This document shows, one piece after another, positions 1-64,000 of a DNA stretch of 64,000 bases. Source of the DNA: Octopus vulgaris (taxonomy: Eukaryota). Where the stretch lies: the NCBI GenBank assembly GCA_951406725.2, contig OX597820.1:31992001-32056000 (forward strand), read 5' to 3'. The number at the start of each line of letters is the position of its first letter. Position 1 is the first letter of the stretch. Position numbers and translations under genes: made by a program. Under the pieces are notes generated by a model. It ran no database searches. It was not told the origin of the DNA and saw only the letters and a program-made list of their open reading frames with translations.

Positions 1-55
<55 letters not shown>

Positions 56-136
56 CAATTAAAATAAATGAATAAAAAGATGAATAAAAAAACGTTAAAA
101 ACGAACTTGAGGACATGCACAAGAAATGTAGTACCT

Positions 137-448
137 CAGTGGTTCCCAAACTTTTTCGGGGTGCCGCCCCCTTGACATCCAGGCCACATTTCTAGCGCCC
201 CCGTCTCGCCTAATCATCATAAACATAGACCGCTTTCTATAGCAAATTCAAAAGCAACAGTATTTTACAAATATAACTTAACCTAATGAGCCCATTATTT
301 TGCTGTTTTTACATGAATCGCCACCCTATTATCGCCCCAGTTTTTACATGAATCGCTACCCCGTTATTGCCCCACTTTTCTTCAACGTCCCCTTGGAACT
401 TTACACCGCCCTAAAGGGGGGCAATATCGCCCACCTCGGGAACCACAG
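137..448. mobile_element. hAT-type non-autonomous element (MITE)
   Basis: Termini CAGTGGTTCCC...GGGAACCACAG (inverted, 1 mismatch). 8-bp flanks TAGTACCT/TATTAGCT match 6/8, consistent with a decayed hAT TSD. It interrupts a Penelope-like repeat. Confidence 0.75.
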
Positions 449-478
449 TATTAGCTTGACGCTCGGTGAATGGAGAGA

Positions 479-514
479 CTTTGACGTTTCGAGCATAGCT
501 CTTCGTTGGAAAAG
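479..514 (-). ncRNA. Degenerate minimal hammerhead-ribozyme-like motif in a Penelope-like terminal repeat
   Basis: Minus strand reads CTTTT-CCAACGA-A-GAGC-TAT-GCTC-GAAAC-GTC-AAAG. The core differs from CUGANGA at 2 positions; stem II and the GUC triplet are intact. Confidence 0.45.
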
Positions 515-960
515 AGAAAGAGAAAAGTCCAAAGAGAGAAAAGAAATCGCCAACGGCATACCTGTAGTTCATTACTGAAGCATATTTATATCTTAGTCAC
601 AATATGTGGATTCAAGGAATCCGGTAGTACTCATAAAAATCACTCCTTAAAGTTTTTAGATTTAATATTTATTAAAGGCAGAATTCCTATTAAATTTAAT
701 TCTAATCCTATTCATATTATTAATCAGTGAGAAGATGATAGAGATTTAATTGTACCTATAACTATTATGATAATGAATATAAAATTGGCAGGGAAAAATT
801 TATTGTTCATAAAGAGTAGTACAATTATGAATTGCTCATAATAAATAATGAATTGCTCATAATAACAAACCATATGGAATTTGTAATAATATTTAAGAAA
901 AAAAAGGATACGGTGACATGTAAGTAAGGATATGCAGACATGTAAGTAATTTATTCATTA

Positions 961-1560
961 CTAGCAGTATTGCCCGGCTCAACGGCGATTTCAGGGGAAA
1001 GTTTCAGGGAGTCGCTGGCGATGTATCGTGATGATCAAATATCCGGCCAGCTAAAATTTGGTTAAAGTGATCAAACCGCAGACTCAACGCAAAATGGTCA
1101 CATTTAATTCAAAGCGTTAAAAATGTTATGAAAGCAATTGGTATGTGTTCACAAAGTCCAAAGGATTAATACGAAAAAACCCTCCAGGCTACATCCTGAA
1201 AATTCATTTCCTTGCCGAATTTCTACAATGTTTACGGCGATTCGTTTTTATATCTTGATTTTTTATTTTTCATGCAATTTACGCATGCTTGCACGCGTGG
1301 TGAACACAGTTCACGTCAAACAGCTGACTGAGTAAAGTTCACTATTCAATGCATGAGATAAGGCCTAAACAAACACATTATCGATTTTTGCACTTGCGAG
1401 ATGAATTTCAGAACAGAAATAGCGCAGTTCAATTGTCATTCGCCTAAACTTTAAGTGACCTATTTTTGGTGGTTCTACGATTTGTTGGCTAGGAGGAGAT
1501 GTGCCGGGAAGTTAAACACACAGACACACACACAGATACACACACAGACATATATATAGA
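961..1560 (-). mobile_element. Non-autonomous Helitron
   Basis: On the minus strand it begins TC(TATATATA) after an A and ends CTAG before a T. There is a GC-rich subterminal patch (GCCCGGC) near the CTAG, a microsatellite near the 5' end, and no TSD. Confidence 0.65.
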
Positions 1561-1720
1561 TTAAATACGATAATTTGCCCGGAAGTGGCCTCACGCTTGG
1601 CTTCCTGATCTTCTTCTGATGCACATATAGAGTGAGATATGCAGGATCCAGTTTTTAAACTGAAACGGACTGCCATTGTGTGTAAACGTGTACACACAAA
1701 CAAATATATATCTAATGTAT

Positions 1721-1905
1721 GCGGATCCGTGGAATAAGCTGCAGGACGAGATAGTGAAGATGCCGACGACCGCTCGGTTCAAAGTCTCCCTTGACTACAA
1801 GTGGCCTGAACTCTTTACATGAACACAACCCTGTACATAACTCCATCTCCCCTTACATGGCCTTGCTTTTTGCTTTTTGAGCCAAAAAATTAACTAACTA
1901 ACTAA
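1721..1905 (+). mobile_element. CR1/L2-type LINE 3' fragment
   Basis: Translates ADPWNKLQDEIVKMPTTARFKVSLDYKWPELFT*, matching the WNxL...FKxxLD C-terminus of CR1 ORF2. A short 3' UTR and (TAAC)n tail follow. Confidence 0.75.
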
Positions 1906-2106
1906 TTATGCAATTGACCGAGGCATTATTTAATATATAGCCATCTATGTATCATACTCAATGTATATATACTGTTGATAGGCTGTTCTGATATAATATC
2001 ACTTATGCATTTGCAGTGTTAAAAGCGCAATAAATATCAGAGACGAAAATTTGTCCAAGCAGTGGCCATCGAGAGAGCCAGATGCATTTTGGCCTTTTGG
2101 GGCCCT

Positions 2107-2107
<1 letters not shown>

Positions 2108-2138
<31 letters not shown>

Positions 2139-2270
2139 TGTATGTATGTATGTATGTATGTATGTATGTATGTATGTATGTATGCATGTATTTATGTATG
2201 TATGTATGTATGTATGTATGTATGTATGTATGTATGTATGTATGTATGTAGGTAGGTAGGTAGGTAGGTA
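2108..2270. repeat. (TATG)n/(TAGG)n microsatellite, representative of dozens of AC, AT, AG, ATCT, TATG, AAG and AAT runs in the window
   Basis: Seen directly. Such runs explain the YVCM/THTH/YIYI ORFs. Confidence 0.95.
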
Positions 2271-2546
2271 TGCATGTATGTATGTTTGTATCTATGTATG
2301 TGTATATATGCATGCATATATGTGAAAAATGAGGAGAGAAGGCGTGAAAAAATAAAGGGGATACAGACATTGTATATAAACTCGTACGTAGTACATATAA
2401 CATATCTATACACATATACACCCGGACAGCGTATTATATTTATATACATAAATACATGCATACACAAACATACATACAGACAGACAGACAGATACATACA
2501 CTCATATACGCACTTATATAGATGTTTTGATATATATTATGTAATA

Positions 2547-2579
<33 letters not shown>

Positions 2580-3282
2580 CTACAGATACACACACACATA
2601 CACAAACACACGCACATATATTTGCTCATACTTATATAGATGATTCAATGTATTATATATCATATATATATATATAAATCTACACACACACACACACTCA
2701 CGCATATACATACACACACTCACACACACGCACGCACACAAACAGACGTATCTATCTATTTACGTAAAATCATATTAAAAGAAAATATATGACAGACATT
2801 ATTACTGCCTTACAGATAGATTGTTGATCCACCGCACCTCTGTGTTCAGGCTGCGCCTTTCTACAATACGAGATATCCCATTCCTATCTGCTGTTATCAA
2901 ATATACCCGTAATATTTTAATATCCCTGGACTTCATCTAACTTTGGAGTGAACCACCATTTTGTTTCACTCCCTGTTCCAATCCCTCTTACGGTTCCTTT
3001 CCCCGTTACGCTTTTATTAATAATATGAAAAATTGCTGAGTCTCCAGGTCAAGCCAGATGGAACAGACCCATGATGATATGTATTTCAGTAGTGATCAAC
3101 CCATCTTTCTAAGGCTTTGTAAGAAAATATACAATATCTAAAGAATACTTTCATTATTTAGCATATGTGGTGCGTGTGTGCGCATGCGTTTGTTTGCTTA
3201 TAGCAACTGGAGATTGATCCCTTATTAGATTTCAAGGTTATCGTTCAGTACTGCGGTATCTGTCTGTCTGTCTATCTGTCTG

Positions 3283-3372
<90 letters not shown>

Positions 3373-3703
3373 AGTCGATTTACAGGTGTACGTGTGCACA
3401 AATATACATCCACTTCGACGCACATGCACACATACACACAAGATTGAGATGCATATACATGCATGTATGTATGTATGTATGTATGTATATGTGTATGTAT
3501 ATATACAGATAGATACACACATATATAAATATATATACATACACACATATACACACATACACACACACGTACACACACACACACACACACACACAAGTTT
3601 CTGTATAATGTATGCACCGGGAGGTGAAGAACGAGGCGTTAAAAATACATGTAACATTAAATATGTGTGTGTGTGCATGCGTGCGTGTATGTGCCTGTGT
3701 GTG

Positions 3704-3770
<67 letters not shown>

Positions 3771-4099
3771 GCGCGTGTGTGTATACATAAATGGAGATAG
3801 AAGGAGAGGGAGAGAAGGTGAGACAGTGACACACACAAGCCTCATATTTGTTTATTTTTGCTTTTGTGGCATGTAATACAGTGATAAGATCATAAATCTA
3901 TATCTGGAAAGTCTTGCTTCGGTCTTGCTTAACCAGAACCGTCTGAAGAGGCTGTAGAAAGCCTACAGGAGACACAATCTCGGGTACAGATGCGGGCACT
4001 GCTTGCTAGTGTTGTCTTCTGCAACAAACCTCAGCATGACAAAGAAGTTGGATAACTAGATAGGAACCAGGACTGTATTATTAGGGACTCCAATGTGAG

Positions 4100-4730
4100 G
4101 CGGCGAGCTGGCAGAAACGTTAGCACGCCGGGCGAAATGCTTAGTGGTATTTCGCCTTCCGCTACGTTCTGAGTTCAAATTCCGCCGAGGTCGACTTTGC
4201 CTTTCATCCTTTCGTGGTCGATAAATAAAGTACCAGCTACGCACTGGTGTCGATCTAATCGACTTAATCCCTTTGTCTGTCCTTGTTTGTCCCCTCTATG
4301 TTTAGCCCCTTGTGGGCAACAAAGAAATATGAGCTGGCAGAATCGTTAGCACGCCGGGTGAAATGCTTAGCGGTATTTCGCCTTCCGCTACGTTCTGAGT
4401 TCAAATTCCGCCGAGGTCGACTTTGCCTTTCATCCTTTCGGGGTTGATTAAATAAGTACCAGTTACGCACTGGGGTCGATGTAATCGACTTAATCTGTTT
4501 GTCTGGTCTTGTTTGTCCTCTCTGTGTTTGTTTGGCCCCTTGTGGGTAGTAAAGAAATAGGTATTTTGCCTGCCACTACGTTCTGAGTTCAAATTCCGCC
4601 GAGAATGACTTTATCCTTCAACCTTTCGGGGTCGATTAAACTAGTACCCCTTACGCACCGGACTCGATGTAACTAATTTATCTCCACCCCAAAAATTTCA
4701 GACCTCGACCCTATAGTAGAAAGGATTATT
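4100..4730 (+). mobile_element. SINE family A, composite of three units
   Basis: Head GGCGGCGAGCTGGCAGAAACGTTAGC, B-box-like GAGTTCAAATTCC, central GTCGACTTTGCCTTTCATCCTTTCGGGGTCGATAAA. The same sequence recurs many times across the window. Confidence 0.85.
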
Positions 4731-4764
4731 AGGGACTTCATCAGTCTACTTGAAGTCTAGAATC

Positions 4765-5545
4765 GGTCACCGCTTGCTAAGGTGGGAGGTGTTGAAACAC
4801 TGCTTCTTTTCCAGGATGGGTCTCCGTTTGCTACGATGTGAGGTGTGAGATGCTGCCCTTGCCCAGGATGGTATCCGCTTGCAAAGGTGGGAAGTGTTGG
4901 AACGCTGCTTACTTTCAAGGTTGGGTCTCCGATCACTACGATTGGATGTGTTGAGATGCTGCTCTAGTCCAGGATGATTTCCGCTTGCTACGATGGAATA
5001 ATTTGAGGCGATGCTCTTCTCCGAGATGATTTCCACTTGCTAAGGTGGGAAGTGTTGAAACACTCCTTGTTTTCTAGGAAGGGTCTCCGCTTACTACGAT
5101 GGGAGATGTTAGATGTAGCTCTTGACCAGGATGGATCTCCGCTTGCTACAATGGGATATGTTGAGATGCTGCTCTTGTCCAAGATGATTTTCGCTTGCTA
5201 AGGTGGGAAGTGTTGAAATGCTACTTGTTTTCCAGGATGCGTCTCCGCTTAACACGATGGGAGATGTCAGATGGGAGATGTTAGATGTAGTTCTTGTCCA
5301 GGGTGGGTCACCGCTTGCTACGATGGGATATATTGAGATTCTGCTAATGTCCAGGATGGTCTCCGCTTGCAAAGGTGGGAAGTGTTGGAACGCTGCTTGC
5401 TTTCCAGGATGGGTCTCCGCTTAACATGATGGGAGATGTTAGATGTAGGTCTTGTCCAGGATGGGTCACCGCTTGCTACGATGGGGCATGTTGAGATGTT
5501 TCTCATGTCCAGCATGGTCTCCGCTTGCTAAAGTGGCAGTGTGTG
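4765..5545. repeat. ~53-bp tandem minisatellite, about 15 units, with a 3-unit higher-order repeat
   Basis: CCAGGATGG-like anchors at 4811, 4863, ~4916, 4969, 5021, ~5074, 5126, 5179, 5232, 5298, 5351, 5404, 5456 and 5509. Confidence 0.9.
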
Positions 5546-5811
5546 AACATTGTAGTGACCTCAGGTCTTCTGTTGTAAAGCAGTGTGCTGACGGTGCAAA
5601 TCTTATGACCGATTTCTGCAGAATTTTTGTTTACCAAAATCTACTCTCAAGGCATTGGTTAACTCGAAGTCATAGAAGTTATACGAGTCCTGTGCAGTAC
5701 AATTGAACCCGGAACTGTGTCATTGTGAAGCAAACTCATGAAATGTTGCTAAACCGGCTTAAATATTTAAATTGAAAGAGAAGGGGATTATGAAGTATGT
5801 GTTTGTGCGTA

Positions 5812-5869
<58 letters not shown>

Positions 5870-6226
5870 CCCATGTGTGTATATGTGCGTGTGTGTGCGT
5901 GTGTATGTGCGTGTGCGTGCGTGTTTATGGTGTGTGATAGAAAGAGAAAAGAGTGGACATGTTCGATGTGAAAAAAAGATTGAGAAGGAAATAGAACTAG
6001 AGAAAAAATGTGTGGAATGAGAAGAAGAAGAAGAAGAAGAAGAAGAAGAAGAAGAAGAAGAAGAAGAAGAAGAAAAAAAAAAGAAGAAGAAGAAGAAGAA
6101 GAAGAAGAAGAAGAAGAAGAAGAAGAAGAAGAAGAAGAGTGGGAGAAAGTGTGTGGACTGACGGGAGAGATTGAGAGACAGTGAAGGAGTGAGAGAGAGG
6201 GGATGAGAAAGAGAGAGAGAGAGAAA

Positions 6227-6280
<54 letters not shown>

Positions 6281-6618
6281 TAGAGACTGAAAGAAGGAGG
6301 GAAGGAAGTAGAGGGAGTGAGAGAAAGAAATACAGAGCAGGAATGTCTGCGTGTTAGGAACAATTTTAAAATCAGGCAAAATTTGGGAAGAAAGCAAAAA
6401 ATTTAACGGTTAAAAGAAAGAGTAGATGGGAGAGAGAGAGAGAGAAAGAGAGAGAGAAATAGATAAAGAGAGATAACTGAGGGGTAGGGAGAGGAGAAGG
6501 TACGATGTGGTGATGAGAGTTAGGGATAGAAGAGAAAAAAGAACGAAAGCAAACAATAAAGAGTGAAAGAGTAAAAGAAATGAAAAGCTTGAAGAAAGAA
6601 TGGTACTTTTAAAGTAAC

Positions 6619-6810
6619 AGCTTATATAAGCTATATTACCGTCTGTTTAAGACCGGAGATGACGTCACTGCAATATAATCGCCATCCTCGTTGTACAGCC
6701 GTAGCGCCGCCATTTAATCACATGTGACCTAGATGTGTTGTTGAAGAAATTGGGTTTTGTTTCCGTGGGTTAGATTGCCCCAACCTTGCCTCACTTCCGA
6801 GCACGTGACC
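6619..6810. promoter_or_regulatory. Candidate cis-regulatory cluster (TATA palindrome, CRE, YY1-like, E-boxes)
   Basis: AGCTTATATAAGCT 6619-6632, TGACGTCA 6660-6667, GCCGCCATTT 6706-6715, TCACATGTGA 6718-6727 and CACGTGAC 6802-6809, in a non-repetitive CpG-containing patch. Confidence 0.35.
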
Positions 6811-6892
6811 TCCTTACCTACTTTATCATGCCATTTAATGTAATATATAATGCCATAGTGTATAACATTGTATATAATATTGTATATAATAT

Positions 6893-6924
<32 letters not shown>

Positions 6925-6929
6925 GATTA

Positions 6930-7284
6930 AGGCAGCGAGCGGGCAGAAACGTTAGCACGCCGGGTGAAATGCGTAGCCGTATTTCGTCTGCCGTTACGTT
7001 CTGAGTTCAAATTCCGCCGAGGTCGAATTTGCCTTTCATCCTTTCGGGGGCGATAAATTAACTACGTGTTACGCACTGGGGTCGATATAATCGACTTAAT
7101 CCGTTTGTCTCTCCTTGTTTGTTCCCTCTGTGTTTAGCCCCTTGTGGGTAGTGAAGAAATGGTTATTTCGTCTGTCTTTATGTTCTGAGTTCAAATTCCG
7201 TCGAGGTCAACTTTGCCTTACATCCTTTCGGCGTACTGGATCGCTCTGATCGACTGGCCCTCTCCCATAAATCTCGGGCCTTGC
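6930..7284 (+). mobile_element. SINE family A composite (two units)
   Basis: Same head and body as the 4100 copy. The first tail ends GAAGAAAT and the sequence then resumes at the internal GGTTATTTCG site. Confidence 0.8.
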
Positions 7285-7306
7285 GTCTGGAGTAGAAAAG
7301 AATATT

Positions 7307-7350
<44 letters not shown>

Positions 7351-7659
7351 GTATGTATGTATATAGATATTCTTTTATTCTTTTACTTGTTTCAGTTATC
7401 TGACTGCGGCCACCGCCTTTAGTCGAACAAATCGACCCCAGGACTTATTCTTGGTAAGCCTAGTACTTATTCTGTTGGTCTCTTTTGCCGAATCGCTAAG
7501 TTACGGAGACGTAAACACACCAACATCGGCTGTCAAGCGATGGTGGAGGACAAACGCAGACCCCTACATAGACAACATATATTAAAAGAGGCTCTAAGAT
7601 AAAATTTTGCACATGCTCTTAGCTATGCACAAAACATGAGAACAAACTGTTTTTAATCG

Positions 7660-8090
7660 ATCTTTGCCCTTACCTTAGTTAACATCGGTAGCGTTCAGAG
7701 AGGACGCTGGTATGCGTGGACGAGGGAGCTGGCAGAAACGTTAGCACGCCGGGCGAAATGCTTAGCGGTATTTCGTCTGCGTTACGTTGTGAGTTCAAAT
7801 TCCGCCGAGGTCGATTTTGCCTTTCATCCTTTCGGGGTCGATAAATTAAGTACCAGTTACGCACTGGGGTCGATATAAATGACTTAATACCTATGTCTGT
7901 CCTTGTTTGTCCCCTCTGTGTTTAGCCCCTTGTGGGTAATAAAGAAATAGGTATGCGTGGACGACTATTGGTCTTCCATAAAAACAACCTTTGTCAGGAC
8001 TTGTGCCTCGGAAGAGAACCTTCTAGGTGTAACCCCATGGTCCTTCATGACCGAAGCGAGTAGGGTGAGGTTGGGTGGTGGGGTCTTCAC
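7660..8090 (+). mobile_element. SINE family C 3' part, interrupted by a family A SINE
   Basis: The two flanks join to match the uninterrupted copy at about 48490-48660 (GGTATGCATGGGCGACTGCTGG...AAACAACCTTG). Confidence 0.75.
7724..7949 (+). mobile_element. SINE family A monomer with a perfect 15-bp TSD
   Basis: GGTATGCGTGGACGA at 7709-7723 and 7950-7964. Confidence 0.9.
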
Positions 8091-8319
8091 CTTTTTAGTG
8101 TATAGTGTACTACTTAATATGGTTTCGTATTCCTGTCCTGTTATTGGAAACACATAATAGCGACAGATGATAATAAGGTTAGCTTCAGTGTCGTTATTCT
8201 TTTATTTGTTTCAGTCATTTGACTGCGGTCATACTGGAGCACAGTCTTTAGTCGAACAAATCGACCCCAGAACTTATTCTTTATAAGCCTATTACGAGGG
8301 TGAGAGGACAAACACAGAC

Positions 8320-8862
<543 letters not shown>

Positions 8863-9555
8863 TATACAAACAGGCTTCTTTCAGTTTCCGTCTACCAAGT
8901 CCACTCATAAGGATTTGGTCGGCCTGAGACTATAATAGAAGACACCCAAGATGCCACCCAGTGGGACTGAACCGTGTGGTAAGCAAGTTGCAACCTACTT
9001 ACCACACAGCCACTCCTGCGCCTCGTCAGTCAATGATATGATTTAAAAAAAAAATTTTTTTTTATAAAGGGTACGGCAAAAACACTTCTTACATTTACCA
9101 ATTTTAAACGTTTTTAAAGAAACGCATAAGACACAAAGGCTTGAGTAATAATTTTAGAAGACCAACTATAATGAAACTATATCCATATGAATACATCATT
9201 ATTAACTACTCATCATTAATAACATTGTATCAACGACCTAGTAAAATACGGCGAATTTTTCTACCGCATTCTGTGTATTAACTATTATATAAATTGAAGG
9301 TTTTACCCTATTAACCTAGATTTATCTTTTCGTTTCGTCTATATAATTTTATCCGTAGCTTTAACTATAGACATTTTCTTGTAGTTTTTTTTTTGCTAGA
9401 TTTTTGCCTATACATTTTAGACGCTGGTTTTTGTATTATTTAGCTTATACTTTTGCGTATAGATTTCTGAGAGATTTTAGCGCATGTTTTGATCAGTAGT
9501 TATCCCATTATTTGATCTATTATAGTATAGTATAATACGATATATAATATATATA

Positions 9556-9643
<88 letters not shown>

Positions 9644-9883
9644 GTAGTCAAGTGAATTATCCTACTATGGATAATTCGGTTAACCGATACCCGGGTAGCA
9701 AATTTACGTCAGAAAACACGGTTGAAGCTACATGCCAAGGGCAGAAATCACGTGCTTTCGTGTGGAAATTTGTGTTTTTTTTTTTGCTATAAATAAATGA
9801 AAGAATGGTGTTGAATGCAGTCTTCGAAACATATGTCGAGAATAAAGGAATTTTGTTAAATCGTCGCTCAACTCCATTCCTTC

Positions 9884-9926
<43 letters not shown>

Positions 9927-9931
9927 CACAC

Positions 9932-9987
<56 letters not shown>

Positions 9988-10387
9988 TATATATATGTAT
10001 ATAATATACATCTAACTGCTACGATATAAGAAACGTTGGCATCTTTACAGACACTGATGTTGTAAATAGTCAGCATATTTATTAGAAATTAATTATTAGC
10101 GACAGAAGCAATAGTATTACCAAAAGGTATTAATATTGCTGATGTTCTATATATCGTAGCAGTGAAACTTGACTGACATACGCCGATGAGACGTCTCCCA
10201 CTGATAAGTTCCAGTACAATGAAATTACGTGATATAGGAGCCTCGGTGCTTTTATGCACCGAGCGCCTAATGAGAGGATCTCTCAAGGCTAATAGCGCAG
10301 TATCCAGCATTCTAACAAAGCATCCATGTTTAGTTGGATATAAAGATTATCTTTTGGTAATAATACTGCTACCATCACTAATATAAT

Positions 10388-10695
10388 TCGTCCTTGGTCG
10401 AAAGACACCCGTTGTTATGTCCTGTTATTATTATCAGTTTTATTGTATTTATTATTGTATTTATATTTGTGTAACTTTGTCCGTTTTCTCCGTCCTTGTT
10501 TTTGTATACATTCGCTGCTTTCTTCCAAGGAACCTAATGCTCTTAGCTTAGTTTTTCCTTGGGGCTGGCCAGATGGGAGCAATCTCAAGAATGATCAGCC
10601 GAAATTGCGAGGATAATCTGGTGCTTGACTGAGGAAAGAAAATTTCGAATGACCCGTCCTTGTTTTATTTGTATCGTCAATCTGGATGTTCTGTT
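10388..10695 (+). mobile_element. Dispersed repeat family D copy
   Basis: Closely similar to 8395-8700. Confidence 0.7.
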
Positions 10696-10779
10696 GATGT
10701 AGTATAGCATCAAGAGCAGTTACGAGAAAACAAGTAAAGAAATCAACAGAATACTTCTTCCCGCAAGCCACCATTGTCA

Positions 10780-10872
10780 GCTAGATCACGTGCTGGTTTA
10801 ATAAGTCATGCTCGCATCCATATTGCCTTTGGTGGCCTGAGGACTCACATGAGGAGTCACGAGGAGAAGTGA
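10780..10872 (+). mobile_element. RTE/BovB-like ORF C-terminal zinc-finger remnant
   Basis: Translates ARSRAGLISHARIHIAFGGLRTHMRSHEEK*: two HxxxH finger ends resembling the RTE SRxGLxSHxRxH motif. Confidence 0.45.
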
Positions 10873-11015
10873 ATGAATTGTAAACATTGGTGAATAGTAG
10901 TAATAGTAATGTGAGTGTGTTGTTAATTGTCTATTTGGTTGGATTTTGTTTTTCTGTCTTCTCGCTGAACACCCGTACATCGTCATCGGTAGGAAAATCC
11001 GTCATATATATATTC

Positions 11016-11245
11016 TTTTACTCTTTTACTTGTCTCAGTCATTTGACTGCGGCCATGCTAGAGCACCGCCTTTGGTCGAGCAAATCGTCCGAAGAACTTA
11101 TTCTTTGTAAGCCTAGTACTTATTCTATCGTTCTCTTTTACCGAACCGCTAAGTCACGGGTACGTAAACACACCAGCATCGGTTGTCAAGCACTGTTGGG
11201 GGAACAAACAAACAAACACACACACATACACGCACACACACACAT

Positions 11246-11282
<37 letters not shown>

Positions 11283-11454
11283 CATCTACACGACGGGCTT
11301 CTTTCAGTTTCCGTCTACCAAATCCACTCACAAGGCTTTGGTCAGCCCGAGGCTATAGTAGAAGACACTTGCCCAAGGTGCCACTCAGTGGGACTGAACC
11401 CGGAACCATGTGGTTGGTAAGCAAGCTACTTACCACACAGCCACTCCTACGCCT
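11016..11454 (-). mobile_element. SINE family B, near full length with an internal microsatellite
   Basis: Minus-strand head GGCGTAGGAGTGGCTGTGTGGTAAG...GGTTCAGTCCCAC (A/B-box-like) and tail ending CAAGTAAAAGAG. Many copies in the window. Confidence 0.85.
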
Positions 11455-11655
11455 ATATTTTGTATTTACTTTCTTGTTTACCTTCTCTCTATGTTGTATT
11501 TTTCCTCTATACACAGAATGCAACCATATACCTAAACCAGGACCGTCTTCGTAGCATTATAGACCCTCCTCACCGGGAAAATCAAAACACTTGTTCTTAT
11601 GGTAGGCATTTACTCCCAGCAAACCACTGTATAGATCATGATTAAGCCTCTTGGC

Positions 11656-12600
11656 CAGTGGTTCTCAATCAGGGTCCATTTGGCCCGTGTGGATCCATAT
11701 GTTCCCGAGGGTCCGTATAAGATTGGGCGGGTGGGGGGGGGGGGGGGCGTGCAACAAAATAGTAAATTGGGGAGCCACAATGGTATTTTAAGAACCTTTG
11801 ACAAAATTTTGTTTTAGACATATGTATTGGTATATATTGTAAGAATCAGTTAGTTTTCTGTTTCTAATATTTTACATAGTTCAACCTTTACAAGTTAATG
11901 TGTGAAAAACAAATTGGAAATTTTGAAAGAAGTTTCTATAAAACTATTGGGTTGCCCGGAAAGTTCGTGCCGATATTTAAAGGAAAGAAAAGGGTCAATA
12001 AATACTTGCCATTATATTTTTAATCAACCAAACATGAACCATTTTGTTGCACAATGTGTCTCCATCTTTCCTTTAACTTGAAAATACCCTCTTCCCAGAA
12101 TTGAGGTGGTTTCATGGCAAAGAATTCATCAAGGTATCTTTTTACGTCATCCAAGGAATTGAAATTTTTACCATCAAGACTATTCTACAGAGACCTGAAT
12201 AAGTGGAAATCCGTAGGAGCAATATCTGGTGAATATGGAGGGTGGGGTAACACATTCCAGCCGAGCTGCAGCAATTTTTGTCTGGTTCCCAAAGCATCAA
12301 GTGCCGAAAATGTACTTTCTTATCTTCCATTTTAAAGGGTTATAGAATTAACACAGGTTATAGGAACATAAACCTTCTTCCACGAAAAGATAGCTTAAAC
12401 TGTGCTCTAAGTGGTATAGTCACATCCTATTTTATGGACTCAACCATGTTCTAAAATAAGTCGAAAGGTAAGCTACTATAACTCGGCACGAACTTTCCGG
12501 ACAACCCAATAGTTTTTCAACATTGAATGGCTATAGGGGTCCACCAGAATAATATAGTAATCAAAGGGGTCCATAGATAAAAAATGTTTAAGAACCCCTA
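11656..12600. mobile_element. hAT-type MITE hosting a nested mariner
   Basis: Termini CAGTGGTTCTCAA...TTAAGAACCCCTA; 8-bp flanks CTCTTGGC/TTCTAGGC. Homologous to 49993-50320. Confidence 0.75.
11947..12509 (-). mobile_element. Internally deleted mariner transposon
   Basis: ~27-bp TIRs TTGGGTTG(C/T)CCGGAAAGTTCGTGCCGA with a TA TSD on both sides. The minus strand encodes the N-terminus MEDKKVHFRHLMLW joined to a C-terminal piece with HPPYSPDIAPTDFHLF. Confidence 0.92.
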
Positions 12601-13420
12601 TTCTAGGCCCTTGTATTTATGTATATACACATACACATACACGTGTATGCTTATGCGCATATTTACATGTACACGCACATTAATCATAGTTTCCCTCGTG
12701 TTTGTTATACTGTAAATATCTCTTTCTCTGACCTGAATCTCTCTATCTTTCCATACACCCATCACCACCGCACCACCCCTACACATATTTATAGCTACTT
12801 ACATACAAGGTCATATATAATGAGTAATATATCTGCGTTTTCAAATAAAAATGATTTAAATTTATGAGTTCTTCTCTGTTGTTTTGTTGTTTTCTGCAAA
12901 TAACGACGCAAATTGTGAAAAAAGTAACAAATTACGAATAGAAAATAAAAAAGCAAGCGCAAAACAATAACAAAAACTATGTCTTTTCTTAAATAATAAT
13001 AATAATAATTAATGGTTTCAAATTTAGGCATAACGCCAGAAATTTTGCGGGGAGGGGCCATTGGGTAACATTGATCTCAGTATTCAACTGGTATTTATTC
13101 TATGGATCCATCCAGAACGGATGAAAGGCGAAGTCGACTTTGGCTGTAATTGAACTTAGGACGTAACGAATCGGAAGAAATCACGTGAAGCAATATGAAT
13201 TGGTAATTATTCGACAAGCTCGTCAACACTGTGCAATAAAAATTCATTATTTTTTTGTCTGCTCACTAAGTGTTATTTTCTATTTGTTGCTATCTAGAAA
13301 TCAAGACAAATAATTACTATACTTTTCAAACTTTGCTTTTGTGACCTGGACATCGATGTTTTAAATCTGACCTATTTTCCATTACATTTCAGACAGATTC
13401 GGCGCTGACTTGCTGAAGCA

Positions 13421-13660
13421 GAAGTTTCTAGAACTTACTATAAGTTTCAAGAATTTTCTAGAAGTTTCATGAACGTTTTAGAAGTTTCAAGAACTTTCTA
13501 GACGTTTTAAGAACTTTCTGTGAAACTTTCTATAAGTTTCAAGAACTTTCTATAATTTTTAAGAACTTTCTATAAGTTTTAAGAATTTTCGAGACGTTCT
13601 AGAACGATCTGGCAACATAGATGGTAGTATAAATACAATGATCATAAGCTCAACAGTTCT
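13421..13660 (+). promoter_or_regulatory. Tandem heat-shock element (GAAnnTTCnn) array followed by a TATA box
   Basis: 10-bp period GAAGTTTCTA/GAATTTTCTA/GAAGTTTCAA/GAACTTTCTA over about 13421-13606, then TATAAATA at 13628-13635 and an Inr-like CAACAGTT near 13651-13658. Confidence 0.6.
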
Positions 13661-13719
13661 GGCTAAGAAGGAATATATTCACAGACACGTCAAAGTTGGG
13701 ACCTACATACTCTAGAAGC

Positions 13720-14239
13720 TACGCCAACACTATGGAATAACAAAAGAGAAAATATGTTATAGGCACATGCCAGAAAAGGTCACAGAAAATGAGAAAGCAA
13801 CCATACTCTGGGATATACCAATACATACAGATAGAGAAATTGAGTTCAATAGGCCGGATATAGTTGTCAGAGGTCACCAAGAAAACAATTCTTTCTAATC
13901 GATGTATCAATACCAACAGATGACAATGTGTCTCTAAAAGAAACGGAGAAACTTTCAGAATACAAAGATCTGGAAATAGAGGTAACTCGAATGTGAAGTC
14001 TAAAAAACAGAAACAATTCCTATCATAGTAGGCACATTAGGTATGATAAAAAAAAAACATCCAGAGAAATACATAACAAAAACATCAGGACTTACAAGTA
14101 TATATAACATACGGAAAATTGCACTACTCGGGACCGCACACATTCTACGTAAAACACTTTCAAAACAGTGAAAATAAGAGCTCCACAATAAACTATAGCA
14201 CATAACCAAGGCACACAGAGCTGTGATCGGTAGTGCAGG

Positions 14240-14297
<58 letters not shown>
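13720..14297 (+). mobile_element. R4/Dong-clade non-LTR retrotransposon 3' fragment (restriction-like endonuclease)
   Basis: Translates EKVTENEKATILWDIPIHTDREIEFNRPDIVV...LIDVSIPTD...EYKDLEIE...ALLGTAHILRKTL and ends in a (TAA)n tail. Confidence 0.88.
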
Positions 14298-15823
14298 CCT
14301 TTCTACTATAGGCACAAGACCTGAAATGTAGTGGGAGGGGACTAATCGATGATATCAACCCCAGTGTTTCACTAGTACTTAATTTATCGACCCCGAAAGG
14401 ATGAAAGGCAAAGTCAACCTAGGCGAAATATGAACTCAGAACGTAGCGCCTGGTGATAATGTAGATCAGTCGCACATTAAAATAAAGTGTTCAGAATGCA
14501 GTGTTACAAAAATAAGCAAAGGTGGAAAGGAGGTAAGAGATTATGCAAAAAAAGAAAAAAGAGACTTGAGTGGCAGATAAGGACGTTATAATATGAACAT
14601 ATTAAAGTTTCATTAAGAATAAATATTAAATACATCAATTAATACAGTATATAATTTTTAAAATAAAAACACTAAGTAGGTGACCTCGCTACTTAAGTAA
14701 GTGCAAGAGTCCACAAACAAGGTTTGGTCCCTGCGTCCAGTGACTCAGCTCCCAGCCACTAAGGCGTCGTGAAGGCCGTGAAGTACGTTTTGCTTTGGCC
14801 ATACTAAGAACAGTATCCAGTGCCTGATGGTTTATTGCCATAGTAAATTATTGTTGTGATTTTCACCCAATAAGCCTAATGTCTGCTTGTCAATGGCTTA
14901 TCTCTTCTTACCTCTTCATACAGCTAGCACTTGATGATTTTTGTCGGTTTTACAGAGGCCCATCATCTTCAATCTCATAACCGTAAGCTTCATGTCGCCT
15001 CATGAAGTGGGGTGATATACTCTTCGTCGTGTATTCATCACCCTTTTTTTTTTTATTCAATTATCTGTCAAATCTTGTTTTGTTTCCTCATTTTATTCTT
15101 GTTCTTCCTTTACTCACTAATTGTCTGCCTTTTTTTCTCAGTGTCCGTTCCTTCCCCGTCGTCGAATTTACATCGGGTGATAATTCTGTGAGAGGGATTG
15201 GGCAATGTCCGCTTCCGGATTCGAGTAAGAGACGTGCTACTCCGCTATGTTTCAAATTCGATTAGTATTAATATACAACCATTAACCAACAGGATCTGTT
15301 TTTTTTTCCCTGTAGCTCATCTCTCTCCCAACTCTCTCTCCCCCCTCTCTCTCTCACATCCTCTGTCATTTCGGCTTTTCGAGGCAGTCTCGTTGCTTGT
15401 GTTTCAGGGCTTACAACAGAATACAGTTCCGGAATAGCCTCGTTGTTTTAAGAGGATATAAGGACTTGCAAATTTCTGAATGATCTCTAGTCCCGATCAC
15501 ATATCATTCCTCATCAACTCCGCACTTGCTACCAGTCCATATTGCGCAATAAATCTGACAATCACTTAGAAGTCAATTTTGTTATTAAAATCATTAATTC
15601 TAATCCTTGTGTTTCATTGATGCATATACTACATTACAACCCATAAACAAATTATGCATCTCATTATGTCTGCTTGTTGTTTTGTCTCGTTCCCATAATG
15701 AAAGCTGATGACAACTACGACATCCTGTTTCACTCAAAGGACCAGACTCTATTCCACACATCGGCCACAACCTCCTTTAATTCGTTCACATAGGACATAC
15801 AAAACCTCTCTCTCTTACAATCT

Positions 15824-15883
<60 letters not shown>

Positions 15884-17299
15884 GTATTCATGAAGATGCG
15901 GCATATTGGTATATAAACTTTCTTTTTGTCCACTCTTGGACATATTCCTCGGGCAAGGAGGTGGAGCCCTTCGTCATACTCCTCTGTCTCACCTCCTTTG
16001 ATTCTTTGATTGGATTTTGTTTATATTTAGGATTTCTGTATTAGACGCGACATTTCTAAAGCGTGTGTACTTTACACACACATCGTTGATGTTCTCGTTG
16101 TTGCTGCTACTGTTGTTGTTGTTACCGCTGGTGTTGCTGTAGTTGTTTCCATTGAGACTGTTGTTATTGTTAGTGAGTCGTCAAAGTGGCTCTCATTCGA
16201 ATCAAAATCCACAGCAACATCATATTTTTTTTCTTTCGTTATGTCGGTGTTTTCTTTGATATATTTTTGTACAGTTTCTCTTCATTCATTTTTCTTTTCT
16301 ATTAATGTATTTTCTTTGTAGCTGTCAAGACTTCTGTTTGTTTTGGGTGCGTTTTTCGGCGATATTTTGTGCTGAATGTCAGATGACAATAAGAAGAAAG
16401 AAAAAAAAAAGAAAATATTCCAAAATATATTTATGTTTTGACTCAAATCTTGGCGAAAAAATTGACAAATTGCTTATCTTTCAATCAACTAAAATAACTT
16501 GACACAGAAAAAGTAATCAAATTTTGAAAAAATAAAATCTCATAAAAATAATGACGAAACGCAAGGTATCTGAGGTCCGGCATGTCACGGAAAAATCTAA
16601 ATATTTCTTTCTAATCTTGGCACAAAATCAGCCATTTTGAAGGTAGGAGACAAGTCCATTACACTAACTTCAGTACTTAACTTGTGCAATATTTTATTGA
16701 CCCGAAAGGATGAAAGTCAAAGCTGACCTCGGTGGGGTTTGATCGTAGAACGTAAAGTGTTGTAAGAAATGTCGGTAAGCATTCTGTCCATCTCTAACGA
16801 TTCTGCCAGTTTGCCTCCTTTGATTTCTTTCATTCTTTCTTTCACTTGTTTCAGTCATTTGAGTGCGGCCATGCTGGAGTACCATTTTAGTCGAACAAAT
16901 CGACCCCGGGACTTATTCTTAGTTATCCTTGTACTTATTCTACCGTTCTCTTTTGCTGATTGACTGCTACTTATTTCATCGACTCCAAAAGGGTGAAAAG
17001 CAAAGTCATCCTCAACGGAATTTGAACTCAGAACATAAAGACGAACGAAATGCCGCTAAGCAGTTTGCTCGGTCTGATAACGATTCTGCTAAGTCACCTC
17101 CCCATTTTTTTTTTACCTCAGAGCTTGCAGTTGTTGAGGAGAAGAGGGCCTCGATTACATTGAGCCTAGGGCTCAAATGGTACACATTTTATACATCCTG
17201 AAAGGTTGAAGGCATAGTTGACCTTGGGGATATTTGAACTCAGAGCGTACATCTAGAAGAAATACCACTGAGCATTTCGTTCGGTGTGCTAACGATTTT

Positions 17300-17696
17300 T
17301 TTCTACTCTAGGCACAAGGCCCGAAATTTTTGGGGGAAGTGGGGCCCAGTCGATTAGATCGACCCCAGTACGTAACTGGCACTTAGTTTATCGACCCCGA
17401 AATGATGAAATGCAAAGTCGACCTCAGAGGAATTTGAACTCAAAACATAAAGACAAACGAAATACCTATTTCTTTATTACCCGCAAGGGGCTAAACACAG
17501 AGGGGACAAACAAGGACAGACAAACGGATTAAGTCGATTATATCGACCCCAGTGCGTAACTGGTACTTATTTAATCTACCCCGAAAGGATGAAAAGCAAA
17601 GTCGACCTCGGCAGAATTTGAACTCAGAACGTAACGGCAGACGAAATACTGCTGGCATTTCGCCCGGCGTGCTAACGTTTCTGCCAGCTCGCCGCT
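17300..17696 (-). mobile_element. SINE family A composite
   Basis: Reverse complement of the 4100/46600 sequence, with junction AAAGAAATA|GGTATTTCG near 17467. Confidence 0.85.
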
Positions 17697-19078
17697 CAAT
17701 AATAATAATAATAATAATGGTGATAATGATGATGATGACAACGATGATGATGATGACGATGACGAAGATGATGATGAGGATAATGATGGTGATGACGACA
17801 ACGATGATGATGTGGATAATGGTGGTAATATGATGAAGATGTTGATGATGATGATAATAGTGGCAATTATGACGGTGGTTACCTTATATTGCAGCAAGTA
17901 CGACGTTTGAGTGTAATTCATAAGAACTAGTTACACGATACTGTAATATCCACTCAGGAGCCAAACTCCACGATGTCGACCAAAACTGCATAGTTTCTCC
18001 CAAAAGTTCCCCATACATTCTACAGTACATAGTCAGAGCAAATCCATTCACCCAGCAGACGCTGCTCGCGCCCCGCTACTTTTCAGTAAATTACCGAGGT
18101 GGGGAATAAGTACCGCCTCCTCCATTTTCCTTTTCAAATAAAGCGTGGAAAAGGTGATTTAGGATCGACCGAATAGGAAAGTAATCTTATCCATCACACT
18201 ACTTTTTATAGCCAGCAGACAGAAGAAACCTACCGGCACTGTACCATCTGAATGTGTCTGAGCGATTTTCTCAATGTGTTCATCTGATCGTCAGATTTCT
18301 CTTAAACGAGTCAACAGCTGTTTGATATAACTCAATAATATTCGGAAACTGGACGAGTATGTGTGCAGAAAAGTGTGGTGGCACTATGTGCACGGAAGAC
18401 ATGAGCAGCTGGTGACGATAATTTAACCGCTGTGTTTAAACTAAAATAGCAATGACCTTCGATAACACCGGCAGGTCTGGATTTTATGATAGTTATGCGT
18501 GTTCTCTGAGCCGAACGTCCAACAAAAGAAACTGCTTAGTAGCTCCGGATCAACTTCAAAAATATTCCCCAGAACAGCTCAAGTTTCAGCTCTGCTCTAA
18601 ACTCAAATTAGCCTGTTAGTTTTGTCTTGCTTGGAACGATAACATTTGTATGACCAATAAATGATAACCGCGTTTTGTTGCTGCATTTATCAGTAGGCTG
18701 CAAAGGATCATTGGCATAATATCGTAACTGATTAGATCATCAGCGCTAAATTTAAAATTATTTAACGCTTAACTCTTGGTAAATTTTTATCCTTCCTTTC
18801 CCATGTACTGTAACATTGTGCTGATTTTGGTTTGTATTTTGGTACTATTAATAAGAAACTACAAGCCAAAGCCAGTAAATTTTCATAGCAAGACTTCTAG
18901 TGTTTCACCCCGATGAGGCCAAGAGGATCTTGAAACGTTAATGGGGTTAAGCAGTCTTATTGTTCAAACTAAATATAAAAGACTAATAACGTAATAAGAA
19001 AACAAAAATACATTAAATACAAAAAGATTGGACTTGAAAAAAATCACGATTTCTATGTTTCATAGAAAAGCTGTTCCC

Positions 19079-19157
<79 letters not shown>

Positions 19158-19344
19158 CGCGGGCGCGCGCGTTTTTGAAAATTCTCGAAATAACGTGAGA
19201 CATTAACTATTAAAAAGCCTCGATGAAGACAGGAGCGTGATTGATAAAATATTAAAAATAAATGAAAGACTGCTACGAATATACATTTGTTTCCCTCCAA
19301 ATGGGAGGTCGTCAACTATTAAAATAACATTGTCAAAGATTCTC

Positions 19345-19382
<38 letters not shown>

Positions 19383-19504
19383 TACATACTTGCATATAAA
19401 ATATATGTATATATATCTATATATATATACACATATAGCCATATTTATACATTTGTATACATATAAATATGTACATACATTTGTATATACACATACAAAC
19501 ATAA

Positions 19505-19586
<82 letters not shown>

Positions 19587-19614
19587 CTATCTATCTATCT
19601 ATATATGTATGTAA

Positions 19615-19660
<46 letters not shown>

Positions 19661-20419
19661 ATCTACATATATATATATATACATATATATATCTATATAT
19701 ATATGTACATATATATAATTTACGCACACACATATCAAACTGTCATGGCTATTTTGTAGTCAGAAAACAATAGCACAGAAAGAAGAAAGTTGGAACATAC
19801 GAGTGAATACGTCTTGGTAAAATAAGAATTATTATTTCCGAAGTAACAATGGAATGTTAATACACTAATTAGGTATGAAAAAAAACAAAACGTTATCATC
19901 GTGAATGTGTGTCTTAATATATATACAATAGACGCAGACGTGTTTGTGGTACTAAGACGCTTGCTTTCCAACTCGTGGTCATAGGTTCAATCCCACAGAG
20001 CGGCACCTTGGGTAAGTTTCTTCTACTATAAAGCTCCAGGCCAACAAAAGCCATGTGAGTGAATTTGGAAGACTGAGACTAATAGAAACTCGACATATAC
20101 ATGCATACGTACGTACATGCGTACTTACACACACACACACACACACACACATATAAGAATTTTTTGCGTAATGAGATAAAAAACCAAGGCTGTGTAGATA
20201 TTAGAATATTTATAGATAGAAGGTCTTACACTTCTAATATCTACACACACTTGTTTTTTTTTTCTCATTATGCAAAAAATTCTTATATACAAACGCTGAC
20301 ATATGACCAACGTTGGACCCCTTATTCGCAAAATTACCGAACCTGGAACTTAACTATGGTCTGTCTATAGCACTTATTCAGCATTACCTGACACCTTTGG
20401 GTTTCAATGACACCATTAC

Positions 20420-20457
<38 letters not shown>

Positions 20458-20552
20458 ATATATATATAATCAAATTTGGCAGCGGTTTAGCAATGTATTA
20501 TCAAAAAGGAAAGCTATAATTGTCATTAAATATGACTGAAGGTGTTGGAACG

Positions 20553-20828
20553 CCTACACTGCTAGAAATAACAGCTAAAGTGTTCTGATGCTGCAGTCAA
20601 CGCACATAATTGCATACATGAATAGTGACAGCGACCATAATTGGCTGTCCAGAATCTGGCTAGTTGTGCTGACCCTGCTGAAAAACTGTTAAAAACTGAA
20701 ACCGACAACTAGAGATATCACGATTGCCACTTTCGCCTGTTGACGGTCGCATTCAGTATATATGTATACAATTATGTACGTTGACAGCAGCATCAGGACG
20801 CTTTAGCTCTTGTTTCTAGCATTGTAGG
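20553..20828. repeat. Foldback/MITE-like element with ~67-bp imperfect inverted arms
   Basis: CCTACACTGCTAGAAATAACAGCTAAAG...CATACAT (20553-20619) is the imperfect reverse complement of 20762-20828. Confidence 0.7.
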
Positions 20829-20844
20829 TTTTCTAATATTATTG

Positions 20845-21046
20845 AAATGAAGAAAAGCAGGCAACAGTTTATTATCACTACAAGAACTGGAAACTGTTTT
20901 AGCTGAAGAATGGACAAAGATTCCTTTGGAAACAATTCATACCTCGTAGAATTCAAGCTGTAATTACTGCCAAAGGTGTCCTACCCCATATTAAAATAAA
21001 TTTGTTTGAAATTTTAAGGTGTTTCCATTATTTTGGCCAACCTTTG
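20845..21046 (+). mobile_element. Tc1-like transposon 3' remnant
   Basis: Translates SLQELETVLAEEWTKIPLETI / IPRRIQAVITAKG..TPY*, typical of a Tc1 transposase C-terminus. A TIR-like end finishes TG|TA. Confidence 0.8.
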
Positions 21047-21528
21047 TATATGCATATGTTTTGTGTATCTGCGTTTGTCCCACCACCATCGCTTGACGAC
21101 CGATGTTGGTGCGATTATGTCCCCGTAGCTTAGTGGATCGGCAAAGAGTCCGATAGAATAAGTACTTGGCTTACAAAGAATAAGTCCTGGGCTTGATTTG
21201 TTCGACTAAAGACGGTGCTCCAGCATGGCCGCAGTCAAATGACTGAAACATATAAAAGAATAAAAGCAAAGATTATATATATATATATAATATATATGTA
21301 TGTGTGCGTGTGTGCGTGTGTGTGTATGTGTCTGTTATGTGTGTGCGTGTGTGTATGTGTGTTTGTGTGTGTGTGTGTTTGTGTATGTGTATGTGCGTGC
21401 GTGAGTGTATGTGTGTTTGTGAGTGTTTGTGTGTATATGTGTGTGTATGTGTATGCGTATGCGTGTGTGTACATGCGTGTTTGTGTGTGTATATGTATGT
21501 TTGTGTATGTGTGTGTATATATGCGTGT

Positions 21529-21568
<40 letters not shown>

Positions 21569-22449
21569 ATGTCTGTATCTGTGTATGTGTGTACTGCTCC
21601 CAAAATGTTTGCTTGTGCGTATATGTATGTGTATGTGTGTGCGTGAATGCACATGTGTGTGCGTGTGTGTATCTGTTTGTGTGTGTATGTTTGTGTGTGT
21701 CTATTTATGTGTGTACATGTGTGTGTATGTTTGTTTGTGTATGTGCATGTATGTATGTTTGTGTATGTGTGTGTGTATGTGCGTATGTGTATGTGTTTGT
21801 GTTTGCGTGTATATGTGTGTGTGTATGTCTATGTTTGTACGTGTGTGCGTATGTGTGTTTGTGTATGTGTGTGCGTCTATGTGTGTGTGTGTGTTCTTTT
21901 ACTTGTTTCCGTCACTGTTTTGTTGTTTTAACTGTAGGGTTAAGAGCTTAATATTTATGAAAGAGTCATGCAGTACAAGAAAGCACAGAGAGAACTAATT
22001 ATTTAGAATAAGTATTTAAAAAACAAAATCATTTTAAAAGACTAGTTGCGACTAGTCTATAGTTACGTTTTGTAGGGAATAAACCTGGGTATGTGTTCTC
22101 TGAGGAGTTATCTACAAACCATAAAGCAGTCACTCGGAAAACTTTGGCGAGAGGAGAGAGAGGATGAAAGAAGGAATGAGAGAGTGAGAGAAGGAGAGAA
22201 AGTGTGACTGAAGCACATACTGACGTTCCTAAACTTATATAAATGCAGAAGTGAGTAGCAAATAAATGAAAATTAGTTCGGAAATAAAATAAAAAAAAAC
22301 AAACAAAAAAACATGAAGAAAAGAACAATGAACAAAGGAACGGATGGACGAAGGAGAGATGTAGAAAATGGCGGCAGCAGCGTTTGGAAAGATTAAACAT
22401 TAAACAGTGAGAGATTAGGTTCTTCTATAAAGTGTTTAATTAGATATAA

Positions 22450-22568
<119 letters not shown>

Positions 22569-23173
22569 TACAGAGGGAGTGAGGGAGAGGGAAATAATAT
22601 AATTATTGTGTGTGAAGTTGCAAATTGACGTAAATTTTGATTTAATTTTGACCTTTTTACACGTCAGATCTTCACCGCCATCATCAAACCATCAATCCAT
22701 CAAACCAGTAGCTACCAGCAACCACTTAGCCTTTTCCGCGAACCACTGTAGGCTTCTGGCTTCTGTCACTAACAAAAAGAGAAACAGCAAACAAAAAAAA
22801 AACAAAAAACAAAAAACAAAAAAAAAACAAACAGAACAAGTAAGTTTTGTAATAGAAATAAAGTGCAATTTTTATTTGAAACGCCACTGTTCTGCTTCAG
22901 AACAGGAAATGAAGAAAAGCAGACGACAGTATATTTATTCAATTTTTTTTTTCTTTCTGTTGTTTTTTTAAAACTTCTTTTACACAAGCAATGACGTAAT
23001 TTGTTTTATTCCTCTTTTGCTTTGTTTTATAAGGGTTCTACGGATTTTCTTACATAAATACAAGGACACATATTTATTTTTGAAGGGAAGAAGAATAATT
23101 AATTAACGCAAGGCATGTTGTCATCTAGTGAACCGATGTTCACCACAACAATAACAACAACAACAACAACAAC

Positions 23174-23218
<45 letters not shown>

Positions 23219-23219
23219 C

Positions 23220-23624
23220 TTTACTCTTTTTACTCTTTTACTTGTTTCAGTGATTTAACTGTGGCCATGCTGGAGCACCGCCTTTAGTCGAGCAAATCGA
23301 CCCCAGGACTTATTCTTTGCAACCCAAGTACTTATTCTATCGGTTCTCTTTTGCCGTACAGTTAAGTTACGGGGACGTAAACACACGAGCATCGATTGTC
23401 AAGCGACGTCGGGGAGACAAACATATACACACACACACATACATATATATACATATATATACGACGGGCTTCCTTCAGTTTCCGTCTACCAAATCCACTC
23501 ACAAAGCTTTGGTCGGCCCGAGGCTATATTAGAAGACACTTGCCCAAGGTGCCACGCAGTGGGACTGAACCCAGAACCATGTAGTTCGTAAGCAAGCAAC
23601 TTTCCATACAACCACTCCTACGCC

Positions 23625-23625
<1 letters not shown>
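23220..23625 (-). mobile_element. SINE family B between two (AAT)n tracts
   Basis: Same sequence as 11016-11454. Confidence 0.85.
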
Positions 23626-23688
<63 letters not shown>

Positions 23689-23989
23689 GATGATGATGTA
23701 GGGCATAAACGTGAAAATAACACCAGTAATAATTGGAGCACAGGGCATAATAAAAAAAAACTTGAACAAAAACGTATGAACTAAAGCACTACACACTATC
23801 TAAAAAAATAGCCCTGCTAGGAACAGCCCACATCTTACGCAAGACAATATTAATTTAATATTATAACCTAAACAAAATAATCCACAAATACAAAACACAC
23901 TATTCTGCAAATATCCAATGAAATAAACTACCACCAGTAAGCTGGATATCCAACACATTACACAGTCTCGGTTTTGAAAGAATAAATCC

Positions 23990-24305
23990 AAAGACTTGAC
24001 TGAGGTGGGATTTACATATACTGGAAGCGCAGTGGAATGTCAACAGAACAAGAGTTAACATAAGCATAGCCCAGTAAATGTGTCAGGAAATGTCCACACA
24101 AATCAAACTTAATCGCCCAGATACTGTTGTTAGAGACCACCAAGCAAAAATAAATAAATGCCCTCTAATTTATATATCAGTCCCAATAAATAACAATGTA
24201 TTTCTAAAAGAAATGCTAAACAATAAAAAAAACAAAGATCTGGAGATGTCGATAACCCGAATATGGGGTCAGAAGACAGAAACAATCCTTATGATAGTAG
24301 GAAGT
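23990..24305 (+). mobile_element. Degraded R4/Dong endonuclease fragment
   Basis: KLNRPDTVVRDHQ...LIYISVP...KDLEMSITRIWGQKTETILMIVG parallels the 13720 copy. Confidence 0.75.
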
Positions 24306-24386
24306 GCTCCCCAACCACATGGTTCCTGGTTCAGTCCCACTGCATAGCACTTGGGTAAGTCTTGTGAGTGGATTTGGTTGACGGAA

Positions 24387-24885
24387 ATTATAACCTGTGA
24401 TGAAAAGTGGATTCTGTACAATAATGAAAAATGCTCTTCGCAGTGGCTGGACCAAAATAAAGCACCGAAAACCTTCCATAAGCCCGAGCTCTTCAAAAAG
24501 AAGGTTATGGTGACTGTTTGGAGGTGTACTGCTGGACACATCCCCTATAAGCTCTTAAAACCCGGAAAAACCGTTACTGCAGAAGCATATTGCCACAAAA
24601 TTACCGAAATGAAGGAAAACTGCTACTGCTCTGTCCTAGACTGGTCAACAGAAGAGGTCTATTCATTCTTCATGACAATGCTCGACCACATGTTTCACTA
24701 ATGACGCTCCAGAGCGAACTTGGCTACAAAGTTCTTTCTCTCCCAGCTTATTCCCCAGACCTTTCTCTCCTACCGACTACAACTTTTTCAAGCACCTTGA
24801 TGGTTTCGTGCGAGAGAAGGAGTTCAAAAATCAAACCGATGTTGAAAGTGCATTCAAAGAGTTCATCAGCTCCAGGACTCCTGGA
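24387..24885 (+). pseudogene. Mariner (DD34D) transposase catalytic-domain remnant
   Basis: IITCDEKWILYNN...KKVMVTVW...ILHDNARPH...PAYSPDLS across frameshifts. Confidence 0.92.
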
Positions 24886-25045
24886 TAATAATTATTATGG
24901 TTTCTAATTTAGGCTTAAGACTTGCAATTTTGAGCGGTAGAGCCTAGTCGATTACTTAGGCCCTAGTACTGATGATGATAATGATGATGATGATGACAAT
25001 GCGTCACAACATCGGTCAAGGCTGGTATTCCTTTAAAACCGTGGT

Positions 25046-25562
25046 TTCCAACCACTTATTGCCTTTAATTCCTATTTTAGTCAGGGTTGGAGGAGAATCC
25101 TCCTAGCCATTCGATGTCTAAAAGCTCTGATTGTATTTTTATTATTAAATATTATTAGAGTGGAGGCGCGTGGTTTAGTAGTTAGGATGTCAGCATCATG
25201 ATCGTAAGATTGTGGTTTCGATTCCTGGACCGGGCGACGCGCTGTGTTCTTGAGCAAAACACTTCATTTCGTTGCTCCAGTCCAGTCAGCTGGCAAAAAT
25301 GAGTAACACTACGACGCAGTGGCGTCCCGTCTAGAGCTGGGGAACACATACGCCATTGAAACCAGGAAACCGGACCCATGAGCCTGGCTAGGCTTTAAAA
25401 GGCGCATTTTTTTTATTTATTAAATATTTTTAGGAACTGTATATAAAATATTTAAATGTTTTGGGTGTTGTAGAAATATAACTAAATTATTGCATATACA
25501 TTTTATCAACAAAACCATATGTGGATCTTCAAGGGCCATATGGGCCCCGGTTGGGAAACACT
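25046..25562. mobile_element. Decayed hAT-type MITE with a nested tRNA-derived SINE (~25160-25410)
   Basis: Ends CCGTGGTTTCCAACC...GGTTGGGAAACACT. The internal SINE head is GGAGGCGCGTGGTTTAGTAGTTAGG. Confidence 0.55.
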
Positions 25563-25714
25563 AATTTAAAAGACGATGGGGGGTGGGTAATGAAGGTCAA
25601 TGCGAACCGACTCTGGTGAAATTTGAACTCAAAAGATAATGATACGTAACCGATGTCGCTGCGATAACGATTTTGCCAACCCACCACCACCACCACTACG
25701 AACGTTATAAAACA

Positions 25715-25880
25715 ACGACGACAAGAAGAAGAAGAGCAAGAAGAACAAGAACAAGAAGAAAAGTAGTAGTAGCAGTAATAGATGAAGTAGTAGTAGTAGT
25801 AGTAGTAAAAGAAGAAGAAGAACAACAACAAGAAAAAAATAGTAGTAGTAGTAGTAGTAGTTGTAGTAGTAGTAGTAGTA

Positions 25881-25952
<72 letters not shown>

Positions 25953-25979
25953 AAAGAAGAAGAACAACAACAAGAAAAA

Positions 25980-26068
<89 letters not shown>

Positions 26069-26096
26069 AAAGAAGAAGAACAACAACAAGAAAAAA

Positions 26097-26165
<69 letters not shown>

Positions 26166-26352
26166 AAGTAGTAGTAGTAGTAGTAAAAGAGGAAGAAGAT
26201 GGAGAAGGAGGATGAGAAGAAGAAGAAGGAGGAGGAGGAGGAGGAGGAGGAGGAAGAAGAAGAAGAAGAAGAAGAAGAAGAAGAAGAAGAAGAAGAAGAA
26301 GAAGAAGAAGAAGAAGAAGAAGCAGCAGCAGCAGTAGTAGCAGCAGCAGCAG
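25715..26352. repeat. Compound trinucleotide repeat (TAG/AAG/AAC/GGA/CAG) with a repeated cassette
   Basis: An AAAAGAAGAAGAACAACAACAAGAAAAAAT-like cassette recurs near 25807, 25952 and 26068 between (AGT)n runs. Confidence 0.9.
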
Positions 26353-27149
26353 TGGTTATAATAGAAAGGCAAATGTAAATCTTATATAAAGAACGATCTA
26401 GAAGGCAGACGACAAAACATTTTATTCAATGCCTTATCAATGGATTTACGTATTTCGTTCTGCTCTATTACGTCTTTTATTTACTTTATTCTGAAAGTTA
26501 TTATTTATTATATTTAGTTTTTTTCTAAGAAAATGTTAGAAAAGACACCTTTCTTTAATATTCGTCTATTATATATATATATATATTTATATATTTATAT
26601 ATTTATTTTCGTTTCTTTTTGCTGAAATATCTCTCTTAACATTACTTATCATTTTTTTTTACACAATCTCTCTTTTCAATCATAGTTTTTTTTTTTTGTT
26701 GGCCTTTCTCTTTCTCTCACTCTGTCTCTCTCTGTCTCGCTCTCTTTCTCTTTCCACTTCTTGCCTCTCTTCTATTTTTTTTAGACCCTTTCTTTTTTTA
26801 TTTATTCATTCGTGGCTGTGTAGTTAAGAAGCTACAAAACAACGTTGTGTCGTGTTGAGTACCAAGGCTTAAAATAAGCCCTGATGTCAATATGAGCGAT
26901 TAAAGTCTGCATGTCGTTGCTACAGGATGGCCCAAGACTATTGACTGAAAACAGTAAAAGAGTAGAAGAATAATGGAAGTATATTCCAACTACATGGTAC
27001 CGAGTTCTATCCGACTGCTTGACACCATGGGAAAGTGTCTTTTACTATAACTGCAGGCTGACCAAATACTTGTTAGTGAATTTGGTTAACAGAAACTGAA
27101 AGAAACCAGTTGTGTGTGTGTGTGTGCGTATGTGTGTAAATATATATAC

Positions 27150-27219
<70 letters not shown>

Positions 27220-27634
27220 CTTCCCCACGACCGCTTGACAAATGTCTAAGTATTTTAGCGGTTCGACATTAGTGGTCAATAAAATAAATACCAAATTCAC
27301 TAACTAGACGGTAACTGAAAGAAGCCTCTCGTACACACACACATGTATATATGTATGTGCGTGTGTGCGTTTGTCTCCCAATCATCGCTTGACAACCGAT
27401 GCCGGTGTGTTTACGTCTCTGTAACTTAGCAGTTCGGCAAAATAGACCGATAGAATAAGTTCTTGGGCTGATTCTTCGACTAACAGCGCTTTGGCGCGGT
27501 GCTCCATCATGGTCGAAGACCAATGACTGAAACAGGTAAAAGAAATACATTTCCCAAAATGTATGTATGTATGTATGTATGTATGTATGTATGTATGTAT
27601 GTATGTATGTATGTATGTATGCATGTATGTGTGT

Positions 27635-27679
<45 letters not shown>

Positions 27680-27926
27680 TTTACAGTTATGAAACGCGTA
27701 CAATACTCATTTATTTTTAACAAAAAATTATAAGTCACGACGAAAGTTTTTAATAAAGTATGATAAATGTATTGTTATGATTAATGACAATGAAAATTTA
27801 AAAAATGAATCTACCTAATCTAATGTGTTAATAATTTAATTAAGTATTATAACATTCATGTGACACTATATACCTATTTTTGAACCCCGCCTATACATAC
27901 ACACACACAGACAAACACAGACAAAC

Positions 27927-27959
<33 letters not shown>

Positions 27960-28319
27960 TAGACACACATATACATGCATAAATGTATATACATGTATAT
28001 ACATATATATATTTGGGCATACGAGGTTGGATTTCTTAAGCGCCGGTGTGGCAAGAAGCTTGCTTTCCACCCACGTTGTTCCGGGTTCGGTCCCACTGTG
28101 TGGCACATTCGGCTTGTATCTTCTATGGCCTCGGCCCAACCAAAACCTCGTGAGTGGATTTGGTAGACGGAAGCTGAAAGAAGTCTGGATGTCGTTGCGA
28201 GGATGATCCGGTTCTTGACTGAAGATTAGAGGCTTCGAATGACCCGTCCGTTTTTTGTGTCGTCTATTTGAATGTTTTGCGTTCTTGTCCCATTTTGTAT
28301 TGTTTTATATATATTTTTT

Positions 28320-28406
<87 letters not shown>

Positions 28407-28875
28407 AAGTATATCTATGTGTGTGTGTGTATTTATGTGCCTGTGTCTGTCTCCCCGCCATCGCTTAGCAACCGATGCTGGTATGCTTCTGCCCTCGTAA
28501 TCTAGTGGTTCAGCAAAAGAGGACCGATAAAATAATAAGTACTAGATTTGCAAAAAATGAATCCCAGGGTCGTTTTCTTCGACTAAAACACTTCCAGGCT
28601 GTGCTCCAGCATAGCCGCAGTGAAATGACTGAAACAAGGAAAAGCGTAATAGGATATACATATATATGCATTTAATATATAAAAAGGAAAGGAAAATGGA
28701 GATTTACATTTGACATATTTTAAATATAATTTATTAACATAATATTATATTACAAGAAATATAATATAATATGAGTATTTACTGAAAAACCAGTGAAAAA
28801 TTGGATGTTTTTCCATCCTTTTAAAGGAAATTCTTTTTCCTCGTATTGAACTTATTTTATATATGTACCCATATG

Positions 28876-28946
<71 letters not shown>

Positions 28947-28953
28947 ATATATC

Positions 28954-29800
28954 CAGGGTGCGGTGAATAAATAGTCGAAATAAACGAAATTGTCGAAAAT
29001 AAACTAAAATAACACTGTCATCTCATTTTAACATATTTATATTTACCAAAATAACATAAAAATATCTTGAAATACTAAGGAGTAAATTTATTCAATAAAA
29101 TTGCCATGGGCTTCAACCACGGCCTCCAAACTTCGGGAATCTCCTACAATTCTTTTAAACGGTCTCCTTGTTTAATTTGATGAATGCTGTCATAATCCTT
29201 GCCTTAAGTTCACCTCTGGTATTACAATGAGTTTTGTTGGTCTCTCGCTCAACTGCGCCCCACACGTAATAATCAAGGGGGGTTACAGTGCGGCAGCTAG
29301 ATGTTAGTGGTGATGTGGTTGCATAAATTGTCTGACAGCAATGACTAGGTTCTCCTGCTTGTGTGGCATAGTGTAGAGCCCTGTTGCCAAACATAGGGTC
29401 TTCCAGCAGCCACCCTCTTGACACAGGACAGCACTACCTCCTCCAGGCACTTGATGTAGGCCTCCGTGTTGAGTCTGAGGCCGTGTTGGAAAATGAATGT
29501 AGGTATGACGATCAGAACGATCAGAGTGAGGTTTTCGAGCTGCCGTACCTTTGTAATCACCATTAGACTCACCCAACTCTTTCCGAATCCTCTGCACTGT
29601 CCTTGGATTGACACACAAACACTCCAAAATGTTCGTATTGGAGCTTCTGGCGCGGATGGCAAGAAGTACAACATGTCGTTTCCAACTTTCTGAAAGAGTG
29701 AATTGCATCATGGTGATGTTTTTCTCACAGACGGTGTCCAACTGACCCTACTATACTGTGTAGTCGACAAAATCAAAACCAAATAATGCGCATGCGCCAC
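28954..29800 (-). mobile_element. Tc1/mariner superfamily remnant, probably maT (DD37D)
   Basis: Minus-strand pieces PRTVQRIRKEL, LRLNTEAYIKCLEEVV...YVWQQGSTLCHTSRRT and PLDYYVWGAVERETNK, plus TIR-like CAGGGTGCGG at 28954. Confidence 0.8.
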
Positions 29801-29970
29801 GACTGCAGTCATGCCGGAGCACCGCCTTTAGTCGAAGAATTCGATCCCAGAACTTAATCTTTGTAAGCCTAATACTTATTCTATCGTTCTCTTTTGCCGA
29901 ATCACTAGTTTTCGGGGACATAAACACACCAACATATTTATGTCCATATACCGATGCTTGTATATGCATA

Positions 29971-30126
29971 GTGGCTGTGTGGTAAGTAGCTTGCTTACGC
30001 ACTACATGGTTTCGGGTTCAGTTCCACAGTGTGGAACCTTGGGCAAATGCCTTCTACTATAGCCTTGAGCCGACCAAAGCCTTGTGAGTGGATTTGGTAG
30101 ACGGAACCTGAAAGATGCCCGCCGTA

Positions 30127-30212
<86 letters not shown>

Positions 30213-30425
30213 ATATGTTTCTGTGTCTGTGTTTGTCCCCCAACATCGCTTGACAACCGATGCTGGTGCGTTTACGTCCCCGTAACTTAGCGGTTCGGCA
30301 AAAAGAAAACCGATAGAATAAGTACTAGGCTTACAAAGAATAAGTTCTGGGGTCGATTTGCTCGACTAAAGGCGCTGTTCCAGGATGGCCACAGCCGAAT
30401 GCCTAAAACAAGTAAAAGAGTAAAG
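29971..30425 (+). mobile_element. SINE family B
   Basis: GTGGCTGTGTGGTAAGTAGCTTGC head through the AAACAAGTAAAAGAG tail. Confidence 0.85.
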
Positions 30426-30689
30426 AGTATCTATGTAGGTACATATGTGTGAGTGTGTGTAACAATGTGTGTATATATCCATATGTATGTAAGTAATTTT
30501 TAAAACCTTTTTCCTGCTAATCTTTTTCGTTGCGTTAAATAAGACCCCCAAAATTAAAGCAGACTAAAAAAAAATGTAAAAATAGACTGAAACTAAATAA
30601 ACTATAAACAAATAACAAAGGAGAAAAAACGAGCAAATGAAATAAAACGGTTAGCAGAAAAACTAGGTCAGACAAGGCGGCTTCGGTGA

Positions 30690-30774
30690 CACATGACGTC
30701 ATTAAGCGAATATATATATAATAGTTGCTGAGGAAACCCGTATGGAGTTCCCGTCAGTAGGATGACGTCATGTG
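30690..30774. promoter_or_regulatory. Paired full CRE palindromes
   Basis: ATGACGTCAT at 30693-30702 and 30762-30771. Confidence 0.35.
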
Positions 30775-31035
30775 CTTACATCAGAGCTTTAGTATTTCGT
30801 TCTATATATAGCTCTTCATTTCCCCCCTCGTCCTCTCTTTGTTTGTATGCTTATAGCGACGGGGAAATACGTTGGGCATAGAATAGCTATTTTACGAAAG
30901 GAATTTGTGACATGGTTCACTGTGCTGAATAGATATTTATTTTTAAATATGTGCGTGGGTGTAGGCATGTACGCAAACATGTGGACACATGCACACACAG
31001 ACACACACACATACACACACGTACACACACACACA

Positions 31036-31073
<38 letters not shown>

Positions 31074-31492
31074 CATGTACACGTATATACATTCACAACT
31101 TTCTATTATATACTTAAGGCATTCATTATATCATGTCTATTTATCAGGCTAGTTAGTTAGTTATCTTTTTCTCCCTCTGTATGTATGTATGTATATATAT
31201 ATATATATAGGTGCATATATATGATATTTTATATAATATACATATATGTATATACATGTTTAATATACATCTGTTTGAAGAAGGGGAATTTTCCTTGTTT
31301 TGTATGTCCTGTACTCTATTTTTTCGTTGTTTTAATAAAATGTCCATTTCCTTGGTTTTGTGTTTATGTTTTCGTTTCTCATTGTGTTCGACGGTTTTTT
31401 GGTGTCCTGTACCCATATATGCATGTATATATACATGTAGAGGTAGGTACGTACATATATGTATGTATATATGCATATATTTTATTAATTTA

Positions 31493-31637
<145 letters not shown>

Positions 31638-31748
31638 CGCGTGATATGTATATATATATATATATAGGTGAGAAAGTTGAACATATCACGCGCACACAGA
31701 GACACACACACACACAAACAAACACTCACATACACACAAATACTTGCA

Positions 31749-31785
<37 letters not shown>

Positions 31786-32739
31786 GTTTGTCTGTCTATC
31801 TATCTATCTATTTATCTATCTCTCTATACATGCAAACATATATTCATATATACACGTACTTACGTGCGTACCAACCTACCTACCTACCTACGTTCCTACC
31901 TACACACCTACCTACCTCCCTACATAATACATACATTCATACATGCATTCATGCATGCATATATATATATGTATATATATACATACAAACATACATACAC
32001 ACATACACACATACATACATACATACATACATACATACATACATACATACATACATACATACATACATACGTACGTACATACATACATACATACATACAT
32101 ACATACATACATACTTACATACACATGCTCATACACGCTTACATATAGTTGTCAGAAACAACTGCATGTTTATACAGAGAAGAGAACTATATACCGTCAC
32201 AGATGTCGGATGTTCAGATGATGAGAAAACCTCTCTGAAAATGTTAACAAAAGGGGACAACGGCGGCCAGCTACTTCAAAACCTCTTGTTTTTACATTCA
32301 GATTATAAAATCACATCCATACCAATAATAATTGTTGCTCATTATATTATGAGTAAATACTTTAGGGACGATGAGCATAAACTGCGGTTTCAGAAAAAAA
32401 ATTAAATAAAAAAGAAAAGAAGAAAAACCCCAGTTAACGCGCAGATGTAAGCCTGTAAGCGGAACAGTAAAAATATGTGAGACTTTCCTAAATGTTCAAC
32501 ATGTGATACTGATTTTGTTATTTACATTCCAATGATAGAGCTTTGCATCTTTGCTTGAAACCAGCTCCTTCCTTACAGCAAAAATTCAACCAATCAAAAT
32601 AGAAGAGAAAATACGTATATATATATATATATATATATCTAGGGGGAAGCTTTATGAAAATAAACAAAAGACGAAGGCAGGTGGAATACAAACAAACAAT
32701 TGTATTAGTATGGCGCTCAGGAATATAAATAAAACAAGT

Positions 32740-32774
32740 CTTTTACGTTTCGAGCTACGCTCTTCAACAGAAAG
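32740..32774 (-). ncRNA. Minimal type I hammerhead-like motif in a Penelope-like repeat
   Basis: Minus strand reads CTTT-CTGTTGA-A-GAGC-GTA-GCTC-GAAAC-GTA-AAAG, one core mismatch from CUGANGA. Confidence 0.5.
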
Positions 32775-33112
32775 ATACACAGAAAAGAAACACGGAAAGA
32801 AACAAGGAGAGAAAAAAAATGCGTGCAGAAGCTAGCGAATCAACATGGCGATCTGATATACACACACACAGGCACAACATTCACACACGCGCACGCTCAC
32901 ACACATGTTGAACGAACGAGGGAGATATCAGATGGTAGAAAGATGTGTAAAGGGTTTAGATTCCGCCGGGATTGTTGAAATACATAACGATCACTAAATA
33001 ATGAGATTGAAAAAGCTACCGTTCATGTATTACCTCTTATCCTTTTTCAGAAATAGGGCATTCCGCCAGCACTCATATACCATCGCGCGCGCGTGTATAT
33101 ATATATACATAT

Positions 33113-33238
33113 ATCAGCCGAAATTGCGAGGATGATCCGGTTCTTGACTGAAGGTTGAAGGCTTCGAATGTCCCGTCCGTGTTTTTTGTATCGTCTTCTA
33201 AATGTTTTGCGTTCTTGTCCCAGTTTGTATTTTTTTAC

Positions 33239-33301
<63 letters not shown>

Positions 33302-33640
33302 AAGGTATGTAGAAAAATACAACATGGACAAGAACGTATAACTCTTAGAAGACGACACAATAAACACGGACAGGACATTCGAAACCCTCAGTCTTCAGTC
33401 AAGAACCGGATCATCGTAGTAATTTCGGCTGATTAATCTTGAGATTACTAGATCACGGCCAGCCCTCCAAGAAAAACCAAGCAACGAGCATTAGAAAAAC
33501 TAAGCTGGAAGCGTAGATTTCCTGGAAGAAGGATCGAATGCATACGAACACCAGGACAGCAAAAGGGACAGATATAAAAAAACAAAAAACAATAATGGAA
33601 TACAGAAACATGAAATACAGAAGCATTAACGGTATATACA
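33113..33640. mobile_element. Inverted pair of family D repeats around a (TA)n run
   Basis: 33113-33241 is the diverged reverse complement of 33307-33433. Confidence 0.8.
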
Positions 33641-33953
33641 CATATGTATATATAAGTAAAGGTTATTTGCCAACCTAATGTGTCAGTCCCGGTTTGGACG
33701 AATGCTACTGTTGTTTCGCTCCAGGAGACATCATCTCTAGCTGGCTATACGACACACAAACTGTGTCTTATATTTTAGAACAGGGGAGATAAGCAACCCC
33801 ACCCGGCTCAAAGCAGTGTCTGTGGACTGCAGGGTTTCAGGGTTATTTTTCGTTCATGGGAGCAGAATAACTCTTTGGCTGAGATAGCGCTGCTAAAACC
33901 TCGTTCAAAAATATATATAATTTTCTAAGTGACACATATATGTAGTATATATA

Positions 33954-34163
33954 CGAAGGGGTGCTGAAAAGTTCCTGGTTTTGGGTAATAGAAAATACAG
34001 GGGGAGCAGTTAATTACGATTTAGTTCAACATAGTCCCTTCTCAGATTCACATACTTCGGTCCTTCAGTTTTTCTAAGCTCTGTAAAAGAACTCGGAATG
34101 CTGGGCCTCCAACCAGGCCTTTCATGATACTCTTAAAGCCAAGACCTTTTCAGCAACCCCTCG
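33954..34163. mobile_element. Mariner-derived MITE
   Basis: TA|CGAAGGGGTGCTGAAAAGTTCCTGG...CCAAGACCTTTTCAGCAACCCCTCG|TA. Confidence 0.8.
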
Positions 34164-34336
34164 TATATTATATATATCATATACAAACCCGGATATATAT
34201 ATATATGTACATACATACGTATTTACATTCACACATATACACACACATACATACATACAAACAGACAGACACATGCATACATACACATACTCGCATCTCT
34301 TTCTTTCTTTCTCTCTCTCTATGTTTATATATATAT

Positions 34337-34580
34337 GGAGGCGCAATGGCCCAGTGGTTAGGGCAACGGACTCGCGGTTTCGATTCCCAGCCCGGGCGTT
34401 GTGTGTGTTTATGGTGGAGACTCCTGTTGTACTCTTTCGCCCCAACTTTCACTCTTTCTTTCTGTTTCTTGGGTAACGCTACGATGGACTGGCATCCCGT
34501 CCAGCTGTGGGGAACACATACGCCACAGAAACCAGGAAACCGGGCCCATGAGCCTGGTTAGGCTTGAAAGGGAGCAAAAA
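34337..34580 (+). mobile_element. tRNA-derived SINE (family C-related)
   Basis: GGAGGCGCAATGGCCCAGTGGTTAGG A-box, GGTTTCGATTCC B-box and GATGGACTGGCATCCCGTCCAG body. Related copies at about 25160, 56900 (minus), 57190 and 61054. Confidence 0.75.
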
Positions 34581-35220
34581 TAAATAAATTGAGTGTGTAT
34601 ATATATATATATATATATACGCATACATATATACAGAACGAGAGAGAGAGAGAGGGAGAGAGAGAGAGAGAGAGGAAAAATCATATTTTTTTCTGTGGAA
34701 GATGTCTTCCACAGGAATGTGAAATAATCTACATTTTCGGCTGCATTTGGGGGCTCCAAAGGTTTCGCTGTCGCTTTTATTGGGACTGTATGGAATGTTG
34801 TCAGGCCGGGAGTGTTCTCTGGGGATGTCAGTGAATGTATATGTATTTAGAAAATTGCAATCAAATGGTCGTTTATAGTTAAAGATTTTAAAGACGGAGC
34901 AGGTGTATTAGGTGTATTGAATTCCTCGTTTCATTACAACATGCCTAGTGCGTTTCAGCCTTCATCTCTTCGAGGAAAACTTGATAAGTTTATAAATTGT
35001 GCGCGAATGTGCGATTTAAAGAGAAGGACGACAGTAGAAAAAAATACAAAGCAAAAAGAACGGACGACAGAAAGAAAGCTTGGAGATTGAGACGGGACAA
35101 TAAAGTATGTTCACAATAAAGTATGTGAACGAAGGAATGTGAACGAAAAATGACTATACCAAGGATTTGAAAAGAAAAGAGGGAAAAAGACGTGACAACG
35201 TACGAGCTATATGTAGGTAG

Positions 35221-35344
<124 letters not shown>

Positions 35345-35495
35345 GGTGTTCCAGACAGGAAATTAGAAAACATGAGAAGTAAAAGGCAGGAGTGAACTGA
35401 TACGGAAATCATGAACAGATGAGGTGGGCTGGGCGAAGGGGGCAGAAAAGTGGCAAGAAAGATAATTAGGTGAAGGGCGAAAAAGAGAATATTAT

Positions 35496-35543
<48 letters not shown>

Positions 35544-36324
35544 ACCATACATACATATACATATATAGACGTACACACACACTCGCGCGCATTTTGAGTC
35601 TTTCTGAAGTCAATTTTGGCCTGTTTACCTTTCAGGTGTAAAAACAAAAGGTTCTGATTCGAAGCGATAGATTTGTGGAATTGGCTAACGGTATTTTATC
35701 CGCCATTTTGCCCTCTGTCAACAACGCTTCTGATGATGGTGTTGCGAAGCTGTTTCGCTTCGGTCATGGATAAATGACGTGAGAGAGAATATTCAAATGC
35801 GTTGGCAACTGTCAGTCTTCTTCCGGAAACCTTACCCAGTGCTGTAGCATTCACGATCGCTTGATAGTCGGTTCGATTACCAGATCGGGCGGGCGGCGCG
35901 TTGTGCTTGACAACAGATGGTGGTGTGTTTAGGTCCCAGTAACTTAGCGGTTTGGCAAAACAGACCGATAGAATATATACTAGACTTACAAAGAACAAGT
36001 CCCGGGGTCGATTTGCTCGACTAAAAGCGGTGCTCCAGCATGGCCACAGTCAAATGACTGAAACAAGTAAAAGAGAAAGAGAAGGAGAGATATATACATA
36101 AAGTTTTTTCTTCTGACTTGACGTTCTGAGTTCAAATACCGCTAAGGTCGACTTAGCCTTTCATCTTTTCGGGGTCGATAAAATAGGTACCAGTTGAGTG
36201 TACTGGGATGGATGTAATCGAATTATCCATTTCCCCAGAACTGCTGGCCTTTTGCCAAAATTTTTTAAACACACACACACGCACACACACACATGTATGT
36301 ATGTATGTATGCATGTATGTGTGA

Positions 36325-36380
<56 letters not shown>

Positions 36381-36384
36381 AAAT

Positions 36385-37110
36385 AAAAAATGGGACAAGA
36401 ACGCAAAACATTCAAATAGACGATATTCAAAGAACACGGACGGGTCATTCGAAGCCTCTAATCTTCAGTCAAGAACCGGATCATCCTCGCAATTTCGGCT
36501 GATTAATCTTGAGATTGCTCCGATCTGGCCAGCCTCAAGGAGAAACTAAGCTACGAGCATTAGATTTCTTGGAAAAGGATCGAATGTATACGAAACAAGG
36601 ACAAAAAAACGGACGATGTTACACGAATATAAATACAAAAAACAAAAAATGATACGAATATAAATACAAAAAGCAATAATAATAATAACAGGACAAAACA
36701 ACAGGCGTCTTTCGACTTTAGACGAGTGAACTTAGCGGGCGTATTTGAAAAATAATGCCTTACGGCAGACGAAGAATGCGATGTTGTCGTGGCTCTGGTC
36801 CGAAGCGGAACGGCTATAGTTGGTCAGCGGTCACGTGAGAAGAGAAGAGAGAGAAGAAAAGGAATTAAAGATAGGGAGAAGAGAAAGAAAAAGAGGAACA
36901 AGGGAATTAAGGAGGGGGGAAGAAGAAAGAGAGCGTGCCAAGGATTGGCGGGCAAAAAGAAAGACAGGGTCAGTGAAGTGCAAAGTAAGAAAGGCAGAGA
37001 AATGTGAAAGAGTGGGGAAAGAGGAGACCGAAGAATCAAGGAGGCGAGAAAAGAGCAAGACAGAGACAGTGAAGTACAAAGTAAGAAAGACAAAGAAAGT
37101 TTGTGTAGAA
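36385..37110 (-). mobile_element. Long copy of repeat family D
   Basis: Reverse complement of the 8320-8752 block, extended by a purine-rich segment containing GGTCACGTG. Collinear with 41975-42680. Confidence 0.7.
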
Positions 37111-37265
37111 GTTGTATATATATATATATCTTTCCTTGTTTGGACTTTACAGTTCTCCTGTCTGACAAAGGTTTATGCTCAAAACGTTAAAAACCCACTA
37201 ACCTTTTCTGCCTTTACCGAGCGTCAAACCAATGTATTCCATGTTTACGTCCTCTTGTTGTCTTG

Positions 37266-38450
37266 TTACCTCAACCCTAGCGAAGGCGGAGGTATTGTTT
37301 TCAGTCGTCTTTGTTTGTTTGCCCTTGGACTAGATATCTCAAGAACCGCTGAATGGATTCGGATGAAACTTTCGGGGGTGTTTGGCCTCATGACTGGCAC
37401 GAACTGATTAGATTTTGGGCTCGATCCGGTACTGGAGAAGGATTCTGGATTATTTTTTATATTTACTTTACTTTACGTGAAGTATTACGATCTTACATTC
37501 TTTCAAGTCTTTCTCTGATTATCTCCCTTGAAAGCAAGCTCATGGTTTCCATTTAAGCTATGGTGGTGTTCCTCTTTCCAGAGTTTTGTTTTCGTTTCTC
37601 TATTATTAATTTTACTCACGTAAAACTACATAAACAAACTACATAAACAAACGGCAGCAAAACCGTTCGGAAATTAAATAACCATAACATATTCAGTAAC
37701 AATAATAAATTCAAGTTATTCTCGACAATTTTTAGTTTTACCAATTTTGAATATATTGCTCCTGTTTAAAATCTCATACCTACTTGACAATTGCATTTCT
37801 ACCTCTGCCTTGGAGGATGCTTTGCTTCTTGGACTAACGTTTTTGTGCGCAACGGTGTTGTTAAACCTCCGTTAAACAACACCCTATGCAGTTCCTTCAG
37901 TTTTCTTTTACGCACTGATAAATTTTTCACTACAGACCTCAATGGTTGTATAGACGCTATATCAGTGGATGGACTAAGAAGTGCCTTCATAGAGAAAACT
38001 GTCCATGTTCCCCACAGAAGAAGACACACACACAGCATTTCAAACACGGCCCGCACACTCACACTTTCACATTCCATGACTACCATTGAGACCGATCAGG
38101 TACCGAACAAGGATTCTGGATTATTTTTCCGTTTTTTTTAAAAATTAATTTTTGAAAGCAGTCGGGTTCACTTTTAGTATTCTCGTTTGTGAGAGCACAC
38201 AGCATTTCAAACGCGACCCGCACACCCACCTTCACATTCCATGACTACCATTGGGACTGATCAGGTACCGAACAAGGATTCTGGATTATTTTTCCCGTTT
38301 TTCTTTTACTTAATTTTTGAGAGCAGTCACTTTTAGTATTCTCGTTTGTGAGAGCAGTTGAGCTTATTTCAGATAGTCTCATTTTAAAAATCATATCCGG
38401 GTAATCGTTGAGAGGACGTTAGTATTGCCTTGGCGGAGGTTTGCGTTCTT
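37266..38450 (+). mobile_element. Helentron-associated / DINE-1-like non-autonomous element (HINE)
   Basis: 5' TTACCTC...GGCGGAGGT stem followed by GTTT repeats, 3' CCTTGGCGGAGGTTTGCG subterminal repeat, and internal tandem units with GGATTCTGGATTATTTTT near 37440, 38111 and 38276. Confidence 0.65.
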
Positions 38451-38504
38451 GTCATTGCTATTTTTAATGTTCGAGTGTTAATGTTCAACTTTTAATATTC
38501 GTTT

Positions 38505-38534
<30 letters not shown>

Positions 38535-38535
<1 letters not shown>

Positions 38536-39086
38536 CACTTTGATCACTTTGACCGACCAGTCCGTCAGGCATCCATTTGACACCGCTGGTCACAGCACGC
38601 TGTCCACTCCTCTCTGGATCGCGCCTTTCTCATCCACGGGATCCCAATCGTCCTCTTGAAATCGTCACTCCACCGTCGTGGAGGTCTTCCGGGTGGTCTT
38701 TTCCGCTCACGCGGGTACCACTCGACAACTGCGTGCGTCCACCGATTATCGGTGAGCCGGGCGACGTGTCCAGCCCATCTATACTTGCTGTGAGTATACT
38801 CTGCGATGACATCTCTCACGCCGGATTTCTTTCTGATGATGTTGCTATTTATGTGCTCTCTCAACGAGATACCAAGCATTGACCTTTCCATGGCTCTTTG
38901 AGCCGTTATCAGTCTTTGCTCTTCTCTCTTTGTGGTAGCCCATGTTTCACTACCATATAACATTGCAGGCAGAACTGCACTGTTAATGAGGTTGGCATGG
39001 GTGGTCCTGTCCAACCTTCCCTTGAGCACATCCCTTATGCCATTGAACGCCTTCCATCCGGCCCTTACTCTCCGTGAGATCTCCTT
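38535..39086 (-). mobile_element. RTE-clade LINE 3' end (RT C-terminal region, uninterrupted frame)
   Basis: KEISRRVRAGWKAF...VLPAMLYGSETW...RWAGHVAR...GRPPRRW, followed by a short AAAGTGATC tandem tail. Confidence 0.92.
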
Positions 39087-39282
39087 CAGACCATGCTGAC
39101 GGAGCTCGACATCAAAAGTTCTGCAGTAGGTCTCAAGATGAACCGCATGAAAACAAAGTTCATGCGGTCAGACAACGTACCAACAGGTCGAATGGTGATC
39201 GGCAGTGATGAAATAGAGGAGGTGAGAGAATATGTCTACCTGGGACAGGAAGTAAATATGTGCCGGGATATCAAAAAGGAGA
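39084..39282 (+). mobile_element. Inverted 5' segment of the same RTE insertion
   Basis: LQTMLTELDIKSSAVGLKMNRMKTKFM...IEEVREYVYLGQEVNMCRDIKKE, the RT segment that normally directly precedes EISRR. Confidence 0.9.
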
Positions 39283-39291
39283 AAAGGATAG

Positions 39292-39350
<59 letters not shown>

Positions 39351-39362
39351 CGTGTGTATATA

Positions 39363-39492
39363 GGCGTAGGAATGGGTGTGTGGTAAGTAGCTTGCTTACG
39401 AACCACATGGTTCCGGGTTCAGTCCCTCGGGCCCACCAAGGCCTTGTGAGGGGATTTGACAGACGGAAACTGAAAGAAGCCCGTTATATATG

Positions 39493-39553
<61 letters not shown>

Positions 39554-39785
39554 ACGTATGTGTATATCTTTGTGTGTCTGCGTTTGTCCCTCTAACCTCG
39601 CTTGACAACCGATGCTGGTGTGTTTACGTTCCCGTAACTTAGCGGTTCGGCAAAAGGAACAGATAGAATAAGTACTAGGCTTGCAAAGAATAAGTTCTGG
39701 GGTCGAGATGCTCGACTAAAGGCGGTGCTCCAGCATAGCCGCAGTTAAATGACTGAACCAAGTAAAAGAGTAAAAGAGAGTAAAG
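39363..39785 (+). mobile_element. SINE family B
   Basis: GGCGTAGGAATGGGTGTGTGGTAAG head, internal microsatellite and standard tail. Confidence 0.85.
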
Positions 39786-39883
39786 AGTATACACACACAT
39801 ACACACACACGTGCATTTATATGTGAATACGTGCGTGCGCGCACACACACACGCACAAACACACACACACACACATACACACA

Positions 39884-39921
<38 letters not shown>

Positions 39922-40433
39922 TTCCTTTTTCACTTCCTCGCACTCTATGTCTGGCATGCGTGTGTGCAACTCTGTTCCCCCCTGTATTCTATACCCCGGT
40001 TAATCTCCGACATACGGTGTCAATTGAACTTCCAGTCGAAACACAGCTGAGGGTATTATCTCAAGCAGATATACTGGAATCTAAGCCAGCTTATACCAAC
40101 GGGGTGCCGCCAGGGAGGGATGGTGGATGAGTAGGTAGACGGGTGCACAGACGGGTAGGTAATGTTAGAGTTTAGTTCTGTTCCACGCAGAAATTTTACA
40201 GTTGTCGGAATTAGATTGGGTAACATCGCTGGGGTATGACGGGTAGCGCTCTTTCTCTCTTGGGGGTGGGAAACTGTAATATCTCTCTCGCGTCTCTACC
40301 CCGCTCACTCCTTCTCTGTCTCTGTCTCTCTCTCTCTCTCTTTACTTTCCTACTGTATCTCTCTTTCTTTCACTTCCTCTCTCATACTCTGTTTCGTCCT
40401 TTCATATATGCGTATATAGTATGTGTGTATGCA

Positions 40434-40507
<74 letters not shown>

Positions 40508-40529
40508 CCTCTCAGTCTATCTACACACA

Positions 40530-40605
<76 letters not shown>

Positions 40606-40804
40606 CACGTGTATGTATATATATATGTATATATACATACACGTGTATGTACGTATATGTGTACGAATGTGTATGTCTGTGTATTTGTACGCGTGTGTGT
40701 GCATGTGTGTCTGCCTGAGTGTACATGTGTGCACGTGACCATGTGTGTATGTCGGTGTATGCATGTGCCTGAACGTTTGAGTGTTTGCGTGTACATGTGT
40801 GTGC

Positions 40805-40850
<46 letters not shown>

Positions 40851-41612
40851 ATATATCCCTACATACTCCTCTTCCTTGTGCAATTTGTAGTATTCAAACT
40901 TCCTATCATAATGTAACGCACACACATGCATAAACGGTGACACGCATACACACATTCACTTATACACGAACGCTGATATGCAGACACACACACACACACA
41001 GACATACATATGCTCACACTCACACACACACACACATACATACATATGCTCACACTCACACACACACACACAGACATACATATGCTCACACTCACACACT
41101 CACACAAACGGACATACATATGCTCACACTCACACACACACACACACACACAGACATACATATGCTCACACACTCACACACACACACACACACATCCACA
41201 CCGAAATACATACACATACATACGCACACGTAAACACAAATGCAAACGAATACAAGTCATCCACACACATAGAAACACACACACACACACACACACACGC
41301 ACTCACATGATATATTTACGCGCTAATATATATATATGTGTTTGCGTGTGTATGTGTTTGTATGCATCTATGTAGGTATGCATATAAGGATGTATGTGTG
41401 CACATGTGTATATGTATGCGTGTGTATATCTTTATGTATGTATGTATGTATGTGTATGTATGTGTATGCGTGTTTACTTATGAGTCTTATGAGTAAGCGT
41501 CCAAATGCGTACGTTAAACCGAATAGATAAGTGATACGTATATTTTGATAAACAAGTTTATTAAATATAACTCATGCAAAGGAAGACATGCATACACATA
41601 TATACATACACG

Positions 41613-41657
<45 letters not shown>

Positions 41658-41913
41658 GTAAACTCTTTTACTCTTTAACTCATTTCAGTCATTTGACTGC
41701 GGCCATGCCGGAGCACCACCTTTAGTCGAAGAAATCGCCTCCAGAACTTATTCTTTGTAAGCCTATCGGTCGCATTTGCCGAATCGCTAAGTTACGGGGA
41801 CGTAAATACATTAGCATCGGTTGTGAAGCGATTTTGGGGGGACAAACACGGACACACAAACATATACACCACATACATACATACATACATACATACATAC
41901 ATACATACATACA

Positions 41914-41949
<36 letters not shown>

Positions 41950-41974
41950 CATATATACATACATACATATATAT

Positions 41975-42680
41975 GAAATACAAAATGGAACAAGAACGTA
42001 AAACATCCAGACAGCTAGGTGATACAAAAAAGGGACAACAAAACATCCAGATTACAAAAAGAAAACAAGGACGGGTCATTCAGAGCTTTCTTTCCTCGGT
42101 CGAGTTCCAGATTATCTTTGCAATTTCGGCTGATAATACTCGAGATTGCTCCAATCTAGCCAGACTCAAAGAAAAACTAAGCTAAGAGCATTAGATTCCT
42201 TGGAAGAAAGCAGCGAATGTATACGAAAATAAGGACGGAAAAAACGGAGAATGTTACACAAATACAAATAACAAGACATAACAACAGGTGTCTTTTGACT
42301 AAGGACGAATTAATTTAAGCTGGCGTGTGTGGAAATAAAGCCTTACGGCAGGGATACAAGCTTTTACAAGCACAGGAAGGAATATAGATTTTGCATGGAC
42401 GACGACCGAACCAAGAAAGAAAGATCAGGCTTGGCCGAAGATCGGTCACGTGGAGAGAGAAGAGAGAGAGAGAGGTAGAGGCAGAGGGACAGAAGAATTA
42501 AGGAGGGGCGAGAGAGAAAAAAAGGACAGGGACACAGTGAAGTGAAAAGAGGGGGGAACTGAGCAACAAGAAAAGGTAGGGAAATGTGTGAGAGAGGTAG
42601 AACGAAAGAACGAAGAGTGGAATGCACGAATAAGAGTGAAAGGGGTGACAGAAAGATTGAATAGAGGCGTACAAGATTTA
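41975..42680 (-). mobile_element. Long copy of repeat family D
   Basis: Collinear with 36385-37110. Confidence 0.7.
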
Positions 42681-42689
42681 GATAAATAT

Positions 42690-42833
42690 ATATGACGGCT
42701 TTCTTTCAGTTTCCGTCTACAAAATCCACTCACAAGGCTATAGTAGAAGACACTTGCCTAAGGTGCAACGCAGTGGGACTGAACCCGGAACCATGTCGTT
42801 GGTAAGCAAGCTACTTACCACACAGCAACTCCT

Positions 42834-42881
<48 letters not shown>

Positions 42882-43245
42882 TCGTTTATTTGTTTCAGTC
42901 ATTTGACTTCGGCCATGCTGGAGCACCGCCTTTAGTCGAACAAATCGACCCCAGAACTTATTCTTTGTAAGCCTAGTACTTATTCTATCGGTCTCTTTTG
43001 CTGAACCGTTAAGTTACGGGGACGTAGACACATCAACGTCGGTTGTGAAGCGATGGTCGGGGGACAAACACACACACACACACATATACGACGGGTTTCT
43101 TTCAGTTTCCGTCTACCAAATCCACTCACAAGGCTTTGGTCAGCCCAAGGCTATAGTACAAGACACATGCCGAAGGTGACACACAATGGGACTGAACCTG
43201 GAAACATATTATTGGTAAGCAAGCTACTTACTATTCAGCCACTCC

Positions 43246-43250
<5 letters not shown>
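42690..43250 (-). mobile_element. Two adjacent family B SINEs
   Basis: Two heads (about 42838 and 43248) on the minus strand. Confidence 0.8.
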
Positions 43251-43324
<74 letters not shown>

Positions 43325-43421
43325 ATCCTTATATATATACCCATATATATCCAGGCCCATATGTTCATGCATATATTTACATACACATAAGTTCACATAT
43401 AAGTGCATATATACATACATA

Positions 43422-43495
<74 letters not shown>

Positions 43496-44834
43496 CGCAC
43501 ATACACATATATACATAGGTACACTCACAAACACACACACACAACACACATATATTTAAACATGCATATATACACACATATATGCGTATATATATATTCT
43601 TTTATTTTTCTGTATCTTCTTTTGTTTCAACCATGTGACCAGGGTCATGTTGCAGCACCACCGTGACTTAGTTTACATGCATTTTTTTTATGTACATGCA
43701 TGTATACACACACACGCACACACACACACACACGCACACATGCACGCATGCACGCATTCACACACATACATGTTTTCCAGATATAGTCTTTTACATGTTT
43801 CACTCATCAGGCTGGGAGCATGAGTAATTAAAAAGAAATGGATTAGGTCACTCACACGCTCCTCCTCCTATCTCTCTCCCTCCCACTTTCACGCACACGC
43901 ACGCACACACACACACACACACATATGTATACACGCACACACGCACCCATACACGCAGATGTGGATACACGCAAATAAAATATTTTTATATACATAAATA
44001 TTTATTTATTCATACCCATACAAGCATGTGAAAGTTTCTCTGTGCTTTCTTAGAATCCTCACAGCTGTAAGTTTATGCAATGTACGTACGGTTGCATACA
44101 TACATACGTACACACACACATACATAGATACATATGCACATACGTACATACACACATACATACATATATGTTTGCATACATATATACATAATGCATACAT
44201 AATACTTACATGCATGGATACATACATACATTCACACAAACATAAGTACACACATACATACATACACACATGCATACATACATACATACATACATAGTTA
44301 CATACATACACACATACATACTTATATGCATGCATACATATATACATACATGCATGCATGCATAATACTTAAATGCATACATACATACATACATACATAC
44401 ATGCATGAATACATACATACATACATGCATACATACATTCACACATACATAAATACACACATACATACATGCATATATGCATATATGCATGCGTACATAC
44501 ATGCATACATACATACTTACATGCATACATACATACATGCATACATACATACATACATACATACATACATACATACATACATACATACATAACCACATAC
44601 ATACATATGTGCAAGCGTACATACATACATACATGCATACATACGTAGATATATACATACACACACATATGTAGGCATACATACATACATACATGCATAC
44701 ATACTTACATGCATGCATACATGCATACATACATAAATACACACATACATACATACATGCATATATGCATGCGTACATACATGTATACGTACATACATAC
44801 ACACACATACATACATATTCTTTTTCTTTTTTTC

Positions 44835-45039
44835 CTTTTACTTGTTTCATTCATTTGACTGCGGCCATGCTGGAACACCGCCTTAAGTCGAACAAATCGA
44901 CTTATATTTTGTTAGGCTAGTACTTATTCTATCAGTCTCTTTTGCCGATCCACTAAGTTACGGGGACGTAAACACACCAGCATCGGTTGTCAAGCGATGT
45001 TGGGGGACAAGCACACACGCACACACAAACACATACATA

Positions 45040-45110
<71 letters not shown>

Positions 45111-45284
45111 GTATATATATATACGACGGGCTTCTTTCGTTTTCCGTCTATCAAATCCATTCACCAGACCTTGGGTGGCCCGAGGTTAAGTAGAAGACAT
45201 TTGCCGAAGGTGCCACGCAGTGGCACTGAACTTGGAACTATGTAGTATAGAAGCAAGCTTCTTACCTCCCAGTCACGCCTGCGC

Positions 45285-45285
<1 letters not shown>
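44835..45285 (-). mobile_element. SINE family B
   Basis: Same family sequence, with an internal (TA)n run. Confidence 0.8.
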
Positions 45286-45329
<44 letters not shown>

Positions 45330-45950
45330 GTATATATATACAGGTGGTGGTGGTGGCGACGGTGACGGTGGCGGCAGCGGTCGTGGTGGTGGTGGTAATT
45401 GTGACGATGTTCATATTGATGTTGATCATGAAAATGATAATGACGATGGCGATGGTAATGATGTTGATGACGACGACGATGATGATTATGGTGATGATGA
45501 AGCAGATGACGATATATTTCTTTTTTCGTTAGATTCGTTTTATTCGTTGAATTCTCGTCATGTTGGACCAATCCGACGCACATCTGTTCTGCTAAAAATT
45601 TCAGAGACGCAAAAAGTGTGCCTGAGCTTTCAGACTTAATCATTCTGAATCTTGAGCTAACCAGTTTCAAAATATGGTAGTGTAACATTAAATGATAAAT
45701 AACACCCGTTTTTGTTAGCTTGCTCGGGTTATGGAGCCAGCTATTCGGCGACTGCTTGTTGTTATATTGATCACATCTTCGTATAAGGTATAATTCTGGT
45801 ACAATATATAGTTGTTTGTTCCTGTCCGTCGTTAGAAATTTCAATAAAACTTTTTAAATTTAAATTTTATGGAATGGTGTTAATAACTAATGTCTTGAAA
45901 CTTATTAAAAGAGCTCTGTTTCTGACAGCAGTATGAAAGGTCAGTTTTCC

Positions 45951-46576
45951 TACGAGTGTTGCAATGTGTTCAATTTATTTTAGTGACAAAGACAGCGGTA
46001 GTGTGCTTCGGATAAATAATCAAAGCCTTGTCTAGAACGTTCCAAGCATGTAATTTCTCTTTTCCGAAGCTTTTCAGATAAACAAGTCAGGGAATTTTCT
46101 TTGTCCCCAGACTCGAAGGAATTTATATGCAGCGTGAATCTTCTTATGAAGTTATTATATAACTCTCCACTTTCACATGATCAGGAATTATCTCCATCTG
46201 CTACAAGAAGCAGTATTGATCGACTAAGACACGAGATCGGCTATATTTGAATAAATGTCATACGAGAGGCTATTCAGTCTCAGCACCTTGTACTTTGTGT
46301 AGCCACCCAGTGGCTCTCCTACCCTAAAACTGATTTCATGGTTTGTGCCAGTTTGCTTCTTCTGCTGTGAGTTGTGACATAATGTCGAGACAAGTTTTGA
46401 AGCCCCACTATCTCTGGATTTACTCAGCCACTCCTCTTCAGTCTGGCAAAATTCTGCCGTAAAGTCTGTTAGGGATCGGTTACTCCGTACGCACATTCGG
46501 GTCCGTCAAAGATCGTGCTTGATACTTTTCGCCATTCAACTACCCGAGTTTACGGAATCACTTTTGGACCCTCGTA
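45951..46576 (-). mobile_element. Old, decayed mariner-like element
   Basis: Both ends start TACGAG(T/G)GT in inverted orientation. Minus-strand TATAGCCGATCTCGTGTCTTAGTCGAT resembles a frameshifted YSPDLAPSD. Confidence 0.4.
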
Positions 46577-46599
46577 TTTATTAATACGTACGCTTGCAA

Positions 46600-47212
46600 G
46601 GCGGCGAACTGGCAGAAACGTTAGCACGCCGGGCGAAATGCTTAGCGGTATTTCATCTGCCGCTACGTTCTGAGTTGAAATTCCGCCGAGGTCGATTTTG
46701 CCTTCCATCCTTTCGGGGTCGATTAAATAAGTACCAGTTACGCACTGTGGTCGATATAATCGACTTAATCCGTGTGTCTGTCTTTGTTTGTCCTCTCTGT
46801 GTTTAGCCCCTTGTGGGTAGTAAAGAAATAGGTATTTCGTTTGTCATTACGTTCTGCGTTCAAATTCTGTCAAGGTCGACTTTGCCTTTCATCCTTTCGG
46901 GGTCGATAAATTAAGTACCAGTAACACATTGGGGTCAGTTTAATCGACTTAATCCCTTTGTCTGTCCTTGTTTGTCCTCTCGATGTTTAGCCTCTTGTGG
47001 GCAATAAAGAAATAAGAAACGCTTGCATGCCGTGCGAAATGTTTAGCGGTATTTCGTCTGTCTTTACGTTCTGAGTTCAAATTCCGCCGAGGTCGACTTT
47101 GCTTTTCATCCTTTCGGGGTCGATAAATTAAGTACAAGTTGCGTACTGGGGTCGATCTAATCGGCTGGCCCCCTTCCCCAAAATTTCGGGCCTTGTGCCT
47201 AGAGGAGAAAAA
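46600..47212 (+). mobile_element. SINE family A composite (three units)
   Basis: Junctions AAAGAAATA|GGTATTTCG at 46830 and AAAGAAATA|AGAAACG near 47014. Confidence 0.88.
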
Positions 47213-48062
47213 ATACGAACTCTTGCATATATTTAACGTCGGAGAAAAGAGCGAAGGGCTATCTCACGGATTGCTACATCAGTATATATATTACCTACAA
47301 ATTTCTTGACAAGGACTCGGAGCGGAAAGGGTTATAATTAGACATCGCAAAATATTTTGTCCGGTGCTCAACCGATTACTTGTAGCACAGGTAAAGATTA
47401 CACATCGTTGGAATAAGGTAATCTGGTATCTTATTTCATCAACCTCAGATGAACAAAAAGAAAATCAGCCTTGATGGGATTTGAACGCAGGATCCAAAGG
47501 CAGCGTATTTAAAACCCGTGCATTTTATCGTTCACTTCACAGATACATAGATCCACCACCTTAGCAATGTTGATAATGATTAGTCGGAGCAAGGCCAAGA
47601 ATTATTGGGGGGGAAGAAGGAGGAGGAGGAACAGTGTATTGTATCGACCTCATGATTGCGCAAGATCTTTATTTTATCGATTCACGGGAGATGAAAATCG
47701 AAGTCGATCGTGAACGGTGGGATTCGAACTCAAAAACGCAATGGAACGAAACTTAATTGCCACAAAATATTTACCCTATTGCTCAAACAATTCTCCCAGC
47801 CATGACTTATGCAATAATTATAAAGATTTGTAATGTTGGCACGAGGCCATAGCTAATAGTAAGAGCAGCAGTAACGGCAATAATAACAGCAGCATCATCA
47901 TCATCAACGACAATAACAACAATAACAACAACAACAACAATAACAATATTACTAATAAACGTTTTGCCTGTTGAGTTTCTCGCTATTTTTCCCAGCATCC
48001 TGCAGATATTACATTCACTTTTGGCTCGCATGATTAATAGAGCTCAGTTGTGTGTGTATACT

Positions 48063-48113
<51 letters not shown>

Positions 48114-48245
48114 GTGTGTATGTATGTATGTATATACACGTGGGCGAGAGAAATAGAGGAGAAAGTGTTAGATGGAGTGGAAGAGGGAGAAGAAAGTTTG
48201 AGAGGATGAGACAAGCGAAAGAAATGAGTAATACGCTGAAGAAAG

Positions 48246-48324
<79 letters not shown>

Positions 48325-48326
<2 letters not shown>

Positions 48327-48660
48327 GGCTCAGTGGTTAGAGCGTCGAGCTTACGATCGTGAGGTTGTGAGCTCGAATCCCGGACCGGGCTGCGTGTTGT
48401 GTTCTCGAGCAAGGCACTTTATTTCACGTTGCTCCAGTTCACTCAGCTGTAGAAATGAGTTGCGACGTCACTGGTGCCAAGCTGTATCGACCTTTGTCTT
48501 TCCCTTGGATAACACTGGTAGCGTGGAGAGGGGAGGCTGGTATGCATGGGCGACTGCTGGCCTTCCATAAAAACAACCTTGCCCAGACTTGTGTCTAGGA
48601 GGGTAACTTTCTAGGTGCAATCCCATGGTCATTCATGACCGAAGGGGGTCTTTACCCTTT
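48325..48660 (+). mobile_element. SINE family C, tRNA-Arg-like head
   Basis: TGGCTCAGTGG A-box, TTACGAT anticodon-like loop, GCTCGAATCC B-box, then a GAGCAAGGCACTT body. Confidence 0.85.
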
Positions 48661-48787
48661 ATATATATATATATATATATAAGTGTGTGTATATACACGT
48701 ATATGTGTACATAATGTATATATATGCATATATGTGTGTATATATATATGCTATATATATATATATGTGTGTATTTGTTTGTGTGAA

Positions 48788-49086
48788 GGCGCATGGCTCA
48801 GTGATTAGAGCGTCGATCGTGAGGTTGTGAGTTCGATTCCCGGACCGGGCTGCGTGTTGTGTTCTTGAGCAAGACACTTTATTTCACGTTGCTCCAGTTC
48901 ACTCAGCTGTAGAAATGAGTTGCGACATCACTGGTGCAAAGGTGTATCAGCCTTTACCTTTCACATCGGTTGCGTGGAGAGAGCATCGGCTACTACTAGT
49001 CTTCCATAAACAACCTTGTCCGGACTTGTGCCTCGGAGGGTAACTTTCTAGGTGCAATCCCATGGTCATTCATGAGGATCACCCTT
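48788..49086 (+). mobile_element. SINE family C, second copy
   Basis: Closely similar to 48325-48660, with small deletions. Confidence 0.85.
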
Positions 49087-49992
49087 ATATATATAAATAT
49101 ATATATATAAATATAAATTAAAATAGGATAGCAGAATTTTAGAAATTTAAATGTGGCTTTGGACGTTCGACTGCTCCTTCTATCACGTAAGGCTACCTGT
49201 TAAGGGTCGCCTCTTACCTGATAGAAGGAGCAGTCTGCTATCCTATTTTAATTTATATTTATATAGGAGAATTCACAAAAAAAGAAAAGACGAAGACAGG
49301 TGGTGTAGACAACAAACAAAGATGCATTAGTTTAACGCTCGGGAAGTGAAAAAGTGTTTAACGTTTCGAGCCTACGCTCTTCTAAAGAAATGAACACAGA
49401 AAGGAGAGAAAATAAAGTATGTGTAGTGGCTAGCGATCTATATATATTTATACTTATACATATATGTATATATATGCTCATATATCTAGGTAAATAGATG
49501 TCTTGAAAGAAAGATAGATCGATCAATAAAGAAAGAATAAAGAAAAATGCAAGGTATTGAAAGAGAGTAATTGATTGAGAAAAAATTCCGATAGATCAAA
49601 GAGAATGCGTAGATAGAAAGCAGGTAGATAAATGAATACATTGCTATCCTCCCTCCCCACCACCACCACCACCACCACCACAACCACCACCATCACCACC
49701 ACCACCACCACCACCACCATCACCATCATCATCATCATCTACTAGACCCGGTCATTACTGTGTCGAGTTCTAGGAGTCAAAGGGCCGGCTACTCGATTCC
49801 CATGGTTTATAAGTGACCAAAAGATCAATGCATTCCTCATACATGAACGGGCCGCCAGTCCGTTTGAGGGTTATTCATTTACAACTAAGTAAACTGGAAA
49901 AACGGGAAATAAGCATTTGGTTCAGCATCCGAAAGCACGATCTTGTGATCACGAGTGCAGCATCCTAACCTGGTTAGGGTGTTGCACTAGAT

Positions 49993-50320
49993 CAGGAGTT
50001 CTCTGCCATTTCTCATCTGTGGACCCCTTTGATAACTATTTCATTCCGGTGGAACCCTATAACCATTTGATGATTAAAAACTAGTTTTATAGAAACCTCT
50101 TTAAAAAATTCCTATTTTGTTATTTCCATATTAACTTGTGTAGGTTTGAACTATGTAAAATGTTAGAGAAAGAAACCCGTTTCTTACAACACATACTGAT
50201 ACATATATCTAAAAGCAACATTTTTCTGGGCCTCTTGAAGTTCGTTTGTGAATCTCCGATTTACTATTTTGTTGCGTGGACCTCAAAGATCTTTTATGGA
50301 CCCCCAGTTGAGAACCACTG
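49993..50320. mobile_element. hAT-type MITE (uninterrupted relative of 11656-12600, opposite orientation)
   Basis: CAGGAGTTCTC...GAGAACCACTG termini; flanks CACTAGAT/CATTAAAT. Confidence 0.75.
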
Positions 50321-50384
50321 CATTAAATGAATTATAACCACCCTATCACCACCATTACTGCCACCACAACCCCAAAATAATGAA

Positions 50385-50800
50385 TTAAGGGAAGTAGTTC
50401 AAAGTAGCCAGAGGCATGTCTATAAACAACATTGACAAATACAGTATATTAAAAATCATACAATATAAAAATATTGATTTATCAAAATTACCTCTGCATG
50501 TTGGGGATGTGTTACAATTGCTTAATAAGACAATCCATATAAGAAAGGGAGATAATCTCAAGAATCAAAATTTCGCAGAAGTTGACTGCCTCAATGCCCG
50601 TCATCAGCTCGACAATTGTGCTAACCTATATCTAGCAGCGAAATGACATAAACTTATACCAGAAGAATAGAACACATTTATGTCCTAGATTATTTGTATA
50701 AATTAAACAAAGATAAGCTTGGAGAAACTACTCAGGGTGGCCAATGGCATGTATATGAACAGCTTAGACAGATAGCAGCACGTCAAATACGATGTAGCAT
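50385..50800 (+). mobile_element. Highly decayed non-LTR reverse transcriptase remnant (R4-like)
   Basis: TIHIRKGDNL, HIYVLDYLY and LEKLLRVA...SLDR occur in the order expected for the QGDSLSP, YMDD and GLDKC motifs. Confidence 0.35.
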
Positions 50801-51978
50801 GAATTATCTCTGCCTCTAAAGGATGTGTCATGATTATCAAATCCTGCCGAGGTCTAGTGGTTGTTGGCACTTGAGTAGCTCTTGTGCATATGAACCTTCT
50901 TCAGCAGTCCGGGAGGGCCCGGATCCTCCCCTACTGCTCTTAGATTACTGGAACTTCAGCTCTCTAGGCATGTGAATTTTCTTCAACAATCTGGGAGGGT
51001 CCGGACCCTCCCCTACTGTTCTTAGATTACTGGAACTTCAGCTCTCTGGGCAGGTGAAATTTGAACTCAATGTAAAGAGCCAAAAAATATATCGTAAAGC
51101 ACTTCTACCGACGCTCCTGCGATTCTCCCACCTGCAGAGCAGCGTGAAATGAAGAACACAACACACCGTTGCTCGGTCCGGGAATCGAACCAACGATCTA
51201 GCGATCGTGCGTACAACTCCTAACCAGTTGTCCACGCGCCGTGTCAGATTTGCTTTATATCCTTTCGGGGGTCGATAAAAAAATAAGTTATTCAAAGGGG
51301 TAGATTAGCAGAATCGTTAGAAAGTCGGACAAAATACCTTGCTGCATTTACGTTCTGAGTTCAAATCCCGCTGAAGTCAACACTATTTTTCATTCCGCCA
51401 GGGTTGATAAATTAAGTACAAGGGTCACTTAATGTATGAGGATCAGATCTTGGGTACGATGTCGAACAAAATGCTTTGCGGTACTTGTTTAACTTCATCT
51501 TTCATCCATCCGAGGGCTCTATAAAAAAAAGTACAAGCATGGGATTAATTTAAACGGTTAATCTCTGTTCCTCAAAATTCAAGCCTTGTGCTTATTTTGG
51601 AAACAATTTCTTTTCAATCTGAGTTCAAATCCTGCTGAAGTCAACTTTACCTTCCATATCTCCAAGGTCGAATGGTTAAATCATATATTTGGGACAAATA
51701 TTGCAGGTGTTAACTATCACCCGCTAAAATAAAACTGCTGGCATCGTGTCTAAACTAGAAATAATTATTAAGATAACCGAAGAAATGGGGGATTAGCAAA
51801 ATCGTTAGAGCGTCGGACAAAATGACTTGTGGCATTATTTCTTCCAGCTCCTTTCGTTCTGAGTTCAAATCCATCTAGGGTTAACATTGTTCTTCACTCC
51901 ACCCCCAGAGCCTGAAAGTTAAATATTGGGATTGATTAATCTACTAGGGTAAAATACTGGGATTAATGATATCAACAA

Positions 51979-52268
51979 ACCGTCGGTTACGGCGATGAGT
52001 GTTCCAGGCGATACGAGCAACAGAACAACCTGCTCGTGGAAATTAACGTGCAAGAGGTTGAGCACTCTGCAGACACGCGTAGTTCTGCGGGAGATTCAGC
52101 ATAACACAGAATATGAGAAGGCTGGCCCTTTAGATACAGGTACTACCTGTATCATTTTTTGGCAGCTGAGTGGACTGGGTCAACGTGAAATAAAACGTCT
52201 TGATCAAGAACACAAAGCGCCGCTGGAAATCGAGCTCACGACTTTTTGATCGTGAATCAAATACCCTA
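51979..52268 (-). mobile_element. tRNA-derived SINE variant
   Basis: Minus-strand head GGCACGTGGCTTAATGGTTAGGG and a family C-like CCAGTCCACTCAGCTG body. Confidence 0.65.
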
Positions 52269-53245
52269 ACCATTAAGCCACGTGCCATCAGAACGTTTCA
52301 GGTGTTTACGTACTGAGTTCAAATTTCGCTGAGATTAACATTATTTTACATCCCTCTAGGGTCGATTAATGTACTAGGTGCAAATACTGGGGTCACTGGT
52401 ATCGACTAATCCCCTTCGAACAAAATACTTTGAAGTACCTTTCCTGTCTTAAGTTCAATTCCCGTCGAAGTCAATTTTAGTATTCGTTAACCTTAAATTT
52501 TGGAGTCGATTAATTTACTGCAGTTAAACACAGAGGTTAATTGCAGAGGTCAGCAGTATCAAATAACCCTTCGCCTCAAAATTACTGGCCTCGTGTCTAA
52601 ATTAAATTTCTTAACGAAGCCGAAGGACCGGTGGATCCTCGGAAACTGTAAGAGCTTCGGGCAAACAATGTTGAAGTATTTAGTTACGAACCTGTATGTT
52701 CTGAGTTCAAAGCTCTGAGTTCAAGTCGTTCAATGGAATTTTAAAAAATAAAATAAAAGTGGGGTAAGCAACTCGCTTCCCAATCACACGGTTCCGAGTT
52801 CAGTCCCACTGCATGCCATCTTAGGTACATATGTGTGTGTGTGTGTGTGTGCGTACACGCGAGCGTGTCTTTGGATCTGTGTTTGTCTCTAACCACTACT
52901 TGACAACCGGTGTTGGTGTGTTTACGCTCCTCTAACTTAGTTCGGCAGAAGACGCCGATAGAGTAAGTACTAGGCTTTAGAAAAATAGAAGAAGCTTGCT
53001 TCCCAACCACATAGCTCCGGGTTCAGTCCCACTGCGTGACACCTTCAGCAAGTGTCTTCTACTATAGCCTCGGACCGACCAAAGCCTTGTGAGTGGATTT
53101 GGTCGACGGAAACTGAAAGAAGCCTGTCCTCTCTCTCTATATATAAGTTCAGCAAAAATTTAGATTCAAATGAATATGGTACTTAATTTAGATGCACCAG
53201 AATTCTGTATGGTGTTATCCATAAAAATCCGTGGGGTAACTATAA

Positions 53246-53407
53246 TCAAAATAAGCAACAAGAATGACTCCGGTAATTTGGTACGATCGTTTCGTACTAC
53301 ATCATTTTATTAAATGTTGTAAGTATTACAAAGTATAAAAGTAAAAAATGATGTAGTACGAAACGATCGTACCAAATTGCCGGAGTCATTCTTGTTGCTT
53401 ATTTTGA
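53246..53407. repeat. 63-bp near-perfect inverted repeat with a 36-nt spacer, inside a family B SINE
   Basis: 53246-53308 versus 53345-53407, one mismatch. Confidence 0.92.
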
Positions 53408-53437
53408 GTATATATATATATGTGTGTGTGTGTGTGA

Positions 53438-53475
<38 letters not shown>

Positions 53476-54459
53476 ACCATCGCTGGACAACCGGTGTTGG
53501 TGTGTTTATGTCCCCGTAACTTAGCGGATCGGCAAAATGGAACGATAGAATAAGTACTAGGCTTACAAAGAATATATCCTGTGGTCAATTTGTTCGACTA
53601 AAGGCGATGCTCCAGCATGGCCAAAGTCAAATGAATGAAATAAGTGAAAGATAAAAAAAGATAAAAGATACCAGTTTAATACTGGGCGCAAAAAAAATCA
53701 ACAGTGCCGTACTCTTCCTCCCCTAATGTATGGCCGGGTGCCAGCGTTACAACTCATTAATTTACCTGCGGAAGTTTAAAAAAACACATGTGATGTCTAT
53801 TAGTAAGGTGAGAGATTTAGGAACCGTGGTGATCTCATTGACGGTAGAAGCGGTAGAGGGGGGTGGCGGTGGTGGTGAGGAAGTGAAGTAGAGAATGGTG
53901 GGAAGAAGTGGGTAGAGGTTAATAGCAATAAGGGTGGTAGCTGATATGGTGGTGTTGGCAGTTATCTTTGTTTTTGTGGCGGTGGTGGTAATGCTGAACC
54001 TGTTAGTCAGAGGTGATGAAGGAGGAGAAGAAGAAGAAGAAGAAGAAGAAGAAGAAGAAGAAGAAGAAGAAGAAGAAGAAGAAGAAGAAGAAGAAGAAGA
54101 AGAAGAAGAAGAAGAAGAAGAAGAAGAAGAAGAAGAAGAAGAAGAAGAAGAAGAAGAAGATGGTGATGATGATGATCATGAGAACGTTGCTACTGTTGTT
54201 GATGCTGCTGCTGATGATAACAATGATGTGCTGGTGATGAGGATATTTGTTATGGCATTGTTGTTGTTACTCATTATGGTGTTCATAATGGTGATGGTGA
54301 TGATGATGATGCAGCGAAGAACGATAGTAAAATGATATCTTTACTGTTGGTAGTGTATTGTCAGCAACGGTAGCAGCAGAGAGATGGGTGTTGGGGTGAG
54401 GAATGGTAATATATATGTGTGTGTATGTATATATGTGTGTCTATGTATATATGTGTGTG

Positions 54460-54518
<59 letters not shown>

Positions 54519-54753
54519 GTATATACATATATACATATACATATATATATATATACATATATATATATGTATGTATATATATATGTATGTATATACATAT
54601 AATTGTGTATATATATATATATGTGTATATATATATGTATGTATATACATATAATTATGTATATATATATATATGTGTGTATATATATACATGTATATAT
54701 AAATATATATATGTATATATATATATATGTATGTATATATATATATATGTATG

Positions 54754-54789
<36 letters not shown>

Positions 54790-54839
54790 GTATATATATA
54801 TACATACATACGCAAGCATATGCATACACACATGCATGT

Positions 54840-54904
<65 letters not shown>

Positions 54905-55742
54905 CATATATATATATGCATATATATGCATATATATGCATATACATAGCGGATCTACTTCTAACATAACGGTTGTCCAAATTGTGGTCATCCATCTTAT
55001 ATGTATGTAATATAATTTTCCTGAATCTTCAGATTTTAATATGCTAGACCATCGGTTTTAAATTGATATTAATCAAATTTATATTCAATTTTTCACCATT
55101 ATCATTTTAAATGCATACACGTAGATGTATATGTGTGTGCGCGTGTGTGTAGGCAGAGAGATAGATGAATGCATGAATGCTTGTACATATACAGTATATA
55201 TGTTCAGGTATGACCAAATAGTTCAGATAACTTCTTCGCAAGCAACTGGTTTCGGATTCGATCCCGCTGCACGGCACCTTAGGCGAATGTCTTCCACCGT
55301 AACTCTGAGTCGCTTCAAAGCTTGTGAGTAAAGGTGGAGATGCGGGAACTGAGTGGAATAGAATCGGATGAGGAGTACCAGTGATTCAATGGGTCCCATT
55401 TTGTTACCCTATCGTATCATAGAGAAGCTGTCCGAGGAGTTACGTTGGCACAGTACAGTAGAGGCGGGCGAACATGTCTTGGCAACGTATATCATGCTTT
55501 AGGGGCTTGTGTAGTCGCGTGCATATATGGACACACTATTAGCCCACTCCACCCCAACCCATGACTCGGTGGTACATCGAGGATGCGACAGCTGAATATA
55601 TATATATATATATATATTGAGAGAGAGAGAGGGGGGAATGAGTGAGAGTGAAATGAGGGGGAGAGAAAAGATAGATAGAAGTAGAGAGAAAGAGCGAGTG
55701 AATAAGAGAGAGAGGGAAAGAAACAGATAGATATACAGATAA

Positions 55743-55815
<73 letters not shown>

Positions 55816-55835
55816 CAGATTGATAGATATATAGA

Positions 55836-56195
55836 TATTTTCTTTATTAGCCTCACAGGGCTGAACACAGAGGGTACAAATTACAAAGTAGAGCTTTTCT
55901 TTTTGGGGAGAAAAAAACATAAAATAAAAATAAAAAAAAAATAAAAGTGGGGTATGTTTTCGATCAAAAGGGATCGTAAAAAGAGAGGAAAAAAACAATC
56001 GATAGGGATCGTGTATCACAGAAATGTCATGATGTAAAGTGTAAAGGGCGAAGCAGATAAGGTTTATTCGTGGAAAGAAAAGCCTACGGAAACGACCACG
56101 GTAACCGCGGTCAATAATGTCACATGTTAACACATTTATTTGCAAGTAAGTAAACTCTCTGTTTTAAATTTTTCCGTGTTCATACTTGCCATGCG
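55836..56195 (-). mobile_element. Probable LINE 3' UTR fragment sharing its terminus with SINE family A
   Basis: The minus strand ends TTTGTACCCTCTGTGTTCAGCCCTGTGAGGCTAATAAAGAAAATA, abutting an (ATCT)n run. Confidence 0.5.
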
Positions 56196-56212
56196 ATGGC
56201 AGATAGATAGAT

Positions 56213-56295
<83 letters not shown>

Positions 56296-57883
56296 ATGGA
56301 GATATTGATAGATAGAAAGAGAGGAGTAAAGAGATAGAGTCTGCATTAGCATTGGGAAGCTAATCGTTACACCTGAGCGGACAGGTGCACCATAAAATGA
56401 AGAGCCTTGTTCAAGAATGCAACACGTCACCCGGTTTGGGCATTGAACCATACGACCTTGTAATCATGAGCTCATCACCCTAACCACTACGCCACGTGCC
56501 TTTACGGTTTGCTTTAAACATACAATTACTCACTCTGAACCACTTACACCGTAAGCCAAGAAAAGTGATTGTACATGTGATTCAAAGAGCCAAGCCTTGC
56601 AACACACGATGTCATGTTTATGGCTTACGCCGAACGCTTAATTGCTCACTTTTAGCCAATTACACTGTAATACAAAACTGTACAAAACTGCATCTATGAT
56701 TCAAACAGTCATCTTTATCATATTCAATGTCACCATAAGTGTGCCTGATCACTATATATGTCGAAGGTACAAGACGCGAAGCATTTTATATTTATATATT
56801 GAAATGCGAAGCCATTTATATTTTAACTAAGGTTTTACCTGTCACACGACGGTAAAAGCATGCTTTTGCTAACATGGGTAACATCAGGAAATATGGCATG
56901 TTTGTTCCTTCTCGAGCCTTGCCTGGCTCATTAAGGCCGGTTTCCCGGTTTCATTGGCGTATAGGTTCCCCACCAGGAAAGAGTGAGAGAAAGTTGTGCC
57001 GAAGGAGTGAACAGAAGTCCACCATTACTTTTTGCCGGAGCTGCGTGGAGTTTAGGTGTTTTACTCATAAACACACACATCGCCCGGTCTCAGATTCGAA
57101 TCCACGATCTCTCGACTGCGAGTACGCTGCACTAACCACTAGGCCATTTGTCTACCCCAGGAAATATGGTATACATACAATAATTTTGTGGAGGTGCGTG
57201 GCTTAGTAGTTAAGGTGATAAACTCAAGATCGTAAGATTGTGGTTTTGATTCTTGGACCGGGTGACGCTTTGAGTCATTGAGCAAAGCACTTCATTTCAC
57301 GTTGCTCCAATCCACTCACCCGGCAAAAATGAGTAAACCAGTGACGGACAGGTGTCTCGTCCAGGTGGGGAATATATAGAAGCCGAGGAGCCGGCCTTAT
57401 AATTCTATATAACTCAGGAAGGCACAGTACTTCTTTTGCTACAATAATTACAATTTAACTTTTATAAAATGTCTTAGTGCACGTACAAAATAATGAAGTG
57501 AAAACTAATTTTCATATGGAAAATATTTATTATTTGAAAATTAAATGAAACGAATTTCTCATTTGTATCAGGTGCAAAATTTAGGATTTATAGAGCATTA
57601 AAGTTGTGAACAAAAACATGACAGTGGAGACATACAAGAAAACGGAACGGAAACAGAAATGGAGGGTCGTTAGACCAGAACGAGAGGAAAATAGTGAATG
57701 CTGGGAGAAACTTCTTTTTGAAAAGAGAAAAGGTAGAAGAAAGAGGGAGAGAAAAAAACACTTCCGTTCCTTTGAACGTCCGTGCAGGAAAAGAAAGATG
57801 GTGACGCGAGGAAAAGAAAGATGGACGATGGTCACGTGTGATCAACGAGAGAGAGAGAGAGAGAGAGAGAGAAGAGAAAGAGG

Positions 57884-57923
<40 letters not shown>

Positions 57924-58054
57924 AAATGGTGTAGGCGGGAGGGGGGAGTAAAAGTGAATTACAGAAGAAAACAGTGTTCTTCCCATCCCTGATATCAGCC
58001 ACATTCACTATGCCACCACATTTCCTTCACACTAACACTCTTGTACCCTTCTCA

Positions 58055-58270
58055 CTTTATCAAATGAAAGCCCCACTCCGCTAGAGGGCCCATTAAAGAC
58101 TTTTATTGAGATCCAATTAGCTTATAATTGAACTGGATGTTAGTTTAATGTGTATGCAACAGGATGTTAGTTTAATATGTATGCAAAGTTTCGCTAAAAT
58201 TGGTTCACTGGTGTAGGCTTCAAGGTGGTAACAGACAGAGCGATAGAAAAATTGCCATCTATGTATAAGA
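58055..58270 (-). mobile_element. Helitron-like 5' end remnant
   Basis: The minus strand starts A|TCTTATACATAG; its ATCAAATGAAAG and AAAGTTTC...AAATTGGTTCA segments resemble non-autonomous Helitrons. Confidence 0.4.
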
Positions 58271-58283
58271 TTAAGGCAGCTAG

Positions 58284-59150
58284 AGGCGGCGAGCTGGCAG
58301 AATCGTTAGCATACCGGGCAAATGCTTGGCGGCATTTCGTCCGTCTTTACATTCTGAGTTCAAATTTCGCCGTGGTCGACTTTGCCTTTCATCCTTTTGT
58401 GATCGATAAATTAAGTACCAGTTGAACACTGAGGTCGATGTAATCGACTAGTACCTACCTCAAAATTTCAGGCCATGTGCCAAAATTTGAAGCCTGCGAT
58501 ATTTTCTCCCGTTGCTACGTTTTGAGTTGATTATTATCATTAAGGCGGCGAGCTGGCAGAATCATTAACATACCGGGCAAAATGCTTAGCGATATTTCGT
58601 CCGTCTTTACATTCTGAGTTCAAATTTCGCCGAGATTGACTTAGCCTTTCAACCAGTCGAAGTCGATAAAATATGTACCAGTTGAGTGTTTGGGTCGATG
58701 TAATCGACTATCCCGCTACCTGAAGCTTCAGGCTTTGTGCCTATTGTAGAAAGATTTATTCTTTTCTACTCTAAGCACAAGGCCCGAAACTTTTGGGGAG
58801 GGGGCCAGTCGATTGGATCAACTTCAGTACGCAACTAGTGCTTAATTTATCGATCCCGAAAGGATGAAAGAGAAAGTCGACCTCGGCGGAATTTGAACTC
58901 AGAACGTAAAGACAGACGAAACACCGCTAAGCATTTCGCCCGGCTTGCTAACGTTTCTGCCAGCTCGCTGCCTGTAGAAAGATTTATTAAGGCAGCGAAA
59001 GGCGGCGATATTTCTTCGGCGCTTTACGTTCTGGGGTCAACTTTGTTTTTCATATTATCGGGGGTTGATAAAGGAAAGTAACAGTCATGAAATCGGGTCG
59101 ATGTAATCGAACTGCATCTTCCCTGAAAATTTCTGGCCTTCTGCCAAAAT
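58284..59150. mobile_element. Cluster of family A SINEs in both orientations
   Basis: Plus copies at 58284 and 58543; minus copy at about 58760-58970. Confidence 0.85.
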
Positions 59151-59583
59151 CATGAAGAATTACGTAACTTTTTCACATACATTGAATCACTGTTAGTATT
59201 TATTAAAGAGTACAAGTGTCTGTGGTGTGTTCAGTCGCGTAGATTATGGTACAATGACTAAGGCGTTCCGAAAATACACAATAAATTCGAGTACACACCT
59301 TAGGCTTCGACATCATCAGTAGCGTGGATGGGGTAACAGCCACGCAAGAGCAACAACTAGCAAGACTTTCACCAGAGGAACCCCACCCTAAAAAAACTTG
59401 CTCACACCTCTTTGCCTTGGGGGTGAAGGAGAGAAGAAAATTTCACTTTGGAGAAACGCATTATCAGCTATAACTGAAAGAGATATGCATGTGTGTGTGT
59501 GTGTGTGTGTGAGTGTGTGAGTGTGTGTATTAGCGTGTGCATTTATGTATGTATGTATGTATGTATGTATGTATGTATGTATG

Positions 59584-59650
<67 letters not shown>

Positions 59651-59889
59651 GTATATGTCTGTGTATGTGTATACATACATACTATTTTACTATTTTACTT
59701 GTTTCAGTCATTTGACTGCGGCCATGCTGGAGCACCGCCTTTAGTCGAGCAAATCGACCCCGGGACTTATTCTTTGTAAGCCTAGGACTTATTCTATCGG
59801 TCACTTTTGCCGAACCGCTTATTGACGGGGACATAAACACACCAGCATCAGATGTCAAGCAATGCTAGGGGGACAAACACAGACGCACA

Positions 59890-60208
59890 AATATCCGGTT
59901 TATTAGCTTTTATAGTTTTGTCGGTATGTACAAGGAAGTCCCCGAGAATCGACACATTTTCTCCTTCAGTCACATCTTCAGGATGGTGTTTATACCATTT
60001 GTCAGCGGTTTTGATTTTATAATACCGACATATTGTCCAGTGTAAATACTGGCCGACTCTGTCATGTCTTGCTTTATATTCTACGGGTGCTAAGACTCTA
60101 CACTGAGATTAGGTGGTCTATAGCTTCAATCGCATCGTTACAGAATCGACATTTTGGGTCAGCTCCATTTTTTATCACATTGGCTTGGTAATTCCGGGTT
60201 AATAAGCT
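59890..60208 (-). mobile_element. R4/Dong-clade fragment (CCHC knuckle to endonuclease start)
   Basis: SLLTRNYQ...PKCRFCNDAIEAIDHLIS/RVLAPVEYKARHDRVGQYLHW...WYKHHPE...IKANKPDI. Confidence 0.9.
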
Positions 60209-61053
60209 ATTTTAATTGCTCGATAGCAAGAATTACATTTTTTCAAGAATGTATTTTATAAACAATTTTGACGGCTCTGGACTTAAAGTATTGTGTAATG
60301 GATAGGAAGCGGGTGTTGCGTTAAGAGGTGGGTGAATGTATGTATAGATATTACATGCTCATAAACAAACATACATAACACATACAACTGCATACATTTA
60401 TAAACACATATTAGTTTATATATATGCAAATATGTACATTCACACACACACACTCGTGTGTGTGTGAGCGTTTGGGTGAGTGAGGCGTTTTTTAATGCTG
60501 TGTATAGGAGAGAGAATGATGATGATGACGATGTCGACGACGATGATGATGATGATGATTATAATAACGATGAAGGTGCTGGCGGCGATCCTGGAGGTAG
60601 CGTGGGTAGAGATTAAAGGAAATGAACAAAAATGGCCACCTCCGATTATATTGAATCATCAAATCCGGTCATGTGAAGAAAGGTGGTTCACGTGACGGTA
60701 GGGTAACAAAAAAAAAAAAACACCCAAAAGACAATTTGTGGAAAACAACGACAAAACATAAGGAAATACAAATTAAAGAGAAACGAAAATTTAAAGTATA
60801 AAAAGGTTATATTATACAAGAACAAGTAAGAAACCATATATATGTGTGTGTGTGTGTGTGTATGTGTAAGTGTGTAGTTGTGTGTATGTATGTGTGTGTC
60901 TGCTTATGTGTGTGTGTACATGTATATGTATTTACATACAGCTATATATATATATATATGTGTGTGTGTGTTTGTGTGTGTATGTGTGTGTCTATGTGTG
61001 TTTGTTTGTGTGTGTGCTTGTACTTAGATACTGCTATATAAATATATGTGGTA

Positions 61054-61330
61054 GCACATGGCCTAATGGTTAGAGCAGTGGACTCGCGGTCGAGGAATCG
61101 CGGGTTCGAATCTCAGACCGGGCGATGTGTGTGTTTATGAGCGCAACGCCTAAGCTCCACGCGGCTCCGGCAGAAGGTAATGGCGAACTTCTGCTGACTC
61201 CTCTGCTACAACATTCTCTCACTCTCTCCTCCTGCATCTTGCAGCTCATCCAGGTGGGGAACCTATACGCCAATGAAACCGGGAAACCGGCCCATTATGA
61301 GCCAGGCATGGCTTGAGAAGGAACAAACAA
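61054..61330 (+). mobile_element. tRNA-Arg-like SINE
   Basis: TGGCCTAATGGTTAGAGC A-box, CTCGCGG loop and GGTTCGAATCTC B-box. Confidence 0.75.
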
Positions 61331-61354
61331 AAATATAAATATATGTGTGTGTGT

Positions 61355-61910
61355 GAAATTTGTGGGGAGGGGACTAGTCGAATACATCGACCCAGTTCAT
61401 TATTGGTACATAATTTATCGATCCCGAAAGGATGAAAGGCAAAGTCGACCTCGGCGGAATTTGAACTCAGAACGTAGCGACGGGCGAAATTCTGCTAAGC
61501 ATTTTGTTCAGGGTGCTAACGGTTCTGCCAACTCGCACTTAACCTGAAATTTTGGGGGAAGGGACTAGTCGGTTACATCGGTGGAATTTGAACACAGAAC
61601 GTAAAGACGGACGAAATGCTGCTAAGCATTTAGTCCGTCGTGCCAACGATTCTGCCAGCTCACCATCTTAATGATAATTATAGTCCTTTCTACTAAAGGC
61701 ACAAGGCCTGAAATTTGTGGGGAGGGTTAAGTCAATTACATCGACCCCCCCTCCCCAGTATTCAACTGGTACTTAATTTATCGAGCCGAAAGGATGAAAA
61801 GCAAGTCGACCTCGGCGGAATTTGAACTCAGAACGTAGCGACGGGCGAGATACCGCTAAGCAGTTCGTCCAGCGTGCTAACAATTCTGCCAGCTCGCCGT
61901 CTTGATAATG

Positions 61911-61966
<56 letters not shown>

Positions 61967-62455
61967 CCTTTCTACACAAGGCTTGACATTTTGAGGGGAG
62001 GGGGTAAGTCGATCATATCGATTCCAGTGCTCCACTAGAACTTATTTCATCGACCCCGAAAGGATCTACTATAGGCACAAAGCCTGAAATTTGGGAGCAG
62101 GAGGCCAATCGATTACAGCGACCCCAATACTTATCTGATATTTATTTTATCAACGGATGAAAGGTAAAGATCGATCGAGGCGGGATTTGAACTCAGAACA
62201 TAACGACCCGGACGAAATGCCGCCAAGCATTTTCCCCGGCACGCTAACGATTCTTTTCAACTCTAGGCACAAGGTCCGAAATTTTGGGGGAGGGGACCAG
62301 TCAATTAGATCGACCCCAGTACGAAACCTATTGACACCGAAAGGATGAAAGGTAAAGTCGACCTCGGCGTGATTTGAACTCAGAACGTAATGACCCGGAC
62401 GAAATTCCGCTAAGCATTTCGACCGGCACGCTAACGGTTCTGTTAGCTCGCCGCA
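61355..62455 (-). mobile_element. Cluster of family A SINEs (short-tail form)
   Basis: About five minus-strand partial or full units, some separated by (AAT)n. Confidence 0.85.
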
Positions 62456-62528
62456 TTAATAATAATAATACTAGTCACTACGAAAACTTTCTTCTTCCTG
62501 TTCTTTGTGCGTATGAGTGTTTGTGTGT

Positions 62529-62580
<52 letters not shown>

Positions 62581-63220
62581 ATGTGTATGTGTGCGTTGAA
62601 ATATGGAAGTTCCGGGTTCAAATAGTAGGACTGTCCGCCAACCATCCAACCACCCACATTGTCAATTAGCTCCTTGCTAGTTTAATATAATCTAATCCTT
62701 ATGCTACTACTCCACCTAGTTGCAATTTGCATATTTGGCGCATGAGTACTTATGTTCTGTGATGGCAGTCGTAGGTTGGTAGAATCATTTGAGAGCCGTA
62801 GAAGAAAGAAAGAAAAAAAAAAAAGAAATTGGAAAAAGAAAATAAGGAAATTACTAAACAAATAATATTTTTGCGGTCTTTGTTTCGACCGCGTTACGTT
62901 TTTGAATTCCTGAGTTCCTGAGTTCTAATCGTAAAGTGGGCGATTTTGCATTTAACCAATTTCAAAGCATATACAGGAGTCTGTGTATTGCATATACTGT
63001 ACTGAAAGAAGCCTGTCTAATTTCTCATATATAATAATCATAATAATAATAATTATAATAATAATTATAATTATAATTATATACTATTTATTTATTATTT
63101 CGTACTTTATTTAGTTCTAGGTAAATGTTTTATTGCATCTTAAATGTTTTCTATAGGGTATGATTTAAGTATATCATTGTTGAATTGCTACATGGTGGTT
63201 CTTCTAATTTATATACATAC

Positions 63221-63263
<43 letters not shown>

Positions 63264-63309
63264 ATAAATAATATATAAATATATGCATATATACATACAT
63301 ATATGTACA

Positions 63310-63377
<68 letters not shown>

Positions 63378-63383
63378 CATATG

Positions 63384-63443
<60 letters not shown>

Positions 63444-63447
<4 letters not shown>

Positions 63448-63830
63448 TGTGTGGCAAGTAGCTTGCTTACCAACCACATGGTTCCGGGTTCAGTCCCACT
63501 ATGTGGTACCTTGGGCAAGTGTCTTCGACTATAGCCTCGGGCCGACCAAAGCCTTGTGAGTGGATTGGGTAGACGGAAACTGAAAGAAGCCCGTCGTATA
63601 TATGTATGTGTGTATATGTTTGTGTGTCAGTATTTGTCCCCCCCCCCAAATCGCTTGACAACCTATGCTGGTGTGTTTACGTCCCCGTAACTTAGCAGTT
63701 CGGCAAAATAGACCGATAGAATAAGTACTAGGCTTACAAAGAATACGTCCTGGGGGTCGATTTGCTCGACTAAAGGCGGTGCTCCTGCATGGCCACAGTC
63801 AAATGACTGAAACAAGTAAACGAGTAAGAG
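63444..63830 (+). mobile_element. SINE family B
   Basis: Standard head, body and tail. Confidence 0.88.
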
Positions 63831-64000
63831 CTTAAAGCTGTTTCTGCTATAAAATGCAATACATTCGTAGCTGAATGTTTGAGTAGCACGCTAAAGCTTC
63901 AAACATCAAGTGTAATTTTGTTTGGGAAAACATCTTTTTTTTTTTATATACACGCAGATAGGTATACAGTCCAGGGGTCGATTTCTTCGACTAAAAGGCG

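Follow-up and report, generated by a model that had tools for sequence, protein, structure and literature searches.

A probable heat-shock-type transposase promoter in a truncated, Merrow-like Chapaev3 transposon of Octopus vulgaris

Results

The array, the TATA box and the LINE junction

The window, by which we mean the whole 64,000-nucleotide stretch of Octopus vulgaris DNA analysed here (contig OX597820.1, positions 31,992,001 to 32,056,000), contains a tandem array of alternating nGAAn and nTTCn pentamers followed by a TATA box, set between the left end of a DNA transposon and a fragment of a LINE. The features are listed below in the order in which they lie.

13224..13226, forward strand: position of the left target-site duplication (CAA; TAA or TTA in the family, one change)
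13227..13420, forward strand: left end of a Chapaev3 (Merrow-like) element, with the CACTGTG terminus and the upstream promoter region
13421..13609, forward strand: nGAAn/nTTCn array, locally expanded, in three phase blocks (last imperfect pentamer running to 13614)
13610..13627, forward strand: spacer of 18 bp from the last TTC-type unit to the TATA box (a length shared by families A and C, L081 and L082)
13628..13635, forward strand: TATA box TATAAATA of the putative transposase promoter (position matching copies that reach the transposase ATG)
13654..13659, forward strand: junction, a 6-bp microhomology of transposon and LINE, just before the TCAGTT Inr-like motif
13654..14240, forward strand: 3' part of a high-copy non-LTR retrotransposon (right boundary approximate)

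A sequence-only reading of this DNA had described an array of ~190 bp with a 10-bp period, and both the window sequence and a tandem-repeat scan place such an array at 13421-13614. It is not continuous, as had been stated, but falls into three phase blocks at 13421-13518 (20 pentamers, 15 perfect), 13523-13595 (15 pentamers, eight perfect) and 13597-13614 (four pentamers, two perfect), giving 25 perfect and 14 imperfect pentamers among 39. The best phased run comprises 15 perfect pentamers; none of 2000 base shuffles exceeded three, and neither did 265 of 266 window tiles. The TATA box was present where it had been reported, and so was the Inr-like sequence behind it, as CAACAGTT at 13651-13658. 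The array and its TATAAATA are real and far above chance expectation; a coding reading of the array was rejected, given stops in all six frames.

In each of four DNA runs the array and the junction lie within a single, gap-free contig of 305-310 bases that differs from the window at 0-2 positions, which excludes an assembly artefact and confirms the length of the array. These four runs carry three organism labels, although the best-matching one may come from the assembly's own sample; small-share runs (X8-X20) were left out of the evidence. Position 13607 is a T, completing a perfect proximal TTC, and 13464 an A in three of the four runs, while the assembly and run X1 have other letters at both sites. 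The ~190-bp length is unique to this locus: measured to the TATA region, which could be located in 22 of the 38 rows compared, the array spans 203 bp here and 35-92 bp in the 21 other copies. A 20-bp array unit bearing TAA has one exact match in the genome, the window copy itself, which indicates that the expansion was local and copied defective units too. An intact TATAAATA occurs in nine of the 22 copies, the window copy included.

The position of the junction follows from loose ends before 13654 in all four DNA runs, and LINE copies agree with it; beyond this point the 5' leader, the gene and the right end of the transposon are absent. The LINE fragment had been noted in sense orientation ~85 bp past the TATA box, and really begins 18 bp after it, having removed from the window copy the TCAGTT Inr-like motif of intact copies. 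It consists of the zinc-knuckle end and endonuclease region, with stops, and is followed by an (AAT)n tract at 14241-14297 (TRF). The genome holds 2951 candidate copies at 88-91% identity, and an RVT_1 domain in one relative (L168) bears out the earlier R4 label as far as a non-LTR element; Dong-R4 has been reported as active in an octopus (PMC13282606). Two copies of a high-copy short interspersed repeat (12992-13168 and 14277-14448, 71% identical) flank the transposon-LINE composite in the same orientation. Elsewhere in the window lie a mariner-type transposase fragment at 24348-24698 on the forward strand (PF01359, E 1e-19), a weak HTH_23 match below cut-off at 29307-29747 on the reverse strand, a tandem repeat at 4770-5536 with periods of 52, 106 and 158 bp, and a two-copy 226-bp repeat at 4105-4529. 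As had been remarked, no heat-shock gene lies behind the promoter, and Pfam detected no host domain in the 194 stop-free window frames of at least 62 aa, a length that short exons would escape.

The carrier element belongs to Chapaev3

Searching the octopus genome with 13200-13680 yielded 2273 candidates, 40 of which were scored. Among 30 fetched loci, 20 (the window included) run from the left end into the array and are here called type A, and ten run into an unrelated insert (type B). The left end, which contains a long imperfect inverted repeat at ~13253-13377, is 80-87% identical to the best dispersed copies and matches both ends of the near-complete L081. Many fetched copies end in a common right terminus, so that the element reads CACTGTG...CACAGTG. 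Both ends were found in 17 of 48 anchored copies; the window copy has its left end only, and no right end was found in the 64-kb window. Ten of the 17 two-ended copies are bounded on both sides by an identical TWA triplet with A and T outside, and represent eight independent insertions, three of the ten copies being one duplicated insertion; the other seven differ by decay or a doubtful end.

The same ends and the same TWA duplication between A and T form the Chapaev3 signature in PMC4079192, the supplement of which gives Merrow termini nearly identical to those of our copies, the left-end terminus included. Given the CAC/GTG terminal inverted repeats, the 3-bp TWA duplication of other copies and the C(2)C, LH, H(4)H and DDE motifs of the transposase, we assign the array and TATA box to the interior of a Chapaev3 (CMC) DNA transposon close to the Merrow family. 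Helitrons have TC...CTRR ends without terminal inverted repeats, and LTR elements have TG...CA long terminal repeats; both were excluded by the CAC/GTG inverted repeats, the TWA duplications and the DDE transposase. A splice-acceptor reading of ~13370-13393 was likewise set aside, this stretch corresponding by eye to a decayed form of the distal heat-shock element (HSE) region of L082 and L081.

Longer copies lead from the array to a transposase

The HSE phasing and the TATA box are also present in other genomic copies. In three of the first 20 array-bearing copies (L003, L008 and L014) the sequence is continuous from the TATA box to a transposase ATG, and a search with this junction gave 38 genome matches, of which 30 were fetched. 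The order in the longer copies is array, 18-bp spacer, TATA box, Inr-like motif, leader and transposase ATG, the last lying 62-101 bp after the start of the TATA box in copies that keep the gene start. The promoter had been regarded as an orphan; its origin is not an orphan one, since the transposase of the element itself follows directly in longer copies. Three promoter variants were seen, with several decamers in family A, one 3-unit HSE in family C and a diverged array in family D.

The 157-aa transposase core of one long copy has 89 homologues, the best 30 of the 89 at 64-72% identity, with source labels that include sturgeon, sucker, characins, lamprey, stomatopod and frog. CxxC, LH, H(4)H and D-D-E are visible in the alignment of these 30 of 89, and C(2)C is present in the genome's own core fragment. 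A gap after residue ~70 in L081, L082, L202, L204 and L205 marks an intron, and the transposase is thus encoded in two exons, as in Merrow. Pfam assigned no clear family to the protein (zf-AD fell below cut-off), PDB sequences gave nothing below E 0.05, and none of 43 pattern matches in viral contigs was confirmed as a relative; a promoter pattern had no match in a general collection of genome contigs or in the viral contigs. Every long genomic copy examined carries stops or frameshifts, and the family therefore looks extinct in the octopus genome. One long family C copy (L060/L202, G000:C4:92.97 Mb) has its first codons inverted relative to the rest of the transposase. Two database proteins, P0084, annotated as a sturgeon PEX7 isoform with WD40 domains, and P0014 from piranha, with Ig domains, contain the transposase core; they could be either fusions or misannotations.

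The same layout in other sources

A metagenome scan listed 80 of 475 confirmed loci; in 39 of them the hit includes the N-terminus and is preceded by 120 bases or more. Among the matches listed, a perfect 3-unit HSE occurs in three of these 39 (L082, L081 and the distant L085) and is missing from 36. L082 and L081, respectively 96% and 88% identical to the fish-labelled transposase P0005, both have a distal and a proximal HSE, the 18-bp spacer, TATAAATA, and TCAGTT before the ATG. They are 8% apart, hence mutually related and not independent origins, and the putative cross-host evidence consists of these two metagenome contigs. As a control within the octopus genome, 20 of 150 Chapaev3 protein matches were fetched, 16 of which reach the N-terminus: 15 of these 16 distant loci lack a perfect 3-unit HSE within 600 bases, and the remaining one has such an element but no TATA box behind it. 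With L081 and L082 set apart, 51 of the 53 control loci combined lack a perfect 3-unit element, a count to be read with caution as the loci are mostly distant and many are copies of few families, hence non-independent.

A midpoint-rooted FastTree phylogeny of 37 loci and 15 proteins, all of them retained, has a clade (local support 0.85) made up of families A, C and D, the loci L081, L082 and L140, and fish-, lamprey-, frog- and stomatopod-labelled proteins. Between the last TTC and the TATA box there are 18 bp in the window copy and in nine of ten further type A copies (one not scored); in family C the spacing is 18 bp in six of nine copies and 20 bp in two (one not scored). This spacing is constant in four lineages despite differing spacer sequence. 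The GAA/TTC triplets are likewise kept across lineages while the pairs of bases between them vary, with six kinds in GAA-TTC and five in TTC-GAA. In L085 (1-60) and L140 (1-45), an HSE or part of one precedes a TATA-like box at spacers of 8 and 28 bp, equal to 18 bp minus and plus one helical turn; these are two cases on contigs that are both cut short, that of L140 beginning with a partial HSE.

Discussion

A probable stress-responsive transposase promoter, now a relic

Taking at least three in-phase alternating nGAAn units as the mark of an HSF promoter, the window offers a 20-unit block with 15 perfect units, L082 has five units and family C three; in copies that keep the gene start, a TATA box and then a transcription unit follow closely on the HSE, whereas in the window copy the transcription unit of the transposon is gone. 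Heat-shock motifs and a TATA box at the position of the transposase promoter point to a likely stress switch for the transposase. We consider it quite probable that the array and TATA box are the transposase promoter of a Merrow-like Chapaev3 element, likely switched by HSF under stress, and that the truncated copy in the window is a likely inert relic. As predicted from this anatomy, HSF trimers would bind the phased pentamers 18 bp upstream of the TATA box, and transposase mRNA would start ~30 bp after it during heat or other proteotoxic stress, which would tie the mobility of the element to the stress of its host. After a presumed horizontal entry into the octopus lineage and insertion at this locus, slippage may have multiplied a 20-bp array unit, and a microhomology-mediated deletion or the insertion of the LINE would have cut the copy at the Inr. 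It retains the motifs and appears to have nothing of its own left to express. Two points speak against a heat-shock promoter: a palindromic AT-rich tandem array can resemble HSEs, with family C having just a single 3-unit HSE, and the HSE-TATA distance of octopus hsp70 genes differs, as described below.

Exact 24-mers hit the genome nine times for type A and 204 times for type B, which suggests, as a rough estimate, about 100 type A and 2000 type B copies at ~10% divergence; a 25-mer over the TATA box has a single hit. The sequence-only reading had proposed a transposon-carried promoter dispersed through the genome. A transposon-borne HSE and TATA layout with dispersed copies was indeed found, but with so few HSE-bearing copies a genome-wide network of portable promoters is unsupported. 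Type B (L012, L018, L020, L021, L024-L027, L029 and L030) is the commonest non-autonomous subfamily, ~20-fold commoner by exact pattern, and carries an unrelated insert of ~170 bp in place of the HSE/TATA block; L186 combines A and B as a chimera. A single family A insertion is present in ten copies at G000:C29:18.1-29.7 Mb (L035-L042, L045, L046, L208 and L209), their TATA box mutated; each sits inside a larger duplicated block, which in the one pair compared extends over at least 8 kb at 93-95% identity.

Whether the window copy has been co-opted, or is still active, as a heat-inducible promoter or enhancer acting on a LINE-derived non-coding RNA or a distant gene is a question raised by its array, the longest seen, with a 20-unit phased block and an intact TATA box, and by a locus that stands nearly unchanged under three organism labels, with the perfect proximal unit in three of the four DNA runs. 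HSEs in Helitrons do affect neighbouring genes (PMC6927752). We nevertheless hold such a role to be improbable. The expansion copied defective units, the Inr-like motif has been cut away, and the window copy lies ~10% from the family majority (12 mismatches in 120 positions, 6 in 63), like other copies; the adjacent flank is about equally conserved across the runs when clustered differences count as one event, and the Pfam search revealed no host domain, with the reservation on short exons given above. For the non-coding RNA or enhancer role that had been suggested, we found no support in the window copy. Four contig sets presumed to derive from RNA did not cover the array or the junction, which weighs neither for nor against such a role. 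Among 20 type A copies the HSE cores decay like neutral DNA at G/C positions (11.9% divergence, against 12.6% in flanks). The lower divergence at A/T core positions (3.3% against 7.0%) could reflect selection, but alignment sliding or the choice of copies can explain it. Family C copies differ equally at all codon positions (0.08-0.12), as expected under neutral decay.

Subterminal repeats and host heat-shock promoters

Subterminal repeats are common in CMC elements, and the array could be one of these, serving as transposase binding sites or representing a neutral minisatellite that looks like HSEs. The near-palindromic units, changes in number by 10 or 20 bp from copy to copy, and the agreement of G/C core divergence with that of the flanks would fit. 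We find this reading unconvincing, since the array occurs at the left end only, outside the long inverted repeat, and the array-less type B has spread ~20-fold more, which argues that the array is not needed for transposition; the 18 bp to the TATA box are fixed in four lineages, and triplets are kept where the spacer pairs vary.

Seven of the eight intronless hsp70 genes of the octopus genome have HSEs of 4-5 units with the same grammar as the transposon array, as counted by a scorer that misses blocks starting with an imperfect unit. These HSEs lie ~90 bp from their own TATA box and not 18 bp as in the transposon. The eight genes are clustered at G000:C18:43.28-43.36 Mb (L192-L199) and lie on both strands; an internal stop interrupts one of them, and L194 showed no HSE run within 3.8 kb upstream. 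Though hsp70 promoters, the octopus ones included, share the HSE plus TATA layout, it is very improbable that the promoter was captured from a host heat-shock gene of the octopus lineage (Pack-type capture), because the similarity of the transposon to ten hsp70/hsc70 upstream regions is limited to short HSE words (27 bp at best, E 0.004) and because promoter and transposase leader also run collinearly in L081 and L082, which come from other sources, making any capture older than those lineages.

A proposed horizontal origin and kinship with Merrow

Returning to the transposase-promoter reading, the origin of the element can be approached from its coding region. At third positions the distance between family C and L082 is 0.29-0.31, and A and C are separated from one another by about as much as either is from L082. 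Because vertical descent across phyla would seem to call for larger third-position distances, and because transfers of Merrow between lampreys, fishes and a dragonfly have been published, we infer that the element entered the octopus lineage horizontally, and claim no donor or direction.

The octopus elements resemble Merrow/Chapaev3-1_PM (PMC4079192) in their nearly identical CAC...GTG termini, the TWA duplication between A and T, an intron in the transposase gene, the C(2)C, LH, H(4)H and DDE motifs of its product, and the presence of MITE derivatives. The first bases of L082 are the right-end motif of Merrow in reverse complement, and its nearest company includes proteins labelled sturgeon and lamprey. 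The coding regions of the long octopus copies, however, differ from that of L082 by 18-20%, and these copies branch separately; they are therefore better described as sister families than as established members of Merrow. Over the coding region, identity of the decayed octopus copies to L082, itself a presumed member, is 80-82%, and described Merrow members share 87-98% among several and 79-99% overall (PMC4079192). In the text available from that source no mollusc is listed and the word "promoter" does not occur.

Relation to known stress-responsive elements

The closest parallel is seen in the Helitrons of Caenorhabditis, DNA transposons with tandem HSEs before their own transposase, where HSF-1 has been shown to bind and heat to induce both the Rep-Helicase mRNA and neighbouring genes (PMC6927752). 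Those are rolling-circle and not cut-and-paste elements, and their function has been shown experimentally, whereas our case is built from anatomy; the HSE-bearing copies of the octopus are, moreover, few, old and broken. COPIA/ONSEN elements of the Brassicaceae are said to be HSE-bearing LTR retrotransposons. Putative HSEs are also described in the LTRs of Cryptococcus TCN3 and TCN12 (PMC12810828). In such elements, too, host HSF motifs in the promoter couple mobility to heat, the promoter there being an LTR and here that of an internal DDE transposase gene. The available text of PMC12810828 also treats heat-mobilised CMC elements, and makes no link to HSEs.

For Tc1/mariner elements, "blurry" promoters that function independently of the host have been proposed to ease horizontal transfer (PMC6446368; "heat" and "HSE" do not occur in the text available). 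These are AT-rich with weak core motifs, in contrast to the sharp TATA box and conserved activator site described here. The hsp70-type promoters of the octopus genome and of insects (PMC3071340) share phased nGAAn units upstream of a TATA box; they differ in having no homology to ours beyond the motif, in the 18 against ~90 bp, and in that the transposon promoter serves a transposase. The main text of the octopus repeat paper, PMC13282606, mentions neither "heat" nor "promoter". No HSE promoter in Chapaev or Merrow was found in the literature covered, outside the scope of which lay Repbase Reports and most subscription journals. A possible precedent in a cut-and-paste element is mariner Mos1, on which work with heat has been reported. 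The likely novelty is that a transposase promoter of the heat-shock type occurs in a cut-and-paste family that is known to have been transferred across phyla.

Taken alone, the window locus is unremarkable, being the fossilised promoter of a dead transposon. The family to which it is related touches on the question of how a transposon is expressed after landing in a distant host. HSF is among the most conserved inducible systems in eukaryotes, and we offer, as a tentative idea on which we would not insist, that the heat-shock promoter of the Merrow clade acts as a universal ignition key: with HSF conserved across animals, the transposase might be expressed in any stressed host, which would help to explain why the clade has been transferred repeatedly among lampreys, fishes, insects and crustaceans, to which cephalopods would now be added, while the number of HSEs turns over and the TATA spacing stays fixed, perhaps in helical steps (8, 18 and 28 bp). 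If true, an HSF-based promoter would provide a simple answer, distinct from that of the "blurry promoter", and stress-coupled mobility would extend from Helitrons and LTR elements to a cut-and-paste family.
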